Of a stretch of DNA of 64,000 nt, positions 1-64,000 are shown in pieces. The notes under the pieces were generated by a model that had not been told where the DNA came from, made no database searches, and saw only the letters and a list, made by a program, of their open reading frames with translations. The position numbers were made by a program, and so were the translations under genes. Source of the stretch: Yuukianura sp. NJ FZ-2021. Its lineage: Eukaryota. The stretch is from contig CM102286.1 in NCBI GenBank assembly GCA_046563655.1, positions 62,001-126,000 of the forward strand, read 5' to 3'. Numbering within the stretch: the stretch's first letter is position 1; every line of letters starts with the position of its first letter.

Positions 1-1111
1 AGAGACCCTGGATTCATGACGGGGTGGAAGGGACTCATCCAGATCGAAGCCAAGGACTCCACTGCTGCCATTTTGGTCGTCTTCCTCCTCTTCCTCATCC
101 CCAGGGATCTCGACGTTCTCTTCGGAGGTTCATTCTCAAAATTACACTTTGGAAAAAGGATTCTGACTAAAAACTTTCTTACTCAAAATAAACTTGTGTT
201 CATTTTAGAAATGCCACCAAAAAACCCGGGTGCTTTGTTGGACTGGAAGCATGTCCAGAAGAACTTACCGTGGAGTGCCGTTTTATTGCTTGGTAGGAAC
301 ATCAAAAAAAGTGTATTTCCTCGAATATAAGACGCGTCTTATCTCCGAAATTTCGACAAAAATTTTGAAAAAGAAATTCACTTTCAAAATAGGAACCCTG
401 ACGGAAAAAGAATGTTTTTAACTTTAAACTTTAGGCTTTCGTCCATTATTAGAGTATTTTTGAGAATTTCTGGGTGCGTCTTATACGCAAATGCGTCTTA
501 TAGGCGAGGAAATGGAATAGTTTACATATTTTTCAGTTTTGTTTTTAATTTATTTTGTGATTTAGGTGGTGGGTTTGCGTTGTCGGATGCTGCCGAGGCG
601 TCTGGTTTGTCTGACTGGATTGGAGAGCAGTTGAATGTGCTGCAGCCTCTGCCGCCCTGGTGCATTCTGCTAGTCGTCATGGTCGTCACCACCATCATCA
701 CAGAAGTCACTTCCAACGTCGCCACGGCCAACATCCTCGTCCCCATCCTCATCAGCCTCGTAAGATCAAATACTGCGCACTACTTTCACTTCTAAATCCA
801 AGTTTTCATTTAATTTGTGGTTGAACTAGTCGAGGAAATTAAACTTGCACCCACTCTACCTGTCCATTGCGTGCACCGTCACTTGTTCCTACGCCTTCAT
901 GTTCCCTGTCGCCAGTCCACCCAACGCCATCGTCTTCTCAGCCGGTGACCTCACGATCATGGACATGGTCAAGACTGGAGCATTTCTCAAAGTGCTCTGC
1001 ATGGCAGTCTTCTTCATCCTCAACATCACGTATGGAAATGCTGTCTTCAATTACGACAACTACGTCTACCCAAACACAACCACAACTACACCACCACCCA
1101 TCTTAGCCTAA
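1..1111 (+). CDS. SLC13/Indy-family sodium:dicarboxylate/citrate cotransporter, 3' part (gene starts upstream of the window)
   Basis: Spliced exons (~1-127, ~210-291, ~565-759, ~829-1111) encode LLDWKHVQKNLPWSAVLLLGGGFAL, TEVTSNVATANILVP and SYAFMFPVASPPNAIVFS, which are SLC13 signature segments. Stop TAA at 1109-1111. Confidence 0.9.
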
Positions 1112-1274
1112 CCTTGTTTGTCAGTAGTTAAAGTAATAAAAACTAATAAATCCTTTTGGAGCAAATAGTACAACTGTAGCAAGGACGAAAGTTCATACTC
1201 GCTAAAACGTATTTCCAACGTTCATCCATATTTTTGCTGTATTTATGCAAAAAAATTAAAAATTATAAATGAAA

Positions 1275-1347
1275 TACCCCAGGCAGGACTTGAACCTGCA
1301 ATCTTCGGTTTAGGAGACCGACGCCTTATCCATTAGGCCACGGGGGC
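1275..1347 (-). tRNA. tRNA-Arg (anticodon CCT)
   Basis: Reverse complement is GCCCCCGTGGCCTAATGGATAAGGCGTCGGTCTCCTAAACCGAAGATTGCAGGTTCAAGTCCTGCCTGGGGTA: 73 nt, A box, B box (GGTTCAAGTCC) and a cloverleaf with CCT anticodon. Confidence 0.95.
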
Positions 1348-2296
1348 TTCAAGTAAGCGTCCTGGGTGAAGAATTCCGTTTTGTTGTTTATTCCCAAACC
1401 GGCTTTTTTGTTGTTGGTCAGATGTCGGCAGAAATCACTCAGTTGTTTGTTAAAAATTATTAAATGACGTGCACACTTTATATTTTACTAATATAATTGG
1501 CATAAGTTTGTTAGTATTAATTATTATTATCATTAGTAATAAAAAACTAATTATTAAAGAATTAGTTTAAGAAATTATTATTTTGTAAGAATAATACATA
1601 ATACTAGATTATTGTGTAATACTAATTACCTATTCATCTTACTGCCTATCCATATTTATGAACACGAGCCTGCGAAATCAAATGACACTAAGCCTTGTGA
1701 CCTTTTTTTTTTTCGTAGTTTTTCCTTTTTTTACTAAAAATTAGCAATACGCGACGTTTCCTCTGTTGCCTTTTAAATTAGCTAAAATTTTTAAATTCTT
1801 AAAATACTCGATTTGGGAACGGTTTTAATTTTTTTTATAGGTAGAAGGTTAATAATTGTGATTGTTCGGAAATATTTGGAACTGGATCGTTTTTTATCAG
1901 GTTCTTTCTATGTGTAGTCTTTAGTGCAACAAAATTTCAGCATAAGTTCATGTTATAATAAGCGTTGGTTTTTTTTTAAATTTTAATTCACATTTAATTA
2001 TGAATAGTACATATATAAAAGAAACAGGTAAAGAAACAAGAGAAAAAAGGAAGAAGACAAGAGTGATCAAAGGAATGGAGCGAATGGGAGATAAAAATGC
2101 CGACATCGGTTGAAAGGAGGGAGGATTCTCGTCTCCCTCTTCCTTCTGTCTCCATCAACAAAGCGGAAGTGGAGATCATTTGAGTTGCCGTCACTGATCT
2201 GATATTCTGTTGTTGTGACGACAAGTGTCACCCGGGATGTGTTTCAACCAAGTCAACAACTGAGGTCAACCGATACTTTTATCAATCGTCACCCAA

Positions 2297-4123
2297 ATGG
2301 GGTAAGCAGTCTCTTGTTCTTACTTTACTCTTTTGGTCCAGGGGATCCATTGACAGGACTTTGTAGTACCATCTTGTACACCTATTACTGTACTTGTGGT
2401 TAATCAATTAGTAATTGGGTGTGTTTTGAACATTTATCTGTTCCAGAGAGTCACCGATCTTCACTTGTAAGGCTCATGTGTTCCATATCGATCCGGGAAC
2501 GAAGAGATCATGGCTCCCTGCCTCATCAGTGGCTGTCCCAGTCTCCTTCTTCTACGACTCTTCCAGAGCACTCTACAGAATCATCTCAGTCGAAGGCACA
2601 AAGGTAACCTTATCCAAACCACTTTCATCCATTAAGCCCCGCAATGAACATCAATTCAATATGATAAGCCACAACTCCGCTTTTTATATAAAGTAAGGAA
2701 CGTTTTATTGACGTTTTCCTGTCCATAGGCGGTGATCAACTCCACAGTGACCCCTTCCATGACGTTTACGAAGACGAGTCAGAAGTTTGGTCAGTGGTCT
2801 GACGTGAGGGCGAATACTGTGTATGGACTTGGGTTTCCTTCGGAAGCAGAACTCAACAAGTTCATAGACCAATTTGCCACGGTGAAGGAAGCCACCAAAG
2901 GAAAAGGTGGGACTACAAATGGAAGTGGATCCAGTGGCAGTTCAGCCAACGTTCCCATCCCACCTCCTGAGTCTGGTTCTTACGGCAGAGAAGATGTCAA
3001 CTCCAACGAGGCCAATGCCAATTCAGTGGCTAAAGTGAACTCTTCTGGAAGTAGCCATGGGAGGAGTCAGTCCCTCTCAGCTGTCTCTCCTGGCCCTCCG
3101 ACCACGGAGAGTCCGAAGCATCTCCAGAAACAAAATTCGGATCTGTTCAAAGGACCCCTCAAATACGACACATCAGAATCAGGACTCAAATACGAAAACG
3201 AACGACTTCGACTCGCTCTCTCACAAAGGTACGCTTTACTATGTTTATCTAATAGCTAAAACGGAATCCTAACTTTTTCCTTTTCGTTTTGTTATGCCAA
3301 TGGTTTAGTTGTCTAACTTTTGGTTGGTAATAGGTAGATGCTCAAGTTAGTTTGTAGTTTAGTTACTAAAAGTTAAATTATTAATTCATCGCACAAAACT
3401 AATAAGTGGAAGAAAATGTGTTAATATTTTTGGTTTTGTATTTGTTTTGTGTAGCTGTGCCAATGCTAAGAAATGGGAAGTGGAGCTGGCGACGTTGACG
3501 ACCAATAACAACCGACTAACTGCAGCTCTGACAGAAAGCAAAGCGAATGTGGATCAATGGCAGCGGCAGCTCAGGTAAGGTTCTAAGTTTGACATGAATC
3601 TATCCATTGGAACTGGAAGTTTGAATGTTTTGGTTTCATCTTCATGGTTTCAGTGCCTACAAGGAAGAGAATCAGCGACTGAAGCAGAGGGCGTTGGAGG
3701 CTGAGGCTGCGAGTGGGAGTGCAGATGCTGCACAGGAATTACGCAAAGAGTTGGCCCTTATGCGGGATAAGGTTGATGCAGTTCAGGGACTGCTCAAGAA
3801 CAAAGAAGAAGAACTTCGAGTGCTCAGAGAAAGAACTCCAGAATCTCAGGAACCCCCCAAGGACACTCCATTCGTAAGGATCCACATTCAATTTAAACCA
3901 TAACATAATAAGTTTATTTTCCTGTGGTTTAAAGTCTTGTGCTTTGCAGGAAGTGGAGAGTGTGCGTGGAGCTTTGGCTTCTGCAGAGGCGCAACTGGAG
4001 GCTGCCTTGGGAGCTCAAGAGTCCCAACGCCGTGTTCTGGAAGCACTCAACTCTCAACTGGCAGACAAAATCCAGGAACTGCTCGCAATCCACAGAGAAG
4101 TGAACGTGGCTCTGCAGACATGA
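2297..4123 (+). CDS. homer: Homer scaffold protein (EVH1 domain plus coiled coil)
   Basis: First coding exon is ATGGG|gtaag at 2297-2301, then [23 protein letters not shown]...[24 protein letters not shown] (Homer EVH1). Coiled-coil exons include [13 protein letters not shown]. Ends LQT-TGA at 4121-4123. Confidence 0.95.
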
Positions 4124-5151
4124 ACGAGACTTATCTTCTACCCTGCATCATGGCATTTACTCTTCCCTCAAAAACCAGGTACGAACTGTCTTCACTTTTC
4201 TCCGCTTCCCTGGATTCAATCAACAGAATTCATGGCAACAACATGTCGCTTCCAGTCGTAAATGCCATGCTGCCGAAGGGCTGCTAGAAGTCGAAGGTTG
4301 TTTTGGGTTGTGTTGTACTTGGCCACTTGAAATCGGAACTCTTGGAGTGCCGAATGGTGGACCAGTACTTAGACTAAGTTCGTTTTAAGCCTTTTCAGAG
4401 TTTCATACTCATTCTCGATTTAGAATTGGGCAGTTGTACTGCCTACCTTAAATGACTAATTGCCAAATGTGAGATTTGGAATGGCTGTTAGCCATGACAT
4501 GTGACTGTTATGTTTACTCGTAACCTAGGTTACTTTAGTTGGTTTAGTCTTTTGTGAGTTGTCCACTGTTGAGGACAACGCATGCTTACTTGTCTATTCT
4601 ACAAAAGGATAGCCCAACGTTAGTCAACGGATATTCACTTTCCATTTCTAAAGTTGAAATTAAGGGACTTGATTGGAACTTCCGTTTGAAAAACTAGGTT
4701 CCGTTGGATTATTGACTAGATTAATACGAACAGTAAGTGATTGGTTGTTTAGTTTGTATTTAATCATCATGACGTTAGCCGAGTGACCTCCACTTCCAAA
4801 GTTACTCTCTTGTTGAAATTATGAATCTCAGGCAGCTTCACACGAGACTGCTTTAAGTTGTACGATTATTTATTAATTTATTGTGGCAAATAGGCTGCTC
4901 AACTGTCATTGTATTGTGCAATTGTTCTACTTTGTCCATTTAGTTAGCAGAGTAGCTTTAGATGTAAAATTAAGTTTGAGATTTGGACATTCCATTCCAC
5001 TTGTCATTCCTCCCAGTTCAAAGTAGCTTCCTGATCATACTCAGACATTGAAGTGTCAAAGGTACTTTTTATTTGTCTATTAAAGATAGACTTAGTTTGA
5101 CTAGTTTGAATGGTTGGGTGGGAAGTGGGCGTTGGTCGATTAAGGCTTGTG

Positions 5152-8100
5152 TTATGTTTTGGGGGCGGGTGGAAGTCCCATGTGGAGGGGTTTGGTGGGG
5201 GAGGGTGTAGGCACACTCTTGGAATGTGGCATGGCGGAGTCTGGGCGGAGGAGGTTGGAGGAAGTTCTGCCCAGCACTTTGCTCAGCACCTCCGGAAGTC
5301 CCTCCAGCGCCTCACTCAGTCCCGCCAACTTCTCCTCTATCGTGGACAGGCGATCCTCTAAGTGGTCCTGACGACCCGACAAGTCAGACACGATTTCATA
5401 CACTGTGTTCTGCGTCTGAAATCAAAGGACGTTATACTTGTAGCACAACTTGGTTTCAAATCCACATTTCTCACCGGTTCGGATTCTTTCAAGTCAGGAA
5501 AAAAACACGGAATCCGGATTTTTCGTTTCATTTTAGTTTCATTTTTCATTTTAGGGAATGGACCAATTGGAAAATTCAGGTGGAAAATCGAAAAATTGAG
5601 GATTTCATTAATTTCAGTTGGTCAGCATTTGCTGAACATAATCATCAAGTTTTCTTGGTTTTCGGAATTTAAAATCGACGTTGATGATCATTTCGAAAAA
5701 CGAAACAATTTTCGTATTTGCGGTTTGGTATAAATGCGGTTTGGATCAAAATCCGTGGAAATTCAAAATCCGGATTTGTGAAAAACGGTGAGAATTTCCA
5801 CCGTTGTTGGTCAGAATGTGTTTGTTTGTGGAGTTACCTTGGCCATGTCAGTGATTGTGTTGGCGTTGTCCATTAGTTTCCGTTGGTCCATCTTCACCTT
5901 GCGTAGTCTGCGGAGAAAGAGGCTTTAGAGAAAGTTTTGTAAGTGGGTGTGGTTCTTACGCGTAGATTGCGAGGAGGAACTTTCTTTGGTGAGCTCTGAC
6001 GCGAGAGGGGTTGACTCGTTTGACGAGTTTCGTGTGTTTGTAGATGAGCCACGTCTCACGCAGGACGTTGGCCGCAGAGTTCTTCAGCTACAGCACAAAA
6101 CAAACATTATTTCTGACTTTACTTTAGTCCCGGGTTGCCCAAGTCCTCTTTCCCCGAGAAAGTTATGGGAAAGAGTAGTTGGGAAGCCGGGTGAAGGGGT
6201 ATTTGGGCTCTGACTCTTCTCTGGAGTTGCTTTTGCATGATGAGGATGTGGACCCGTTTCTCTGCCTCGTGCATTGTGAGCTTCTGAATGATGACTGCCA
6301 CCAGGACGGCCATGGTGGCATTGCCCTGTAACAACGCATACCTCTAACCTTGTACTGCAGAGAGCATGCAGAGCACTCTTTGGGGGTTAGTGTGTGAGAA
6401 GAGTCAGAGGAGGGGGGTTACCCTCTTGGTCAGCTGTGTGTCCATCATGAAGTTGTGGACGTGTTTCTCTGCCCGACTCAGCTCCATCTTGCGGGAGACG
6501 ACTGCGACGAGTAGAGCTGTGCACCCAGCGCCCTGTGGATGAGGGGGTTAAGAGTTAGTGGGGGGAAGGGAGTGAGAGCAACTAAGAGTTACCATGAGCC
6601 CAGTGAGAGTGGCGATGCCCCTGCCGCAGCAGGTGGACGGAACAACGTCTCCATACCCAACTGACAGGAACTGAAACGAGGTCAAAGGTCACTCCAATCA
6701 CAAACCACCGCAAAACACATCAGGAACAAGGCATCAGCAATCCAAACACAGCAGCTATGAAATCACGGCAGCCGAAACCGTAGAGCGGCTCAAAACGGCT
6801 CCAACGCTTTCACCGGAAGTGGATTTTTGAATCCTGCTTTCACAGGTAAATTGTAAATTGAAATCCAAAAGGCATCTAACGCACCAGCTTCAGTACATTG
6901 TACCTGTGAAAGCACGATTTAAAAATCAACTTCCGGTGAAAGCATTGCAGCTTTTTTATGGCTCCCATAAGCAGGAAAGACTCAAGCAGTAATTATAAGC
7001 AGTGCAATTATACCAGCAATGATTGCTCCCAAATTAAATTAGGTTGACGTTAATTTTAACTTGACAGAAAATTTCTTAACATAATTTACTATATTTCCAA
7101 GAAAAAAGAAAGTCAACAAAATTTCATTTAACTTCAGAGCAATTTGTGATCTTGTGATGTAATTGCGCTGCCTTAATTAAGTTTCATGTCTTTCCTGTTT
7201 ATATTTTTTCGGCTGCTGTGTTTTCATTACTGATGTGTTTGAATTGCTTATGTTTTTGTTTTGTGTTGCGTTTTGTGGTGATGTTTTTGTGATGTAATGG
7301 GGTGGTTGTGGAAGATGACTTTTGTGTGTACTTACCGTGACAGCAGTGACCCAGAGCCAGTCGACCTGGACATGCTCAGTGTCGTGGTACCTGGAGGAGA
7401 GTGCAATGAATACCATGGCAACCCTCTGACCTTTGACCTCTCCTCTAGTCAGACAGCAGTGTCAGAGCCCCACCCTCCTAATTTACTCCTAATTTACTCC
7501 CGATTCAGAGGAAATGCTTTCTCTTGGGGAAATTGACCTTTCCCCGAAATCCTTGTGTTTAAGCGGGTTTCAGTTGGGTAGGAGTGGTTGTTGTCTCACT
7601 CCCTGGATACTTACCATCATTCCGCAAGTGATGCAGATCCCTCTGCCGCAGTACGTATTGGGCACGATGTCTCCGTAACCTAGGACAGTCTCAGTCATTC
7701 ACTAATAATCTCTCTTTAGTGTCCCACCTACCTATGCACAGAAACGTCACTGCCACCAAGTACAGGCTACAAACACAAACAAACTTTTAGAATCCCTCCC
7801 AAGGACAAGTTAGGGCATTTCCACACCAGCCCAAATGAGAGTCCACTTTCTCTTTTCTAGGAATCTCTTTCGTGGATGCTTGAGTGAAATGAAAGTGGAA
7901 TTTGTAGATGAAAGTTTAGATGTTTGAATTTCAATTTGGGTGTGGTTTTGGCTTGAGTGTGGAAATGCTGAAGTGAAGTAGGGCGTACCTATTGAGGAGG
8001 TTGGCGTGGTTCTCCTCGTCGTGATGCCTTTAAAGAGAAGTAGAGTAACTATTGGGCACAGATGCACACCGATAACCAGAGTAAGCGTACGACACCGACA

Positions 8101-11100
8101 GCAGGAGAGGTGACTTTGTCACTCAAGGGCTCTGACCCTCTGCTCACATGAGGAGGGGGCAAGCAGGGAAAGCACACAGCAGTCCACACAACTCACCTCT
8201 CGCACTGACGCAGAGTCCACGACGCAATCATCCACAGAGACACCATGAACACGAGCAGAACAGTCCCCGGACAGATCGTCATCAACGTCTTCAGCACAAA
8301 CCTAAAACACAATTTACTTTCACTTTCACTTTACACAAAAATACTTTGTCCACCTCCCAATTTACAAAAACAACATTAGACTCCCCTTTTGAATTTTTAA
8401 AGGGACTTTAATGGGGCCTCACTTTTCCACATTCCTTTCCAAACGGGATGCGTGCATTATTGAGTAGGTTCTTTGTGTTTTCCTTATTACCCCGCCCTTA
8501 TTTCCTCCTCTTTGAAAGAGAAAGTGGATGTTTATTTTCCAATTTGTGATGGGAGAGTTGGAATTTGTTGTGTTTGTTCACTTTGTGATTTGGTGAATGG
8601 GTGAAAGGGACTTTACCTTGTGTTGAAGTTGATTCTGTTGAGTGCTCCGATGGACCTGGAGGATGCATCCGTGAAGAGCTTGGAGTGGAGGAGCATCACT
8701 CTGCAGATGAGGTAGAGGCGGAGGAACATGGGCAGACTCAGGGCCACGTCGATCGGTACTTCCTGCAACACAAGAAAGTAGACAGGGTACTTGAACTTAA
8801 GGGATGGGTACTTACCTTGGTGATGGGTTGGGGGTGGAGAGTGTTGGCTAGTTTCGTGGTCCATGTGAAGTAGTAGCGACCAGGGATGGGGTGGACTGCG
8901 CAGATGACGAGTTCCAGGGCAATCTGGGACATGCGCTGCCATGTCATGGCAATCCGCCAGTCGTCTGCACAGTTGTCGATCATAAACAGCTACAAACAAA
9001 GTGGGCATTTGAATAGTGTTGTAAATGCTTCAGGGTCGGGAGGTTTTTTCGTTTCAGTGAAAGAAACTGAAATAAATGAAAAAAACTGAAAAATTGAAAA
9101 AAAAACTGAAAGAAAGTGAAAATTTCGTCTATGTTTTTTTCATTTCACTGAAACAAATTGAAAGAAAGTGAAAGAAATTGAAACATTTCGTTGAAATATT
9201 TCAGCTTATCAGTGAAAGAAATTAAAGAAGCTGAAAAGGTTTGTTCCGTTTCATGTATGTTTCAGTTAATTTCAGTTTTTTTCACTTTTCACTGAAAAGT
9301 GAAATATTTCACTTCTAACACTGCATTTGAATGACCTTGACATTTGGAGGGGGGGGGGGCGATGAGCACAGGAGGGGGGCACTTAACCAGTAGAGAGTAA
9401 CAACGGAATTCCATTGACTCAGTCACTCGCAACAACTTTTTCCATGGCCTCCCACTAATCGACAATTATTGTCGATTTCAGCTGAGAACGGGGGGTAGCG
9501 ATTCGCTAGGGTAATTGTTGATTTCAGCTGAGATCGGGGGTGGCGATTCGCTAGGGTAATTGTCGATTTCAGCTGAGATCGGGGGTGGCGATTCGCTAGG
9601 GTAATTGTCGATTTCAGCTGAGATCGGGGGTGGCGATTCGCTAGGGTAATTGTCGATTTCAGTTGAGATCGGGGGTGGCGATTCGCTAGGGTAATTGTCG
9701 ATTTCAGCTGAGATCGGGGGTGGCGATTCGCTAGGGTAATTGTCGATTTCAGCTGAGATCGGGGGTGGCGATTCACTAGGGTAATTGTCGATTTCAGTTG
9801 AGATCGGGGGTGGCGATTCGCCAGGGTAATTGTCGATTTCAGCTGAGATCGGGGGTGGCGATTCGCTAGGGTAATTGTCGATTTCAGCTGAGATCGGGGG
9901 TGGCGATTCGCTAGGGTAATTGTCGATTTCAGCTGAGATCGGGGGTGGCGATTCGCCAGGGTAATTGTCGATTTCAGTTGAGATCGGGGGTGGCGATTCG
10001 CCAGGGTAATTGTCGATTTCAGTTGAGATCGGGGGTGGCGATTCGCCAGGGTAATTGTCGATTTCAGCTGAGATCGGGGGTGGCGATTCGCTAGGGTAAT
10101 TGTCGATTTCAGCTGAGATCGGGGGTGGCGATTCGCTAGGGTAATTATTCTTGTGCACACTTTTGGCAACTGGTGACGTTTTATTTTGGACGTCCCAAGG
10201 CCAAAATTCCTCTTTCACAGTGTCTCCACTTGGCAATTATCAAGGCTATTCATCGCCGCATGCAAAAAGCTATGCTACTGACACTGGCATGACACTAGTT
10301 AGTGACATCTATTGAAAATTAGCAATAATTGACACATTTTATGAGTTAGGGTTAGGAATGTTGGAGTTTGAGTAGTGAAAGTAGTGTGGCTAACCTGGAC
10401 TTCGAGGGCGTGATATGCAACGATCAGTCCCACCAAAATCAACGTGGACACTGAAATGAGTGTCTTGATCGCTGTAGAGTAGAAAGACGTCTAAGGAATC
10501 ACAGAATCAAACAAACTCGTTTTAGTTTTTAAAGGAACATGCAATTTTGATGTTGTTTAGGCGGAATGAATCCGAACCCGGTGTAAAACTTTGTAAGACA
10601 AGGAAAAGGTTAGTGAATTGATTGTGTTTGACTAGAATGAATTTCTCCCCTTGACCTCTCATGGCCATCTTGTCTGAATTATGGAGTGACAACTCAAGGT
10701 CACGCATGGACTCTTCATTTGGTGGAGTGAAGGACAATGGTGGCTCAATTGCCCCACTTTCATCAACTCCTTCTCTCAATAATTCACACCTCCAACTCTC
10801 TCCTGCACAAACTGCCCATTCACAATATTTCTCCACTCCAATCCCCGTTTTCAATTACTCTTCTCTACTTTCATTCGTGAGAATGAGTCAGTGGAGAGTG
10901 AGTTATTTGGAGAAAGTGGATGTTTCATCATTCCATCGTCCTCTATTGATTGACTGTCACATCAACTCCACCAATCCCATCGCTTTCTCCAGTCTAAATG
11001 TCACCCAATTCTCCACTAACCCAACTTCCAACTACTAAAATTGGACATTTCCAATTTCTCAACTCCCCTTTGTCCACTTCATTCAATTCACCGATGTTGA

Positions 11101-14100
11101 AACGTTTTAGTCAGACTGTTCCTGGTCAAAGTTGTGCTGGGCTAATAGTTTGTTAGTTCTGGAAGTATGTTTGACATGTTGAAAATGAGAGTATTGTTCC
11201 TTACTTTTTCGTAGACATGTGCTGAGGAGAGTTCGTTTTCGAGAACCATGAGTCCGATTCCGATCATTCCCATGACGAGAGCATAGTCTGAAATCCGTTT
11301 CCTCTTTTCGAAGAGTGCTTTTCTCCTGCCGAGTCGGTAGCCGACGTTGGGTTTGTGTTTGCCCCCCAGTCCCATGCCGAGACCAAGGTGGGCACTTGAC
11401 TTTCTCTTCTCATCGTACTTGGGGTACTCGGAAGTGACCCCCACCAAGGCAGCATCCTCCTCCCCCCTTCCCCGCTCCCCTCCCATGAGACTCCCTGTGC
11501 TCCCCGGAATAGACAGCGTCGACAGAGGGGGCACTGCGTTCCTCAGCTGAAAAGACACAGTGACCCCATGACCCTCTGCTCACATGCGCATGCACAGGCA
11601 CTAAACACTACACTAAAGTCAGCTAAGCAGTTGCAGTGTGACTCGCACTGTGCACTATCCTTCCTCTCTCGTCTTTCACAAGGGAGTGCACAAAATAGCT
11701 AAACTTCGCATGTGCAATCCCTTCTCAAACACAAGAGAAAGGTGGTGGGGGAAAGTGGGCTCTTCAACTCTTCTACCGTAAACATTCTCTAAAGGCCTAA
11801 CTTTTCCTAGTCCTTCGGGATTACCCTAACTCATTTCTTTAGTTCATTTATGATTAGGTTTGTTTTCCTTTTTACTCCACTCATCAACTTTCCAAAACTT
11901 TCTCTTTTTACTAAACTTTGCCTAAACTTTTGCAATGGAAACAATTCCATTCCTGGTGAGGCCTTTCAATTTCCTTACTAAATTGAATTTAAAAGTTCTA
12001 GGTTGAAAGACACTTGGAGTTTTAGTTTAAAATTGGGATTGACTGGGTTTCCTAAAGGAATGCTTGGAGTTATTTTGTGAAAGCAGAAGGATAGAGTGTA
12101 GAGTGCGGATGGTTGTAAAGCGGGTGTTATTCGTGTTTTTACGGTGGTTGAACAAAAGTCGAACCGTTTTGAGGTGGTGGGGGTTCGGACAGAGTTTGTT
12201 GGCGTCGTCTCCGAGTGCGGGTTCTGTCGTGTAGGCTCTGCGGAATCTCGCTCTCCTCACCCCAGCAGATCCTCCTCCAGCCAGAGTTAGCGGGTTAAGA
12301 AGCAAAGTGTGCTAGAAGATGGAAACAAAACACTTCCGACTTAACACAAGCCCCACAGAGGGCACACTCATACTTTCACTCTACAAACTCTGTCACTTCC
12401 CATTCAAAGGTGTTGGAGTGACTCTTAAAAAGTAGTAGCTCTGAATAGTATTTTTTGATGGAGGACATTTGGAGGTAGAGTGGAAAGTGGAACACGGTTT
12501 TTCCTTTGGTGATGATGGAGTGGTTTGACGAAGCGTCAAACGAAGGCCTACAACATTTTAGGATTTCGGAAGGTCGGAAAGAAGGTTTAGGCGTGGATCA
12601 GGGAATAGTAGCTCCAACAGAAGGAGAGTAGCAAGAAACAAAGTGTTTCCGTTTTTGTGAGAAAGTGGAGAAAGTAATGGTTTGGGGTGTAATTGGATTG
12701 TGGAGGGATTAAACATTTAAATGGAGCTCCAGCATCCACACATGCCTCGCAGCCCAATTAATCAACACGAAACAAGAACTAGACACAGGGGACTCCCCTT
12801 TCTTTCCTCTGATTCTCACTTTTGGGGAAAGTAGTCTCAGTTACCTGTTTGAACTGTCGAATGGCCCCATTGATGCGCAGAGAGTCTGCTGCAATTCCTG
12901 CAATCCCTTCCCCAGGCTCCTTCAACTGTCGCAGGGAACTCGAACTAGAAACAGCATAAGAATCCATAAATTAAGAATGAGGCTGCAGGGCGAGGCAGTT
13001 TCCAAATTTAACAAACTGCCCACCATTTCTTAGTCTTTCCACTTTCTCTTTCTCAGGAATCGACTCCCGCAGAGTGAGTCGCATTAAAAATTCAAACTCA
13101 AATTCATTCCTTCAAACAGAGCTAGGCCCCTCTACAAACTTTTCCGTCTCCCTTTTCATTTTTTACGACGCAACGTTTGAAGTTTTCAAATTTGTTTTTT
13201 GTTCCAAACCTTTTCAAACTTATTGTTACACTATATGAAACGTAAGAATGAGCCAAAAATAATTTTTTTTGAAACTTTGAAACTCGACCCAGAATTTCAG
13301 GGATTCAGAAAACTTTTTTTCTGTCAAACTTTTGGATTTTTTTTTACTGTTCGCCTCTTTTAAGTCATTTCTAATCGTTTTCTGCCAAAAAATTTGTGAT
13401 CGAAGAAGTCCCTCTTTCGATTGTTTTTCAAACGTGGCATTTTGGAACTTGGCTTGTGTTTCTGTGACAAACGTGAGAATCGGCGTAAGTTTGGCCAAAT
13501 GAAATGGGATTTTGAGTAGTATTTTGGACGTTCCTTAATTGTTTTTGAGTGGAGAAAGAGAAGTGTTTTTTTTATTGATTTGTGGGTTACCTGTGCGTTT
13601 GGCAGTAGAGACAGGTCGTCTCTGGCTGCGAGTGTTGTCTCCTGATGGCTACATCTCTGTTGGTGACAGGGATAGCCTGAGGGTGGGTGTCTGTGACATG
13701 GACAGAACGGATGCTGTCCTTGGAAGCATGGCGAGACAGAGAATCGCACTGGGCCGCAGTTTCGCAGCGAGAGCAGTGGTGTCTTCTGGCCCCACCCGAG
13801 GGGAGGAGGTATCTGTGACGACGACAGGAGGAGCAGAGCCCTTCGTGTCCACTCGGCATGCTGGAGGGCCCTTGACCTGGTCCCAAGGGATGCGTGTCAG
13901 TGCGCATGCGGGAGTGGATCTCCAGTTCCGGCACTGATCGGCTGGAGTCGGAGCTCCTCGGGGGCACGACAACCACCGTCTCCTGCTCCTCATCAGTCGA
14001 TATCATGATGGGCGGCTCATCAACGGAGATGGAGGCGCCCTAAGGGAACCACAAGTCAACAAATTAATGAGCCACTCCTAAGTCAACAAGGAAAGCACGC

Positions 14101-15057
14101 GGAGAGCAAGAAGTTGCTTTCTCCTTGCTTTTCAAGTGTTTTCCCAGTTGATTTCCAGCGTGAAACAAAAGATGAAAATGAATTTACGAGCGGAGTGACT
14201 TGGGCGTTTCCAAGTCGCGGCATTCCCACTACAAAGTCGTGCGTTTTTAGCTCAATTATTGTGGTCGTAGCTTAATTGCCACTTCCAATGCAACACCTCT
14301 GGGAATGTTAAAATGGAATGTTAAAATTCCAAAGAATGGTTTACAAAAGTTTGGGGAGAGTTGTTGTGGCTGACTGGAGGATGGTTGGAACTTGTACTTT
14401 GTACTAAAGGCTGCTTAATGTCTTCTGCTCATGAGAATTTTAAAAGACGCCGAGGGAGTTTGCATACAATATGTCTATTGATTCTGGTTAAAAAGGAGAA
14501 AATTACTACTCCCAAACTCCCGTTTTCAGTTACTTGAGCGCAATTTGAAAGTAGGAAGTTGATTACTTGACCAAGGGCACTACCCCCGTTTCCCACTGGG
14601 TCACCGAGGAAACAGAGGTAATGAGGTGCTTACTTGTAATAGGTTTGGTTGGCAGGAGAAAGTTCCTCTCAAAGTTGTTTCTCCTCGGGATACACAAAGT
14701 GTCTCAAAGTTTTTTAACTGGAACTGACACTTGTCCCTTGCGGCTTGTGCTTTCGCAGTGGAGTTTAGTGTTAAAAATTAGTTTAGGCTTAGAGAGTTGT
14801 GGACTTACTACGTTGTGCTAAAAGTTTCCTTAGGAATTTGGTTGTTTTCTAAAAATAGTAGTTCTTACGGGGGTTGAGAGCGCAGTTTGTTGCGAGCAGA
14901 GTGCGAGGGGGATCCGCTGCCTTCCAGCCAGGCTCTGTCCCTGCATGTCTCTTGCGAGTGACGGTGTATCCTCCTTGTACTTTGCATATGGCGTACTACT
15001 GGCCGATCCAAGGAGGTTCTCAGAAGACTCTGCTTTCCTCATGCCCAGTCCACTCAT
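5152..15057 (-). CDS. SK: Small-conductance Ca2+-activated K+ channel (SK/KCNN), alternatively spliced
   Basis: Exons: 14869-15057, ~13591-14039, 12845-12944, optional 12165-12311, ~11205-11547 ([24 protein letters not shown]), ~10395-10490, 8816-8989, 8617-8762 ([29 protein letters not shown]), 8197-8301, alternative pore cassettes, S6 exon(s), 5960-6087, 5838-5907, 5152-5415. GYG filter and CaM-binding domain present. The 5' exons are less certain. Confidence 0.95.
6806..6943. repeat. Intronic inverted repeat (MITE-like hairpin, ~50-bp arms)
   Basis: gctttcaccggaagtggatttttgaatcctgctttcacaggta at 6806 matches the reverse complement of tacctgtgaaagcacgatttaaaaatcaacttccggtgaaagc ending at 6943, with few mismatches. 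Confidence 0.8.
9465..10146. repeat. 45-bp minisatellite, ~15 near-identical copies, in an SK intron
   Basis: Unit is gggtaattgtcgatttcagctgagatcgggggtggcgattcgcta. It produces the 15-aa periodic ORFs in the track. Confidence 0.95.
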
Positions 15058-17746
15058 GGCTCCAAATCAAACATCACTTCTAAACAACAAAATATCACTT
15101 ACAAACAGCATGAACAAACTTTCTCTCTTTCCTCAACTGAGAAATGTTTAGGTGTTTAGCCTGGAGTGAGATAAAAGTTAGTAATGGAATGGAGATGAGG
15201 ATTTGAAGAGTAGGCCAAATCCCTTGGTGCGAGGATTATGGCCACTTATGGGCACAACGATCTGGAAATGCTTTTACGCTCCTGCAGGGCACTCAGAGGC
15301 CGTTAAACGGAATGTTTCTTTCACATATTCACCTTAGCACGTTCCAAATGCCACTGCCTTTCTTAGACAAATGACTTTTGGAGAACATTTGGAAAGAAAC
15401 TCCTGTCGGAAGTTGAGAAAGTGACATAATTTAGGCACGTCGGGTGGGGACCCTGTGCCTCTCAAATATTGAGAAACTATTGATTTCCTGTCTAATTACA
15501 ACCCACTCCCACCATGAATAACTAAGCAACTGACGAAATGACAACAAAGCAATCACAACTCCCAACTCACAAACAACACTTTCTCTCTCTTCTCAAATGA
15601 AATTGGAGTTGTTTAATTAGTTTTGAGGTAATTCCTCACTTTCCACCTCAGTTCTGTCGCAGTGTGGCGGATTATGTTGCTCCTGTGGTTCCTTCCTCTG
15701 TAACTCTAATTAGTGAGATGGGGTTTAGAGAAAGTTTTTTGATGGTTGATGAAGAGGGGATTTAGTTAAGCCAAAGACAGAATCAATAGATCCACCATTC
15801 CATAAGCAAACAAACTCAAGGCTTCCCACGCACTGGACGAGGGAAACGTGCCTTAGCAACTCCAATCAAATTCTGTTTCCAATTTACAGCTTTAGAAAGG
15901 AGAGGAAATTGCACAACAGGAATGGACGTCTTTTGTTTGGAAATGGGACACCCATTTGTTGTCCCTTCCTAGGAAATTGTAGCCTTTTGCAGGACGTGTG
16001 TCTTATTGTTACTTTTGAATTGGAAGAGTGTGAATGTTCCTTGTGATTTATTTGTGCTTTCACTCACTCGTGAGTGGTGTGATGCCTCTAATCCAGTTGT
16101 CTCTCCACCTCTCCACTTCCAATTCAATTTGTGAGGTTAGCCACTCCAAAGTCCCTCATCCTTTCTATCTCTTTTGTCTTTTCCGGGTGATGACGGAAAC
16201 AAGATTAGAGTGGACAGGAGGAGATCCTTCTAATCCCTCCATTCGAGACACAAAAGTGAAAGTTCAACTCAGTTTCCTCCCATATTTGTGAGTGTGCACT
16301 TTGGGAGTTGGAAAAATGGGATTTGACATGGGTGGGGTGTGGAATGGGGAATGAGATGAAAAGTAAAAGTGGAACTGCAACTTTCCACTTTCTCCTGAAG
16401 GAACAAAGGAGAGGCCCCCCTCTGGCCCCTCCAGCTCAATACTGTTCCTCACTCTATTGACCTTTCACTCAAATGTCAACCACCTTCCTTTCCCTTCCCA
16501 GCCACAACGTACAGAGTGATGTGTGCATGGATCCAAGAGTGTCAACGGGAGTGTTGCAGTTGGAGTATTGATTGTGGGAGTTGCTTAATGAATCTCATTG
16601 GCTCTTATGCCTAATCAATGTATTGGAAAATGGGTGCTTGGTGGAGTGATTATTGGGGTTGCAACTTATTCCACACGCAATACTTTCCCTCATGGTGAAA
16701 CTTCACCTAACACATAAGGGAGAGGTCAACTCCATGTCCACACAAACCGCTTTACAAGGACAAAAGTACTTGGGAGTTCTCAATGCTTTCTCTTCACATA
16801 ACTATCCAATTCCATTGATTTCCACTACAAAAGAAGGAACTTGGATCAAATAATGACATGGTTACAACTCCATTGTGCACAAATGAGTTAGGGAGAGTCA
16901 CGCAGTTCTTTCTTTCCCACCGGAAAGACGCCACTCTCTAAAAGACTCTTTGATGACATATGTAATGGTGAATTCTATCTTTTTCTATTTCGTTGGTGGG
17001 CATGAGTGAAGGTGGTGGAGAGTGAACTGATGCGTTAAATTGGATTGATATGAACTGTGCGTTGGTTGGAGTGAGAGAAAAGCTTACCTGTCCAGATCCC
17101 CCACAATGTTCCCGCGGTTGGAGAGAGTGGTTGAGGTGTTGCGAGGAGGAAAGTCGGCGCTCAACTGGGGAAAGCAGGCACAAACTTTTCTCTTTTTGTG
17201 TCTTTGAGGAGAAGGGGGAAGCGTCTACAAATTGTTTCAAGAATTCAATGTTCCAAATCCCAATTTCTCTTTCTTTGTACTCAAAGGGAGAACTGTAGTT
17301 TTGACTCAAATTCAATCATAACTTACTTTCACCCGTGGATCTTCCTTCCACTTTTCATGTTCTTATTTCATATTTCATTTACTTCCAGTTTAGGATTTCA
17401 TTTGGATTTCTAGAGAGTCAAACACATTTCGTATTGATGGATTTTGAAAATGGAAAGTGTTAGTTTCCAGAATGATTTGTGCGGTGACCTTGGTGATTTT
17501 GTGAATGTGGGTTCGTAGTTGGAACATGAGAGAATTGAGAAGAAGCCGCCAAATAAGAAGACAATGGGCAGTTGTTTGGTGGCACTGCCACTTCCCATTG
17601 TTCAACTCAAGGTTAGAAGCGATTGTTGCATTGATCGGCTTGTTCGGAAAGAGCGTGCCCTTGGATGTTTGTGATTGGCGGTGGAGAGTTGTCGTAGGGA
17701 AGTGGTGAGGAGTTGAGACTTCAGTTGTGGTTGGATTGGTGTCAAG

Positions 17747-18367
17747 ATGAGTCGGAAGTATTTGTGGTTGTCTTTTGCCATCATGGCGTGTCTCGTGTGC
17801 ACTGTCTATGGTAAGAAACAACTTAAGTTAGATGGTGGATGGGAGTCTAAATGTTAGTTTGGTTGCAGGGGGTCATGACAGTTCTGAAGAGTCGGGAGAG
17901 GACGTTGAGAGAGATCATGACTCTCATGAGAAAGATTCAGATGAGACTGGGAACTACTCGCAGGAGAGATACGGAGAAGGTATTTGTACATTGGGCAGTT
18001 AGTTGTTGGTTTAACTATTGGTTGTTTAGGCAAGGACTCCGTTTGTCAGGAGAAGCGTCGGAAGGGAAGGTGTGATGGTCGGTATGAGCGGTGGTACTAC
18101 AACAGGCGCTACAAGGAGTGTCGCCAGTTCATCTACAGGTTCATTGTGCCTTACAGTGAGAGTGGCTCTGACCTTGGTTGACCTCTCCTTTGTTTCAGGG
18201 GGTGTGGTGGGAACAGGAACAGGTTCAGGACGCAGCGATTGTGTCAGAAGCGGTGTGTTGACATGCCAAGTGACACACCAGAACGTAACGACAGAAGACG
18301 GGGGTTTGGGCTGCTGGGGCTCGGTCGTGAAAACGACTACTCTCTCCTCAACGCCATCTTGGGCTGA
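17747..18367 (+). CDS. Secreted single Kunitz/BPTI-domain protein
   Basis: Four exons (17747-17810, 17869-~17979, 18030-~18138, 18199-18367). Signal peptide MSRKYLWLSFAIMACLVCTVYG, an acidic linker, then CQEKRRKGRCDGRYERWYYNRRYKECRQFIYRGCGGNRNRFRTQRLCQKRC with six Kunitz-spaced Cys and FxYxGCxGNxNxF. Confidence 0.9.
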
Positions 18368-18521
18368 GATTAACTCACCCAACTTTCCCCGCTTTCCAAT
18401 GAACAAACACTTTTCAAAAATAATTTCCAAAATGGTGGAACTGTTACATTGGATTTTATTGGATTCCTTAGGTGTTAATTAATAAAATGAGTTGAGAATT
18501 GTAGGGTTGAAGTTGTGGCGT

Positions 18522-19280
18522 CTAGTCCTTGCATAACTAAAAACAAAGAGGAGTTATAGGTAGGAATGAAATAATTTGAAGAGGTGGACTTACGGTGCCG
18601 ATGATTTCGAGGAAGCACTTGATGACTGGGTCGTAAGTTTTGCAGAATTCGTCAGTGTCGTCCATCTTCATTGCTATTTAATAGAGTTAAGTGTTAGAGT
18701 GAAAGAGTGGAGAGAGGAGTTGAGGTCACTTACACACTACATCTTTGCACTTCATGAACTTGGGCACGATTTTGTCCACGAGGTTGGAGGGAACGTACTG
18801 CTCAATGAATCCGTTGTACTTGTCCTCTCCCACGAACTGACCATCGTCTTCCACGAAACCCTCCTTCTTCAACACGCACTTCAGAATACCTAAATTCAAC
18901 TTTATTCTAGTTCAAATTAAGGAATTAATTAATTAAGGTTTACAGTTCATCTTGGCTGCTTTCTCCTTGGGGTTTTTGAATTTCATTGTTTTGGAGCACG
19001 TTGTGATTCCACCAAGCTGCTTCTTCGTCACCATGCTCACAAAGTCCTTGCAGCTAGACTCAGGCGCACTCTCCGCCCACTAAACAAAACAAAACGTCAA
19101 ATACGCCTCCATTTGGATTTTAAACATTCTTTTCAAAAACTTTAAGACTTTCTTTAAAATTTGGAAAAACTTTAGGGGTTCTTTTTGATTCGATGACTAG
19201 AGATAAGATTTGATTAGAGAAAGAAAGAGACTTAAATTGAGTGCGAGGAGAAGGAGTGTGAGTCCGGTCAACAGTCGCAT
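18522..19280 (-). CDS. Odorant-binding protein (OBP)-like secreted protein
   Basis: Five exons give MRLLTGLTLLLLALN-WAESAPESSCKD...TTC-x17-CILKC-x42-C-x14-C-x8-CFLEIIGTLCKD*. This is close to the classic six-Cys OBP spacing, with two extra Cys. The first intron lacks a GT donor (see findings). Confidence 0.7.
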
Positions 19281-19877
19281 CACTTGACCTTTGACCCCTC
19301 CGGGGATTCCTATTTTCTGATGTGATTCTTCCAGAAAAAAAAGACAATTTTGTAAAATAGATCGTGTGTGATGAGAATGGATGGTTTTTATAGGAGTAAT
19401 TAAGGTGGAAGTTGGTTTTGTGGCTAATGAGGAGGCAGGCATTGTTGCCTGACTCAATTAAATCTCCACTGCTCCCAACAATGTGTCGCATTGTTCCAGC
19501 ACAACTAGAATCCCAATTAAGGTCGCACTTGGTGGGACAACAATCGGAGACAAACTATGCGACATTAATGAGGTTCATTCGTTTCAAAAGGCGACATTGC
19601 CTACTTCAACTCATTAAACGATACCTATTCCGCTTGCTCTGCTCAATGTGCCTCATTGTGCGGGAAACAAAGGACTCAATTCGTCTTTAAACCGCTGAAA
19701 AGTGGCCATTGTAGTAACAAATATTGTGCATTCCAATCAAATATTCCAACTCCATTCGGAACTTTAAATTGAGCCACATCTTTTGCAATGTATTTTATTA
19801 TTGGGGCAATGTGAGACGTGTTAGTAGTTACAAATAGAGTTTCCAAGTGGGCATTCATCCAGGCAGGAAGAGTACAA

Positions 19878-20486
19878 TCACAAATCCAAGAATTCGTCGT
19901 CATCATCGTCCAGATTGCTTCTGCGTCTGTCAAACTGAGAGGAAAAAGTCGCTTAAACATTTGACTTCAAACTTAGGTTAAAATGTTTGTTGTTTACCTT
20001 GACCTTGGTCGTGTTTTTAGTCTTTTCGCTCACTTGCTCCAGTAGTCCAATGAGTTGACTTTCTCCCAGCTTGTCCCTCAACTGCCCACTGCGAGCCATG
20101 TTGATGAGAATGGCCTCTATCCTCTGCGCCTTCTCTGGCTTCGCAATCATGATCGTGTTCACTAAAAACAGAAACTGGAATTTAGGAAGTGGCAACAACA
20201 GTGGCAACAAGAGTGGCAACAAGTCTTACGTCGTGCTCTTGCCTGCTGGTCCAGAATCTGACTCAGCAGTTGGTTCTTCATTTGCTCTGCCTGATCTCGA
20301 CGATCCTCCTCCTCCTTCTTCTTGTCCTCTGACCCACCCTGCAATTTCATCAATTACTAATTAGTTACATTCTTAATTAGTTTAATCGAAGGTGAAATTC
20401 AAATGTGAGAGTCTTACACCGCCCGATCCCTGCATTTGTGCTAGTCTGTTTCCTCGCAGGGCTCCAACTTCTGCATCCTCCATCAT
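19878..20486 (-). CDS. PDCD5: Programmed cell death protein 5
   Basis: Four exons: MEDAEVGALRGNRLAQMQG...EQMKNQLLSQILDQQARARLNTIMIAKPEKAQRIEAILINMARSGQLRDKLGESQLIGLLEQVS...VKFDRRRSNLDDDDDEFLDL*. Confidence 0.93.
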
Positions 20487-20943
20487 TCAACTATCCAAAA
20501 AACGATCAACAACGGCCTCCGATTAACAATTTAACTTAACAATTTTGTTACAATTTACGATTTCTCTTTACTTTTCAAAACGAGGTCAAAACTTGAGTTG
20601 TGTTTCTGTTTGTAAATTCAAATTGAGTGTTTGGCGCCAGAGTGAAAACTGTAGGGTAAATACGACGAGAGATGGGGTACTAAATCTGAGCGTCCATCGA
20701 CAACTTGCTAAAGGTTTTAGATGACCTCTGACCTTTGGGCGAAAGATGATTCCAATTCTGTTTTTGGGTGGTTGGGTGTGAATGTCCGTGACCCCTCGAC
20801 TTGTCATTGTATAGGAAATTGAAGTGGAGGTTAATGATTCCATTTGTATTCAACTTAAAGTTCTCTCATCTTCAACTCACAAATTGTCGTTAAAAATGAA
20901 TTAGAATCCGGAATCGTTTAGGGAGTCCATCATGTTAAAAAGT

Positions 20944-20952
20944 GTATAAAAG
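20944..20952 (+). promoter_or_regulatory. TATA box of the EF-hand gene
   Basis: gtataaaag lies ~70 nt upstream of the ATG at 21015. Confidence 0.5.
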
Positions 20953-21014
20953 TGTCCTCCTATTCCACTTGTGTCACTCACAATTTCTTCGTCTTTTCCA
21001 TCTAACGTTTAACA

Positions 21015-21557
21015 ATGGCTTTTCAAAATGGAGTAGTTTTGTGTCTTTTTGTTGTGGCTGTCTCCTCAGCCCCACTTGGGCAGAGTGGAAGTGGGGCCTC
21101 TGTCCCACCGGCAGAAACTGGGAAGCCCCATCCCACGGCGGAGCAGGAGGCTTTGATCAAAGAAAGCTTCCAGGAATTGGATGTTAATGGAGACAACAAG
21201 GTCAGTTTGGAGGAGATTCTGCCGATTGCGGTGAAAGTATCGGAGACAGGGCTGGACAAGACTTTGAGGAAGCTGGATAGCAATGGAGATGGGGTTGTTT
21301 CTGCCAGGGAGTTCTTCATTCCGTCCAACACCATCAACCAGCAGCTCTTCTTCAACGTTGACTTGAACAGAGATGGGCAGTTGGAGCTGGACTCTGAGAT
21401 TAAGCAGTTCCTCTCCTCTCAGTTCTCCAAAATCTTCACAGATTCTCTGGACGAGAACAGTGATGGAGGGCTGAGTGTCCAGGAATACGAGGACTTTTAC
21501 ATGAGTCAAATTGCACTGGAAAGTGCAGCTCAGCAAAAAGAAGCTCCACAGCAGTAA
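21015..21557 (+). CDS. Secreted multi-EF-hand calcium-binding protein, 180 aa, single exon
   Basis: Signal peptide followed by four EF loops: DVNGDNKVSLEE, DSNGDGVVSARE, DLNRDGQLELDSE, DENSDGGLSVQE. AATAAA follows the stop. Confidence 0.85.
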   Translation: MAFQNGVVLCLFVVAVSSAPLGQSGSGASVPPAETGKPHPTAEQEALIKESFQELDVNGDNKVSLEEILPIAVKVSETGLDKTLRKLDSNGDGVVSAREFFIPSNTINQQLFFNVDLNRDGQLELDSEIKQFLSSQFSKIFTDSLDENSDGGLSVQEYEDFYMSQIALESAAQQKEAPQQ

Positions 21558-21863
21558 CTTCTTCTCCACAATTTCATTTTTTCAACTGATTTTAGTCATT
21601 CTGTATAACTATAATAAAAAAGAAGGTGGAACGATAGTCTTTTTGTGTAGATGTAATGCATATCTCATGTTTTGAGTTTAGAAGTGTGTGTTATCTGGTG
21701 GAAGGTCAAGGTCAAAGAGTTCCGTTAGCCTCCGAGTGTTGACGACACTCTTCTCTCGTCTCTTATTCACATCTTCTAGTCGTGGAGTGCCAAATCTCTC
21801 CGCTCTCATTCCAAGTTTCATCAAAAGTCATTTGCTTTTCCTTTCTTTTAAAAATCGTTTGAA

Positions 21864-24800
21864 ATGAATTTGTGTGTGTTGGGTGGTGGAATCGTTGGAT
21901 TCAACACTGCTCTGGATCTCCAGCGTTCTTTTCCAAATGCAAACATTACGTTGATAGCCGACAAATTTGAGGAGGAAACTACTAGTTTCCGGGCGGCAGG
22001 AATCTTCCGACCAAGCACAAACGTCTTCGGTCCCTCGGAAAAAGTGACGAGGTAAAAACATTTTTCGATTTTGAATCCTTATTTTTCATTGGCTGAATTC
22101 CTGAATCCTTATTTCTCATTGGTTGAAATTGATTTTGTCAAGGGAATGGATCCATGACTCTTACAATTTCTACAACGACATCCTCCAGTCTCCTTGTGCC
22201 GCTAATGCCGGAGTGTCACAGATATCTGGCTACATCTTCTCCAGTCAATACGAGTCCATCACTCGCGTAATTTCAAATATACTTCGTAGTTGTTTGGTTT
22301 TTGATTGGAATTGTTTGTTAGAATTCCTTCCTGGAGGGTTTGGTTCCAGTGTACAGGAAAGCAGTTCCTCAGGAACTGGAACTGTGTCCAGGACCCTGGA
22401 AATTTGGATCCTTCTTCACTACACTCCTCATCGAGTCACACACTTTCCTTCCATGGGCAAAACGAAAGTAAAACTTTCACTTTTCAAAAGTTACTTTCAC
22501 TCTTATGAGTCAACAAAGTAAAGATATAATTATTAAGTATCGTCAGATACTTATAGGGATCGTCTTGTCCGTCCGTCCTTCCGTCAGTCCGTCCGTCGTT
22601 CCGTCTGCCCGTCCGTCCGTCTAATGCTTACAACTCGATAACTACTGCATTGATTTCTAAGCGGTGTTTTTAAATTAGTAACTACTAACCAGATAACTAA
22701 AAATTAGTTTTTGGATTCACCTCCCTCTTAATGGGTCAAAGGTCAAGCAGGTCGGGCTATTTCCAATTATGTTATTTAAAGAGTGATTTTCCCACTAAAT
22801 TTTTAACGTTTTGGAATTTGAAATTATGTTATTTACAAAGAGTGATTTTCCTACTAAATTTTTAACGTTTTGGAATTTGGAATTATGTTATTTAAAAAGA
22901 GTGATTTTCCTACTAAGTTTTTAACGTTTTGGAATTTGAAATTATGTTATTTAAAAAGAGTGATTTTCCTACTAAGTTTTTAACGTTTTGGAATTTGGAA
23001 TAATGTTATTTACAAAGAGTGATTTTCCTACTAAGTTTTTAACGTTTTGAAATTTGAAATTATGTTATTTAAAAAGAGTGATTTTCCTACTAAGTTTTTA
23101 ACGTTTTGGAATTTGGAATAATGTTATTTACAAAGAGTGATTTTCCTACTAAGTTTTTAACGTTTTGAAATTTGAAATTATGTTATTTAAAAAGAGTGAT
23201 TTTCCTACTAAGTTTTTAACGTTTTGGAATTTGGAATAATGTTATTTACAAAGAGTGATTTTCCTACTAAGTTTTTAACGTTTTGAAATTTGAAATTATG
23301 TTATTTAAAAAGAGTGATTTTCCTACTAAGTTTTTAACGTTTTGGAATTTGGAATAATGTTATTTACAAAGAGTGATTTTCCTACTAAATTTTTAACGTT
23401 TTGGAATTTGAAATTATGTTATTTAAAAAGAGTGATTTTCCTACTAAGTTTTTAACGTTTTGAAATTTGAAATTATGTTATTTAAAAAGAGTGATTTTCC
23501 TACTAAGTTTTTAACGTTTTGGAATTTGAAATTATGTTATTTAAAAAGAGTGATTTTCCTACTAAGTCTTTAACGTTTTGGAATTTGGAATAATGTTATT
23601 TAAAAAGAGTGATTTTCCTACTAAGTTTTTAACGTTTTGAAATTTGAAATTATGTTATTTAAAAAGAGTGATTTTCCTACTAAGTTTTTAACGTTTTGGA
23701 ATTTGAAATTATGTTATTTAAAAAGAGTGATTTTCCTACTAAGTCTTTAACGTTTTGGAATTTGGAATAATGTTATTTAAAAAGAGTGATTTTCCTACTA
23801 AGTTTTTAACGTTTTGGAATTTTGAATTATGTTATTTAAAAAGAGTGATTTTCCTACTAAACTTTTAACGTTTTGGAATTTGGAATTATGTTATTTAAAA
23901 AGAGTGATTTTCCTACTAAATTTTTAACGTTTTGGAATTTTGAATTATGTTATTTAAAAAGAGTGATTTTCCTACTAAACTTTTAACGTTTTGGAATTTG
24001 GAATTATGTTATTTAAAAAGAGTGATTTTCCTACTAAATTTTTAACGTTTTGGAATTTGAAATTATGTTATTTAAAAAGAGTGATTTTCCTACTAAGTTT
24101 TTAACGTTTTGAAATTTGGAATAGTGTTATTTAAAAAGAGTGATTTTCCGACTAAATTTTTAACGTTTTGGAATTTGGAATTATGTTATTTAAAAAGAGT
24201 GATTTTCCTACTAAATCTATAAGCACTACATTGATTTGTAAGCGGTTTTCTTAAATTTGTAACTACTGACCAGATAACTAAAAATCAGTTTTTGGATTCA
24301 CGTCAAGTGACCTCTAATGGTGTCCAAGGTTAAGGCTATGCCCCGTTTACAATACGCAAACGGATGGACAGACTTAAAAGCGGTTTTGATGGGTTTCTGG
24401 TGACATCGAGCGACCTCTAGTAGGGTCAAAGGTCAGGGTCACCCTTTTCTGTGCAATTCGGAGACGGATGGACCGATTCGGAGCGGTTTGCGGTGATCCG
24501 ATTTTTATGACCTCGAGTGACCTGTAACAAGGTCAAGGCTCAAGGTCATAGTTTTCTCTACAATTGGGAAACGGATGGATCGATTCGGAAGTGGTTTCTG
24601 GTGATGGATGTTTGACGACGCGAGGACTAAGATTCCGAATGTTGTTTGACCTCAAGTGACCTCTAATTACATCAGAGATCAAGGCCAACAATATCTTACG
24701 CGGGAACTCTCTTAATTCATCTGACGATAGTTATTTATATCGTCTTTGCAAGAAGTTTATTTCTTTTCTAAATTCCGCTTTTCAAAATTCCGTAGGTTGT

Positions 24801-25510
24801 TGGCTGCTGGTGGCAAAATCTGCACTGGGAAAATAGATGAGTGGGATGATCTAAATGGTCCAAACAGTGGTTCCCGTTATGATGCTGTTTTCAATTGCAC
24901 TGGGTTTGGGTCAAAGTGGCTCTGCAATGACAAGAAACTGGCTCCTCTCAGAGGTCAAGTGCTCAAGGTCACTCAAATGAGGCTTTTCAATTTCATAGAA
25001 GAGGAACATTGTTGGTGTAATAAGTTGGTGTTTAGGTGAGTGCTCCGTGGATCAAGATGTTTTTGTACGGTGACTACGACACTTACGTTGTGCCTGGAAC
25101 AAAGTTGGTCACTCTGGGTGGATGTCGCCAACTGGACAGTTACGACACTTCAGCCTCTGAGCTGGATTCCAAGGCAATCTGGGAAAGATGCACTTCTCTC
25201 GTGCCTTCTCTCAAAAGGTCAAAAATTGAAAGTGTGATGGTGGGGCTGAGGCCACATCGAGACACTGTGAGGTGTGAAATGGAGGTTCTGCCCCACCAAA
25301 ACCTCAAGGTACTCAAAAGTACAAAACCATCTTTTTTCATGAAACTGTTGTATCCAATGTCACTTGTGTTTTATTTAGATTGTTCATAATTATGGGCATG
25401 GTGGGTATGGAGTGACCACTGCCCCTGGAACAGCCCAATACGCTGTCAATCTGTTCAAAGAGAGTCTCAGATCCAGCAACGGAAGTATCGCAGCATTGTC
25501 CAAACTTTAA
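21864..25510 (+). CDS. D-amino-acid / D-aspartate oxidase family FAD enzyme, peroxisomal
   Basis: Six exons. N-terminal VLGGGIVG FAD motif, NCTGFGS, PLRGQVLKV, VGLRPHR, IVHNYGHGGYGVT, and a C-terminal PTS1 (SKL-stop). Intron 3 is ~2.3 kb and holds a repeat element. Confidence 0.93.
22523..24741. mobile_element. Non-autonomous DINE-1/HINE (Helentron)-like element with an internal satellite
   Basis: Subterminal inverted repeats tatcgtcagat (22538-22548) and atctgacgata (24719-24729). The 5' copy sits in a hairpin aagtatc-gtca-gatactt, followed by a (GTCC)n-type microsatellite (~22567-22621) and central tandem repeats. Confidence 0.65.
22765..24215. repeat. 59-bp satellite array, ~24-25 copies
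   Basis: Unit ~aattatgttatttaaaaagagtgattttcctactaagtttttaacgttttggaatttga. Confidence 0.95.
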
Positions 25511-26086
25511 TATTTTCTTGCTTTGTACTTCTTGTTTGTATGAGAATACATTGATTATTACACAAAATTGAATTGAAATGTTACATTAAATGTTAGAGTT
25601 CAGTGGCAGTAGAATAGTTGGTGGAATTTAAGCGTAGCATCAGATCGGAAGTGTGTTTGGTTGAAGCGACAGAGTCCTGTGTCGCAGTACTTGCTCAGAA
25701 GGAGTGCAAATTGAGCTCCCACTTCTGCGTGGAAGTGAGCATGCCCATGCTCAAAGTGATTTGTGTAGAGTGCCATGAAGGGAAGGTCAGAGGTCAGAGT
25801 GGCTCTTGTCGCATTCCGAGGGAAGCAACTGACAGTGGAAGGAACGTCTCTGCGCTTGCGTGAGAAGGAATTGGTTGTTTCTGCGTCTTGTCTATTTGAG
25901 AGTCTCTTCAAGTAGTCAGTGTTTTGTTTTTGATGGTCCAAGTAACGTCTGCAGGCAGCAAAGTAAAGTACTGAAAAACCAACCACAAAAAGCACTGACA
26001 TCAAACTCCCTGAGCGAGATTCTCCAAACTTCCTCGTCCCTCGACTTCCAAACATTCTCACAATTTTTAATAAAGATTAGGAAACG
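25306..26086 (+). repeat. Direct duplication, copy 1 (matches 42156-42946)
   Basis: Nearly identical sequence from aag|gtact through the last oxidase exon and the 153-aa ORF to gaaacg. Confidence 0.97.
25600..26061 (-). CDS. Uncharacterised ~150-aa type II membrane or secreted proprotein, copy 1
   Basis: Single-exon ORF with a hydrophobic segment (LMSVLFVVGFSVLYFAAC), a furin-type RKRR site and a Cys/His-containing C-terminal domain. The frame is preserved in both duplicate copies, but these are nearly identical. Confidence 0.55.
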   Translation of the reverse strand: MRMFGSRGTRKFGESRSGSLMSVLFVVGFSVLYFAACRRYLDHQKQNTDYLKRLSNRQDAETTNSFSRKRRDVPSTVSCFPRNATRATLTSDLPFMALYTNHFEHGHAHFHAEVGAQFALLLSKYCDTGLCRFNQTHFRSDATLKFHQLFYCH

Positions 26087-26892
26087 CAGGGTTGGTAGAG
26101 GATAGGGTTAACCGTTCCGGAGGCTTTTTGAAAAAAACAAACTTTTTGAGCTGGTTGAATTTTTTCAACCAGCTTTGTTTGTCGTAGAAACAATTTTAAA
26201 TAAATTAATTTTTAGTACAGTGCGTTTCTTAAAATCCTTGAGGATTAATTTGCTACAATTAAAAGTAAGTGTGTGAACAACATTTTGAAAACTGAAAACT
26301 CTGAGGTCACCGGGTGAACTTATGACAGACAGCCCAATGCAAGTAATATTTTGTTGGAAATGGCTTGATAAGCTGATTCGGAACAGAATTTATAAAAGAA
26401 TTTCTGGAAGAATTGGTAATTTCAAAAAGGATAAACTGCGCAGTTTGTGCGCATTTTATGCGAAGTTTAGAATTTATTTTGGCTTTGACCTTTGACCGGG
26501 GAGGTCAAATGTCAAATGACCAGGGGAGTTCGAGCTATCCCGTCAGGCACTACCATCTCCCAAAGGAGATGTCCCAAAACCCTGTCGAAACGGTACCCGG
26601 TGCTATTCGAATGAAATGTTAACCAGTTGTTAGAGTCAATGTTGGGGTCATATTATTTTTTTGTGCGATTGATGTAAAAAGTTGCAGAATTTGACGCTCT
26701 ACAACGTCCATATATTGGCCAAGCTCCAACGCGGCTGGTTCATGGATAAAAGTGGCAAAAACTGAAAAAAGCATCTTGGAAACTTTAAAAGCAAATATCT
26801 CCAAATAAAGGCCCCTTATTTTTTTGTGCGATTGATGTAAAAAGTTGCAGAATTTGACGCTCTACAACGTCCATATATTGGCTTTTTTTCAG

Positions 26893-27614
26893 AGTGGTCA
26901 AAAGCTGGTTGACGAGGATGTGTGACTGGAGTAACCACTATGCCAGTCAGCGCTCAAAGACTGTCCATTGGTCGTGCGTCAACGTCCAAATGCATGGGCC
27001 ATTCTACGCAGTTTGCCAAGCCGTTCTCTACGTCTTTGCTTTCAGAAACAAGGAACTCATCACCAGCCGAAAGTGTAAGTATTTCTCCAGTTTTCTACAA
27101 AAAAAAGGCTTTGAGTTTTTGAAAATCTTATACCTTTTTGGTTTTAGGTGCTGCATTTACAAGGTCGCTTGATCTGGGACGCCTCCTGACCTGCGAATTG
27201 AATCCACTGAAGGCCTGTCAGAAGGAAATTGCATTGACTTTTGTTGACGCAGCGCACCACCACCAAATCTCGTACTGCGGGACAGTCATGGAGCGGAACG
27301 CAGTGGTGAAGATCCCCACCGTGTCACAGACTGCTGTCCAATCGCAATCTACTGAGCCCTTGGCAACTGCCCAGCTCGAGGCCTTCTTCCCCTTCGACCC
27401 CCTCCTCCTCCCCCGCTGCAGCAAGTGGGTTCAAGGGGTTCACTTGCCCTACGAACCCTACGAGGGCGAAGGGCCCTCCACACGGAGACTTAAGGCCCCA
27501 GTGGACGAGGATTCCATCGAAATGGAGCTCGGCAGCTTCTCAGAGTACGACCGAAGTGGGAGAGGCCTGCGATCGCAACTGAAACAGAGCGTGGACATGG
27601 GCCTAATGGACTGA
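26893..27614 (+). pseudogene. RRN3: RRN3/TIF-IA (RNA Pol I initiation factor), last two exons only
   Basis: HGPFYAVCQAVLYVFAFR, LNPLKAC and FFPFDPLLLPRC are RRN3 C-terminal motifs. The fragment begins at an acceptor, and no upstream RRN3 exons are visible in 26087-26892 or before. Confidence 0.8.
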
Positions 27615-27750
27615 CAGGCACAATAAACTTTCGGATTTTAACTTGTTTTATATATGTTTTGATTATATTTAATTAACACAGATATAATATTTAATTAACA
27701 TATGTATAATACTTAATTAGCATAAGTATTTAAATGTACCTGAAGTGTGT

Positions 27751-29698
27751 TTAGTGAGTGGATTCTTTTGGGAAAATGTGGCTCAGTTCCTTGTTCCAGT
27801 TTTCCTCCCAGCGAAGGGCCTGGAACGCTTTCAAATTATGGCGGAAGAGATCGTTTCTACGGTTGGGAGTGGACGACAGTTTGAACCATTGCTGGAGGTA
27901 CAGGCTCAGGTCGTCGCTCGTTTTAAAAATTAGGCCGTTCTCTTCATGTCGAACCAACTCAGAAATGCTACGAACAGAATTCAAAATTTTAAAAGAGATT
28001 TCAAAATTTTGACCTTTCCGGAATTCACAATACTTTTACCATTTGAAGTGAATGGCAGCTACGGGCAGTCCGCATCCAAACATGTCGACCACTTTCATGG
28101 GCAAATCCAGTCCACTCGAGGACGTGTGAAGCGACACACCAAGATCAGCACACGCTAGGAAACAAAATTTTTGGCTGGAATTTCCGACTGAAAATTTTGA
28201 AATTTGAAAAGTTGCAAAAAGTTTAAACAGGATGGTTGGATATGGATAGTTACCGAGTAGTTTTGAATAGTCGTCGTGTGACAACCAAGGGAGGTAGATG
28301 TGTACGTGTTTAAAGGCAAGAGAATCGATGAGAGTGGAGTAGTGACTCTTGTTCTGTCCTTTTCCAGTGATAAACACGATCAAGTCACTCAGGCCTTGAC
28401 CTTTGACCTTGGACAGCGTCACTTCAGCCTCGTACTCTGCAAAAATATCCAGAACAGAAAAAAAAATTGTATGAATTTTGAGGATTCCCGAAAAATTCTG
28501 AGGATTCAGAGGCTTAATCAGACACAAAAAAAAGGAGAAACGAGGAAGTCAGAATGCATCCATGTAGTGTAAAAAAAAAGTTTTAAAATTGGCGGACCCT
28601 TAAGGGCGTTGAGCAAAATGTCAAAGTCTTCGTCTTCTGTCCAGCTGGTGCAGGAAATGATTCCTGGTCGTCCAGATCCAAGTGTCTTTCCATCCAGGAT
28701 TGAAGCGATCACGGGATACTCGTTGCTCAGTTCTGTCAGAAACGTGAACCTCTCTTGCTCTGTCAACGATTTGAAAATATCTGGCGGTCTATCGTAGAGT
28801 GTGACAGCTCTGGAACAAACAACAACCATGCTCCCTGAGAGAAATTGATGAAAATGAATTAATCGATTAATGATTTTTACTCACTTAATCCTCAGTCGAC
28901 TGTTGAGATCTTGTGCCATGGCTTTGGTGACAGTGATGCTGTTGTCTGCTTTCGCTCCGAACAAGTTTTCGAATCCTTCAGCCAGTCTGACAATTGGGCT
29001 TTGGCGGGATGTGTTGAGTGCCAGTATGGAAAATCCGTAGTTGTGCCAATCAACGACGAATGAGCAGTTGTAAATCCTTGACATGAGCCAACAGACACCC
29101 AAAGTTGGAATAGCTGGAGGATTCTGGACAAGGATGAAGTCTGGATGGAATCGATTGGATATGGAGGACCAAACAAAGGCCCAACTCAGCACAATCGTCA
29201 GCCATACGAACTTCAGCAGTAACGACAGTGACTTGGGAAGGCCTGAAAAGAATCAAAACAAAAAGGTAAGTAAAATATAGTTACTCCCTCCATTTTTCTC
29301 TACTTTCCGTTTTTATTGAAGAATGGAAGTCATATACCTTGGGAGAGTGCTGGGGGTTCCCTGATTGGTCGGATGAATATTCTTGGATTGTGAGTGAGGT
29401 GATTTGGGATATCGGTTCCTTGGTATCCGATTATCTGGACAAAGTAGCCGTTTTTGGTGAGTGACAAGGCATGATACCTCATGCGAGGGCTACGTCCAAT
29501 GTCGCCCAGAACTACTACGTACACAAACTTACGACGAAGATTCTGCTCGCGGTCATGACCAGTGACGACGTTCGACGTGTCTTCCATATTGCTTCTGTGT
29601 TTACAACGTCGATATCTGAATTTCCAGATCCAGGTTGACACTGACAACAAAACAAACAAATAAAGGTTGCAGTAAGGACAAATTGCGTCAATTGTCAT
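27751..29698 (-). CDS. ALG1: Chitobiosyldiphosphodolichol beta-mannosyltransferase
   Basis: Six exons splice in frame: VVVLGDIGRSPRMRYHALSL, VQNPPAIPTL, DWHNYGFSIL, TLYDRPP, TSWTEDEDF, ADLGVSLHTSSSGLDLPMKVVDMFGCGLPV, ELVRHEENG. Confidence 0.95.
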
Positions 29699-29879
29699 CA
29701 CGTTGTGTCGCTACCCAGACCGTGATGATCACTCACTTATTATATTGAAATTCTTATTTTTCAAAGCTAATCAAGTCTATCCTGGTTGCTACTTGCTAAC
29801 TATAAGTGTACCTTCCCCATATTGAAAAAAAAGAGTCCAAAATGCGACAAGAAATCCCATGAACCCAGAAATAAAATAA

Positions 29880-30291
29880 TTTAAATTTCAAGACGCTATG
29901 CTAGGTGAAAATTTAGAGTAGAATATAAGCAAAATTGCAAATTTCAAAAAGCTAGAAATTTAAATGTAAAATTAGAGTATAATTTAAGCAAAATTGCAAA
30001 TTTCAAAAAGCTAGAAATTAAAATGGAAAATTAGAATAATATAAGCAAGATTCCAAAATTCAAGACGCTAGAAATTTAAACGGAAAATTAGAGTATAATT
30101 TAAGCAAAATTCTAAGCTAAAAATTTAATCAAAATAATCAAAATAAAAGCTAAGAAATTTAGGTAGAAAATTAAAGTATAATATAAGCAATATTCCAAAT
30201 TTCAAAAAGCTAAAAATTTAGGTGGAAAATTAAAGTATAATATAAGGAAAATTCCAAATTTCAAAAAGCTAGAAAAAATAGAAAATTAGAG
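29880..30291. repeat. Degenerate ~60-bp AT-rich tandem repeat (~7 copies) between ALG1 and ALG6
   Basis: Recurrent aaaattagagtataatttaagcaaaattgcaaatttcaaaaagctagaaattt. Confidence 0.8.
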
Positions 30292-30478
30292 TACCAGTAG
30301 TACAATAGTTAGACTTCCGCCTCACTCCAACCAATACTTTTGAATCTGCTGATTCCGTGGAATAGTCAACCCAGTGCGGTTGTTATTGTTGCACGTTGCT
30401 TGGAAACCAGAGTTGTTGCAGCTGTAGTGTTGACCCGATGACAGGTTGAGGTCAGTGACTGCCGGAACAATTAGTCGC

Positions 30479-32413
30479 ATGGCTTTGGTCAACTCTACCG
30501 TCACTGGCCACCTTGCCACCGCACTTTCCTGTCTCCTTGTGGGATTCGTCCTAAGATGGAGTGTGACCCAGTTTCGGTACTCTGGCCAGGGTAATTCCCC
30601 CAACTACGGAGACTACGAAGCACAACGACATTGAATGGAAATCGCCACGCAAATCCCCATTCAGTAAGTCCAACGTCGTCATTTCGTCACAACGGACCAT
30701 GTGATCAATCCTTACATTAAGTTATCAAAACAAGAGACATTGGTTTGTGATTAATAATCACTGATTATTTTCAGATACTGGTATGTGGATGTGCCTGGGA
30801 ATAACCTCAACTACTGGGGTCTGGACTACCCGCCCTTGTCAGCCTATCACAGCTACGGTCTCGGAGTGTTCTTCTGGAACATCATGCCGGAATCAGTCCA
30901 ACTCCGAACCAGCCCAGGATTCGAAAGTCCGCAACACAAGTTCTGGATGCGACTTACGGTTTTGCTTAGCGACATTCTCGTCCCGGCACTCCTCTTCTTT
31001 TTCTTCTTTATTCTCACTCCCAATGCGTCTCAAGTCGTAACGACCAGATGGGTTTCAGGTGAAAATTAAACTTATTTTTAGAATTTATAAGTTGTAATTA
31101 TTATAAAATTATTATATTATTAACTTTGAGTTAATTGACAGGTCTGGTTGGTGTGATGGCTCCTGCGTTCATTCTAGTGGACTACGCTCACTTTCAGTAC
31201 AACTGTGTCTCCCTTGGTCTCACCGTCCTCGCCATTGGATTTGTGGCTCTGGATCAAATGTCTATCGGAGCTCTGTTATTTACGTTGGCTGTCAATCACA
31301 AACAAATGTCTTTGTACCACGCTCTGCCCTTCTTCGTCCAAATGGTGGCTGCTACAGTTTTTAAAAAACGGAGGATCCTGACTGTCTTTCGAGTGGCTCT
31401 CGTCATCTTATCCACAATGGGATTGTTGTGGCTCCCATTTGGAGATGCTTGGACAGACGTTTTGCACAGGATCTTTCCTGTCAAGAGAGGAGTTTATGAG
31501 GACAAGGTGGGCTCATTCTGGTACGTTCTGGACAGATTCTTACGTTTGAAAGAAAGAGTTCCTGATTCTGAAATGGCAAGGCTATGCACCTTCACTTCAA
31601 TCCTCATCATCATTCCTTCTCTCTTTCGTCACTTCAACGTCATCGTCAACAAGGTAAGTTTTTACATCTGAGTTTCACTTTCACATTGTTTGAGTTTTGA
31701 AATTCTGAACTCAGAATTTTCAGAGGATTAGTCAGAACTATTATCGAGCTAATGATTTTTTTATGTGATTTTTTTTCCAGAAAACGAAGTCGGATGAATC
31801 TCTGAAGACGTTTTTGCTGAGCCTGTTGAACACTTCGCTTTTACTTTTCCTTTTTTCGTACCATGTTCATGAAAAGTCAATCATGCTGCCTGGACTGCCT
31901 GCTCTTCTGATGTTCCCCTGGTACCCCCTGCAGTCACTCTGGTTCACTACTGTGTTATCTCTGTCACTCTACCCGCTTTTTTTGCAAGAAGGATCTCAGT
32001 TGGCACTGCTCGCTCTGACAGCAGCTTACGTCCTCACGGCCACCCAACTCACCGATTTCTCCAAATACAGCAAATGAATCAAGTAAGTTTTGTGTTCCTT
32101 ACAAAAAAAAAACTGAAAATACTTAATTAGCTTTTGGATTTTTTTTTCTTTTTGTGTATGAAATTGTGAGTTACAACTTTTTGTTTGTTTGTTTTTTACC
32201 GCAGATTGTTGTTCGTGGGATCAATTCTGTCGTACTTGACGCTGATCGCTGGACTCCACTTGATTCCTCCTCCTTAATCACCTACCGCATCTCTACCATT
32301 CGGGAATTGCAATTGTTTCGTTCTTACACTACGCTGCCTTCTGCCTCCATTTCCACCTCCTCATCTTCAACACAAATGCAGCACAACCAGTCGGCAACAA
32401 AAAACGCAACTAA
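30479..32413 (+). pseudogene. ALG6: ALG6 alpha-1,3-glucosyltransferase, disabled
   Basis: YGDYEAQRH*MEI, YWGLDYPPLSAYHS, DYAHFQYN, HKQMSLYHALPFF, RIFPVKRGVYEDKV, FSYHVHEKSI. In-frame TGA at 30632-30634 and 32075-32077, plus a +1 frameshift at ~32275. The restored frame ends KKRN*. Confidence 0.88.
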
Positions 32414-32726
32414 CAAAATGCACCCGAATTCCTCAGATTCAGAACATATTCCGACTAAGGCGACAAGGAACTCAACTGTACCGATTTTGTGTTGGACGAG
32501 GGACATGAAGATTATGAATTCTGATTAGAAGTCGTGATGGTTACCTTTGGGTCCAACAACTTTTAATTCGACGTGTGTCATGTGATACTTTAGTTTGTCA
32601 TTCGTTTATGTTTCTAGAATAAAACAAAATCTGCACGATTCATCATTTTTTAAGCAAAATCCATTATTTTCTTATGTATTTTCATTTAATTTATTTACTT
32701 ACATTTATGTATTTACATAAATGTAT

Positions 32727-33083
32727 TTATTTACATTTTTTGCAAGAGCAGGGTTTGTATTTCTTTTCATGTTTGTGCTGTGATGCAATGTGTCGTCGCA
32801 ATTCCTCGGTCCTTCCCTTCGTTGTCTCTGGGTCATAGGCCTCTACATGTTCGCAATACGAACAGCCTACGAAAAGGATAAGTTTTCCATCCAGATAGAG
32901 TCGGTCGAAGAATTCCCAAACTGGTGACAACCTCATGCCGTTTAAATTCACCTTGCCTTTTTTTGTCAGTCTGCTGTTGTTGCTCTTGTACATTTGTCTG
33001 ATTTCTTCTTCGGTGTACTCCCGTTCGGCCGGCGGTGCAGGTTCCACCGGATCTGGAAGATAGGCGGAAGACATTTTGAACAT
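32727..33083 (-). CDS. Small stand-alone BED-type zinc-finger protein, 118 aa
   Basis: SPVWEFF...CSYC...TEELRRHIASQH fits the BED finger pattern (W, F, CxxC, H-x4-H). It is intronless and no transposase domain follows. Confidence 0.65.
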   Translation of the reverse strand: MFKMSSAYLPDPVEPAPPAEREYTEEEIRQMYKSNNSRLTKKGKVNLNGMRLSPVWEFFDRLYLDGKLILFVGCSYCEHVEAYDPETTKGRTEELRRHIASQHKHEKKYKPCSCKKCK

Positions 33084-33268
33084 TACAACACAGACACCAC
33101 ATTACATTACACAGTGGGGTCGATTCATACAAACAAGGACAAGCGTTTCGGGGGAAACAAATGAATTGTTGAAAAATACAATGGCGGAAAATACAATACA
33201 CAATTATGGAGGCAAAACGGTCGCTAAATTATACACATAGCAACTGTAAACAGTTGACACCTTCATTT

Positions 33269-33502
33269 GGGTGTGGCAGCCAAAAGTAGACACCTTAAAT
33301 TCGTTGTTAGTGGTAACCGACGAAAACATGGTAAATAATGGGGGGAGAATTTAGCCAAATTCAAAAATTGTCAAAAGTCAAAACAATTTTTTACCGAAGC
33401 GCAAAAAATTTTTGCGCTTCGGTGCAAGTTTCCTCCCAGAGTTACGAAAATAAACAAAATATTTATAATTGAGGTGTCTACTTTTGGCTGCCACACCCTG
33501 TA
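33269..33502. mobile_element. Tc1/mariner-like MITE
   Basis: 27-bp perfect inverted repeat gggtgtggcagccaaaagtagacacct (33269-33295 and 33472-33498). The right end reads caccctg-ta; the left tip is damaged. Confidence 0.7.
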
Positions 33503-33589
33503 TTTCCGTCGTGACCTAGGTCCCCCATAGACCAAATTTTTCACCAACTTCAAAAATCAGTTAACAATACTAAATTACTTTCTCTTCTC

Positions 33590-33925
33590 CCATTCCCATC
33601 AATCTCTAAAATTTTTACTGCATGAAATCTTGCTAATTCGCATCAATCTCTAAAATTTTTACTGTATGAAATCTTGCTAATTCCCATCAATATCTAAAAT
33701 TTTTACTGCATGAAATCTTGCTAATTCCCATCAATCTGTAAAATTTTTACTGTATGAAATCTTGCTAATTCCCGTCAGTCTCTAAAATTTTTACTAGATG
33801 AAATCTTGCTAATTCCAAACAATCTCTAAAATTTTTACTGGATGAAATCTTGCTAATTCCCATCAATCTCTAAAATTTTTAGTGAATGAAATCTTGCTAC
33901 TAATTCCAATTAACCTCTAAAATTT
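33590..33925. repeat. 44-bp tandem repeat, ~7 copies
   Basis: Unit catcaatctctaaaatttttactgtatgaaatcttgctaattcc. It directly abuts the second 59-bp array. Confidence 0.9.
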
Positions 33926-33926
33926 T

Positions 33927-34755
33927 AACTAAATTTTTAACGTTTTGGAATTTGGAATTATGTTATTTAAAAAGAGTGATTTTCCTACTAAATTTTTAGC
34001 GTTTTGGAATTTGGAGTTATGTTATTTAAAAAGAGTGATTTTCCGACTAAATTTTTAACGTTTTGGAATTTGGAATTATGTTATTTAAAAAGAGTATTTT
34101 TCCTACTAAAATTTTAACGTTTTGGAATTTGGAATTATGTTATTTAAAAAGAGTATTTTTCCTGCTAAAATTTTAACGTTTTGAAATTTGGAATTATATT
34201 ATTTAAAAAGAGTGATTTTCCTACGAAATTTTTCACGTTTTGGAATTTGGAATTATGTTATTTAAAAAGAGTATTTTTCCTGCTAAAATTTTAACGTTTT
34301 GAAATTTGGAATTATATTATTTAAAAAGAGTGATTTTCCTACGAAATTTTTCACGTTTTGGAATTTGGAATTATGTTATTTAAAAAGAGTATTTTTCCTG
34401 CTAAAATTTTAACGTTTTGGAATTTGGAATTATATTATTTAAAAAGAGTGATTTTCCTACGAAATTTTTCACGTTTTGGAATTTGGAATTATGTTATTTA
34501 AAAAGAGTGATTTTCCTACTAAATTTTTAACGTTTTGGAATTTGGAATTTTTTTTTCAAAGAGAGTGATTTTCCTACTAAATTTTTAACGTTTTGGAATT
34601 TGGAATTATGTTATTTAAAAAGAGCTATTTTCCTACTAAAGTTTTAACGTTTTGGAATTTGGAATTATGTTATTTAAAAAGAGTATTTTTCATACTAAAT
34701 TTTTAACGTTTTGGAATTTGGAATTATGTTATTTAAAAAGAGCGATTTTCCTACT
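33927..34755. repeat. Second 59-bp satellite array, ~14 copies
   Basis: Same unit and orientation as 22765-24215, with different variant positions. Confidence 0.95.
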
Positions 34756-35099
34756 ATCTATCCATTATACTAATGAGAAGTTGCTATTCCGAAATACCAT
34801 AGTTAACCGATTTCCGAAGCGTATAGTGCCAAAAAAAAACCAAAAATACCTCTTGATAATTTTGCCTCAGACTTTTTATCTGTATGCTAGACACATCGTA
34901 TCAGGAACAGATTTCAGTGCGATTTAACCCCAGGGACATCAGCTAAAACTTTAGAATTCAGTGTGATTTAACACCAGACACATTAGCTAAAATTTCAGAA
35001 TTCAATATGATTGGCCAGCTCCCCGATAATCCTCAAATCATCAACCTCCCTGGGAAAAATCCAACTACGCTGCTTATATTGTGAGCAGGACGATTGAAC

Positions 35100-35144
35100 G
35101 GGTCTGGGGCGGAGCCCCAGCAAGCTTTGCGCAGCAAAGCTGGT
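35100..35144 (+). mobile_element. Helitron-like 3' terminus
   Basis: GC-rich hairpins ctggggc-gga-gccccag and agctttgc-gca-gcaaagct, ending in CTGG followed by T (CTRR|T). Confidence 0.55.
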
Positions 35145-35150
35145 AATATT

Positions 35151-38007
35151 CTATTTACCTTGACCGAGAACAGCAACATCCATCCAGTCCGGCAGTTTTT
35201 GTCCAGCATCGTTCAGTATGTTCTTCAAAGCAGCCATGATTCCCGCGTCGCGTTCTTGATCAAAAAAAGAAATTGCCCGTCCACTGTTCGCCACACGTCC
35301 AGTTCGTCCAATACGGTGCACATATTCGTCAATCTCAGAAGGTAGGTCGAAGTTGATGACCGTAGTGACCTTCGGAATATCTAAAAAATCAAAATAAGGT
35401 CCAAAGTTAAACCAAACAAAACTTCAATACTAGTCGTACTCAATATTTACCCAGCACTTACCCAATCCACGAGCTGCGACAGCTGTCGACACCTGAATCT
35501 GGCGTGTTCCACAAGCGAACTCTCGAAGTGCAGTTTCACGTTGACTTTGAATTCGGTCTCCCTGGATGGACGTGCAGGAAAAGCCCTGAATGACGAGCGA
35601 AGTAGCCAATAAGTCTGCTCCTTTCTGGGATGCGCAGAACACCAACACCTTCTCGTTCTCGTCCAACCCTCTCAAAATCTCGATCAGTCGTCCACGCTTC
35701 TCCTTCCGATCCACTTGCTCAAAAACTTGCTCCACATCTTTACAAGCTCCTCCCACAATTCCAACGGTGACAAAGATGTAATTGTTGAGGAAATCCTTGG
35801 CAGAATCCTGAATTTCTTGAGGGAAAGTTGCAGAGAACATTCCTGAAGTACGTTGTTCCTAACAAAAATTCATTTATTACAAAAGTTGAATATTTTTATT
35901 TAAATCGTATCTATACCTTTGGCGGCAACTGCTCTACGATTTTCTGGACATCTCCCATGAATCCCATGTCCAGCATCCGATCCGCTTCATCCAAAATAAA
36001 AAATACAATTTTGTCCAGTACGACGTGACCGCCGTTGAGAAATTGCAACATTCTCCCAGGCGTGGCTACCAAAATGTTGCAGCCACTCTGTAAAGATAAA
36101 GAAAAGTTGAAAAATCAAAAAGTATGCCAAAAAAATCAGTTTTCAAATCGTTAAAGTTTTTTTTCTTACGTGTATTTGGTTCCGTTGAGCGAAACTGGTA
36201 GTCCCACCGTAGATGACTCGAGTCTTAACCATTGAATTTTGAGCATAGAGGTTGCCCTCTTTTCCAATCTGAACAGCCAGCTCACGAGTAGGTGCAAGGA
36301 TCAGTGCCTCTGGTCGTGCTGGAATAGTTGAGGGCGGCGAAAGCTCTTGGCTGGACATCAGTTCATTGATAATAGGAAGCAAAAAGGCACACTGAAAGCA
36401 AAAAATAACACGAATCATTACGTTTTCCTCCATCAATTGTTTTTGTCTTACGCTCTTTCCAGATCCAGTTTGGGCACAAGCCATTACGTCTCTTTTGGAA
36501 GCGAGTATGGGGTAGACGTCCTGTTGAATCGGTGTTGGTTTAGTGTAGCCCACTTTTGCCAAGTTAGTCATAATCAAATCACGTAGTTCCATTTTGCTAA
36601 ACGAGTCAATTGGCGGTGGAACATTGTCACCGGAAGCCTAAATCAACAAATAAAATGAAATAATAAAAATAATGAATCCAGAAAATGCCAAAAGGTAAAA
36701 CAGAGAAACTGGAATGCTCACCGTCACCGTCACAGGAATGTTTGCGTAGGCCGAGAAGTTGATGCCCGTTCCAGAGTGTGTGTTCTGTCGTTCTTGAAAA
36801 GCGTCTTCACCTTCAGCAAAATTGGCTGGTGTATAGCGTTCAGTCGGCTTCCCATCGGGTCCTACAGCCCCCTCTCCCTCTTCTGTCAAAAACCAAAAAC
36901 AATATTGGTAAAAATCATACACCGAAACATAAAGTCATGAAAGTGGAGTTTCCACTTACTCTTGTCCGGACAATCCTTCGAAAAGTGCCCTTCAGCCTCA
37001 CAGCGATGACAAGCACCTCCATCCTCAGCTAAATGTATGTAAAGAAAATAAATTAGTTTTAGTTTGAAATTAAAATTCAAACGTACGACTCGACTTACGT
37101 TTCGATGGACAATCTCTAGCCATGTGTCCAACATCCTTACAGATCATGCATCCACAAGATTTGTCTCCACCGCCTCCTCCTACAATTGCATAAGTAAATG
37201 ATTTCAAATAAAACAGTATTTGCTTGAAAGAACTTAACTGTATTTACTTTGCGAACAATCCTTTTCGAAATGCTCCTTCTCACCACATCTTCGACATGCA
37301 TTACCTCCTGGAGCTAAATAAGTGCAAATGCAAATTACCAAAGACACTACTGACTAATAACATCCAACATAACATGTAAATTCATGTTAATCGCTTACGC
37401 TTGGATGGACAATCACGAGACATGTGCCCCTCCTTGCCACAAGTCCTGCAAGTTATTTGACCACCACCTCTTCCGCCAGCTAAACGAAGAAACAAACGTT
37501 CAGCACAAATCCAAAACAAAATCTTTACATTATGCACGAAACATTTACATGTCGATGAACTTACAATTGGTTGGACAATCCCTGGAGTAATGACCTTCCT
37601 GTCCAGAGCTTCGGCATGCTCCTCCACCACCACCACCAGATCCTTTCAAAACGAAAAAAAACGTTGTTACAATCGATGCAAGAGCTACAATTACATGTTT
37701 TCGATAACGAAGCGTCTACGATCCCTCGTTACCTTTACTTGGACAATCCCTGGACATATGTCCTTCCTCTCCAGAGCTATGGAAAGATCGACCTCCTCCA
37801 CCACCAACAGATCCTAACAAAAAGGGAGGAAAATTAGTTGATAAGATCTCTTTCTAGTACTTATAATGCAGACCAGGTCAAATTTTAACTAAAGATGGCT
37901 TTATATCCTCCGTAACTTCACAAATCGATAAGTTCCTTACTTGGCTCTGGCTGCGTGCATTCCCGAGCGTAATGACCGTCTTCTCCGCAGTTTCGGCAAC
38001 CACTCAT
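35151..38007 (-). CDS. vasa: Vasa/DDX4-like DEAD-box RNA helicase with N-terminal CCHC zinc knuckles
   Basis: Thirteen coding exons in frame. Seven knuckle exons precede [69 protein letters not shown]. No acidic C-terminal tail exon was found. Confidence 0.85.
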
Positions 38008-38306
38008 GTTTGACCTTTAGTTTTGGATTAAAACCAAAGAATGCTCGTAGGTCAAGTGATCAGGATACCTTGTGAAAGTGGAGGACTCAAGTAGGACTTC
38101 AAAAATGGCGGAAAATGCTTGAACAAGCGATGACGATAACTTTGTTGAATGAGATACGGAAGCAGAGTGAGAAGCAGAGGAAGATGCACCACGGCAGTCT
38201 TCTGTCAAGAAAAAAAAGGAAATGAAGGAAGCGTCTCTTTTGTCTCGCGCGCCTTCTCTTTGCTGAGTGGATTTCAGTGGATTAGTGAAGGTCTCCTATG
38301 TTTACC

Positions 38307-39487
38307 TATGGAGGGGCAATAACGACTTTCACTATAATTTTTTTTTATCTTATAATTAAATATTTTTTCCTTAAAATAAAAAAAAAAGTTTACAAAAAGA
38401 AAAAAAAGTTTTTGAAAAAATTTTTTTTTTGTATTTAAAAAAATAATTTTTGTACTTAAAAGTATTTTTCTAAATTAGAAAAAATTTTTATAAACTTAAA
38501 AAAAAAGTTTAAAAGAAATATTTTTAGTTGTAAAGTTTTTTTTTTCGTATAGAAAAAAATTTTGTTTTTGGCCGAAAAAATATAAATGTGGAGCACTGTA
38601 AAGAAAAACTTTTGCAACAAAAAAATAAAAATGTGGAGAAATCCTGAGCTCAGGATTGTGACGTCATAAGCCAGGATTCGGTGGTCACTTGTGTTCTCCC
38701 AATTGCATACCACGCCACTCCACTGTTGCCGGTTTTGATATTCAGAGAGGACCACGCCGCCGTTGACAAGGCATTTTTTCTCGTGCCTGGGAGCAGCGGT
38801 GGGTGGTCCAAATGCTCGGTGGACAATAGACTTGCATAGAATGTCGGTAGCGCTAGTCTGGCGGAAAGAATGAGAAACATGTTTTTCTTTCCAGCGTTAT
38901 CAATTCTGGCCCCTTTTATTGCTGATATCGTGTGTTTCTCCTTCTTCCCGCCAGACTAGCGCTACCTATGCTCTATGCAAGTCTATTGTCCACCGAGCAT
39001 TTGGACCACCCACCCCCCGCTCCCAAGGCACGAGAAAAAACTGCCTTGCCCTCGCCCTCTCTGAATTTCAAAACCGACAACAGTGGACTCGCGTGGTAAG
39101 CAATTGGGAGAACACAACTGGCCACCGAATCCTGGCTTATGACGACACAATCCCAAAGAAAAATTTTTTCTTTTTAAAAAAAAAAAGTTTTCTCACAGTG
39201 CTCCACATTTATATTTCTTCCGTCAAAAATAAAGTTTTTTTAAGCGAAAATAAACTTTATAACTAAGCAAAATATTTTTTTGAAAAACTTTTTTTAGATA
39301 TAAAAAAATATTTCTAATTTAGAAAAATACATTTAAGTACAAAAATTATTTTTTTTAAATACAAAAAAAAAATTTTTTTCAAAACTTTTTTTTTCTTTTT
39401 GTAAACTTTTTTTTTTATTTTACGGAAAATTTTTTTAATTATAACATAAAAATAATTAATAGTGAAAGTCGTTATTCCCCCTCCATA
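38307..39487. mobile_element. Foldback-type element with ~550-bp inverted arms
   Basis: 38307-~38865 is the reverse complement of ~38945-39487 (termini tatggaggggcaataacgactttcacta / tagtgaaagtcgttattccccctccata). A direct repeat tttacc flanks it at 38301-38306 and 39488-39493. Confidence 0.85.
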
Positions 39488-39639
39488 TTTACCATTGCCA
39501 CAAAAAGTAAAAATAACTTTGTAAACTTTTACTCATTTCATTTTTCAAGTGCTAGAAAGTGTTAACTTTTGCAGTGTTCAATTGATTTGATTAACCTAAA
39601 TGTTCATCACAGTTCAAAGAGAGTAATCGATTAACCCAA

Positions 39640-40880
39640 ATGCTGTTTCGTCACAGTCCAAACGGAGGAGGGGCGACGGAGTTCCATCAGATGACCTCTC
39701 ATCAGGGCAAGTGGGAAAACACAACAACATTCAACCGGAGAACAAGCAGAAGTCATGTCAGGAGAGTTCTAAACAACGGAAAAGGTCAACTGAGTGCCAC
39801 TTACTCCTCCGGAAGTGACAGCGACTCCACGGATATCCACTTACGCGGTACAACGGTAGCCAGACACAGACTGTCCCACTTCTCAGAGACAGATGACGAC
39901 GATGACCATGTCAACTCCCCTCGTCGGAACAACGTCCAAGGGGGACTTAGAAGGGCCTTTTCCAGCGTCCTAGTCTGGATCTACTGGGCCATTGTCCAGT
40001 CATTCGTTTTCGAAAAATGGTTGCTAAATGTCACATCCAGAAGTAGAACCACTGTACCTCACCATCATTGTCAGGCGACTCTAATTGCTTCGCGAGCACT
40101 CGTCAGACAAGGAGCTTATCCTAGTACAACACGCAAAACTAACTGGAGAGCAGTCGCAGGATTCGTCTGTGTTCTCACTCTTCCGGTTCTTCTCTACTTT
40201 TTAGGCAAGTTTCACATTTCATAGTCCATTTTGTAGTACATTTGAGTAGTATTTTATAGTACATTTGATATAACTTTGTTTTAGGTTCGCTGTTGATGGG
40301 AGAGGAGCTGTCTAATCTTCAAGATCAGCTGACAGCAGAGCAACCCGTGATTCTCGAATCCTTACCGAGAGAGATCAAGTCAGATGTCGTCCATGACGTT
40401 GCTTCTTCGAAGTTTTTAAGTGCCAAAGAAAGCGAATTGAATTCTTAGAAATTCAGTGTTCCGCTTCCGTCTGATTCCGATTCTGGTGTTGATCTCGATG
40501 CGAAGATTCTAGCAGCAATCAATTCTGCTAAACCTGACTGGTCAAGCTTTCTGACCGACGCTGCTCTGGATGCCAAGATTCGAGCAGCAATCAACGCTGC
40601 CAAAGTTGGTCATGCGAACTACCTGACAGAAGATGCCATTGACGCCAAGATGTACGCAGCAATCATTGCCCACAAATCGGATCAGTCTCACTTTTTGACC
40701 GACGCTGCTCTTGATGCAAAGATTCGAGCAGCAATTGCTACCCAAAAAGCTGAATTGACAGATTCTCTGACGGAAGGCGATGTGGATGCAAAAATTCGAG
40801 CTGCAATTGATGCTGTAAAGGCAGAATGGCCACTGACAGAAACTATTATTGATGCGAAGATTACAGCAGCAATTTACTAA
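39640..40880 (+). CDS. Membrane protein with ~24-aa tandem repeats, probably the N-terminal part of a SUN-domain nuclear envelope protein, 3'-truncated
   Basis: Ser/Arg/Asp-rich N-terminus, a hydrophobic patch, a TM segment (AVAGFVCVLTLPVLLYFLG), a GC-AG intron at 40205, then six LTxxxxDAKIxAAI repeats. It stops abruptly where AT-rich DNA starts. The SUN assignment is architectural inference only. Confidence 0.5.
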
Positions 40881-41595
40881 AAAATTTTTTTAGTACACTC
40901 AACTACGAAATTTGCAAGGTTAGATAAGGCTTGGCTAATTTGCACATTTTTTGCATAGATGCCAATTTCAAATGAACGGGTACGGGTTCATTTGCAAAAT
41001 TTAACAATCTTTGCAACTCAATTCTCAAACAAGTTGCAAAAAACTAGTCTTGCGGTAAAAACACTCGTTTTAATTTTGAATCTCATTAAAAGTTAACTCA
41101 CGCTTCTATTTCAAGCTATGACTCTAACAACATCAATCAAAAACACAAAAAATTTAAAATGTTTTAGCGAAATGGAATTTTGCATTTTCAGCGATTCTGA
41201 CAAAAATTTCTTTTTTCTTAAGCTCCACACTCAGAAAATTTTGCTTTTAAAAGTTTTTCTTCAAAAACTCACAGCCAGTTTAATTTTTTTCAACAATAAC
41301 ACAGAAATAAACAAACACAAAAATGTAAACAAAAAAAATGTAACACAAAAATAAAAAGTACGCCCACTTCTTTTACTGACTTGGCAAAAATCTTAAGATT
41401 TCATTTTTTTTTTACAAATGAGGCCATGCTGACCTTGTACTTTGCAAAATTAAAGTTAATTTACAAAGTTAATTTAATAAGGTACAAAAGTTATTTGATG
41501 CTTTACTCTACATTCATTTTACTTTCTACTTTTCTTTTTCCAAGTCTAAACTTCTGAAATTCCTGAAACTCTGAAATTTCTGAAACTTGTGACGT

Positions 41596-41907
41596 TCAGC
41601 GTCTGAATTCTATGGGTTCGATGACCCCTGACTTGTTTTTGTCCATGTTTCCAAAGTTGTGGAGCACTTCGCTGACGACAAATGGCGGCAAATCAGAGTC
41701 CTGCAGCCCCTCTGCGTACTCTTCCTTCGTCAGAGCCCCACTTCCATCCGAGTCGAACTTCCGGAACAGTTCGTCATCCTCCGGAATCTCCGAATACACG
41801 ATACTCGGCTGCAGCGAGGCCGAAGAAGGAGCGTCGCCCAATGGAGCTGTCGAGGAAAGTGTCAGCAAATACGAAATTCCAACGAAAAGCCACGCCTTCT
41901 TACTCAT
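41596..41907 (-). CDS. Small secreted two-EF-hand protein, 103 aa
   Basis: Signal peptide MSKKAWLFVGISYLLTLSST, then EF loops DSDGSGALTKEE and DKNKSGVIEPIE. Confidence 0.8.
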   Translation of the reverse strand: MSKKAWLFVGISYLLTLSSTAPLGDAPSSASLQPSIVYSEIPEDDELFRKFDSDGSGALTKEEYAEGLQDSDLPPFVVSEVLHNFGNMDKNKSGVIEPIEFRR

Positions 41908-42238
41908 TTCCGCCTGACGTTTGAGTGACGTTTCCGCTTTACGTTGACTTTACGTTTCTAGTTTCTGGTTTCCGGTGATGTCGCGATCGGCTTTCGTGAA
42001 AATTCTCGAATTGTGTTCTGCGTTGCTTGCGGTTTCTGTAGAAGTTCGTGAGTGTCTGCGTTTCTTGCGGTTTTTGATCTTTTTGTGTCTGATGTTGCGA
42101 TTTGTGTGCGCCGTGAAAGTTGTGAGTGGGGTTTTGGGTCCGGTTTTTCGCTTTTAAGGTACTAAAAAGTACTTTTTAAAAAGTACAACAGCATCTTTTT
42201 TGATGAAACTGTTCTATCCAATGTCACTTGTGTTTTAG

Positions 42239-42370
42239 ATTGTTCATAATTATGGGCATGGTGGGTATGGAGTGACGACTGCCCCTGGAACAGCCCAATA
42301 TGCTGTCAATCTGTTCAAAGAGAGTCTCAGATCCAGCAACGGAAGTATCGCAGCATTGTCCAAACTTTAA
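42239..42370 (+). pseudogene. Orphan duplicate of the last exon of the D-amino-acid oxidase gene
   Basis: IVHNYGHGGYGVTTAPGTAQYAVNLFKESLRSSNGSIAALSKL* with its upstream intron but no earlier exons. Confidence 0.9.
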
Positions 42371-42459
42371 TATTTTCTTGCTTTGTACTTCTTGTTTGTA
42401 TGAGAATACATTGATTATTACACAAAATTGAATTGAAATGTTACATTAAATGTTAGAGT

Positions 42460-42921
42460 TCAGTGGCAGTAGAATAGTTGGTGGAATTTAAGCGTAGCAT
42501 CAGATCGGAAGTGTGTTTGGTTGAAGCGACAGAGTCCTGTGTCGCAGTACTTGCTCAGAAGGAGTGCAAATTGAGCTCCCACTTCTGCGTGGAAGTGAGC
42601 ATGCCCATGCTCAAAGTGATTTGTGTAGAGTGCCATGAAGGGAAGGTCAGAGGTCAGAGTGGCTCTTGTCGCATTCCGAGGGAAGCAACTGACAGTGGAA
42701 GGAACGTCTCTGCGCTTGCGTGAGAAGGAATTGGTTGTTTCTGCGTCTTGTCTATTTGAGAGTCTCTTCAAGTAGTCAGTGTTTTGTTTTTGATGGTCCA
42801 AGTAACGTCTGCAGGCAGCAAAGTAAAGTACTGCAAAACCAACCACAAAAAGCACTGACATCAAACTCCCTGAGCGAGATTCTCCAAACTTCCTCGTCCC
42901 TCGACTTCCAAACATTCTCAC
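42460..42921 (-). CDS. Uncharacterised ~150-aa proprotein, copy 2
   Basis: Identical to 25600-26061 except one S>A change in the hydrophobic segment. Confidence 0.55.
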   Translation of the reverse strand: MRMFGSRGTRKFGESRSGSLMSVLFVVGFAVLYFAACRRYLDHQKQNTDYLKRLSNRQDAETTNSFSRKRRDVPSTVSCFPRNATRATLTSDLPFMALYTNHFEHGHAHFHAEVGAQFALLLSKYCDTGLCRFNQTHFRSDATLKFHQLFYCH

Positions 42922-43280
42922 AATTTTTGATAAAGATTGGGAAACGAATTAAAAAGTGCTCAATTGGAATTGTCACGATTTCATTTCAGTTTGCAGTCCA
43001 ACTCTCCTTTTGTTTTCCTTTTGTTCAGTTTTACTCGTTTCCTTGGATTCTGAAAACAAAATCTTTTTTCTCTTTTGCATTTTGGAATCGAAAATTTTCC
43101 GAATGCAAAAATTTGGCTTTGTAATTTTTGACTGAAGACGAAAGCTTTATTGATGATTTGGAGATCCGTGTTTCATTTGCTTTACAAAAACAAGTGTTTC
43201 GAGTCAACGAAAGTAGAATAGGAACATTTAAAAAATATAAAAAAATCTTTAAAAAAAATATGGTATTAGGAGTGCGTAGT

Positions 43281-44111
43281 TTATTTTCCGTAGCCTCCTG
43301 CTGGTGCTGGTGCCGGAGCATGACCACCACCACCACCGTGGCCATAACCTCCGGACGGTTGCGGGTAGCGAGCTTCACCCTGCAAAAAGTTTAGTTGAAA
43401 ATTTAACGTCCAAAGTTCAGCTGAAAATTTAAGTTCAAGTTAAAAATGAAGCTGAAGGAGTAGGTTGTTGCCACTTGCCTGGTACTTGACGTCTGCGTTG
43501 AATCCATGTTGCCAGTCTACAATTCACAACATTCCGTCACTCTCTGTCTCAATATTCCTATTCAGTGTGTAGACTAAGTTTTACCTGCGTTGTAGGTCAC
43601 GATTTGTGTTCGTCCGTCAGGAAGAACCACTCTGTTCAAATCCAAATTTTGCACAAAATGTCCAAATAGTTCCAATGTTCGTCTTACCTGTATTCTCCGT
43701 TGACGTTCTGCCCATCGCTGCTCTCTCTCTGCCCGAAGTTGGCTCCCGAGTAGTGGTCATTCACTCCGTAGTTGAACTTGTACGGTCGAGGTGGGTACGT
43801 CGGTTGTTGCTAAGGGAAAAACCAAACAACTTGAAATTCATTTGGAATTCCCTCAATTTTTCAGTTTGAGTTGTTTACGTGTCCATAGCCACCGCCACCT
43901 CCTCCGCCGCCACCTCCGTAGCCACCAGCATTTCCACCCGCGCACAGGCCAAACACACACAGCAACCACAGGGCAAACAGTTTCTGTTTCAAAGTCAAAG
44001 GAATTCTCAAGCTAAACAATTTTTTTTTGAAGTAAAAATTAAAAAGAACACCTATTTTTTTTTGAGTTGAGAGTTAAAAGTGGATTGAGTTACCATGGGT
44101 GTTGACTTCAT
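43281..44111 (-). CDS. Pro-resilin-like cuticular protein with chitin-binding R&R (RR-2-like) domain
   Basis: Six exons: signal peptide, GGYGGG repeats, PRPYKFNYGVNDHYSGANFGQRESSDGQNVNGEYRVVLPDGRTQIVTYNADWQHGFNADVKYQGEARYP. The last intron has a GC donor. A TATA box (tataaaaag, minus strand) lies near 44172-44180. Confidence 0.92.
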
Positions 44112-47100
44112 GTTGAAGTGATGGTTGGGAGATGCAGAAGCTGAATCTTGGTTAGAGTGGGGAGACGGTCGCTTTTTATAGGATTTTTGTGTGTTTGGAA
44201 GTCAAGGAAGCGTTGCCTCCATTGTCACACTTCTACCGACTTGGCCAAGAGGCAAATCCAAATGCACTACTAGGGCGCCACAACAACAGTTGCATCACCT
44301 CCAACAACATTTTACCAAATTCCAAGATCTTCTTTACAAAAGTGTTCTAAAAGAACTATTTTGTGGAGTTTCCTTCGGAGGTTGTTTGTTTGTGATGAGT
44401 TTGTGTTTTGGTGGTTTGTGGACCGCGAAGGAGGAAATGTCTTTGTGTTTGGATGAGTTGCATTTTCCAATTCCATTTCATGCTAAAATGTTTACATCAT
44501 CTGGACCGAGGTTATTTGGTGGTTTGAGCGTGGAAATTAAGTTGATAAGTTTCGTGAGGATCTTGATCCAATTGGAGGTTTGACGCAACTGATCGTGAGG
44601 CCCCCTCCTCCCTCCCCAGTCACGGTTCGGAGGTTTTGAAATGAAGATTTAACTGCAGTGGGTTCGTGGGACGGAATTAGCCACTTAATTTCCCAATTTG
44701 TCCAATTTAACACGAATTTTCACTCCTGTTTCCTCAGGCACCCAACCACGCAGTTGAGCAAAAACTCTTTTCAAAAAGTGTTTCAATTTGGAGGAGTGGA
44801 AAGCGAAAGTGAAAGTGGTCATTATGAAATGCAGTTGTGTGGAGCGATAGTTGGGATTAGATAAGTGGATTATATAAAAGTTGATTTTGGCAACCAATCT
44901 TAAAGTTAACTCTTAAAATCTTAGTCCAAATGATCTTTCATCTGCAATTAAGTCCAAATGGCAAGTGGAAGTCATCAGTTCTAGTCGTTAGGCTTTCATT
45001 CACATTTAGATCCTTATCTTTTCAACTATTTGTCCAAACTTGTAAAGTTACAAATTTGAGATGACAAGAGAGTTGGAGACTCTTATTCCGTTGACTGTGT
45101 TGTTGCAAGGGTTAGAGGGTCCTTTGGAATGTTAGTGTGAGAGATGAGTCTGTAAGATGGCGTTGTCATGGTAGCCACTTCTGTCACATCTCATCTCACT
45201 TCCATGATGAAATTGAAGGGAAGTGTACCTTGAAATTTGGTCCTTGCAAAAAGTAGGTGACAATTTATACACAGTTTCTCAAATTGAAATTGGTGTGGTT
45301 TAGTGAAGGTGGTTTGATTGAGCGTGTGTTTTTTCCCTTTGGATGTTGATTTGTGGTGTTCTTTCTCTTTTCTCTCTTTCTTTTGCTTCTGCTCCCTTTC
45401 GTTTTTGGTGAGAGAAAAGTGCGGGTAAGAAGGGGGACTTTTGTCAGTTGTGAACCGGGCAGCTGGGAACTTGGACGAGCATCTGCTGCACCACAAATAA
45501 CGAATTCCTATCATTCTTCCTTACTCCAACCAACTCACATACGCCCTCTACACAAAACACTCAAAATAATCACAATGGAACACTCAAAACTACAGTCTCT
45601 CATTTAGGCAGGTAATTCAAACATTCTCAATTCAAATTTTCAATGTCACTCAAAATTTTTACATTGCAGTGGCAATTGAAGTAGGAATTATTGTTAACCG
45701 TTTCGACTTCTTTTTTTTTCAATTCCAGTAGTTTTCTCTTCCTTTTCTGCTCCTAGCTCCGAATTGAATTTTTCAAGTTTAAAAGTATTTTCCCACGGTT
45801 ACTTTGTGTGTTCGTCTGCTAAATAGAGGTGACTTGGGTTGAGTGAAGAGTGGAAAGGTGAAGGGACCCTGTGAGTGGAGATGTTTAAGGGCTCCTCTGT
45901 CGGCAGTTGGCCCTTGGAGGGTGTTTCGTGGCAGATGAATTCCCAGGGCCCCTTCCGGTTCCTTGAAGGGCCCCTCACTTCCTAGTTCTTGTCTCACCCC
46001 ACTTTGAAACCCAATACGGCATTCCTTGCCTTGTCGCGTGGGTGTCGCGTGGCTCTCGTCATTAACCAAATGTCTCTGACCCTTAAGGCTCAGCACAACT
46101 TCACATTTCATTTATCAAATTAAAATTAACATCCCAATAATCCAAGGAAACCACACTTATTTTCGTTTTTGGAATTCGTTTTGAGCGGAATGTGCGCATG
46201 AGTGGAATTTGAGTGCGTATTGAGTGGAGTGTGGGAGTTGGTTCAGCTGCTCACCGACCAACATTTGATTCCCACAATTACCCTCTGTCTCCCAATTCTC
46301 ATTTTTGAGTCTCCTTTCTGTGCTTGATGGAGGTAGAGTGAAAGTGTGTTGTTTAATTTGTGGGATGATGAGGGTATTTGGAATGTGGGTTTGAGTGATT
46401 GGATGAGTGTGTGGGTCCAAGTAAGATAAAGTGGAGGATTCTGTAAGGGAGATTAAAAAGAAAGTGCACAAAGTTCACTCCTGGCAGTTCCACCATAATT
46501 CACTCATGCTGGTCTCACATCCACCTAATTCCCCCCAAAACAGAGATTCCTCAGCTCAAAACAAAACTGAGATGATGTGTAGGTTTAATTAAGCATTGCT
46601 AACCTTGTTACTAATTCATTTGGTGAAGGAGATGACGTTGTTTTTAGGAATGGTATGAATGTAACTCAAGGAGTGTTTTATTTAATTGTTGATTGAGTGT
46701 TTGGATTATGTGACCAGACTTTGGCCCAATTCCACCAACACCTTTCCATTCCGTCCTAATTGTCCTTGCTTCACATTTCCACACCACTTGTCAATTCCAC
46801 ATCAATCACACATTCCGCTAAAACTCTCCACTCTTATTTGTCCACAATTGCGGAGGGAAAGTAGACTTTTGTGGAGATGGTGGAATGTTGATGTTTGGTG
46901 GAAGTATAATTGTGGTGGATGGAGTGTTATCGAAGGAAGCAGGCATTCCATGTGTGAGTGTGATAGTTGCATAAATGTGGTGAGAGAGATAAGTGAAGAA
47001 AGTGAAAGTGATCCCCTTCCTGTCACATTCACATGGAAATCCAATTACAAGTCCTTATATGCTAATGTCCCAACACCTTCACCTTCCAATCTCTTCACTT

Positions 47101-47851
47101 AAGTTGAGAAGGTGAGGTCATTCCTCTTCCTTGTGTGTTCCACTCCCGTGGGGAAAGTGAGAAGAAACAGAAAGCGGAAGTGGAGAATTCCAGATGCACT
47201 TTGGCTCAAAATAGCCACTTCCCCCACGCTCTGCATTTGTCTCTGTCCAGCCTCTCAACCCTTCCCTCTTCCCAGTCCAAGGGACCACACCCCTTTTCTC
47301 TAATTGTCAACTTAAGGGCCCTGCGCCCTTCAAATACACACTCCATTCACAAACATCTGGGCAAACACAGGGAGCACCTTGGATTTTTATCACTCCTATT
47401 ATTCGAATACTCTTTAAAATCACCTCTAAAATAACATTTCTTCTTCTCTTTTACCCTTTTCGGCGTTTTAAAACTGGTTTTCTATTCATTGTTTTATTAA
47501 CGTCGGTTTTAATTGTTTGGGTGAAAATGTTGGATTTCATTTGGTGTTGTGAATGAGTGTTGTTAATCGAGTGAATGAGAGTGGTGTTAATCGAGTGTAA
47601 CGTGAGTGGAGGGTAGTGTTTTGTGTAACCTCTGTGTGTTTTGCCATATGGTTCTGTGCCTATTGAGCCAGTTCTGCACGAGCAACTCTCCCAGACAGAC
47701 GCTCACAGTTCCTGAGTCCAGCATCCCACCAGGAACTTCCTTCTTGTGCTAAATCCTTCCAATGTAAATTGTGTAGTTTAGAGTTGAAAGTGACCTTGGA
47801 GGGGCATGAAGGTCAAGAGTCATGAAAAGTCGTCTCCTTTTGCAGGGGTCA

Positions 47852-50800
47852 ATGGAGGGGAAAGTGATCAAGGAAGAAGTGTCTCCCACCAACTCTCCTC
47901 AAACTGCATCTCCGAACTGTAACCAAGCCAACCAACCGCCCTCGGGCAAAGAGAACAGGAGACATCTCTCCTCTCCTCTTAATCCAGACCTCTCCAGACC
48001 AACAACCAAAGGTCAGCACAATTCTCTAACTTTCACTTTTACTTTTACTACATTTCCTAACATTTTTAGTTGAGCTCTGTAAGTAAAGGGAACTTGAGTA
48101 TTTGTACACATGGATTCCTTATGTATTTTCCGAATGTGGGGAAACGATAAGAATCTCCAAATGTTAACTCTTTTAGGGAAAAGCGTAAAGGGCGCATCTT
48201 TTTACAGTTTCTCTTTGTCTCTGTTGTCATTTGTAGCATTTCCATTTGTGTTAGTTGCACAAATAAGAGATTTATGTGGGGTGGCAGAATGTGTGCACAT
48301 GGCTATTCACTCATTTCTCGGATTGAGATGTGGAAGAGTAAGATTGAGGTGTTTTTGGGCATGGAGGAATGGGAGGGAGTGGATGTGTATTTTTGTGTAG
48401 TGAAGTGTGGAGTTTAGAAATAGTCTGTGCCAGATGTGATCCAAACAAAGATAGTTCTGGTGAAAGCGACACAGCTCTTTTTTGCAACATGCTCAACTTG
48501 TGCTGAATGTGGCTCACCAGCTGGAATCTCCATCTGCTTTATATTCAAATCCAACCAGATCCAACATCCGCCAATAAACGCCCTCTCACACTCCAACTAA
48601 AACACTTCCATCTTCACTCATCTCTAACTTAGTTGATTTGTGAGTGACCTTAAGGGTGTGACCCTGCTCAAGTGAGGACTTGGTCCACTTTTTAGCCCAA
48701 CCACTGTACTTTTTTTGAATTAAGGCAGCTGCCGTTCTATTGTGTAGACACGGGTGGTTTGGTTCCATTTCCAGAAGACACAAAGCCAAAGTGTGCCAAC
48801 TGCTTACCTTCCACATTCAGCTGCTCTCCCCATCAAAGTCCCGCTTTTCACACTCACCCAAACACCTTTCACCCTACACTTCAACAGCCAAACTCTATTC
48901 CAACTGTTCTCTTTTTAAATTCCAAATTGTGGAGGATGGGAGAGTAATAAATGGAGGTTGGTTTTGGGGGGATTTGTGTGGTGAGAGATGCGAGTGCATA
49001 ATTTGAGGTTTGTGTTGGTGTGTGATAGGAGTTGGTTAAGACAGGGCGTGATCAAGTCGTAAAGTAGGGGCTCAACTCCACTTTCTCACACTTTCTCCAA
49101 GGCAACACAGCATTTGAATGGACTCACGCTCTTAATCATCACTTCTCTGCCCAACTGGGCTCTATCACTTCTTTTCCACTGGACTCAAGGAGAAAGTTGG
49201 GAGGAGACAGGAGGTGGCTGTCACTTGCATGCTCTCTCCCGCAGACTGAGAGTGGAATGTCCAAAACACTCCAATCAACAACTTCAACCACACACTGTCT
49301 CCACAAACAACAACTTTTACTTCTCTCTTTGTAAATCTCAATACTTTCAGTTCCAAGTGGATTTGCATAGTTTGTAGAGTTGTGTTGGCAGAGGTGGTGC
49401 ATAATGTGATAATTTGGCCCATGTCGTGTAGAAATGAATGTGACTGGGTGTGTGTGACAGGTCCTGAGAGCCTCTCTCCTGTCCAACGCACCCTACAGCC
49501 TCACTTCCACCTAAAGAAAAGAGAAAGGAGCTCGCAACTGCTGGTGCTCCACCTGCTCCACCAGAGTCCCACCACACCCACCACCCACAGCCAAACGACC
49601 AACAGCCACACTCAAACACTTTCTCTCTTTCTCTTTTACAATTTATTCCATCCTCACTCCTTTCCTCTCAATTGGGCCATTTACCAGCAGCAGTTGACAA
49701 TTTTTAAGTTTTGGACTTTGTTTGAGAGTTTGAGTTTTGAGTGTGGGTGAAAAGTGTTTTGGAATGTGGTTGAGCTGTTGTTGGAGAAAGTGGTTGGAAC
49801 AAGAGACCCTTGTCACTTCCATGCTCCATTCACACTTAAATCAACACTTTCCCAAAGAAAGACTTCTCCAAATTAAAATTCCCACATGATTGACTTTCCT
49901 AAGTTGTGGTCGGAATTGGAAGGAATTCAAATTCCCTCTTTTCAAACCACTCCTTTCAAAGAAAACACAACTTCCAGCGTCTTTTGAGCAAGTCTTAGAA
50001 TTGGTGGAACTGGATTTAGTGTTGAGAGTGTGGATGATGGAGTTGGTGTGAACATGAGGATGAACGTGTTTTGAGCCTCAATTTGTGCCGAATGGCCAGA
50101 GTGGAGGCTGCATGGTTCTTTCTCGGCTGCCATCAGAATTATGAGGGAAGAAGGAGCGTCACCTGCGTCGTTTCTCACGGTGTCTCCACCGCCCTGGCTA
50201 CCTGGTGGCAACACCTCTCCACTTTCACCAACACTTTTCACTTACACCTTACAAATTTTGAGTCTGAGTTTAGTTTTTAAAAGTTGTTTTTTGGGTGATT
50301 GGATTTGGTGGAGTGTTGGATTTGTGTTGGACAATTTGTGAATTGTGTTTTGCCGAGGGCTGTTGTTTGGTCATTAATATTTGTGGGAGTTTTGGGAGAG
50401 AGGCCCAGCAGCTGTGCCATCAACATTAGTCTCTCACACGCTTCCACTTTCTCCATCCAACACAAGAGAAAACTCCAAAAATCACAAAAGAAACTTCAAC
50501 TTTTCATTTTGGCTCAATTTTTGTTTCGTGAATTTTATGAAAAGGAGTGTAAATGTAGTATTTAGGTTGTAGTTTTGGGTGAGTGTAGGTGTGAAATGAA
50601 GAGGCCATGTGATGTAAATTCTTGTGAGTGTTAGTTTAGTTGTCAGTGCTTGCCTTGTTTTTGAAGAATTGGAAGGCAGCTGTTCAGATGTCGCTTTATC
50701 CAAAACTTCTTTATTAATTAATTGTGGAAAAGCATTTGGGGTGCATGTAGTTTCTGGATTTCACTCTCTCTCAACCTTCCTCCGAAACTTGAAGCGAAAC

Positions 50801-53800
50801 AGTTGTGTGAGGAAACTTGCGAAACTTTAAAATGCCAAGTTCTCTTTTTCCAAGGGATTTTGGAAAGGTGAAGTATGTTTTGTTGTGAATTTCATTTTTG
50901 GATTGGTGTTTCTATTGTTGGGGATTGGATGTGTTTTTGTGAGAAGAGAAAGTGAGGGTTGTGTGAGCGGGTGAAAGCGGGGAATTTGAAAGTGGAAGAA
51001 TGGACACAGAAGGTTCCTCTCCCACGACCATCTCTCCCCTTTCTCCACGAGATATACGCCAATCAACACAAATACTCCACTTTCTCCATCAAAAAACACA
51101 GCCTCACTCTCAAATAACCCTCACTTTTAAATATTCTAACAAAATATTAAATTGTTGTTAGAATATTTATTACTTTCGCAAATTTTCATCTTTTCCATTG
51201 ATTAGTAGATTGGTTGCAAAATGGTTGATGACATGAGAAGACCTTGGAGAGTGGATGCCAATTAGTTGATTGCCCAATCTCCAATTCCTTCACCTGTCCA
51301 CATTATGCATTCACAACTGAACGAAATGTTGCCACCCAAATGTGGCAACAATTCATAAGCAGTTGCCCAACTCCTCCTCCTTCCAAAATGCTTTCACCAC
51401 CAGATCAAGTCATAATCAATTTGAAACTGGTCCTTTTACTTTGAGAGGCGGATGACCCCGGGCAGAAAGTTCAACTCCTGTCCATCTCATTTCTTGACTT
51501 TCCTTTGTACGCGTGATGGACAAGAGTGACAACTTGACACTTGATCTCCTGCATCATGAAACCAACTCCAATGGCAGCTCACTTTCTTTTCACTTTCTAA
51601 TTAAAACATCAAAGAAAGTCAAAAATTGTGCTTTCTTTTAAATTCGGCTTGGCTCCAGGGCCTCTCCATCTTTCAATTCAACTTTCCAAATACATTTCCC
51701 TTTTTTAAGTTTTGAGTAAGTTTTGTGCCTTGTGTTGAGGAAATGGGAGTGAAAGTTGGAGAGAAGTGGAGTGGAGTATGTGTCATGGGCAGAGGACATT
51801 TCCAACTTATTTTGGATGTCTGGAGATGACGAGAGCCTGGATATGTCCCCACCAGACACTTTCCAGCACAAGGGCCAATCTCCCTCCCACAGCAGTCTCC
51901 AGTGACCTCTGACCTCTTCATTTCCAGTTCCTCCCATTCCAAACACTGTTCTGTTTGTGGAATTTGAGCAAGAGGCGTGGTAGTTGTACATTATTTTGAG
52001 ACTGAGGTGTGGAATGTGGAGGCGGAAGTGAAGGGAGCCTGAATCTATTTTGGGTCATGTGAATGATGCCACATGGTCCCACCCTCCCCAAGTCAACTCC
52101 AACTAAAGTCCACGACTTAAGTCCAGCATTGTCCAGTGACCATGAGTAGGAATTATGCATGAGACGGAAGTCTAATTGTGTCCATGTTGTGTGTGGAAAG
52201 TGTGAGGGTGTGTGTTGTTGTGATTGTGGAGAAAGTGAAATGGATTCTGGGCACAAGAAAGCAGCTGGATCCATGGAAACATATGTGACCTCTACTTTCC
52301 AACCAAAATTCTAAATCAATCCACTTCAAAAATTACACTTTTCTTACTTTCCAAAAACAGGACTAGTTTTGGACAAATCGCATACTAAATTTTGAATAAC
52401 TTGCATTAAATATAAATTGTGTTAACTTGCATTTGTTGGATGTGTTGTGTTAAGAATGTTCGGTTTGGAAGATGGAGATGGAGAGGTTAATGTGTAGTTT
52501 CAATTGGATTAGGCATCTCTATTCATTTTCCTGTTTTTTACTCCATGAGAGGTGAGTTTCTAAATTGCAGAGGCCTTGGCATGGAAAAATTAATTACAGC
52601 CACCTAAACTCCACCAGATGCTTTCTCCCCACCCACTCTCAACTTTCTATTATACATAGAATTACTTTATGTTTGTTTGTTTGTAGGTGGGGCCAAAGAC
52701 TCCCACCACCGAATGACTCAGAGCCCAAACATGGTGGCAACTGGATCTCTCTCACTCGCCGGTGGGTCCACTTCTCAACACTCACCCACCAACCCACCCA
52801 CCAAGACTTTCCATGGCAACAAACCCTTGGGCCAGACATTCTCTTCCCCTCTCTCCACTCCCACCAACAATGGCCCCACCAGAATCTCATCTCCAGCACC
52901 CTCACCCACCGCATCCACCACTCCAACTCACAATTCAACCAAAACATCTTCCGCATCAGCTTCCAACTCTGCAGCAGTCGCTACAAGTGAGTCCCACTTT
53001 ACAACTAAACATTGAAAAGAGACTAAATCATTATTACGCTGTTTTAAAATTTGAAATGTGAACGCAGAGTCAGAGCAAGTGGGTTCAAGCACGTCGAGAC
53101 TCATTGTGAAGATGAAACGATTCCTAGGGACGCTGCTCCACTTTGGGTGCGACATTTCACCTGAAGTGGGCGACAGAGTCAGAAGTCTCGTCTTCAACCT
53201 CGTCGTAAGTCCCATCAACACTCTTTTGTAGAATGTAGGTTTGAAGTTGACCTTTGACCTTTAGAGTGGTCACTTGACGATCGAGGACTTTCACCACTCG
53301 CTCCAGGAAGTCACTTCCTTCCCTCTCCGTCCCTTTGTCATCCCCTTCCTCAAGGCCCATCTCCCTCTGCTCCAGAGGGAAGTCTCTCATTTGGCACGAA
53401 TCTCCAAACAGGTACCACTTTCAAAATTTCAAATCAAAATCCAAATTAACAATTTGAAATACAACTATAGTAGTCAATTCCATTCTTTTTGTAGTCTCCT
53501 CTGAGTTTTGTGCGGACTCATGAGCAGGTCATAGTTGAATCTGGGTCTTCTCCCGGAGAACCCTGCGACATCTTCCACTCAGAAGCAGGCGAATCTCTCA
53601 TCGGCACAAATCCAAAGAGAAAAAGTGAAAGGTCAGTCAAATACTTTCATTTCATTCAACCTTACTACAAAATACTCCCAAATCCAAAAAGAAACACGAA
53701 CATCTTTTAAAAACGACTTTGATCTCTTAGAATTTTTGTAGAAGTGAAAGTGGAGAAAGATATGATTTTGGTTTTGTAGGAAGTATTTTGTGATTGATTG

Positions 53801-55720
53801 TGAGAGTTGGTGGGGCGAGGTGGAGCAGTTGGTGGGTGTCGTTTGTGCTGTTCCACTTTGTTTGAAATGTGATTTGGCCCAACTGTGTCCAAATGGCGCC
53901 AAATGAGATCCACCATCTGCTCCACTTTCTTTCTAATGGAAAATGGAAAGTTCGCAGAGGCTGCCACAACCAGCTTTCTCCTCTCCACTCCAACTTCCCA
54001 CGACTCTCTACCCAAACACATTACCAACACTCACATACCAAAACTACTGCGCAAGTATCCAACACTTACACAAACTACTACCAAATTATACTTTTATGTA
54101 TGCTCACATGTCAATGATTTAACTTTAATTGAATTCCAGTTAGCATTTTACAGTTTGGATTTACAAAAGTTAAAGTTTTCTAAAATGTTTTTCAGTTTGT
54201 ACGAGAATGGAGAGGGGGGCAGTGAGCAAGGCTATTCTTCCACTCCGAAGCGATTCAACGGCGGAACCCTCTTCTCTCCACCCTTCTTCCTCTCCAACAT
54301 CGGTGGGTCCTCGGCCCCACTTGGCCCACCCAGTTCCACCACTCTTGGTCCAGATTTGAGAGACTACTACTCTTCTGCAGTGGGCTACCATCTACTCGCT
54401 TCTCAGTTCCACTCTCTTCCGCCAGAGGGCCAGTCTTCACACCCAGTCACTTCCACCCCACTTCCTACCCCTTCCAACGGAATCGGGGGTGGGGCCAAAA
54501 GTGGGGCAGATGAAGAGTGGCGCAACATCCACGTCATGCTCAACTGCATCCTCAGCATGGTGGACAAAACCAAAAGGGCTTTGACGATCCTGCAGACGAG
54601 AACTTTCCACAACGATAGTTCGGAGAGCAGTGGTGGGTCTTCGGGATCTTCTTCAGGATCTTCGTGGCTCCGTCGTCCTGGTGGTGGGTTTGGATCTGTG
54701 GATACTTCTGAGGAGTTCAAGCGACATGCTGGGGAAGTGATGGCCCAAGCACTCAGAGTTACTGAAGACAGGGTGGCTGAAGTGAAAAGAAGGGCGGGTA
54801 GGCTACATTTGCATTTGAAGTTGGATTGGGTGGGGCGTGGGAAGGTGGGCAACTGCTGTGCCTGGAGACAGAGTGGAAATGGTGTTTGGTGGACCAATCC
54901 TTTATCGCTACATTCCAGACATCATCTCTCCTCTGGAGAAAACTTCCCTAATCCCCACTTTCCCCCAATCTCCATGAACCACCACTTTCACCATCTCTCT
55001 TTCCCACAACCCACCACCTAATTACTCAACATATAAAGCATATAAAATTATATTTATTATATTATTTTATATATTATATTATTATATTATTTTATAATTC
55101 TGTTTCTTCAACAGAGGATGCAGTGTTGGAGGTGAAGAGACAAGCTGTAGCCGAAGTACAGCGAGCAGTGGCAGCAGCTGAAGCGAGAGCCTACGAGAGT
55201 TTCCACAGAGCCAAACTAGAGCGAGCTGTCATCGACTTGAGAAGGAGAGACAACACTGACTCCTTCCCACCCCCAGACCCAGAAGTAACTATTATTTTAT
55301 TATTAATAATTAATATTTATTAATATATTAATATTAATTAATCTAATTAATGTTCTGTTCCTGTAGACTTGCTGGAATTGTGGGAGGAAGGCCCACGAGA
55401 CGTGCAGTGGTTGCAACACAGCGCGCTACTGCTCCTCCTTCTGCCAGCACAAAGGTAACTATCCACTCACTGTTCGTGTGCATTGGTGACCTTTGACCTT
55501 CGTTTCAGATTGGGAGCAGCATCACACTAACTGCGGACCAAGGACTCACTCCTCCGCTCCCCTTTCCGATCGCGGTGATCGGAGCTCAGCTAGCGGAAGT
55601 CAAAAGGAGTCAATGAGCCACCATGTCCACCAAGGGCCCCCTTCCGACAACAGCAACTCTCCCATCAATGTCAGTCACCCTTCTCCCGACAACAGATCTT
55701 CAGGCTCAAGGTCAAACTGA
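47852..55720 (+). CDS. nvy: nervy / CBFA2T (MTG/ETO) corepressor
   Basis: N-terminal MEGKVIKEE exon (47852-48011). TAFH/NHR1 ([28 protein letters not shown]...[21 protein letters not shown]), NHR2 ([24 protein letters not shown]), NHR3 ([18 protein letters not shown]) and MYND finger ([34 protein letters not shown]). Confidence 0.95.
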
Positions 55721-56459
55721 GCTCATCCTTAGTGTTTCAACTTTTAAATTACAAAATAATCAGTTGAGAAAGCCAAGGCGGGAGAAGTGCGTTGGGAGTT
55801 TGAATTTGAAATGTGGGGTATCCTTTAGGATATAGGCTCCTTGTGTATCCATGGCGATAAGGATAATAATTAGATAATAGACTCATGCAGAAGAGTACAA
55901 GGAAGAGAGGGCAGACTCAAGTCAACTGTTTTCTACATTGCTACTCTCGTGTGCTAACCTCAGTTTTAGACTTAAGGGTCCTTGCTAATCTTACTTAGCG
56001 TTTGTCAAGGTCACTCTCCAGTGTTTTCTAGTCTTGATAACTGTAAACTTTTAGTCTGTCTTCGGCTTCAACCCATCCGGTAGTCTTCGCTCCAAACGAC
56101 TTCAGTAAGTCTCTCCAATCCCTAAATAGCATTACTTTATTCTTTATTGTTGATTATTCTCAGAATTGGTACAATTAAACCCTGGCGTACAATTTCTGTT
56201 GACCTCCAGGGTTAGCATCCTGTGGCAATGCATTTGTCGTTTCTACGACGTTTTTGAACGGAAGGACTTGGGAATATGAAGAAATATGAAATGGAACACA
56301 TTCTTAGTGACATTCCTTTTTATGGGGGCGTAGTGCGGGACTGGGAATCGATTCGGTCGGAATCCTTTCCTAGGAATCTGTTCTAGTTGCCCAAGTTCCC
56401 ATGTCCTTCCGTCCAAAAGTTCCATTTTCGTTATTAATTAGTTGACGTAATCTAAGGAA

Positions 56460-56774
56460 ATGTACCGTCCGCTAGACGAATCGAGCCCCGTCGGAGATGG
56501 ATGCGTCTGCCACAGATCCAAGGAGGCGGAGGTTCTGTGCATCAATTGTGGCGGCGTTTTGAATAACGTCCGCAAACGACTCTTTTGTCCGCGTCATCCT
56601 TTCGTACGTCCACTAACTCCACTTTTCATCGCTACTCTCTTTTCACTGAGACCTGGTTCGTGACATTTTGTGAATGTATTTCAGGTCCTGTTTTATTCTG
56701 ACCTGACGGGATGCCCTCGATGTCATGCTCCCATTGACAGTTTGTTGAGTGTTCACAAAGCTAAAGGCCAGTGA
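56460..56774 (+). CDS. Small Cys-rich protein resembling the arthropod CG13380-like family
   Basis: Two exons (56460-56603, 56685-56774): CVCHR...LCINCGG...VRKRLFCPRHPFVLFYSDLTGCPRC. The family was recognised from memory of the Cys pattern. Confidence 0.7.
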
Positions 56775-58981
56775 CTGGAACGGTGCATGTGGGGAATCAG
56801 GCGAAGCAACCATTAGATTTTGTAGGTTACTTTTGTGGATAATTCGTTTAGTATGCTCGCTCAGGTCACCCACTTTAGATACGTCATTCAATTTATTCTT
56901 GCCTATTTAATGAATTTGTTCAATTAAAGTCTGGTTATTATTGTAATATCAATCAACCATTGTGATTGTATGGTTTTCCTTGGGGATTTGACTTTCTCCG
57001 CGGGAATTGGCGAATATTCGGGGATCTGGCGCTGTTCAAAGTGCTTCAACAACTTAACGTCATCGCTTCGGCGTAAATCCTGAATTTAGTTGAGCTAATT
57101 AATAGTATGCGAAATTTCATAGGTATTTGTCTAGGGAGTTATTAGAATTATCTCTTCTAAGACGAAATTTTAGGAATTCGTGCAATCGCAGAATATGCTA
57201 TTCTCACTCTTCCGCGAGTCTGCGTTTCTGAGGAATAGGAAGGTCTCTCTCTTCTTCTTTTTTTCCTGTTTCCCTCCTCACCATTTCGTCACTTCTCCGT
57301 CTCTCTCCGGTCTCCATACATCTCGCAGCCGCTTACTCGGGTCATCGTCTCTTCTAATTAGTAATTTGGATCTCTGAAAACATAATCTACAGCATCATCG
57401 AGATTTCTTCTTAACTACTACATCAGGTGAGAAACATATTCTCTGTTAGTCTTATGTGTTTGAATCTGTATCACAGTATCTCGTCTTTCTCGTCCATGTT
57501 TTACTGATTAACTTCTACTTTCCAATTACAGTTGAAGTTCTATTGGAGAGGGGAATCAAGATGTAGGTCAGGTCAATTGAGACTTCTCTCAAAGCTGACC
57601 TGATCAAAATCGACACGTACATTGACCCTCAATACACGGGTTACTAACAACTAAGGCAGAATCCAGTCGGAGTAGGTGAGTAACCTTTGATTTCCTACGC
57701 TATCTAGCTAAGGTGTCCAGGGTCTAAACATACTTGGCCACAACAATACATGAATTCCCTTTTATTCTAGTAATTGAGGATTCATAGTTGTCCAATTTCC
57801 ATTTAAATGTTATGTGTTTTGGTTGTTGCTAGTCGAAAGGCATGCCCCATTCTCGACACTTCTTACGAACCCATTTCCGTTTCACAAATTGCGGGTCCTT
57901 CTTAGGGAAATCGATACAGGTTTTGTTTTTCATGCTCTGGCAGTGCTCGTCCTCTATACAGGTCATGAGCGCATAGTCTCTCGCTTCTGTAGATTTCTCC
58001 AGACTAGCGTTGGCCAGTTTGAGTTCTTATCAAACAAAATCAATTAACATTCACATGGAATCTAGCTGGTTAGTTGGACTTACTGTAACATGAACCCACT
58101 TTCTGTTCACATCCACCTTCCATTGCCCCGGATGCATGAAGAGTTAGAAGGAGAAGGGTAATGAAGAGGGAACATGTTAGACGCCAATCACTGGGCAGTG
58201 CATGAGTCCAGTTGTATCCAACTGATTTCCAAGTTGATTCCTGGACCATTCCACCTTAACTTCGTTAATTCTTTCTTCTTGTACGTACTAACTAACTGCT
58301 GAGTAATGGAAGGCTTTGAGCACTGAATGCCAAAAACCCTTGACATTAACATACTGCTTGTTCATTATTTTATGTTTATTGATCTGTAGCCTTGAAATAC
58401 AACAATCAGTCAATTATAATTATAAAAGTCATGACGTTAATTGACAGTGCTGGGTTTTGTCTTGGTTGCTACTGTTTTTAGCTGAATCCGATCGGCTGGC
58501 AATAAGAGATGTACAGTTAGTTAAGGTAGCATGGTATGCAATAATGTGTTCAACTTAATAATTTAGATAAACAGTTTTACATTTTGCCTCATTTGTCATT
58601 TGTACGACTTCCACACTAATGAAAATGTTAGGCTTGGGATTGGGTATTGAATACTTATTGTGCATGGTTTGTCTCAGTTGGAATGAAGCCTCCTTGGAAT
58701 TACTTTCCCTCTGGCGGCATTCAAAACATTCAAAAGTGACACAGGAAAATAGAATTTAGAAAGAGACAAAAACATAAAACTCAGTCATAGTTTTGAGCTC
58801 AAGATCAAAACTTATTTCTTACTTTCAGCAAAAGGAATTAAAACAGTTAAGATTTCTTACTATTTAACTTGGTTTTCATAGTTTGTGTTAGTAGTTAATC
58901 TTAACTAGTGTATTACAAGTAAAAAAAAAACATTGGTGTGTAATATGTTTTAAAATGTTGTTCAATTTCAGGAGGCGTAAG

Positions 58982-60976
58982 ATGGCTAACTTTGGATATC
59001 AAACCCCTGGAATGACCCCAGCGGGAAACAGGACGGCGGATGATGGACAGACAGAAACTGTTGACCTGTCAGAGGTCAACATGCTCAAGTTCTTGGTGAT
59101 GCTGGTGAACAGAGACATTGCTGAGGTTGGACTGGCCAATCCCTTGACAATCCAAGACCTCGACTGCCTCGATCAAAACACCTTTGTCAAAATACTCATC
59201 TTCCTCCTCACTGCCCATGGTCTCTACACGGCTGACCAGATTTTGGTAAGTCATGCAATGATCCTGTGTTTTCCCCACTTCTCTCACTCTATTCCAGTAT
59301 TCCTTGGTTTGATAGGGCAAACGAGAACTACTGCTGCGACTCAAGGACGGAGACCTGCCCGTCATTGAATATAATGCCACTACCGACCACATCTATTATG
59401 CAACCAAGGCACTTTTTCCTGATGGAGATGAAACTTTCAGCTACGCCATGCTACTCAAGCCGCAGTCAAGTAAGACTTCCTTTGATTTCTAGTCAACCAA
59501 CTTGAAAACATTCTTATCTATTATCATTATCTTATATTATCATATTATGTGTTCTTTGTTTCAGATCCCAAGGCAGTCAAAGCTGTGCTTCAATACCTCA
59601 TGAAATTCACTGTCTTTGCTGAAAATCTTTCCGAGGCCTTTGAACAAATTAATGTCGACGTAGCAGCGGAATTTGCCCAGAGAAACGAACTGCATCGCCA
59701 AATTGATGCCATCACTGTTAAACTCGCAGAGAGAGCCAGTCAACTGGACATGAAACGAAGCGGCGTCATTGGTGTAAGACTGAACACCAGAAATGAATGC
59801 TTGACGGAAAAGAATGATGACGTTAACATTGTGTGTTGTAATTCCAGTTGCAGCAAACTCTGAATGTGAAGAATGTGGAGCTGGCGAAAGAGGAAGACGT
59901 CCTTGTAGAACTGGAAAAAGAACTGGCCAAGTATAAAAAAATTTACGACACGCAGGAACAGGACAAATTGCGTATGGAGAGAACTCTGGAAGAAGCTCAG
60001 CAACATCGAGCGAGATTGGAATCCAAGATAGTTTCCAACCCAGAAGTCATTCAACTTCAGCACAAGTTCGAGACAGAGAAGGCAAGCATTTCACAGATTC
60101 TGCTCCTTTTCCTTATTCAAATGTTCATTTATTGAGTTTGTGCGTTTGCATAGTTGGCAGAGTTGATTCAAGAGCGGGAAGAGGTTGGACAGCAGTTGGA
60201 TCAAGTGACTGCGGAAGACCAATGGGTGGACGAACTTGTTAAGAAGGGGGAAACACTTCTTGTTCGACTGGAGGAGTGCTGTGCCAAAATGGTGGAAGTG
60301 GCGTAAGTCCCTAGTTAGAATAGTTTTTTTAAACTAATTTTTACTGATTTTGTGTTTTTGTTTTGCAGGGGAATGTACAATGAGCAAAAGGGGGTGGATA
60401 ATCTGCTGCTGAACCTTGAAGCCGAGTTGAAAGTGATTACGACCAACTTGCGACATCTGAACATAACCAAGGAGAAGCTGATTGAGGAGAATGAGGGCGA
60501 GTTGAGACAGATCTCGAGCAAATTGGCTGAAATGGACGAAGAATTGGACGTGCTCAGATCGTGAGACCCTCAGAATTCTATGCGAAATTAAATAAGTTGC
60601 TCAAAACTAAGTTTTGTATTTGTTTAATTTGTTTATAGGAAAGTTATGACCGTGAAAGGAAGGATGGTTCATAACGAAGCTGTAAAGCAGGATATTGTGA
60701 AGCGCTTGGGAGAGTTGAATGCTGAAATTGCTGAAAAAGAACAGCACATTGCGGACAACGAGATGTGGCTGAAGAGGGAAGTGACTGCTGAGCTGGTTGA
60801 TGTGGTGAGAAAATTTCGTTAGTTTTCATCCACACTACTTTAATATTTCAATAATTGAGTATTTACTTGTGATTTGTGGTTTATTTTAGGCTGTGAGGCT
60901 CAAAACCCTGCGGGAGGACTTCAAGCGGAAGATTGAGCACGTCTATTCGGAGTACCGCAAACCTAGGCCAATGTGA
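58982..60976 (+). CDS. Nuf2: Nuf2-like kinetochore protein (divergent CH-like domain plus long coiled coil)
   Basis: Eight exons in frame. PKAVKAVLQYLMKF helix and LESKIVSNPE motif resemble Nuf2, followed by coiled coil. GC donor at 60082. Candidate 5'UTR exons at ~57290-57426 and 57531-57675. Confidence 0.6.
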
Positions 60977-61755
60977 AACCAACATTCCTCAACTGCCAAT
61001 TCCACCACTACTCACCAACTGCCTTACTACAAAGCTAAATATAAGTATGAATTATCTTAATTAAAGTATTGTTTCTACTCAAAATGGACGGTTGTCCCCT
61101 GCTTCATTCGTTTACTTCCAGAAAAGTACGAATTTCTAGTAAATTCAGTGTCTTCAAATGTGCGAAAATAAATTTTCCCGTTCCAAAACAGACTTTTGAA
61201 TAGAAAGTTTCAAAAAAAAATTTTTTTAGTTCCAAAAATAGACTTCTAAAAATGGATTTTCTAGTTCCAAAATTATATTTTTTCCTCGTAAAATAAGTTT
61301 TGCCATTCTAAAAATTGATTTTTCGTTCTATCGGTTTTCCAGATAACAATTTTGATGGTTTTATTTCCGAATTAGTTTTGGACTAACTTTACACTAAATT
61401 AGTGTCTCTTTAGAGTCCAATCGTTACGCAATGTGTCTAAATCTTTGTACAACATTTCTTACTTAAAATATTTCTCCCACTGAGGAGCACAATGAAAAAG
61501 AAGAGTAGAAAGTAAGCCAAGAGAGATCAAACTTAACATTGAAAAATAATATAAATGCCCGAATGCCTACGACAATGATGAGCTCGTAATTGTGCTTGCG
61601 ATGTCTTACTTTTAAATACTACCAACGCTAATTTGAAGTATACAAATGTTCAAGTTCTACAACAATTAATATAACAAGTAGTTGAAAAATTCACAAGAGG
61701 AAAAGGGAAACGCTTGTTGCTTAAAAAGTGATGGAATGTCCTTGGAAATGTGCCT

Positions 61756-63809
<2,054 letters not shown>

Positions 63810-64000
63810 CTTCCAATATCGCTCAAGCAATGGATCTGAAAAAACAACAACAATCAAACGTTTGTGAATCTTTCTTCATTTTCATTTATAGTGTTAAGTG
63901 AAAGTAACATGCATGTTTCTGCAAGGAGATACCCGGTTATGTTATGTCAATGGAAACCAATAGTTGAAGGTTCGGATAGCGTAAAAAAATCGTTTTTAAA

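Follow-up and report, generated by a model that had tools for sequence, protein, structure and literature searches.

Competition between docking-site and selector RNA sequences operates in arthropod mutually exclusive exon clusters, according to a review (PMC6071210). Exclusive choice can also involve units of more than one exon, as two reports on vertebrate genes describe: in human CUX1 the mutually exclusive alternatives are two sets, each of two exons (exon 3 + exon 4; Hatje et al. 2017, PMC5740500), and in vertebrate GNAO1 the exon pairs 7.1-8.1 and 7.2-8.2 are mutually exclusive (PMC5896119). A 2022 study (PMC9741552) includes an SK channel entry in Table S4 that does not specify which SK exon is meant. 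An exon-by-exon description of the SK pore alternatives was not found in the open-access literature searched, including PMC4555475 and PMC6454897. In this study, we analyzed an SK locus in a 64-kb stretch of DNA (the window) in which the pore is encoded by two alternative cassettes, A and B, each of them split by introns of its own. The two cassettes are a genuine feature of the gene and constitute a new structural form of a known mutually exclusive exon pair. The best explanation, which we consider probable, is that an ancient exclusive A/B pair had introns inserted independently into both of its members in springtails, giving multi-exon units that are chosen whole.

Results

As judged from its sequence, the gene in the window is an SK (KCNN-type) calcium-activated potassium channel gene, and the host is a hexapod nearest to springtails. 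The exons align with 90-100% identity along residues 1-511 (tblastn) of P0012, the protein of a close relative that is encoded on a 1949-nt cDNA-like contig (L001). P0012 contains the domains PF03530 (SK_channel), PF07885 (Ion_trans_2) and PF02888 (CaMBD), so that the SK_channel domain, a GYG potassium-selective pore within Ion_trans_2 and a calmodulin-binding domain, by which members of the SK family are recognized, are all present. The GYGD filter is found in both window cassettes. The exons of the pore region are as follows.

8197-8301, minus strand: constitutive S5 exon, ending RQCE and then AG, with which an Arg codon begins; matches residues 234-269 of P0012 at 100% identity
7989-8027, minus strand: cassette A exon A1, 39 nt, turret; completes the Arg codon, ends in phase 2, AG/GT sites
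7732-7766, minus strand: cassette A exon A2, 35 nt, pore helix; ends in phase 1, AG/GT sites
7615-7679, minus strand: cassette A exon A3, 65 nt, carries the GYGD filter and opens S6 (...GICITCGMM); phase 0 at its end, AG/GT sites, tblastn match
7336-7390, minus strand: cassette B exon B1, 55 nt; completes the Arg codon, ends in phase 0, AG/GT sites; 17 of 19 residues identical to P0012
6593-6670, minus strand: cassette B exon B2, 78 nt (FLSVGYGD...GIATLTGLM); ends in phase 0, AG/GT sites; 86% nucleotide identity to L001
6422-6532, minus strand: S6 exon a (S6a), 111 nt, canonical sequence ending TKR
6215-6325, minus strand: S6 exon b (S6b), 111 nt, divergent sequence ending QRR; orthologues in Folsomia, Allacma, the springtail-like contig L072, Ischnura and shrimps

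The doubly encoded region comprises the turret, the pore helix, the filter and the first half of S6, and the 64-kb window contains no pore-like copy besides A and B. An earlier note on this DNA had listed the five cassette exons and their spliced translations, and both lists proved correct. It had also given the two cassettes equal outer phases and lengths of 139 and 133 nt, which we re-derived from the sequence: A is 39 + 35 + 65 nt and agrees in spliced length with orthologous A cassettes, B is 55 + 78 nt, and both enter in phase 2, with the first base finishing the Arg codon, and exit at a codon boundary (phase 0). The S5 donor would have to join A1 or else B1. Its further observation that the internal introns differ between the cassettes also holds, since those of A lie at N|S in phase 2 and at the first G of GYG in phase 1, while that of B lies at T|F in phase 0. 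With 24 identical residues among 44 aligned between them, and with orthologues of each elsewhere, the two cassettes are no product of chance. Immediately ahead of the filter stands a Cys in A and a Ser in B, and the S6 entry reads GIC..CGMM in A and GIA..TGLM in B; these differences would be expected to give the channel different pore properties.

The introns around the cassettes were folded, and one of them stands out.

6671-7335, minus strand: B1-B2 intron, 665 nt; a near end-to-end foldback (inverted repeats I1 and I2) that leaves some 11-12 nt at either splice site unpaired

The minimum free energy of this intron is -255.4 kcal/mol, compared with -149.0 +/- 6.4 kcal/mol for 20 shuffles (z = -16.5). 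Its inverted-repeat element is paired from nucleotide 12 to 12 nt before the intron end, an introner-like arrangement, and the intron may be transposon-born; a search of the 64-kb window for a further copy of the foldback found none. The computed structure would bring the two splice sites of the intron together. The folds of the A1-A2, A2-A3, A3-B1, B2-S6a and S6a-S6b introns, and of both cassette introns of L072, were unremarkable. A small hairpin at the B2-S6a donor is the exception among them.

Pairing between introns was assessed with an ungapped-helix test, which replaced RNAduplex runs between whole introns; those had returned long diffuse duplexes with z of -2.9 at best. Three candidate long-range stems lie in the region.

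7427-7440, minus strand: B-masking stem, arm 1; perfect 14-bp complement of 6678-6691, 37-50 nt upstream of the B1 acceptor
6678-6691, minus strand: B-masking stem, arm 2; 8-21 nt upstream of the B2 acceptor
8127-8136, minus strand: copy of the 10-mer GGGCTCTGAC (plus-strand spelling) in the S5-A1 intron; RNA complement of 7461-7470
7461-7470, minus strand: the 10-mer again, in the opposite sense, within the A3-B1 intron
6208-6221, minus strand: S6b 5' splice site stem, arm 1; perfect 14-nt complement of 6396-6409
6396-6409, minus strand: S6b stem, partner arm in the S6a-S6b intron

The B-masking stem (-29.8 kcal/mol) was reached by 1 of 200 shuffles, a statistic that overstates its specificity because the motif of its 14-nt arm, GAGGTCAAAGGTCA, is common in the window, with 14 matches at up to two mismatches against 0.8 expected. 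Three of the four exact copies of the 10-mer in the 64 kb fall within 6205-8136, with both senses present. The helix 8127-8136/7461-7470 (-28.6 kcal/mol) would loop out the entire cassette A; it was reached by 38 of 200 shuffles and is not significant alone. The stem over the S6b 5' splice site (-25.8 kcal/mol) was reached by 0 of 200 and 0 of 1000 shuffles; the six control donors gave no significant stem, and the analogous stem in L072 was reached by 29 of 1000. When the helix test was applied to L072, at least 10 of 200 shuffles reached the helix in every one of the 21 intron pairs; no counterpart is thus demonstrated for the A-looping and B-masking stems seen in the window. For the docking and selector pairings that the earlier note suggested seeking in 6100-8200, there are candidate complementary stems, but the A-looping helix does not exceed shuffled sequence, no significant counterpart to it appears in L072 and no conserved docking site emerged.

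These structures allow a speculative reading, which we regard as doubtful, in which springtails turned a single-exon pair into multi-exon exclusive units held together by RNA structure in a docking/selector-like manner. Introns would have been inserted repeatedly, at six positions in three species, with at least one of them possibly derived from a foldback and zipping B1 to B2. The 14-bp stem between the region upstream of B1 and the B2 acceptor would leave B2 accessible only when B1 has been chosen, and the three A exons would be looped out together by GGGCUCUGAC-type pairing that spans their cassette. The stem over the S6b 5' splice site, which has a different sequence in the second springtail, would set the choice between S6a and S6b.

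The A/B pair extends well beyond this locus. The earlier note had referred to alternative pore exons in insect SK genes, and we found A-type and B-type cassettes in tandem across Pancrustacea: in insects, in a Homarus (lobster) model, in copepod-like and mayfly-like contigs and in springtails. Cassette A lies upstream of B in all five loci with both cassettes (the window, L020, L039, L047 and L072). In a tree, the 15 sampled A-type cassettes, window A included, form one group with support of 97/97, a clean grouping that is partly circular because the A and B labels were assigned by sequence signatures. From these comparisons, the A/B pair appears to be older than the copepod/decapod/hexapod split. 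Substitution patterns indicate that both cassettes are under constraint, with dN of 0.057 and dS of 0.85 for B between the window and L001, and 34 of 45 residues identical for A between the window and L072, where synonymous sites are saturated. The 16 residues of the filter and S6 entry of window A are those found in the A cassettes of Folsomia, Orchesella, Ischnura, Cloeon and Gryllus, the last residue aside, which is C in the springtail and copepod rows only; L072 A differs at one residue within this stretch. In the pore helix, window A has a Tyr where other A cassettes have Trp.

Retrieved proteins carry A only in 41 cases, B only in 166 and both cassettes in 21. The last are evidently read-through mis-models, as each contains read-through or frame-shifted filler typical of mis-prediction. 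In Folsomia candida, isoform X17 has A only and isoform X13 has B only; the A-only evidence consists of gene models. Among cDNA-like sequences, L001 joins S5-B1-B2-S6a at exactly the predicted junctions, and all eight cDNA-like metagenome contigs that hold the pore (L001-L007 and L009) carry B. When P0012 was used to scan metagenomes for an A-type transcript in the close relative, the sole contig recovered from that organism was the B-type L001, and a whole-protein search for a further close relative found none, Folsomia being next after P0012 itself at 76%. These B-type cDNA-like sequences, together with the Trp-to-Tyr change in the pore helix, are what one would see if cassette A were a silent relic in the lineage of the window and only B, with S6a or S6b, were spliced in. 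We consider this quite unlikely, as A has an open frame and canonical sequence at all six of its splice sites, and it is nearer to the ancestral sequence than B is, being 82% identical to a cricket A cassette and having an end branch of 0.21 compared with 0.86 for the stem of the window B and L001 pair. The residues held in common with L072 A despite saturation also argue against a relic, and most of the substitutions that set window A apart from the A cassettes of other springtails are conservative (I/V, M/L, W/Y, A/T). Conservation suggests that cassette A is used in the species of the window. In the protein sample, A with S6b occurs in none of the 41 A-only proteins and B with S6b in only five proteins, counts too small to bear on a coupling of cassette choice to S6 choice.

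Cassettes A and B are adjacent homologues of similar length with equal outer phases, and inclusion of both (272 nt) or of neither destroys the frame, properties expected of a mutually exclusive exon cluster. The statement in the earlier note that most mixtures shift the frame is borne out: the five cassette exons can be combined in 32 ways, of which 24, the sum of both cassettes among them, are out of frame and 8 are in frame. Six of the in-frame subsets are non-canonical, namely B1; A1+B1; A2+A3; A1+B1+B2; A2+A3+B2; and A1-3+B2. As A1-3+B2 passes, frame alone cannot enforce exclusivity. Both A1 (39 nt) and B2 (78 nt) have lengths divisible by three, which makes hybrids possible, and the units could then fall short of strict exclusivity, with in-frame hybrids as real regulated isoforms, for example S5-A1-B1-B2-S6 with a turret longer by 13 residues. 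The splitting of the cassettes did make exons able to act as independent cassette exons, and A1+B1+B2, A2+A3 and A1-3+B2 all keep the frame, but we hold such isoforms to be very unlikely, because no hybrid occurs among the retrieved proteins, those with two cassettes carry mis-prediction filler, and a doubled filter or an absent turret should not fold into a working pore.

The earlier note had called it unusual for each exclusive unit to be split by introns of its own, and our sample of metagenome contigs agrees: the cassette is a single uninterrupted exon in 26 of 31 genomic copies, three are cut by contig ends and two are interrupted. A mite-like contig (L068) has an interrupted cassette, and in the second springtail-like contig (L072) both cassettes are split, A into 104 + 32 nt and B into 77 + 59 nt. 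In Folsomia, an intron after ...SFWLI in B was deduced from the retained-intron model X8. A related genomic contig (L076) is uninformative for intron positions, since the 1.1 kb following its S5 exon contains no cassette. The comparison of intron positions among orthologues that the earlier note had proposed thus covers six positions, five read directly in the window and L072 and one deduced in Folsomia, none of which coincide. This lack of shared positions indicates lineage-specific intron gain, a reading that applies parsimony to a limited sample of contigs. The converse, in which the introns are old and disappeared from insects, copepods and other lineages, is also very unlikely: intron loss is common in arthropod genes, having been argued for Mhc in one study (PMC2257972), and the mite-like contig is interrupted as well, but six old introns, all at different positions and none common to A and B, would have had to be lost in complementary fashion in every lineage, and the 26 uninterrupted copies come from diverse taxa.

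Together, these observations are consistent with a model in which each cassette was ancestrally, and still would be in most lineages, one exon of about 139 nt, and introns were inserted independently into both copies in springtails, making three exons of window A and two of window B. Productive mRNA would contain either A1-A2-A3 or B1-B2, and products with both or neither would meet a premature stop and be removed. The internal cassette introns would be spliced constitutively, so that the regulated decision would remain the ancestral one: the S5 donor joining the A or the B acceptor, and the A3 donor skipping B or not.

Discussion

Alternative pore exons allow one SK gene to produce channels with different permeation and gating. 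The springtail loci show the consequence of introns landing inside mutually exclusive exons. Because the gained introns cut the cassettes into two or three pieces, whole exon groups must be selected together, and the splicing machinery has to handle those pieces as a single unit. In addition, the frame rule no longer rejects every wrong mixture, A1-3+B2 being an example. These loci are thus a natural test case for multi-exon coordination and, given a foldback intron that is a candidate for transposon birth, for intron gain. Methods that detect mutually exclusive exons one exon at a time, as well as automated gene models, would be expected to mis-handle such loci, and many of the retrieved gene models already fuse both cassettes.

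With the docking/selector systems, as the review describes them, the window shares intronic complementary motifs that are placed to loop out a whole alternative; it differs in that the A-looping helix does not rise above shuffles (38 of 200) and no counterpart in L072 is significant. GNAO1 resembles the window in the exclusive use of duplicated multi-exon units of two exons each. The GNAO1 pairs, however, form the 3'-terminal exons, which allows the choice to run via 3' end selection, and the copies have a common intron position, which indicates that they were duplicated as a pair, unlike the window cassettes. CUX1 is similar in that an internal exclusive choice is made between multi-exon units; it is another gene, its units are interleaved and they share their exon structure, whereas those of the window have independently acquired intron positions. 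In insects and crustaceans, SK genes carry tandem alternative pore exons, which agree with the window in gene family, in the turret-to-early-S6 region covered, in the order of A then B and in outer phases, and window A falls in one group with the A cassettes of insects, copepods and lobster. Insect B cassettes have a GFG filter, whereas the A and B cassettes of springtails both have GYG. The insect and crustacean alternatives are single exons, as read in the mayfly-like contig L020, the copepod-like contigs L039 and L047 and others, whereas in the window A consists of three exons and B of two.

RESULTS

The pore of the SK channel (turret, pore helix, filter and early S6) is encoded twice in the window, between a constitutive S5 exon and two alternative S6 exons. 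The earlier note had proposed a three-exon cassette A and a two-exon cassette B; all five exons match its coordinates exactly, all ten splice sites are AG/GT, and the cassettes total 139 nt (A) and 133 nt (B), as claimed.

Exons of the SK pore region
8197-8301, minus strand: S5 exon, preceding the twice-encoded pore
7989-8027, minus strand: A1, cassette A
7732-7766, minus strand: A2, cassette A
7615-7679, minus strand: A3, cassette A
7336-7390, minus strand: B1, cassette B
6593-6670, minus strand: B2, cassette B
6422-6532, minus strand: S6a, 111 nt
6215-6325, minus strand: S6b, 111 nt

Both cassettes open with the third base of the S5 Arg codon and close on a codon boundary, in agreement with the outer phases first described, and the two S6 exons are also as described. 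The frame is kept by 8 of the 32 subsets of the five cassette exons, and only A1-A2-A3 or B1-B2 supplies one complete pore; the other 24 subsets, among them neither cassette and, as had been expected, A and B together, shift the frame. Because the lengths of A1 (39 nt) and B2 (78 nt) are divisible by three, A1+B and A+B2 are in frame, so that splitting has weakened the frame rule; the 111-nt S6 exons are likewise multiples of three, and the choice between S6a and S6b is therefore not policed by frame. No third pore copy was found within the 64-kb window. The feature is real, and its original interpretation is essentially right.

The host gene and its neighbors are as follows.

SK gene and neighboring genes
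~15040 down to ~5160, minus strand: SK (KCNN-type) potassium channel gene, exons matching P0012
1-1111, plus strand: 3' exons of a Na/sulfate-dicarboxylate symporter-type transporter gene (Na_sulph_symp domain)
2729-4123, plus strand: WH1/EVH1-domain gene (domain match), then coiled-coil-like exons; presumably Homer-like
21006-21557, plus strand: EF-hand protein gene

The SK exons are 90-100% identical to P0012, the 517-residue protein of a cDNA-like contig (L001) from a close relative, which carries the Pfam domains SK_channel, Ion_trans_2 and CaMBD. Springtails (Folsomia candida, Allacma fusca and Orchesella cincta) supply the best named full-length relatives, which makes a collembolan, or a hexapod closely related to one, the most likely source organism. 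An exon-like frame at 12192-12311 (minus strand; 11 letters...RRAYTTEP) matches a segment of some Folsomia isoforms, present in X13 and absent from X17; it is probably an alternatively spliced N-terminal cassette exon of this SK gene. The intron between exons 10392-10490 and 8843-8989 holds a tandem array (9468-10146; 45-nt unit, 15.1 copies, 97% matches) with long open frames on both strands, none of them exons.

Evidence for use differs in kind between the cassettes. L001 (1949 nt, one continuous 517-codon frame, 80-90% nucleotide identity in exons) joins S5-B1-B2-S6a at the junctions predicted for the window, and its B cassette differs from the window's with a dN of 0.057 and a dS of 0.85; this relative's contig indirectly confirms that cassette B is alive. 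Cassette A, with intact splice sites, is the better conserved of the two in the window and is predicted to be functional: it is 82% identical to a cricket A cassette and has 34 of 45 residues in common with that of L072, a second springtail-like contig, at saturated synonymous sites. From filter to S6 it is identical to the other springtail A cassettes, with L072 off by one residue. In a tree of cassette sequences, B of the window and L001 sit on a long branch (0.86), their turret and pore helix rewritten.

The A/B pair appears ancient and extends well beyond springtails. We searched with the Orchesella A cassette and read the pore region in all retrieved proteins, which fall into two recurring types, A (FLC-x-GYGD and GI(C/T)..CG) and B (FLS-x-G(Y/F)GD and GIAV.TG). 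Among 228 stored pore-containing proteins, 166 have B only, 41 A only and 21 both in tandem; the last, which include Lepidoptera, Timema (three copies), Diaphorina, Gryllus, Frankliniella, Homarus and several Folsomia isoforms, join the copies by read-through or frame-shifted filler, as is typical of misprediction. Separate models carry A or B in Folsomia (X17 and X13), Ischnura (X2/X5 and X1/X3/X4/X6) and Cloeon (P0139 and P0202). On genomic metagenome contigs, A precedes B on the same strand in a mayfly-like locus (L020), two copepod-like loci (L039 and L047) and L072, so that A comes first in all five loci holding both, the window included. All 15 A-type rows, the window's among them, fall on one side of a branch (97/97 support) in a maximum-likelihood tree of 40 cassettes; because the alignment is just 45 columns long and the A label is partly sequence defined, the tree is supportive of the split rather than independent of the labels. 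The chelicerate, myriapod, tardigrade, mollusc and annelid rows sampled are B-like only, which suggests, in a sparse sampling, that the duplication is probably pancrustacean.

Variation within the pair was also seen. The B-type filter of winged insects is GFGD (e.g., P0097, P0122 and P0175) and their A-type filter still GYGD; springtails, dragonfly, mayfly and crustaceans have GYGD in both. The GFG form of B is followed by S6a in 89 stored proteins. Three lepidopteran models (P0127, P0129 and P0133) contain two consecutive canonical-type S6 exons, suggesting a lineage-specific duplication distinct from the S6a/S6b pair of the window.

Split cassettes had been called unusual, and the comparison bears this out. 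Of the 31 cassette copies in genomic metagenome loci, 26 are uninterrupted, meaning that a single exon starts at the xHD turret, runs through to the end and then either meets GT or is fused with S6; a contig end cuts three, and the two interrupted copies are that of mite-like L068 and cassette A of L072. A single-exon reading is also seen in 12 contig-derived ORFs from the protein database. Both L072 cassettes are split, at positions different from those in the window: A (104+32 nt) in phase 1 within the Gly codon after NTY(C/A), and B (77+59 nt) in phase 1 within the GYG motif's second Gly. In the window, the first intron of A follows N12 (phase 2), the second falls within the GYG motif's first Gly (phase 1), and that of B separates T from F (phase 0). 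Model X8 of Folsomia carries a retained stretch of ~27 codons beyond ...SFWLI and translates B, which follows, in the wrong frame, implying an intron at yet another position in the predicted Folsomia B. None of these six positions recurs between species or between A and B; parsimony favors gains within springtails. The S5 exon of L072 (9954-10240) likewise contains an additional intron of ~160 nt that the window lacks, in keeping with a general wave of intron insertion in the SK gene.

The B1-B2 intron is an almost end-to-end hairpin, whose pairing starts at nucleotide 12 and stops 12 nt short of the acceptor, with inverted repeats of 46 and 64 nt and a minimum free energy of -255.4 kcal/mol (shuffles, -149.0 ± 6.4; z = -16.5). 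None of the other introns in the region has a comparably striking fold, and no second copy of the foldback occurs in the 64-kb window. One candidate reading is that a mobile element with inverted repeats gave rise to the intron or filled it; another is that the fold keeps the B1 donor and the B2 acceptor side by side, the halves acting as one exon. The two do not exclude each other.

Docking/selector pairings, which the earlier note had suggested seeking, gave a mixed outcome. An ungapped-helix test of the 28 intron pairs of this region with 200 shuffles left three pairs reached by at most one shuffle, a figure that for stem 1 carries the caveat that its arm is a motif common in the window.

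Candidate long-range stems
7427-7445 with 6673-6691, minus strand: stem 1, 14-bp perfect core, -29.8 kcal/mol, joining the B2 acceptor to sequence immediately 5' of B1
6396-6409 with 6208-6221 (S6b 5' splice site), minus strand: stem 2, 14 bp perfect, -25.8 kcal/mol
A1-A2 intron with B1-B2 intron: stem 3, 23-nt helix from the ungapped-helix test

The 10-mer GGGCTCTGAC has four exact copies in 64 kb, three of them in this 2-kb region and in both senses, placed so that pairing (-28.6 kcal/mol) would loop out all of A; this helix by itself does not exceed the shuffles (38 of 200 reach it), and no L072 intron pair was significant in the helix test. The cassette stems are candidate structures and leads only. 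In a prespecified test, the window's S6b donor was complementary to the S6a-S6b intron upstream of it (0 of 1,000 shuffles); this result carried over to L072, where the donor stem (17269-17289 with 17622-17642) has a different sequence (29 of 1,000), and six other window donors showed no such complementarity to their upstream intron. The S6b stem is a plausible regulatory structure that may be conserved and may mask S6b. The direct-repeat motif (A/G)GGTCAAAGGTCA occurs 14 times in the window with at most two mismatches, versus 0.8 expected (e.g., at 19285, 24422, 28397, 53248 and 55487); it resembles a DR1 nuclear-receptor half-site pair, and may alternatively belong to a dispersed repeat.

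DISCUSSION

Annotation had already revealed the alternative SK pore pair as such. What is new is that in springtails the pair has been turned into differently split multi-exon units, together with the foldback intron. In the open-access literature searched, we found no exon-level account of SK pore alternatives and none of introns inserted into SK mutually exclusive exons. Published cases of exclusive units with several exons are human CUX1 (PMC5740500) and GNAO1, whose units are terminal exon pairs (PMC5896119).

Follow-up and report, generated by a model that had tools for sequence, protein, structure and literature searches.

Splicing near the pore or the calmodulin (CaM)-binding domain of vertebrate SK channels tunes or suppresses SK current; the variants include CaM-binding-domain truncations of SK1, a three-residue insert in SK2 and the ex4 turret insert of SK3, and to our knowledge none of them duplicates S6/HA. 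Closer in form are the tandem duplicated, mutually exclusive exons of the arthropod genes cacophony, slowpoke and para, which like the SK pair described here are homologous, equal in length and phase and located in ion-channel genes. The divergence of the SK pair (16/37 residues identical) resembles that of the cacophony pair (16/39), which in the parts of PMC9741552 covered is old and common to insects and crabs. The same parts list Drosophila SK as having a duplicated exon, with the exon left unspecified, and the parts of PMC6454897 covered give 14 annotated Drosophila SK isoforms with no mention of an alternative S6/HA exon. The preliminary description of this locus knew of no such exon in described SK genes, and in agreement with it we found none described in the literature searched, most subscription papers being beyond reach. 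The duplicated exon of the Drosophila list is presumably the pore exon. As to regulation, we drew on partial texts of PMC2724269, PMC6071210, PMC3769271 and PMC7797038: in tau exon 10 and in CG33298 of Drosophila the 5' splice site is covered by a complement, intronic or local (PMC2724269, in part), and ATE1 exons 7a/7b are in-frame duplicates with a pairing element in the intervening intron, the loss of pairing giving a double-exon mRNA (PMC7797038, in part).

The SK gene of the window, by which we mean the whole 64,000-nucleotide stretch of DNA analyzed, lies on the minus strand with its exons in the order S5, pore module A, pore module B, S6A, S6B and HA/HB:

8197-8301, minus strand: S5 exon, preceding pore module A
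7615..8027, minus strand: pore module A (Cys-type), alternative, in three exons (7989-8027, 7732-7766 and 7615-7679)
7336-7390, minus strand: pore module B (Ser-type), exon 1
6593..6670, minus strand: pore module B (Ser-type), exon 2, immediately upstream of S6A
6422..6532, minus strand: S6A, the canonical exon, coding for the inner S6 half and the first HA half (human SK2 382-418), its donor supported by RNA
6326..6421, minus strand: A-B intron between S6A and S6B, 96 nt, GT-AG, its removal seen in RNA
6215..6325, minus strand: S6B, divergent duplicate of S6A, 111 nt, phase 0, its acceptor supported by RNA and its orthologues known
5960..6087, minus strand: HA/HB exon, coding for the rest of HA and for helix HB (CaM-binding domain), the next exon after S6B

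The two 111-nt, phase-0, AG/GT-bounded exons of the preliminary description are confirmed, each coding for the expected peptide, and S6B is indeed a colinear paralogue of S6A, with 64/111 nt identical in an ungapped alignment. The description also placed the segment at the inner gate helix and the start of the CaM-binding domain, and this assignment holds: a profile built from ten A and B units matches human SK2 382-418 (E 1e-20), S6B alone aligns to residues 385-418 of solved SK2 chains (E 0.018-0.035), and against the SK2/SK4 structures (PDB 9vu9, 8v2g, 6cnm) S6B is a colinear 37-residue unit, as expected of a homologue of the SK (KCa2/KCa3) S6-HA segment. The S6B donor, AGA/GTCAGA, is non-consensus. 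A Pfam scan assigned no family to the 37-residue S6 units, which are too short, and in the ESM Atlas S6B falls among ordinary SK clusters with all feature scores below 0.9. Searches of the genome itself (98.7 Mb in 22 contigs), each with two scored candidates, placed each S6 exon once and found no further copy of either; an origin of S6B from another SK paralogue of the same genome was considered and rejected, no such paralogue having been found.

Orthologues of S6B occur at four metagenome loci, in one Logan ORF and in SK models of a crab and a damselfly. The metagenome loci (L004-L007) are the four confirmed among 460 pattern matches in a JGI scan; S6A is followed by S6B with identical length and phase in 4/4 (S6A of L004 being truncated by the contig end), and the HA/HB exon is also visible in 3/4. 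Neighboring internal exons that are homologous and match in length and phase are thereby found in 5/5 loci including the window, all with the S6B donor AGA/GT at the same codon boundary. Three of L004-L007 share one assembly, and because synonymous sites are near saturation these three probably come from different species. A phmmer search with S6B against 1.84 billion representatives returned two matches: the Logan ORF, of 47 residues and 65% identical to S6B, and an SK model of Strigamia maritima (P0004) with two tandem, near-canonical 37-residue units, probably an alternative pair that was mis-joined.

Among the best 120 of 1902 SK proteins examined for a tandem region, 12 have tandem S6/HA units (Strigamia, one; lepidopteran-type models, nine, eight of them named Lepidoptera and one with a cut first unit; the crab Petrolisthes manimaculis, one; the damselfly Hetaerina americana, one), and no vertebrate protein among these 120 has one. 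The second unit is of S6B type in two of the 120, the crab and the damselfly, so that at least two public protein models already contain S6B without comment. Two more of the 120 carry other duplications; the internal SK duplications of P0006 (Toxocara canis) and P0071, spaced 103 and 48 residues apart, may reflect either module duplication or faulty assembly. As a separate observation, the lepidopteran-type second unit is identical in 11/11 models (P0007-P0014, P0017, P0126, P0127), has four differences from the first, and is a conserved candidate exclusive exon distinct from S6B.

Both S6A and S6B have been under purifying selection across species. With synonymous sites near saturation, pN/pS of S6B is 0.07-0.39 over 10/10 pairs (Fisher p <=1.2e-4), at 0.07-0.15 among L004-L007 and 0.21-0.39 between the window and those four. 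The preliminary description had suspected selection from the open frame and proposed an orthologue search in relatives with a selection test; the suspicion is borne out, and the search yielded a conserved exon in the four loci, the crab and the damselfly. In a tree of 37 columns the eight S6B units form one clade (support 100/100), within which the window copy is the most diverged, with 20-25/37 residues in common with the other copies against 24-36 among the others, and has the longest end branch (0.38). The window S6A equals the crab unit at 37/37 residues and differs from the insect units examined, so that the window probably belongs to a crustacean or a hexapod outside the insects. In the parts of PMC9741552 covered, another exon pair common to insects and crabs is dated to at least 530 million years, and since the insect-crab split applies to S6B too, the same dating would hold for it. 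On these sequence comparisons S6B is best described as an ancient duplicate of the SK S6/HA exon, apparently maintained by selection from the crab-insect split or earlier; the preliminary description had not noticed this age. In Strigamia and Lepidoptera the second units are near canonical; unit 1 of Strigamia has two derived residues in common with S6A, and its unit 2 retains the outgroup residue at position 8, like 7/8 S6B copies. These two columns fit one duplication in the mandibulate ancestor, after which S6B would have diverged, with Lepidoptera duplicating or converting the unit independently.

Few stretches of SK channels vary as little as S6 and the first half of HA, where most positions are at least 97% fixed in a set of 124 units covering vertebrates, arthropods and one nematode. 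S6B, kept from crab to damselfly, alters about half of those positions yet keeps the gate and the CaM-coupling glutamate, and so offers a natural variant for the study of SK gating. Thirteen positions are canonical and invariant in 8/8 S6B copies (human numbering): G382, A387, V390, A391, V392, K396, E403, V406, H407, M411, Q414, L415 and R418. Of these, V390 is the intracellular gate of SK2, with T386 one turn before it (PMC12677897, in the parts covered), and E403 corresponds to rat E404, which is essential and forms a salt bridge with CaM K75 (PMC6048120, in the parts covered); V406 is rat V407. K404, whose rat counterpart K405 may contact PIP2 according to the same parts of PMC6048120, is kept in 7/8 copies and is Arg in one. 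The changes are A383N, C385T/S, T386M, H405R/K, N408V/I, F409I/L and D412E/Q, with R395 and E398 lost, at positions at least 98% fixed among the 124 canonical units; the new N383 and M386 are invariant in S6B. R395, E398, H405, N408, F409 and D412 are absent from all eight copies, including five (R395, E398, N408, F409, D412) fixed in canonical SK and kept in 0/8; the rat substitution F410A lowers Ca2+ sensitivity (EC50 from about 0.35 to 0.52 uM; PMC6048120, in part). The residues kept in the HA half of S6B lie on one helix face (periodicity peak 90 degrees, p 0.0008), and helical periodicity of conserved positions is absent from the S6 half (p 0.70). S6B is therefore a specialized unit with the gate and coupling residues kept, and the periodicity by itself does not separate tandem from exclusive use. 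An AlphaFold2 model of the damselfly tandem protein (20-row alignment) has a mean pLDDT of 52, falling below 50 over the S6 region (351-434).

RNA bearing on splicing comes from the one run with any of the stretch, X1, a sediment metatranscriptome in the form of contigs. Four contigs aligned, three at >=99% identity and one at 95-99%. One of them, 151 nt long, joins 87 nt of S6A to 62 nt of S6B and skips the 96-nt GT-AG intron at 6326-6421 (joint as aligned 6324/6421, skip 96), at a depth of 7.8 compared with 2.4, 3.2 and 3.2 for the other three. The junction shows that the S6B acceptor is real and that both exons stood together in that molecule; the S6A donor and the S6B acceptor are both used. 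It comes from one of four contigs, possibly a single molecule, and gives no rate; the contig stops inside S6B, the S6B donor and the joins from pore to S6B and from S6A to 6087 lying outside the coverage of all four, and parts of the gene beyond that coverage carry no weight here either way. The join of the S5 exon to 8027 in pore module A is also present in the RNA.

The damselfly gives the second case of both exons in one product, here a predicted one: NCBI isoform X1 of Hetaerina americana (XP_071449550.1) is A+B and isoform X2 is A only, and the 90% cluster holds these two members and no B-only form. A search of S6B against longer proteins gave 31 candidates, none of which scored, and missed two known S6B proteins, and is thus blind to B-only isoforms. 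Mutually exclusive splicing as the preliminary description proposed it, with the exons never spliced together, does not agree with the A-to-B junction and the Hetaerina A+B isoform. Three ways of enforcing exclusion were considered and none was found: there is no steric block (the A-B intron measures 96, 263, 401, 524 and 708 nt in the five loci and is seen spliced), no frameshift (111 nt is in frame) and no reciprocal pairing that would silence S6A (none significant in 16 tests over 4 loci; smallest p 0.106). Strict mutual exclusion of S6A and S6B is not supported.

Three elements in and around the A-B intron bear on how S6B might be controlled:

6396..6409, minus strand: upstream stem arm, +13 to +26 of the A-B intron, a perfect complement of the S6B donor
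6386..6391, minus strand: ACTAAC motif in the A-B intron
6208..6221, minus strand: downstream stem arm, the S6B 5' splice site itself (last 7 exon and first 7 intron bases)

Folding of the pre-mRNA gives a perfect 14-bp stem between the two arms, with a predicted pair probability of 0.95-1.0. Among 711 donor-like sites in the window, only two are preceded within 250 nt by a complement of this kind, and these two are the same stem read on either strand; the S6B donor has the strongest upstream duplex of ten donors of the gene (-26.9 versus -9.2 to -18.1 kcal/mol). The donor region is predicted to pair with the A-B intron in L005 (22 pairs), L006 (21, the first G of the donor being unpaired) and L007 (15), where the letters of the stem arm track each species' own donor; donor-masking pairing is thus predicted with changed letters in 4/5 loci and is absent from L004. 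Compared with 300 dinucleotide shuffles per locus, the stem has p values of 0.003, 0.007, 0.106, 0.013 and 0.68 (significant in 3/5), with a combined p of 1e-4 against 0.67 for ten control duplexes. The stem is predicted to mask the S6B donor and to leave S6B off by default, a one-sided switch on this prediction, nothing comparable having stood out for S6A in the 16 tests over 4 loci. The stem does not figure in the preliminary description. Splicing from S6A and splicing from a pore exon would alike take out the upstream arm and so free the S6B donor, and the stem alone therefore cannot choose between tandem and exclusive use.

The A-B intron also contains ACTAAY in 5/5 loci, against 0/13 control introns (9 seen versus 1.84 expected by first-order Markov resampling, p 0.0005 uncorrected for 12 tests), and CTAAY lies within 50 nt of the S6A donor in 4/5 loci. 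We take the motif to be a possible branch-point-like or How/QKI-like site. Steric exclusion through a branch point near the S6A donor was set aside as not absolute, the A-B intron having been seen spliced, and a TGCATG element, presumably a Rbfox-type motif, was dropped (3 seen versus 0.54 expected, p 0.019 uncorrected for 12 tests).

S6B is a genuine exon, ancient and under selection, for which a conserved RNA switch is predicted. The reading we prefer, at a probability of roughly 0.48, is that it is a default-off cassette added in tandem after S6A, giving a subunit with loosened Ca2+/CaM gating. S6B is conserved in place, length and phase under purifying selection. The element in the A-B intron would pair with the S6B donor, mask it and loop out S6B, leaving S6A joined to the HA/HB exon as the predicted default mRNA. 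Where the A-B intron is removed and S6A joined to S6B, as in the one RNA contig, the upstream arm would be taken away and the S6B donor freed, and an in-frame A+B mRNA would be completed with no premature stop. In its product, S6A should stay membrane-bound, followed after the gate-coupling segment by 37 extra residues (a short hydrophobic helix and a second first half of HA) ahead of the CaM-anchoring HA/HB helices. Lying between the gate-coupling half of HA and the anchoring helices, these residues should weaken gating: the A+B subunit would be expected to assemble yet couple Ca2+/CaM to the gate more weakly, and SK current would be lowered or shifted in cells that include S6B.

Seen against the known systems, the pair differs from those of cacophony, slowpoke and para in that it duplicates a gate helix with HA and in that the only junction seen includes both copies. 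The stem resembles that of CG33298 in spacing (174 nt, against 185 nt between the boxes there; PMC2724269, in part), and in contrast to tau and CG33298 it is predicted to loop out a whole duplicated exon, with letters that vary by species and pairing that is predicted to persist. In ATE1, R3 pairs upstream of both exons and enforces exclusion (PMC7797038, in the parts covered), whereas the SK element is predicted to pair at the second exon alone, with its donor, and the 16 tests over 4 loci gave no partner at S6A.

Some observations weaken the tandem case: the crab model is labeled a 'hypothetical protein', and few annotated proteins have A+B (2 of the best 120 of 1902 SK proteins). Gene predictors often string mutually exclusive exons together, and several public SK models join duplicated exons in series. 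That S6B keeps G382, A387, V390, A391, V392 and K396 in 8/8 copies would be easier to explain if it replaces S6A, and the near-canonical second copies of centipede and moths look like ordinary exclusive exons. We accordingly regard as a serious contender, though at less than even odds, a leaky mutually exclusive pair in which the selected product joins pore to S6B, skips S6A and replaces S6 and the first half of HA, while A+B transcripts are by-products whose intact frame lets them persist. The B channel would keep V390 and E403/K404/V406, carry Asn in place of A383, Met in place of T386 and an aliphatic residue at position 409 instead of Phe, and lack the charges of R395 and E398, with lower Ca2+ sensitivity and an altered inner pore predicted. 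Equal length, phase and position in 5/5 loci, the 13 invariant canonical positions in 8/8 S6B copies (gate V390 and E403 included), the near-canonical second copies in Strigamia and in the 11 lepidopteran-type models (identical in 11/11), and the enrichment of duplicated substitution exons in ion-channel genes (PMC9741552, in part) all speak for such a pair. Yet the sole junction observed is A-to-B (run X1, one contig), the damselfly cluster is A+B and A only, the 16 tests over 4 loci found no mechanism that would silence S6A, and no B-only sequence was seen, in contigs and a protein search barely able to show one. The splicing mode leans to tandem inclusion on thin direct evidence, and tandem and exclusive products may both exist.

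Two further explanations fare much worse. S6B could have been functional ancestrally and be decaying in the window species, with the A-B junction as splicing noise; the most diverged S6B copy with the longest end branch, and a non-consensus donor predicted to be fully masked, would be expected from this, but the frame is open, pN/pS is 0.21-0.39 with p <=1.2e-4 in 4/4 window pairs, none of the 13 invariant canonical positions has been lost and RNA shows the acceptor in use, which together make decay improbable. Least probable, and very much so, is a terminal exon whose masked donor is never used, so that A+B reads into the intron to a stop and yields a subunit with neither HB nor HC, since the masked donor, the absence of the spliced form from contigs (the donor lying outside their coverage) and a window frame open for 31 codons beyond the donor are set against unconserved read-through tails (31, 16, 3, 25 and 6 residues in the five loci), a GT at the same codon boundary in 5/5 loci and crab and damselfly models that run on into the HA/HB exon.

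Under tandem addition, S6B would be an unusual use of a duplicated transmembrane exon; swapped in for S6A, it would be expected to alter both the inner pore and the Ca2+ sensitivity of the channel. In either case S6B could affect the interpretation of SK currents in crustacean neurons. We also suggest, tentatively and as something we hold to be rather less than evenly probable, that pancrustacean SK genes have for about 500 million years put an exclusive-looking pair to additive use, with a conserved RNA switch on the S6B donor, the result being a modulatory or dominant-negative subunit or one with an S6-like insert docked at either the inner pore or the S4-S5 linker.

Other features of the region were noted in passing. 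Pore module A is nearer the damselfly Cys-type pore and module B nearer the Ser-type, module B looks more diverged than module A in the window, and the damselfly model with S6B has a Ser-type pore; pore module B and S6B may be co-regulated. Both pore modules occur in the window order at 6922-8746 of L005, where the intron of the Ser-type module is at a different place. A hairpin with 25-nt arms, 80% complementary, at 6130-6191 of the window takes up about half of the 127-nt intron after S6B. The neighboring genes at 1-5000 and 19900-20300 of the window presumably encode proteins resembling an SLC13-type transporter, Homer and PDCD5, as judged from translations. At 9426-10236, a 45-nt tandem repeat in an SK intron gives rise to long minus-strand open frames.
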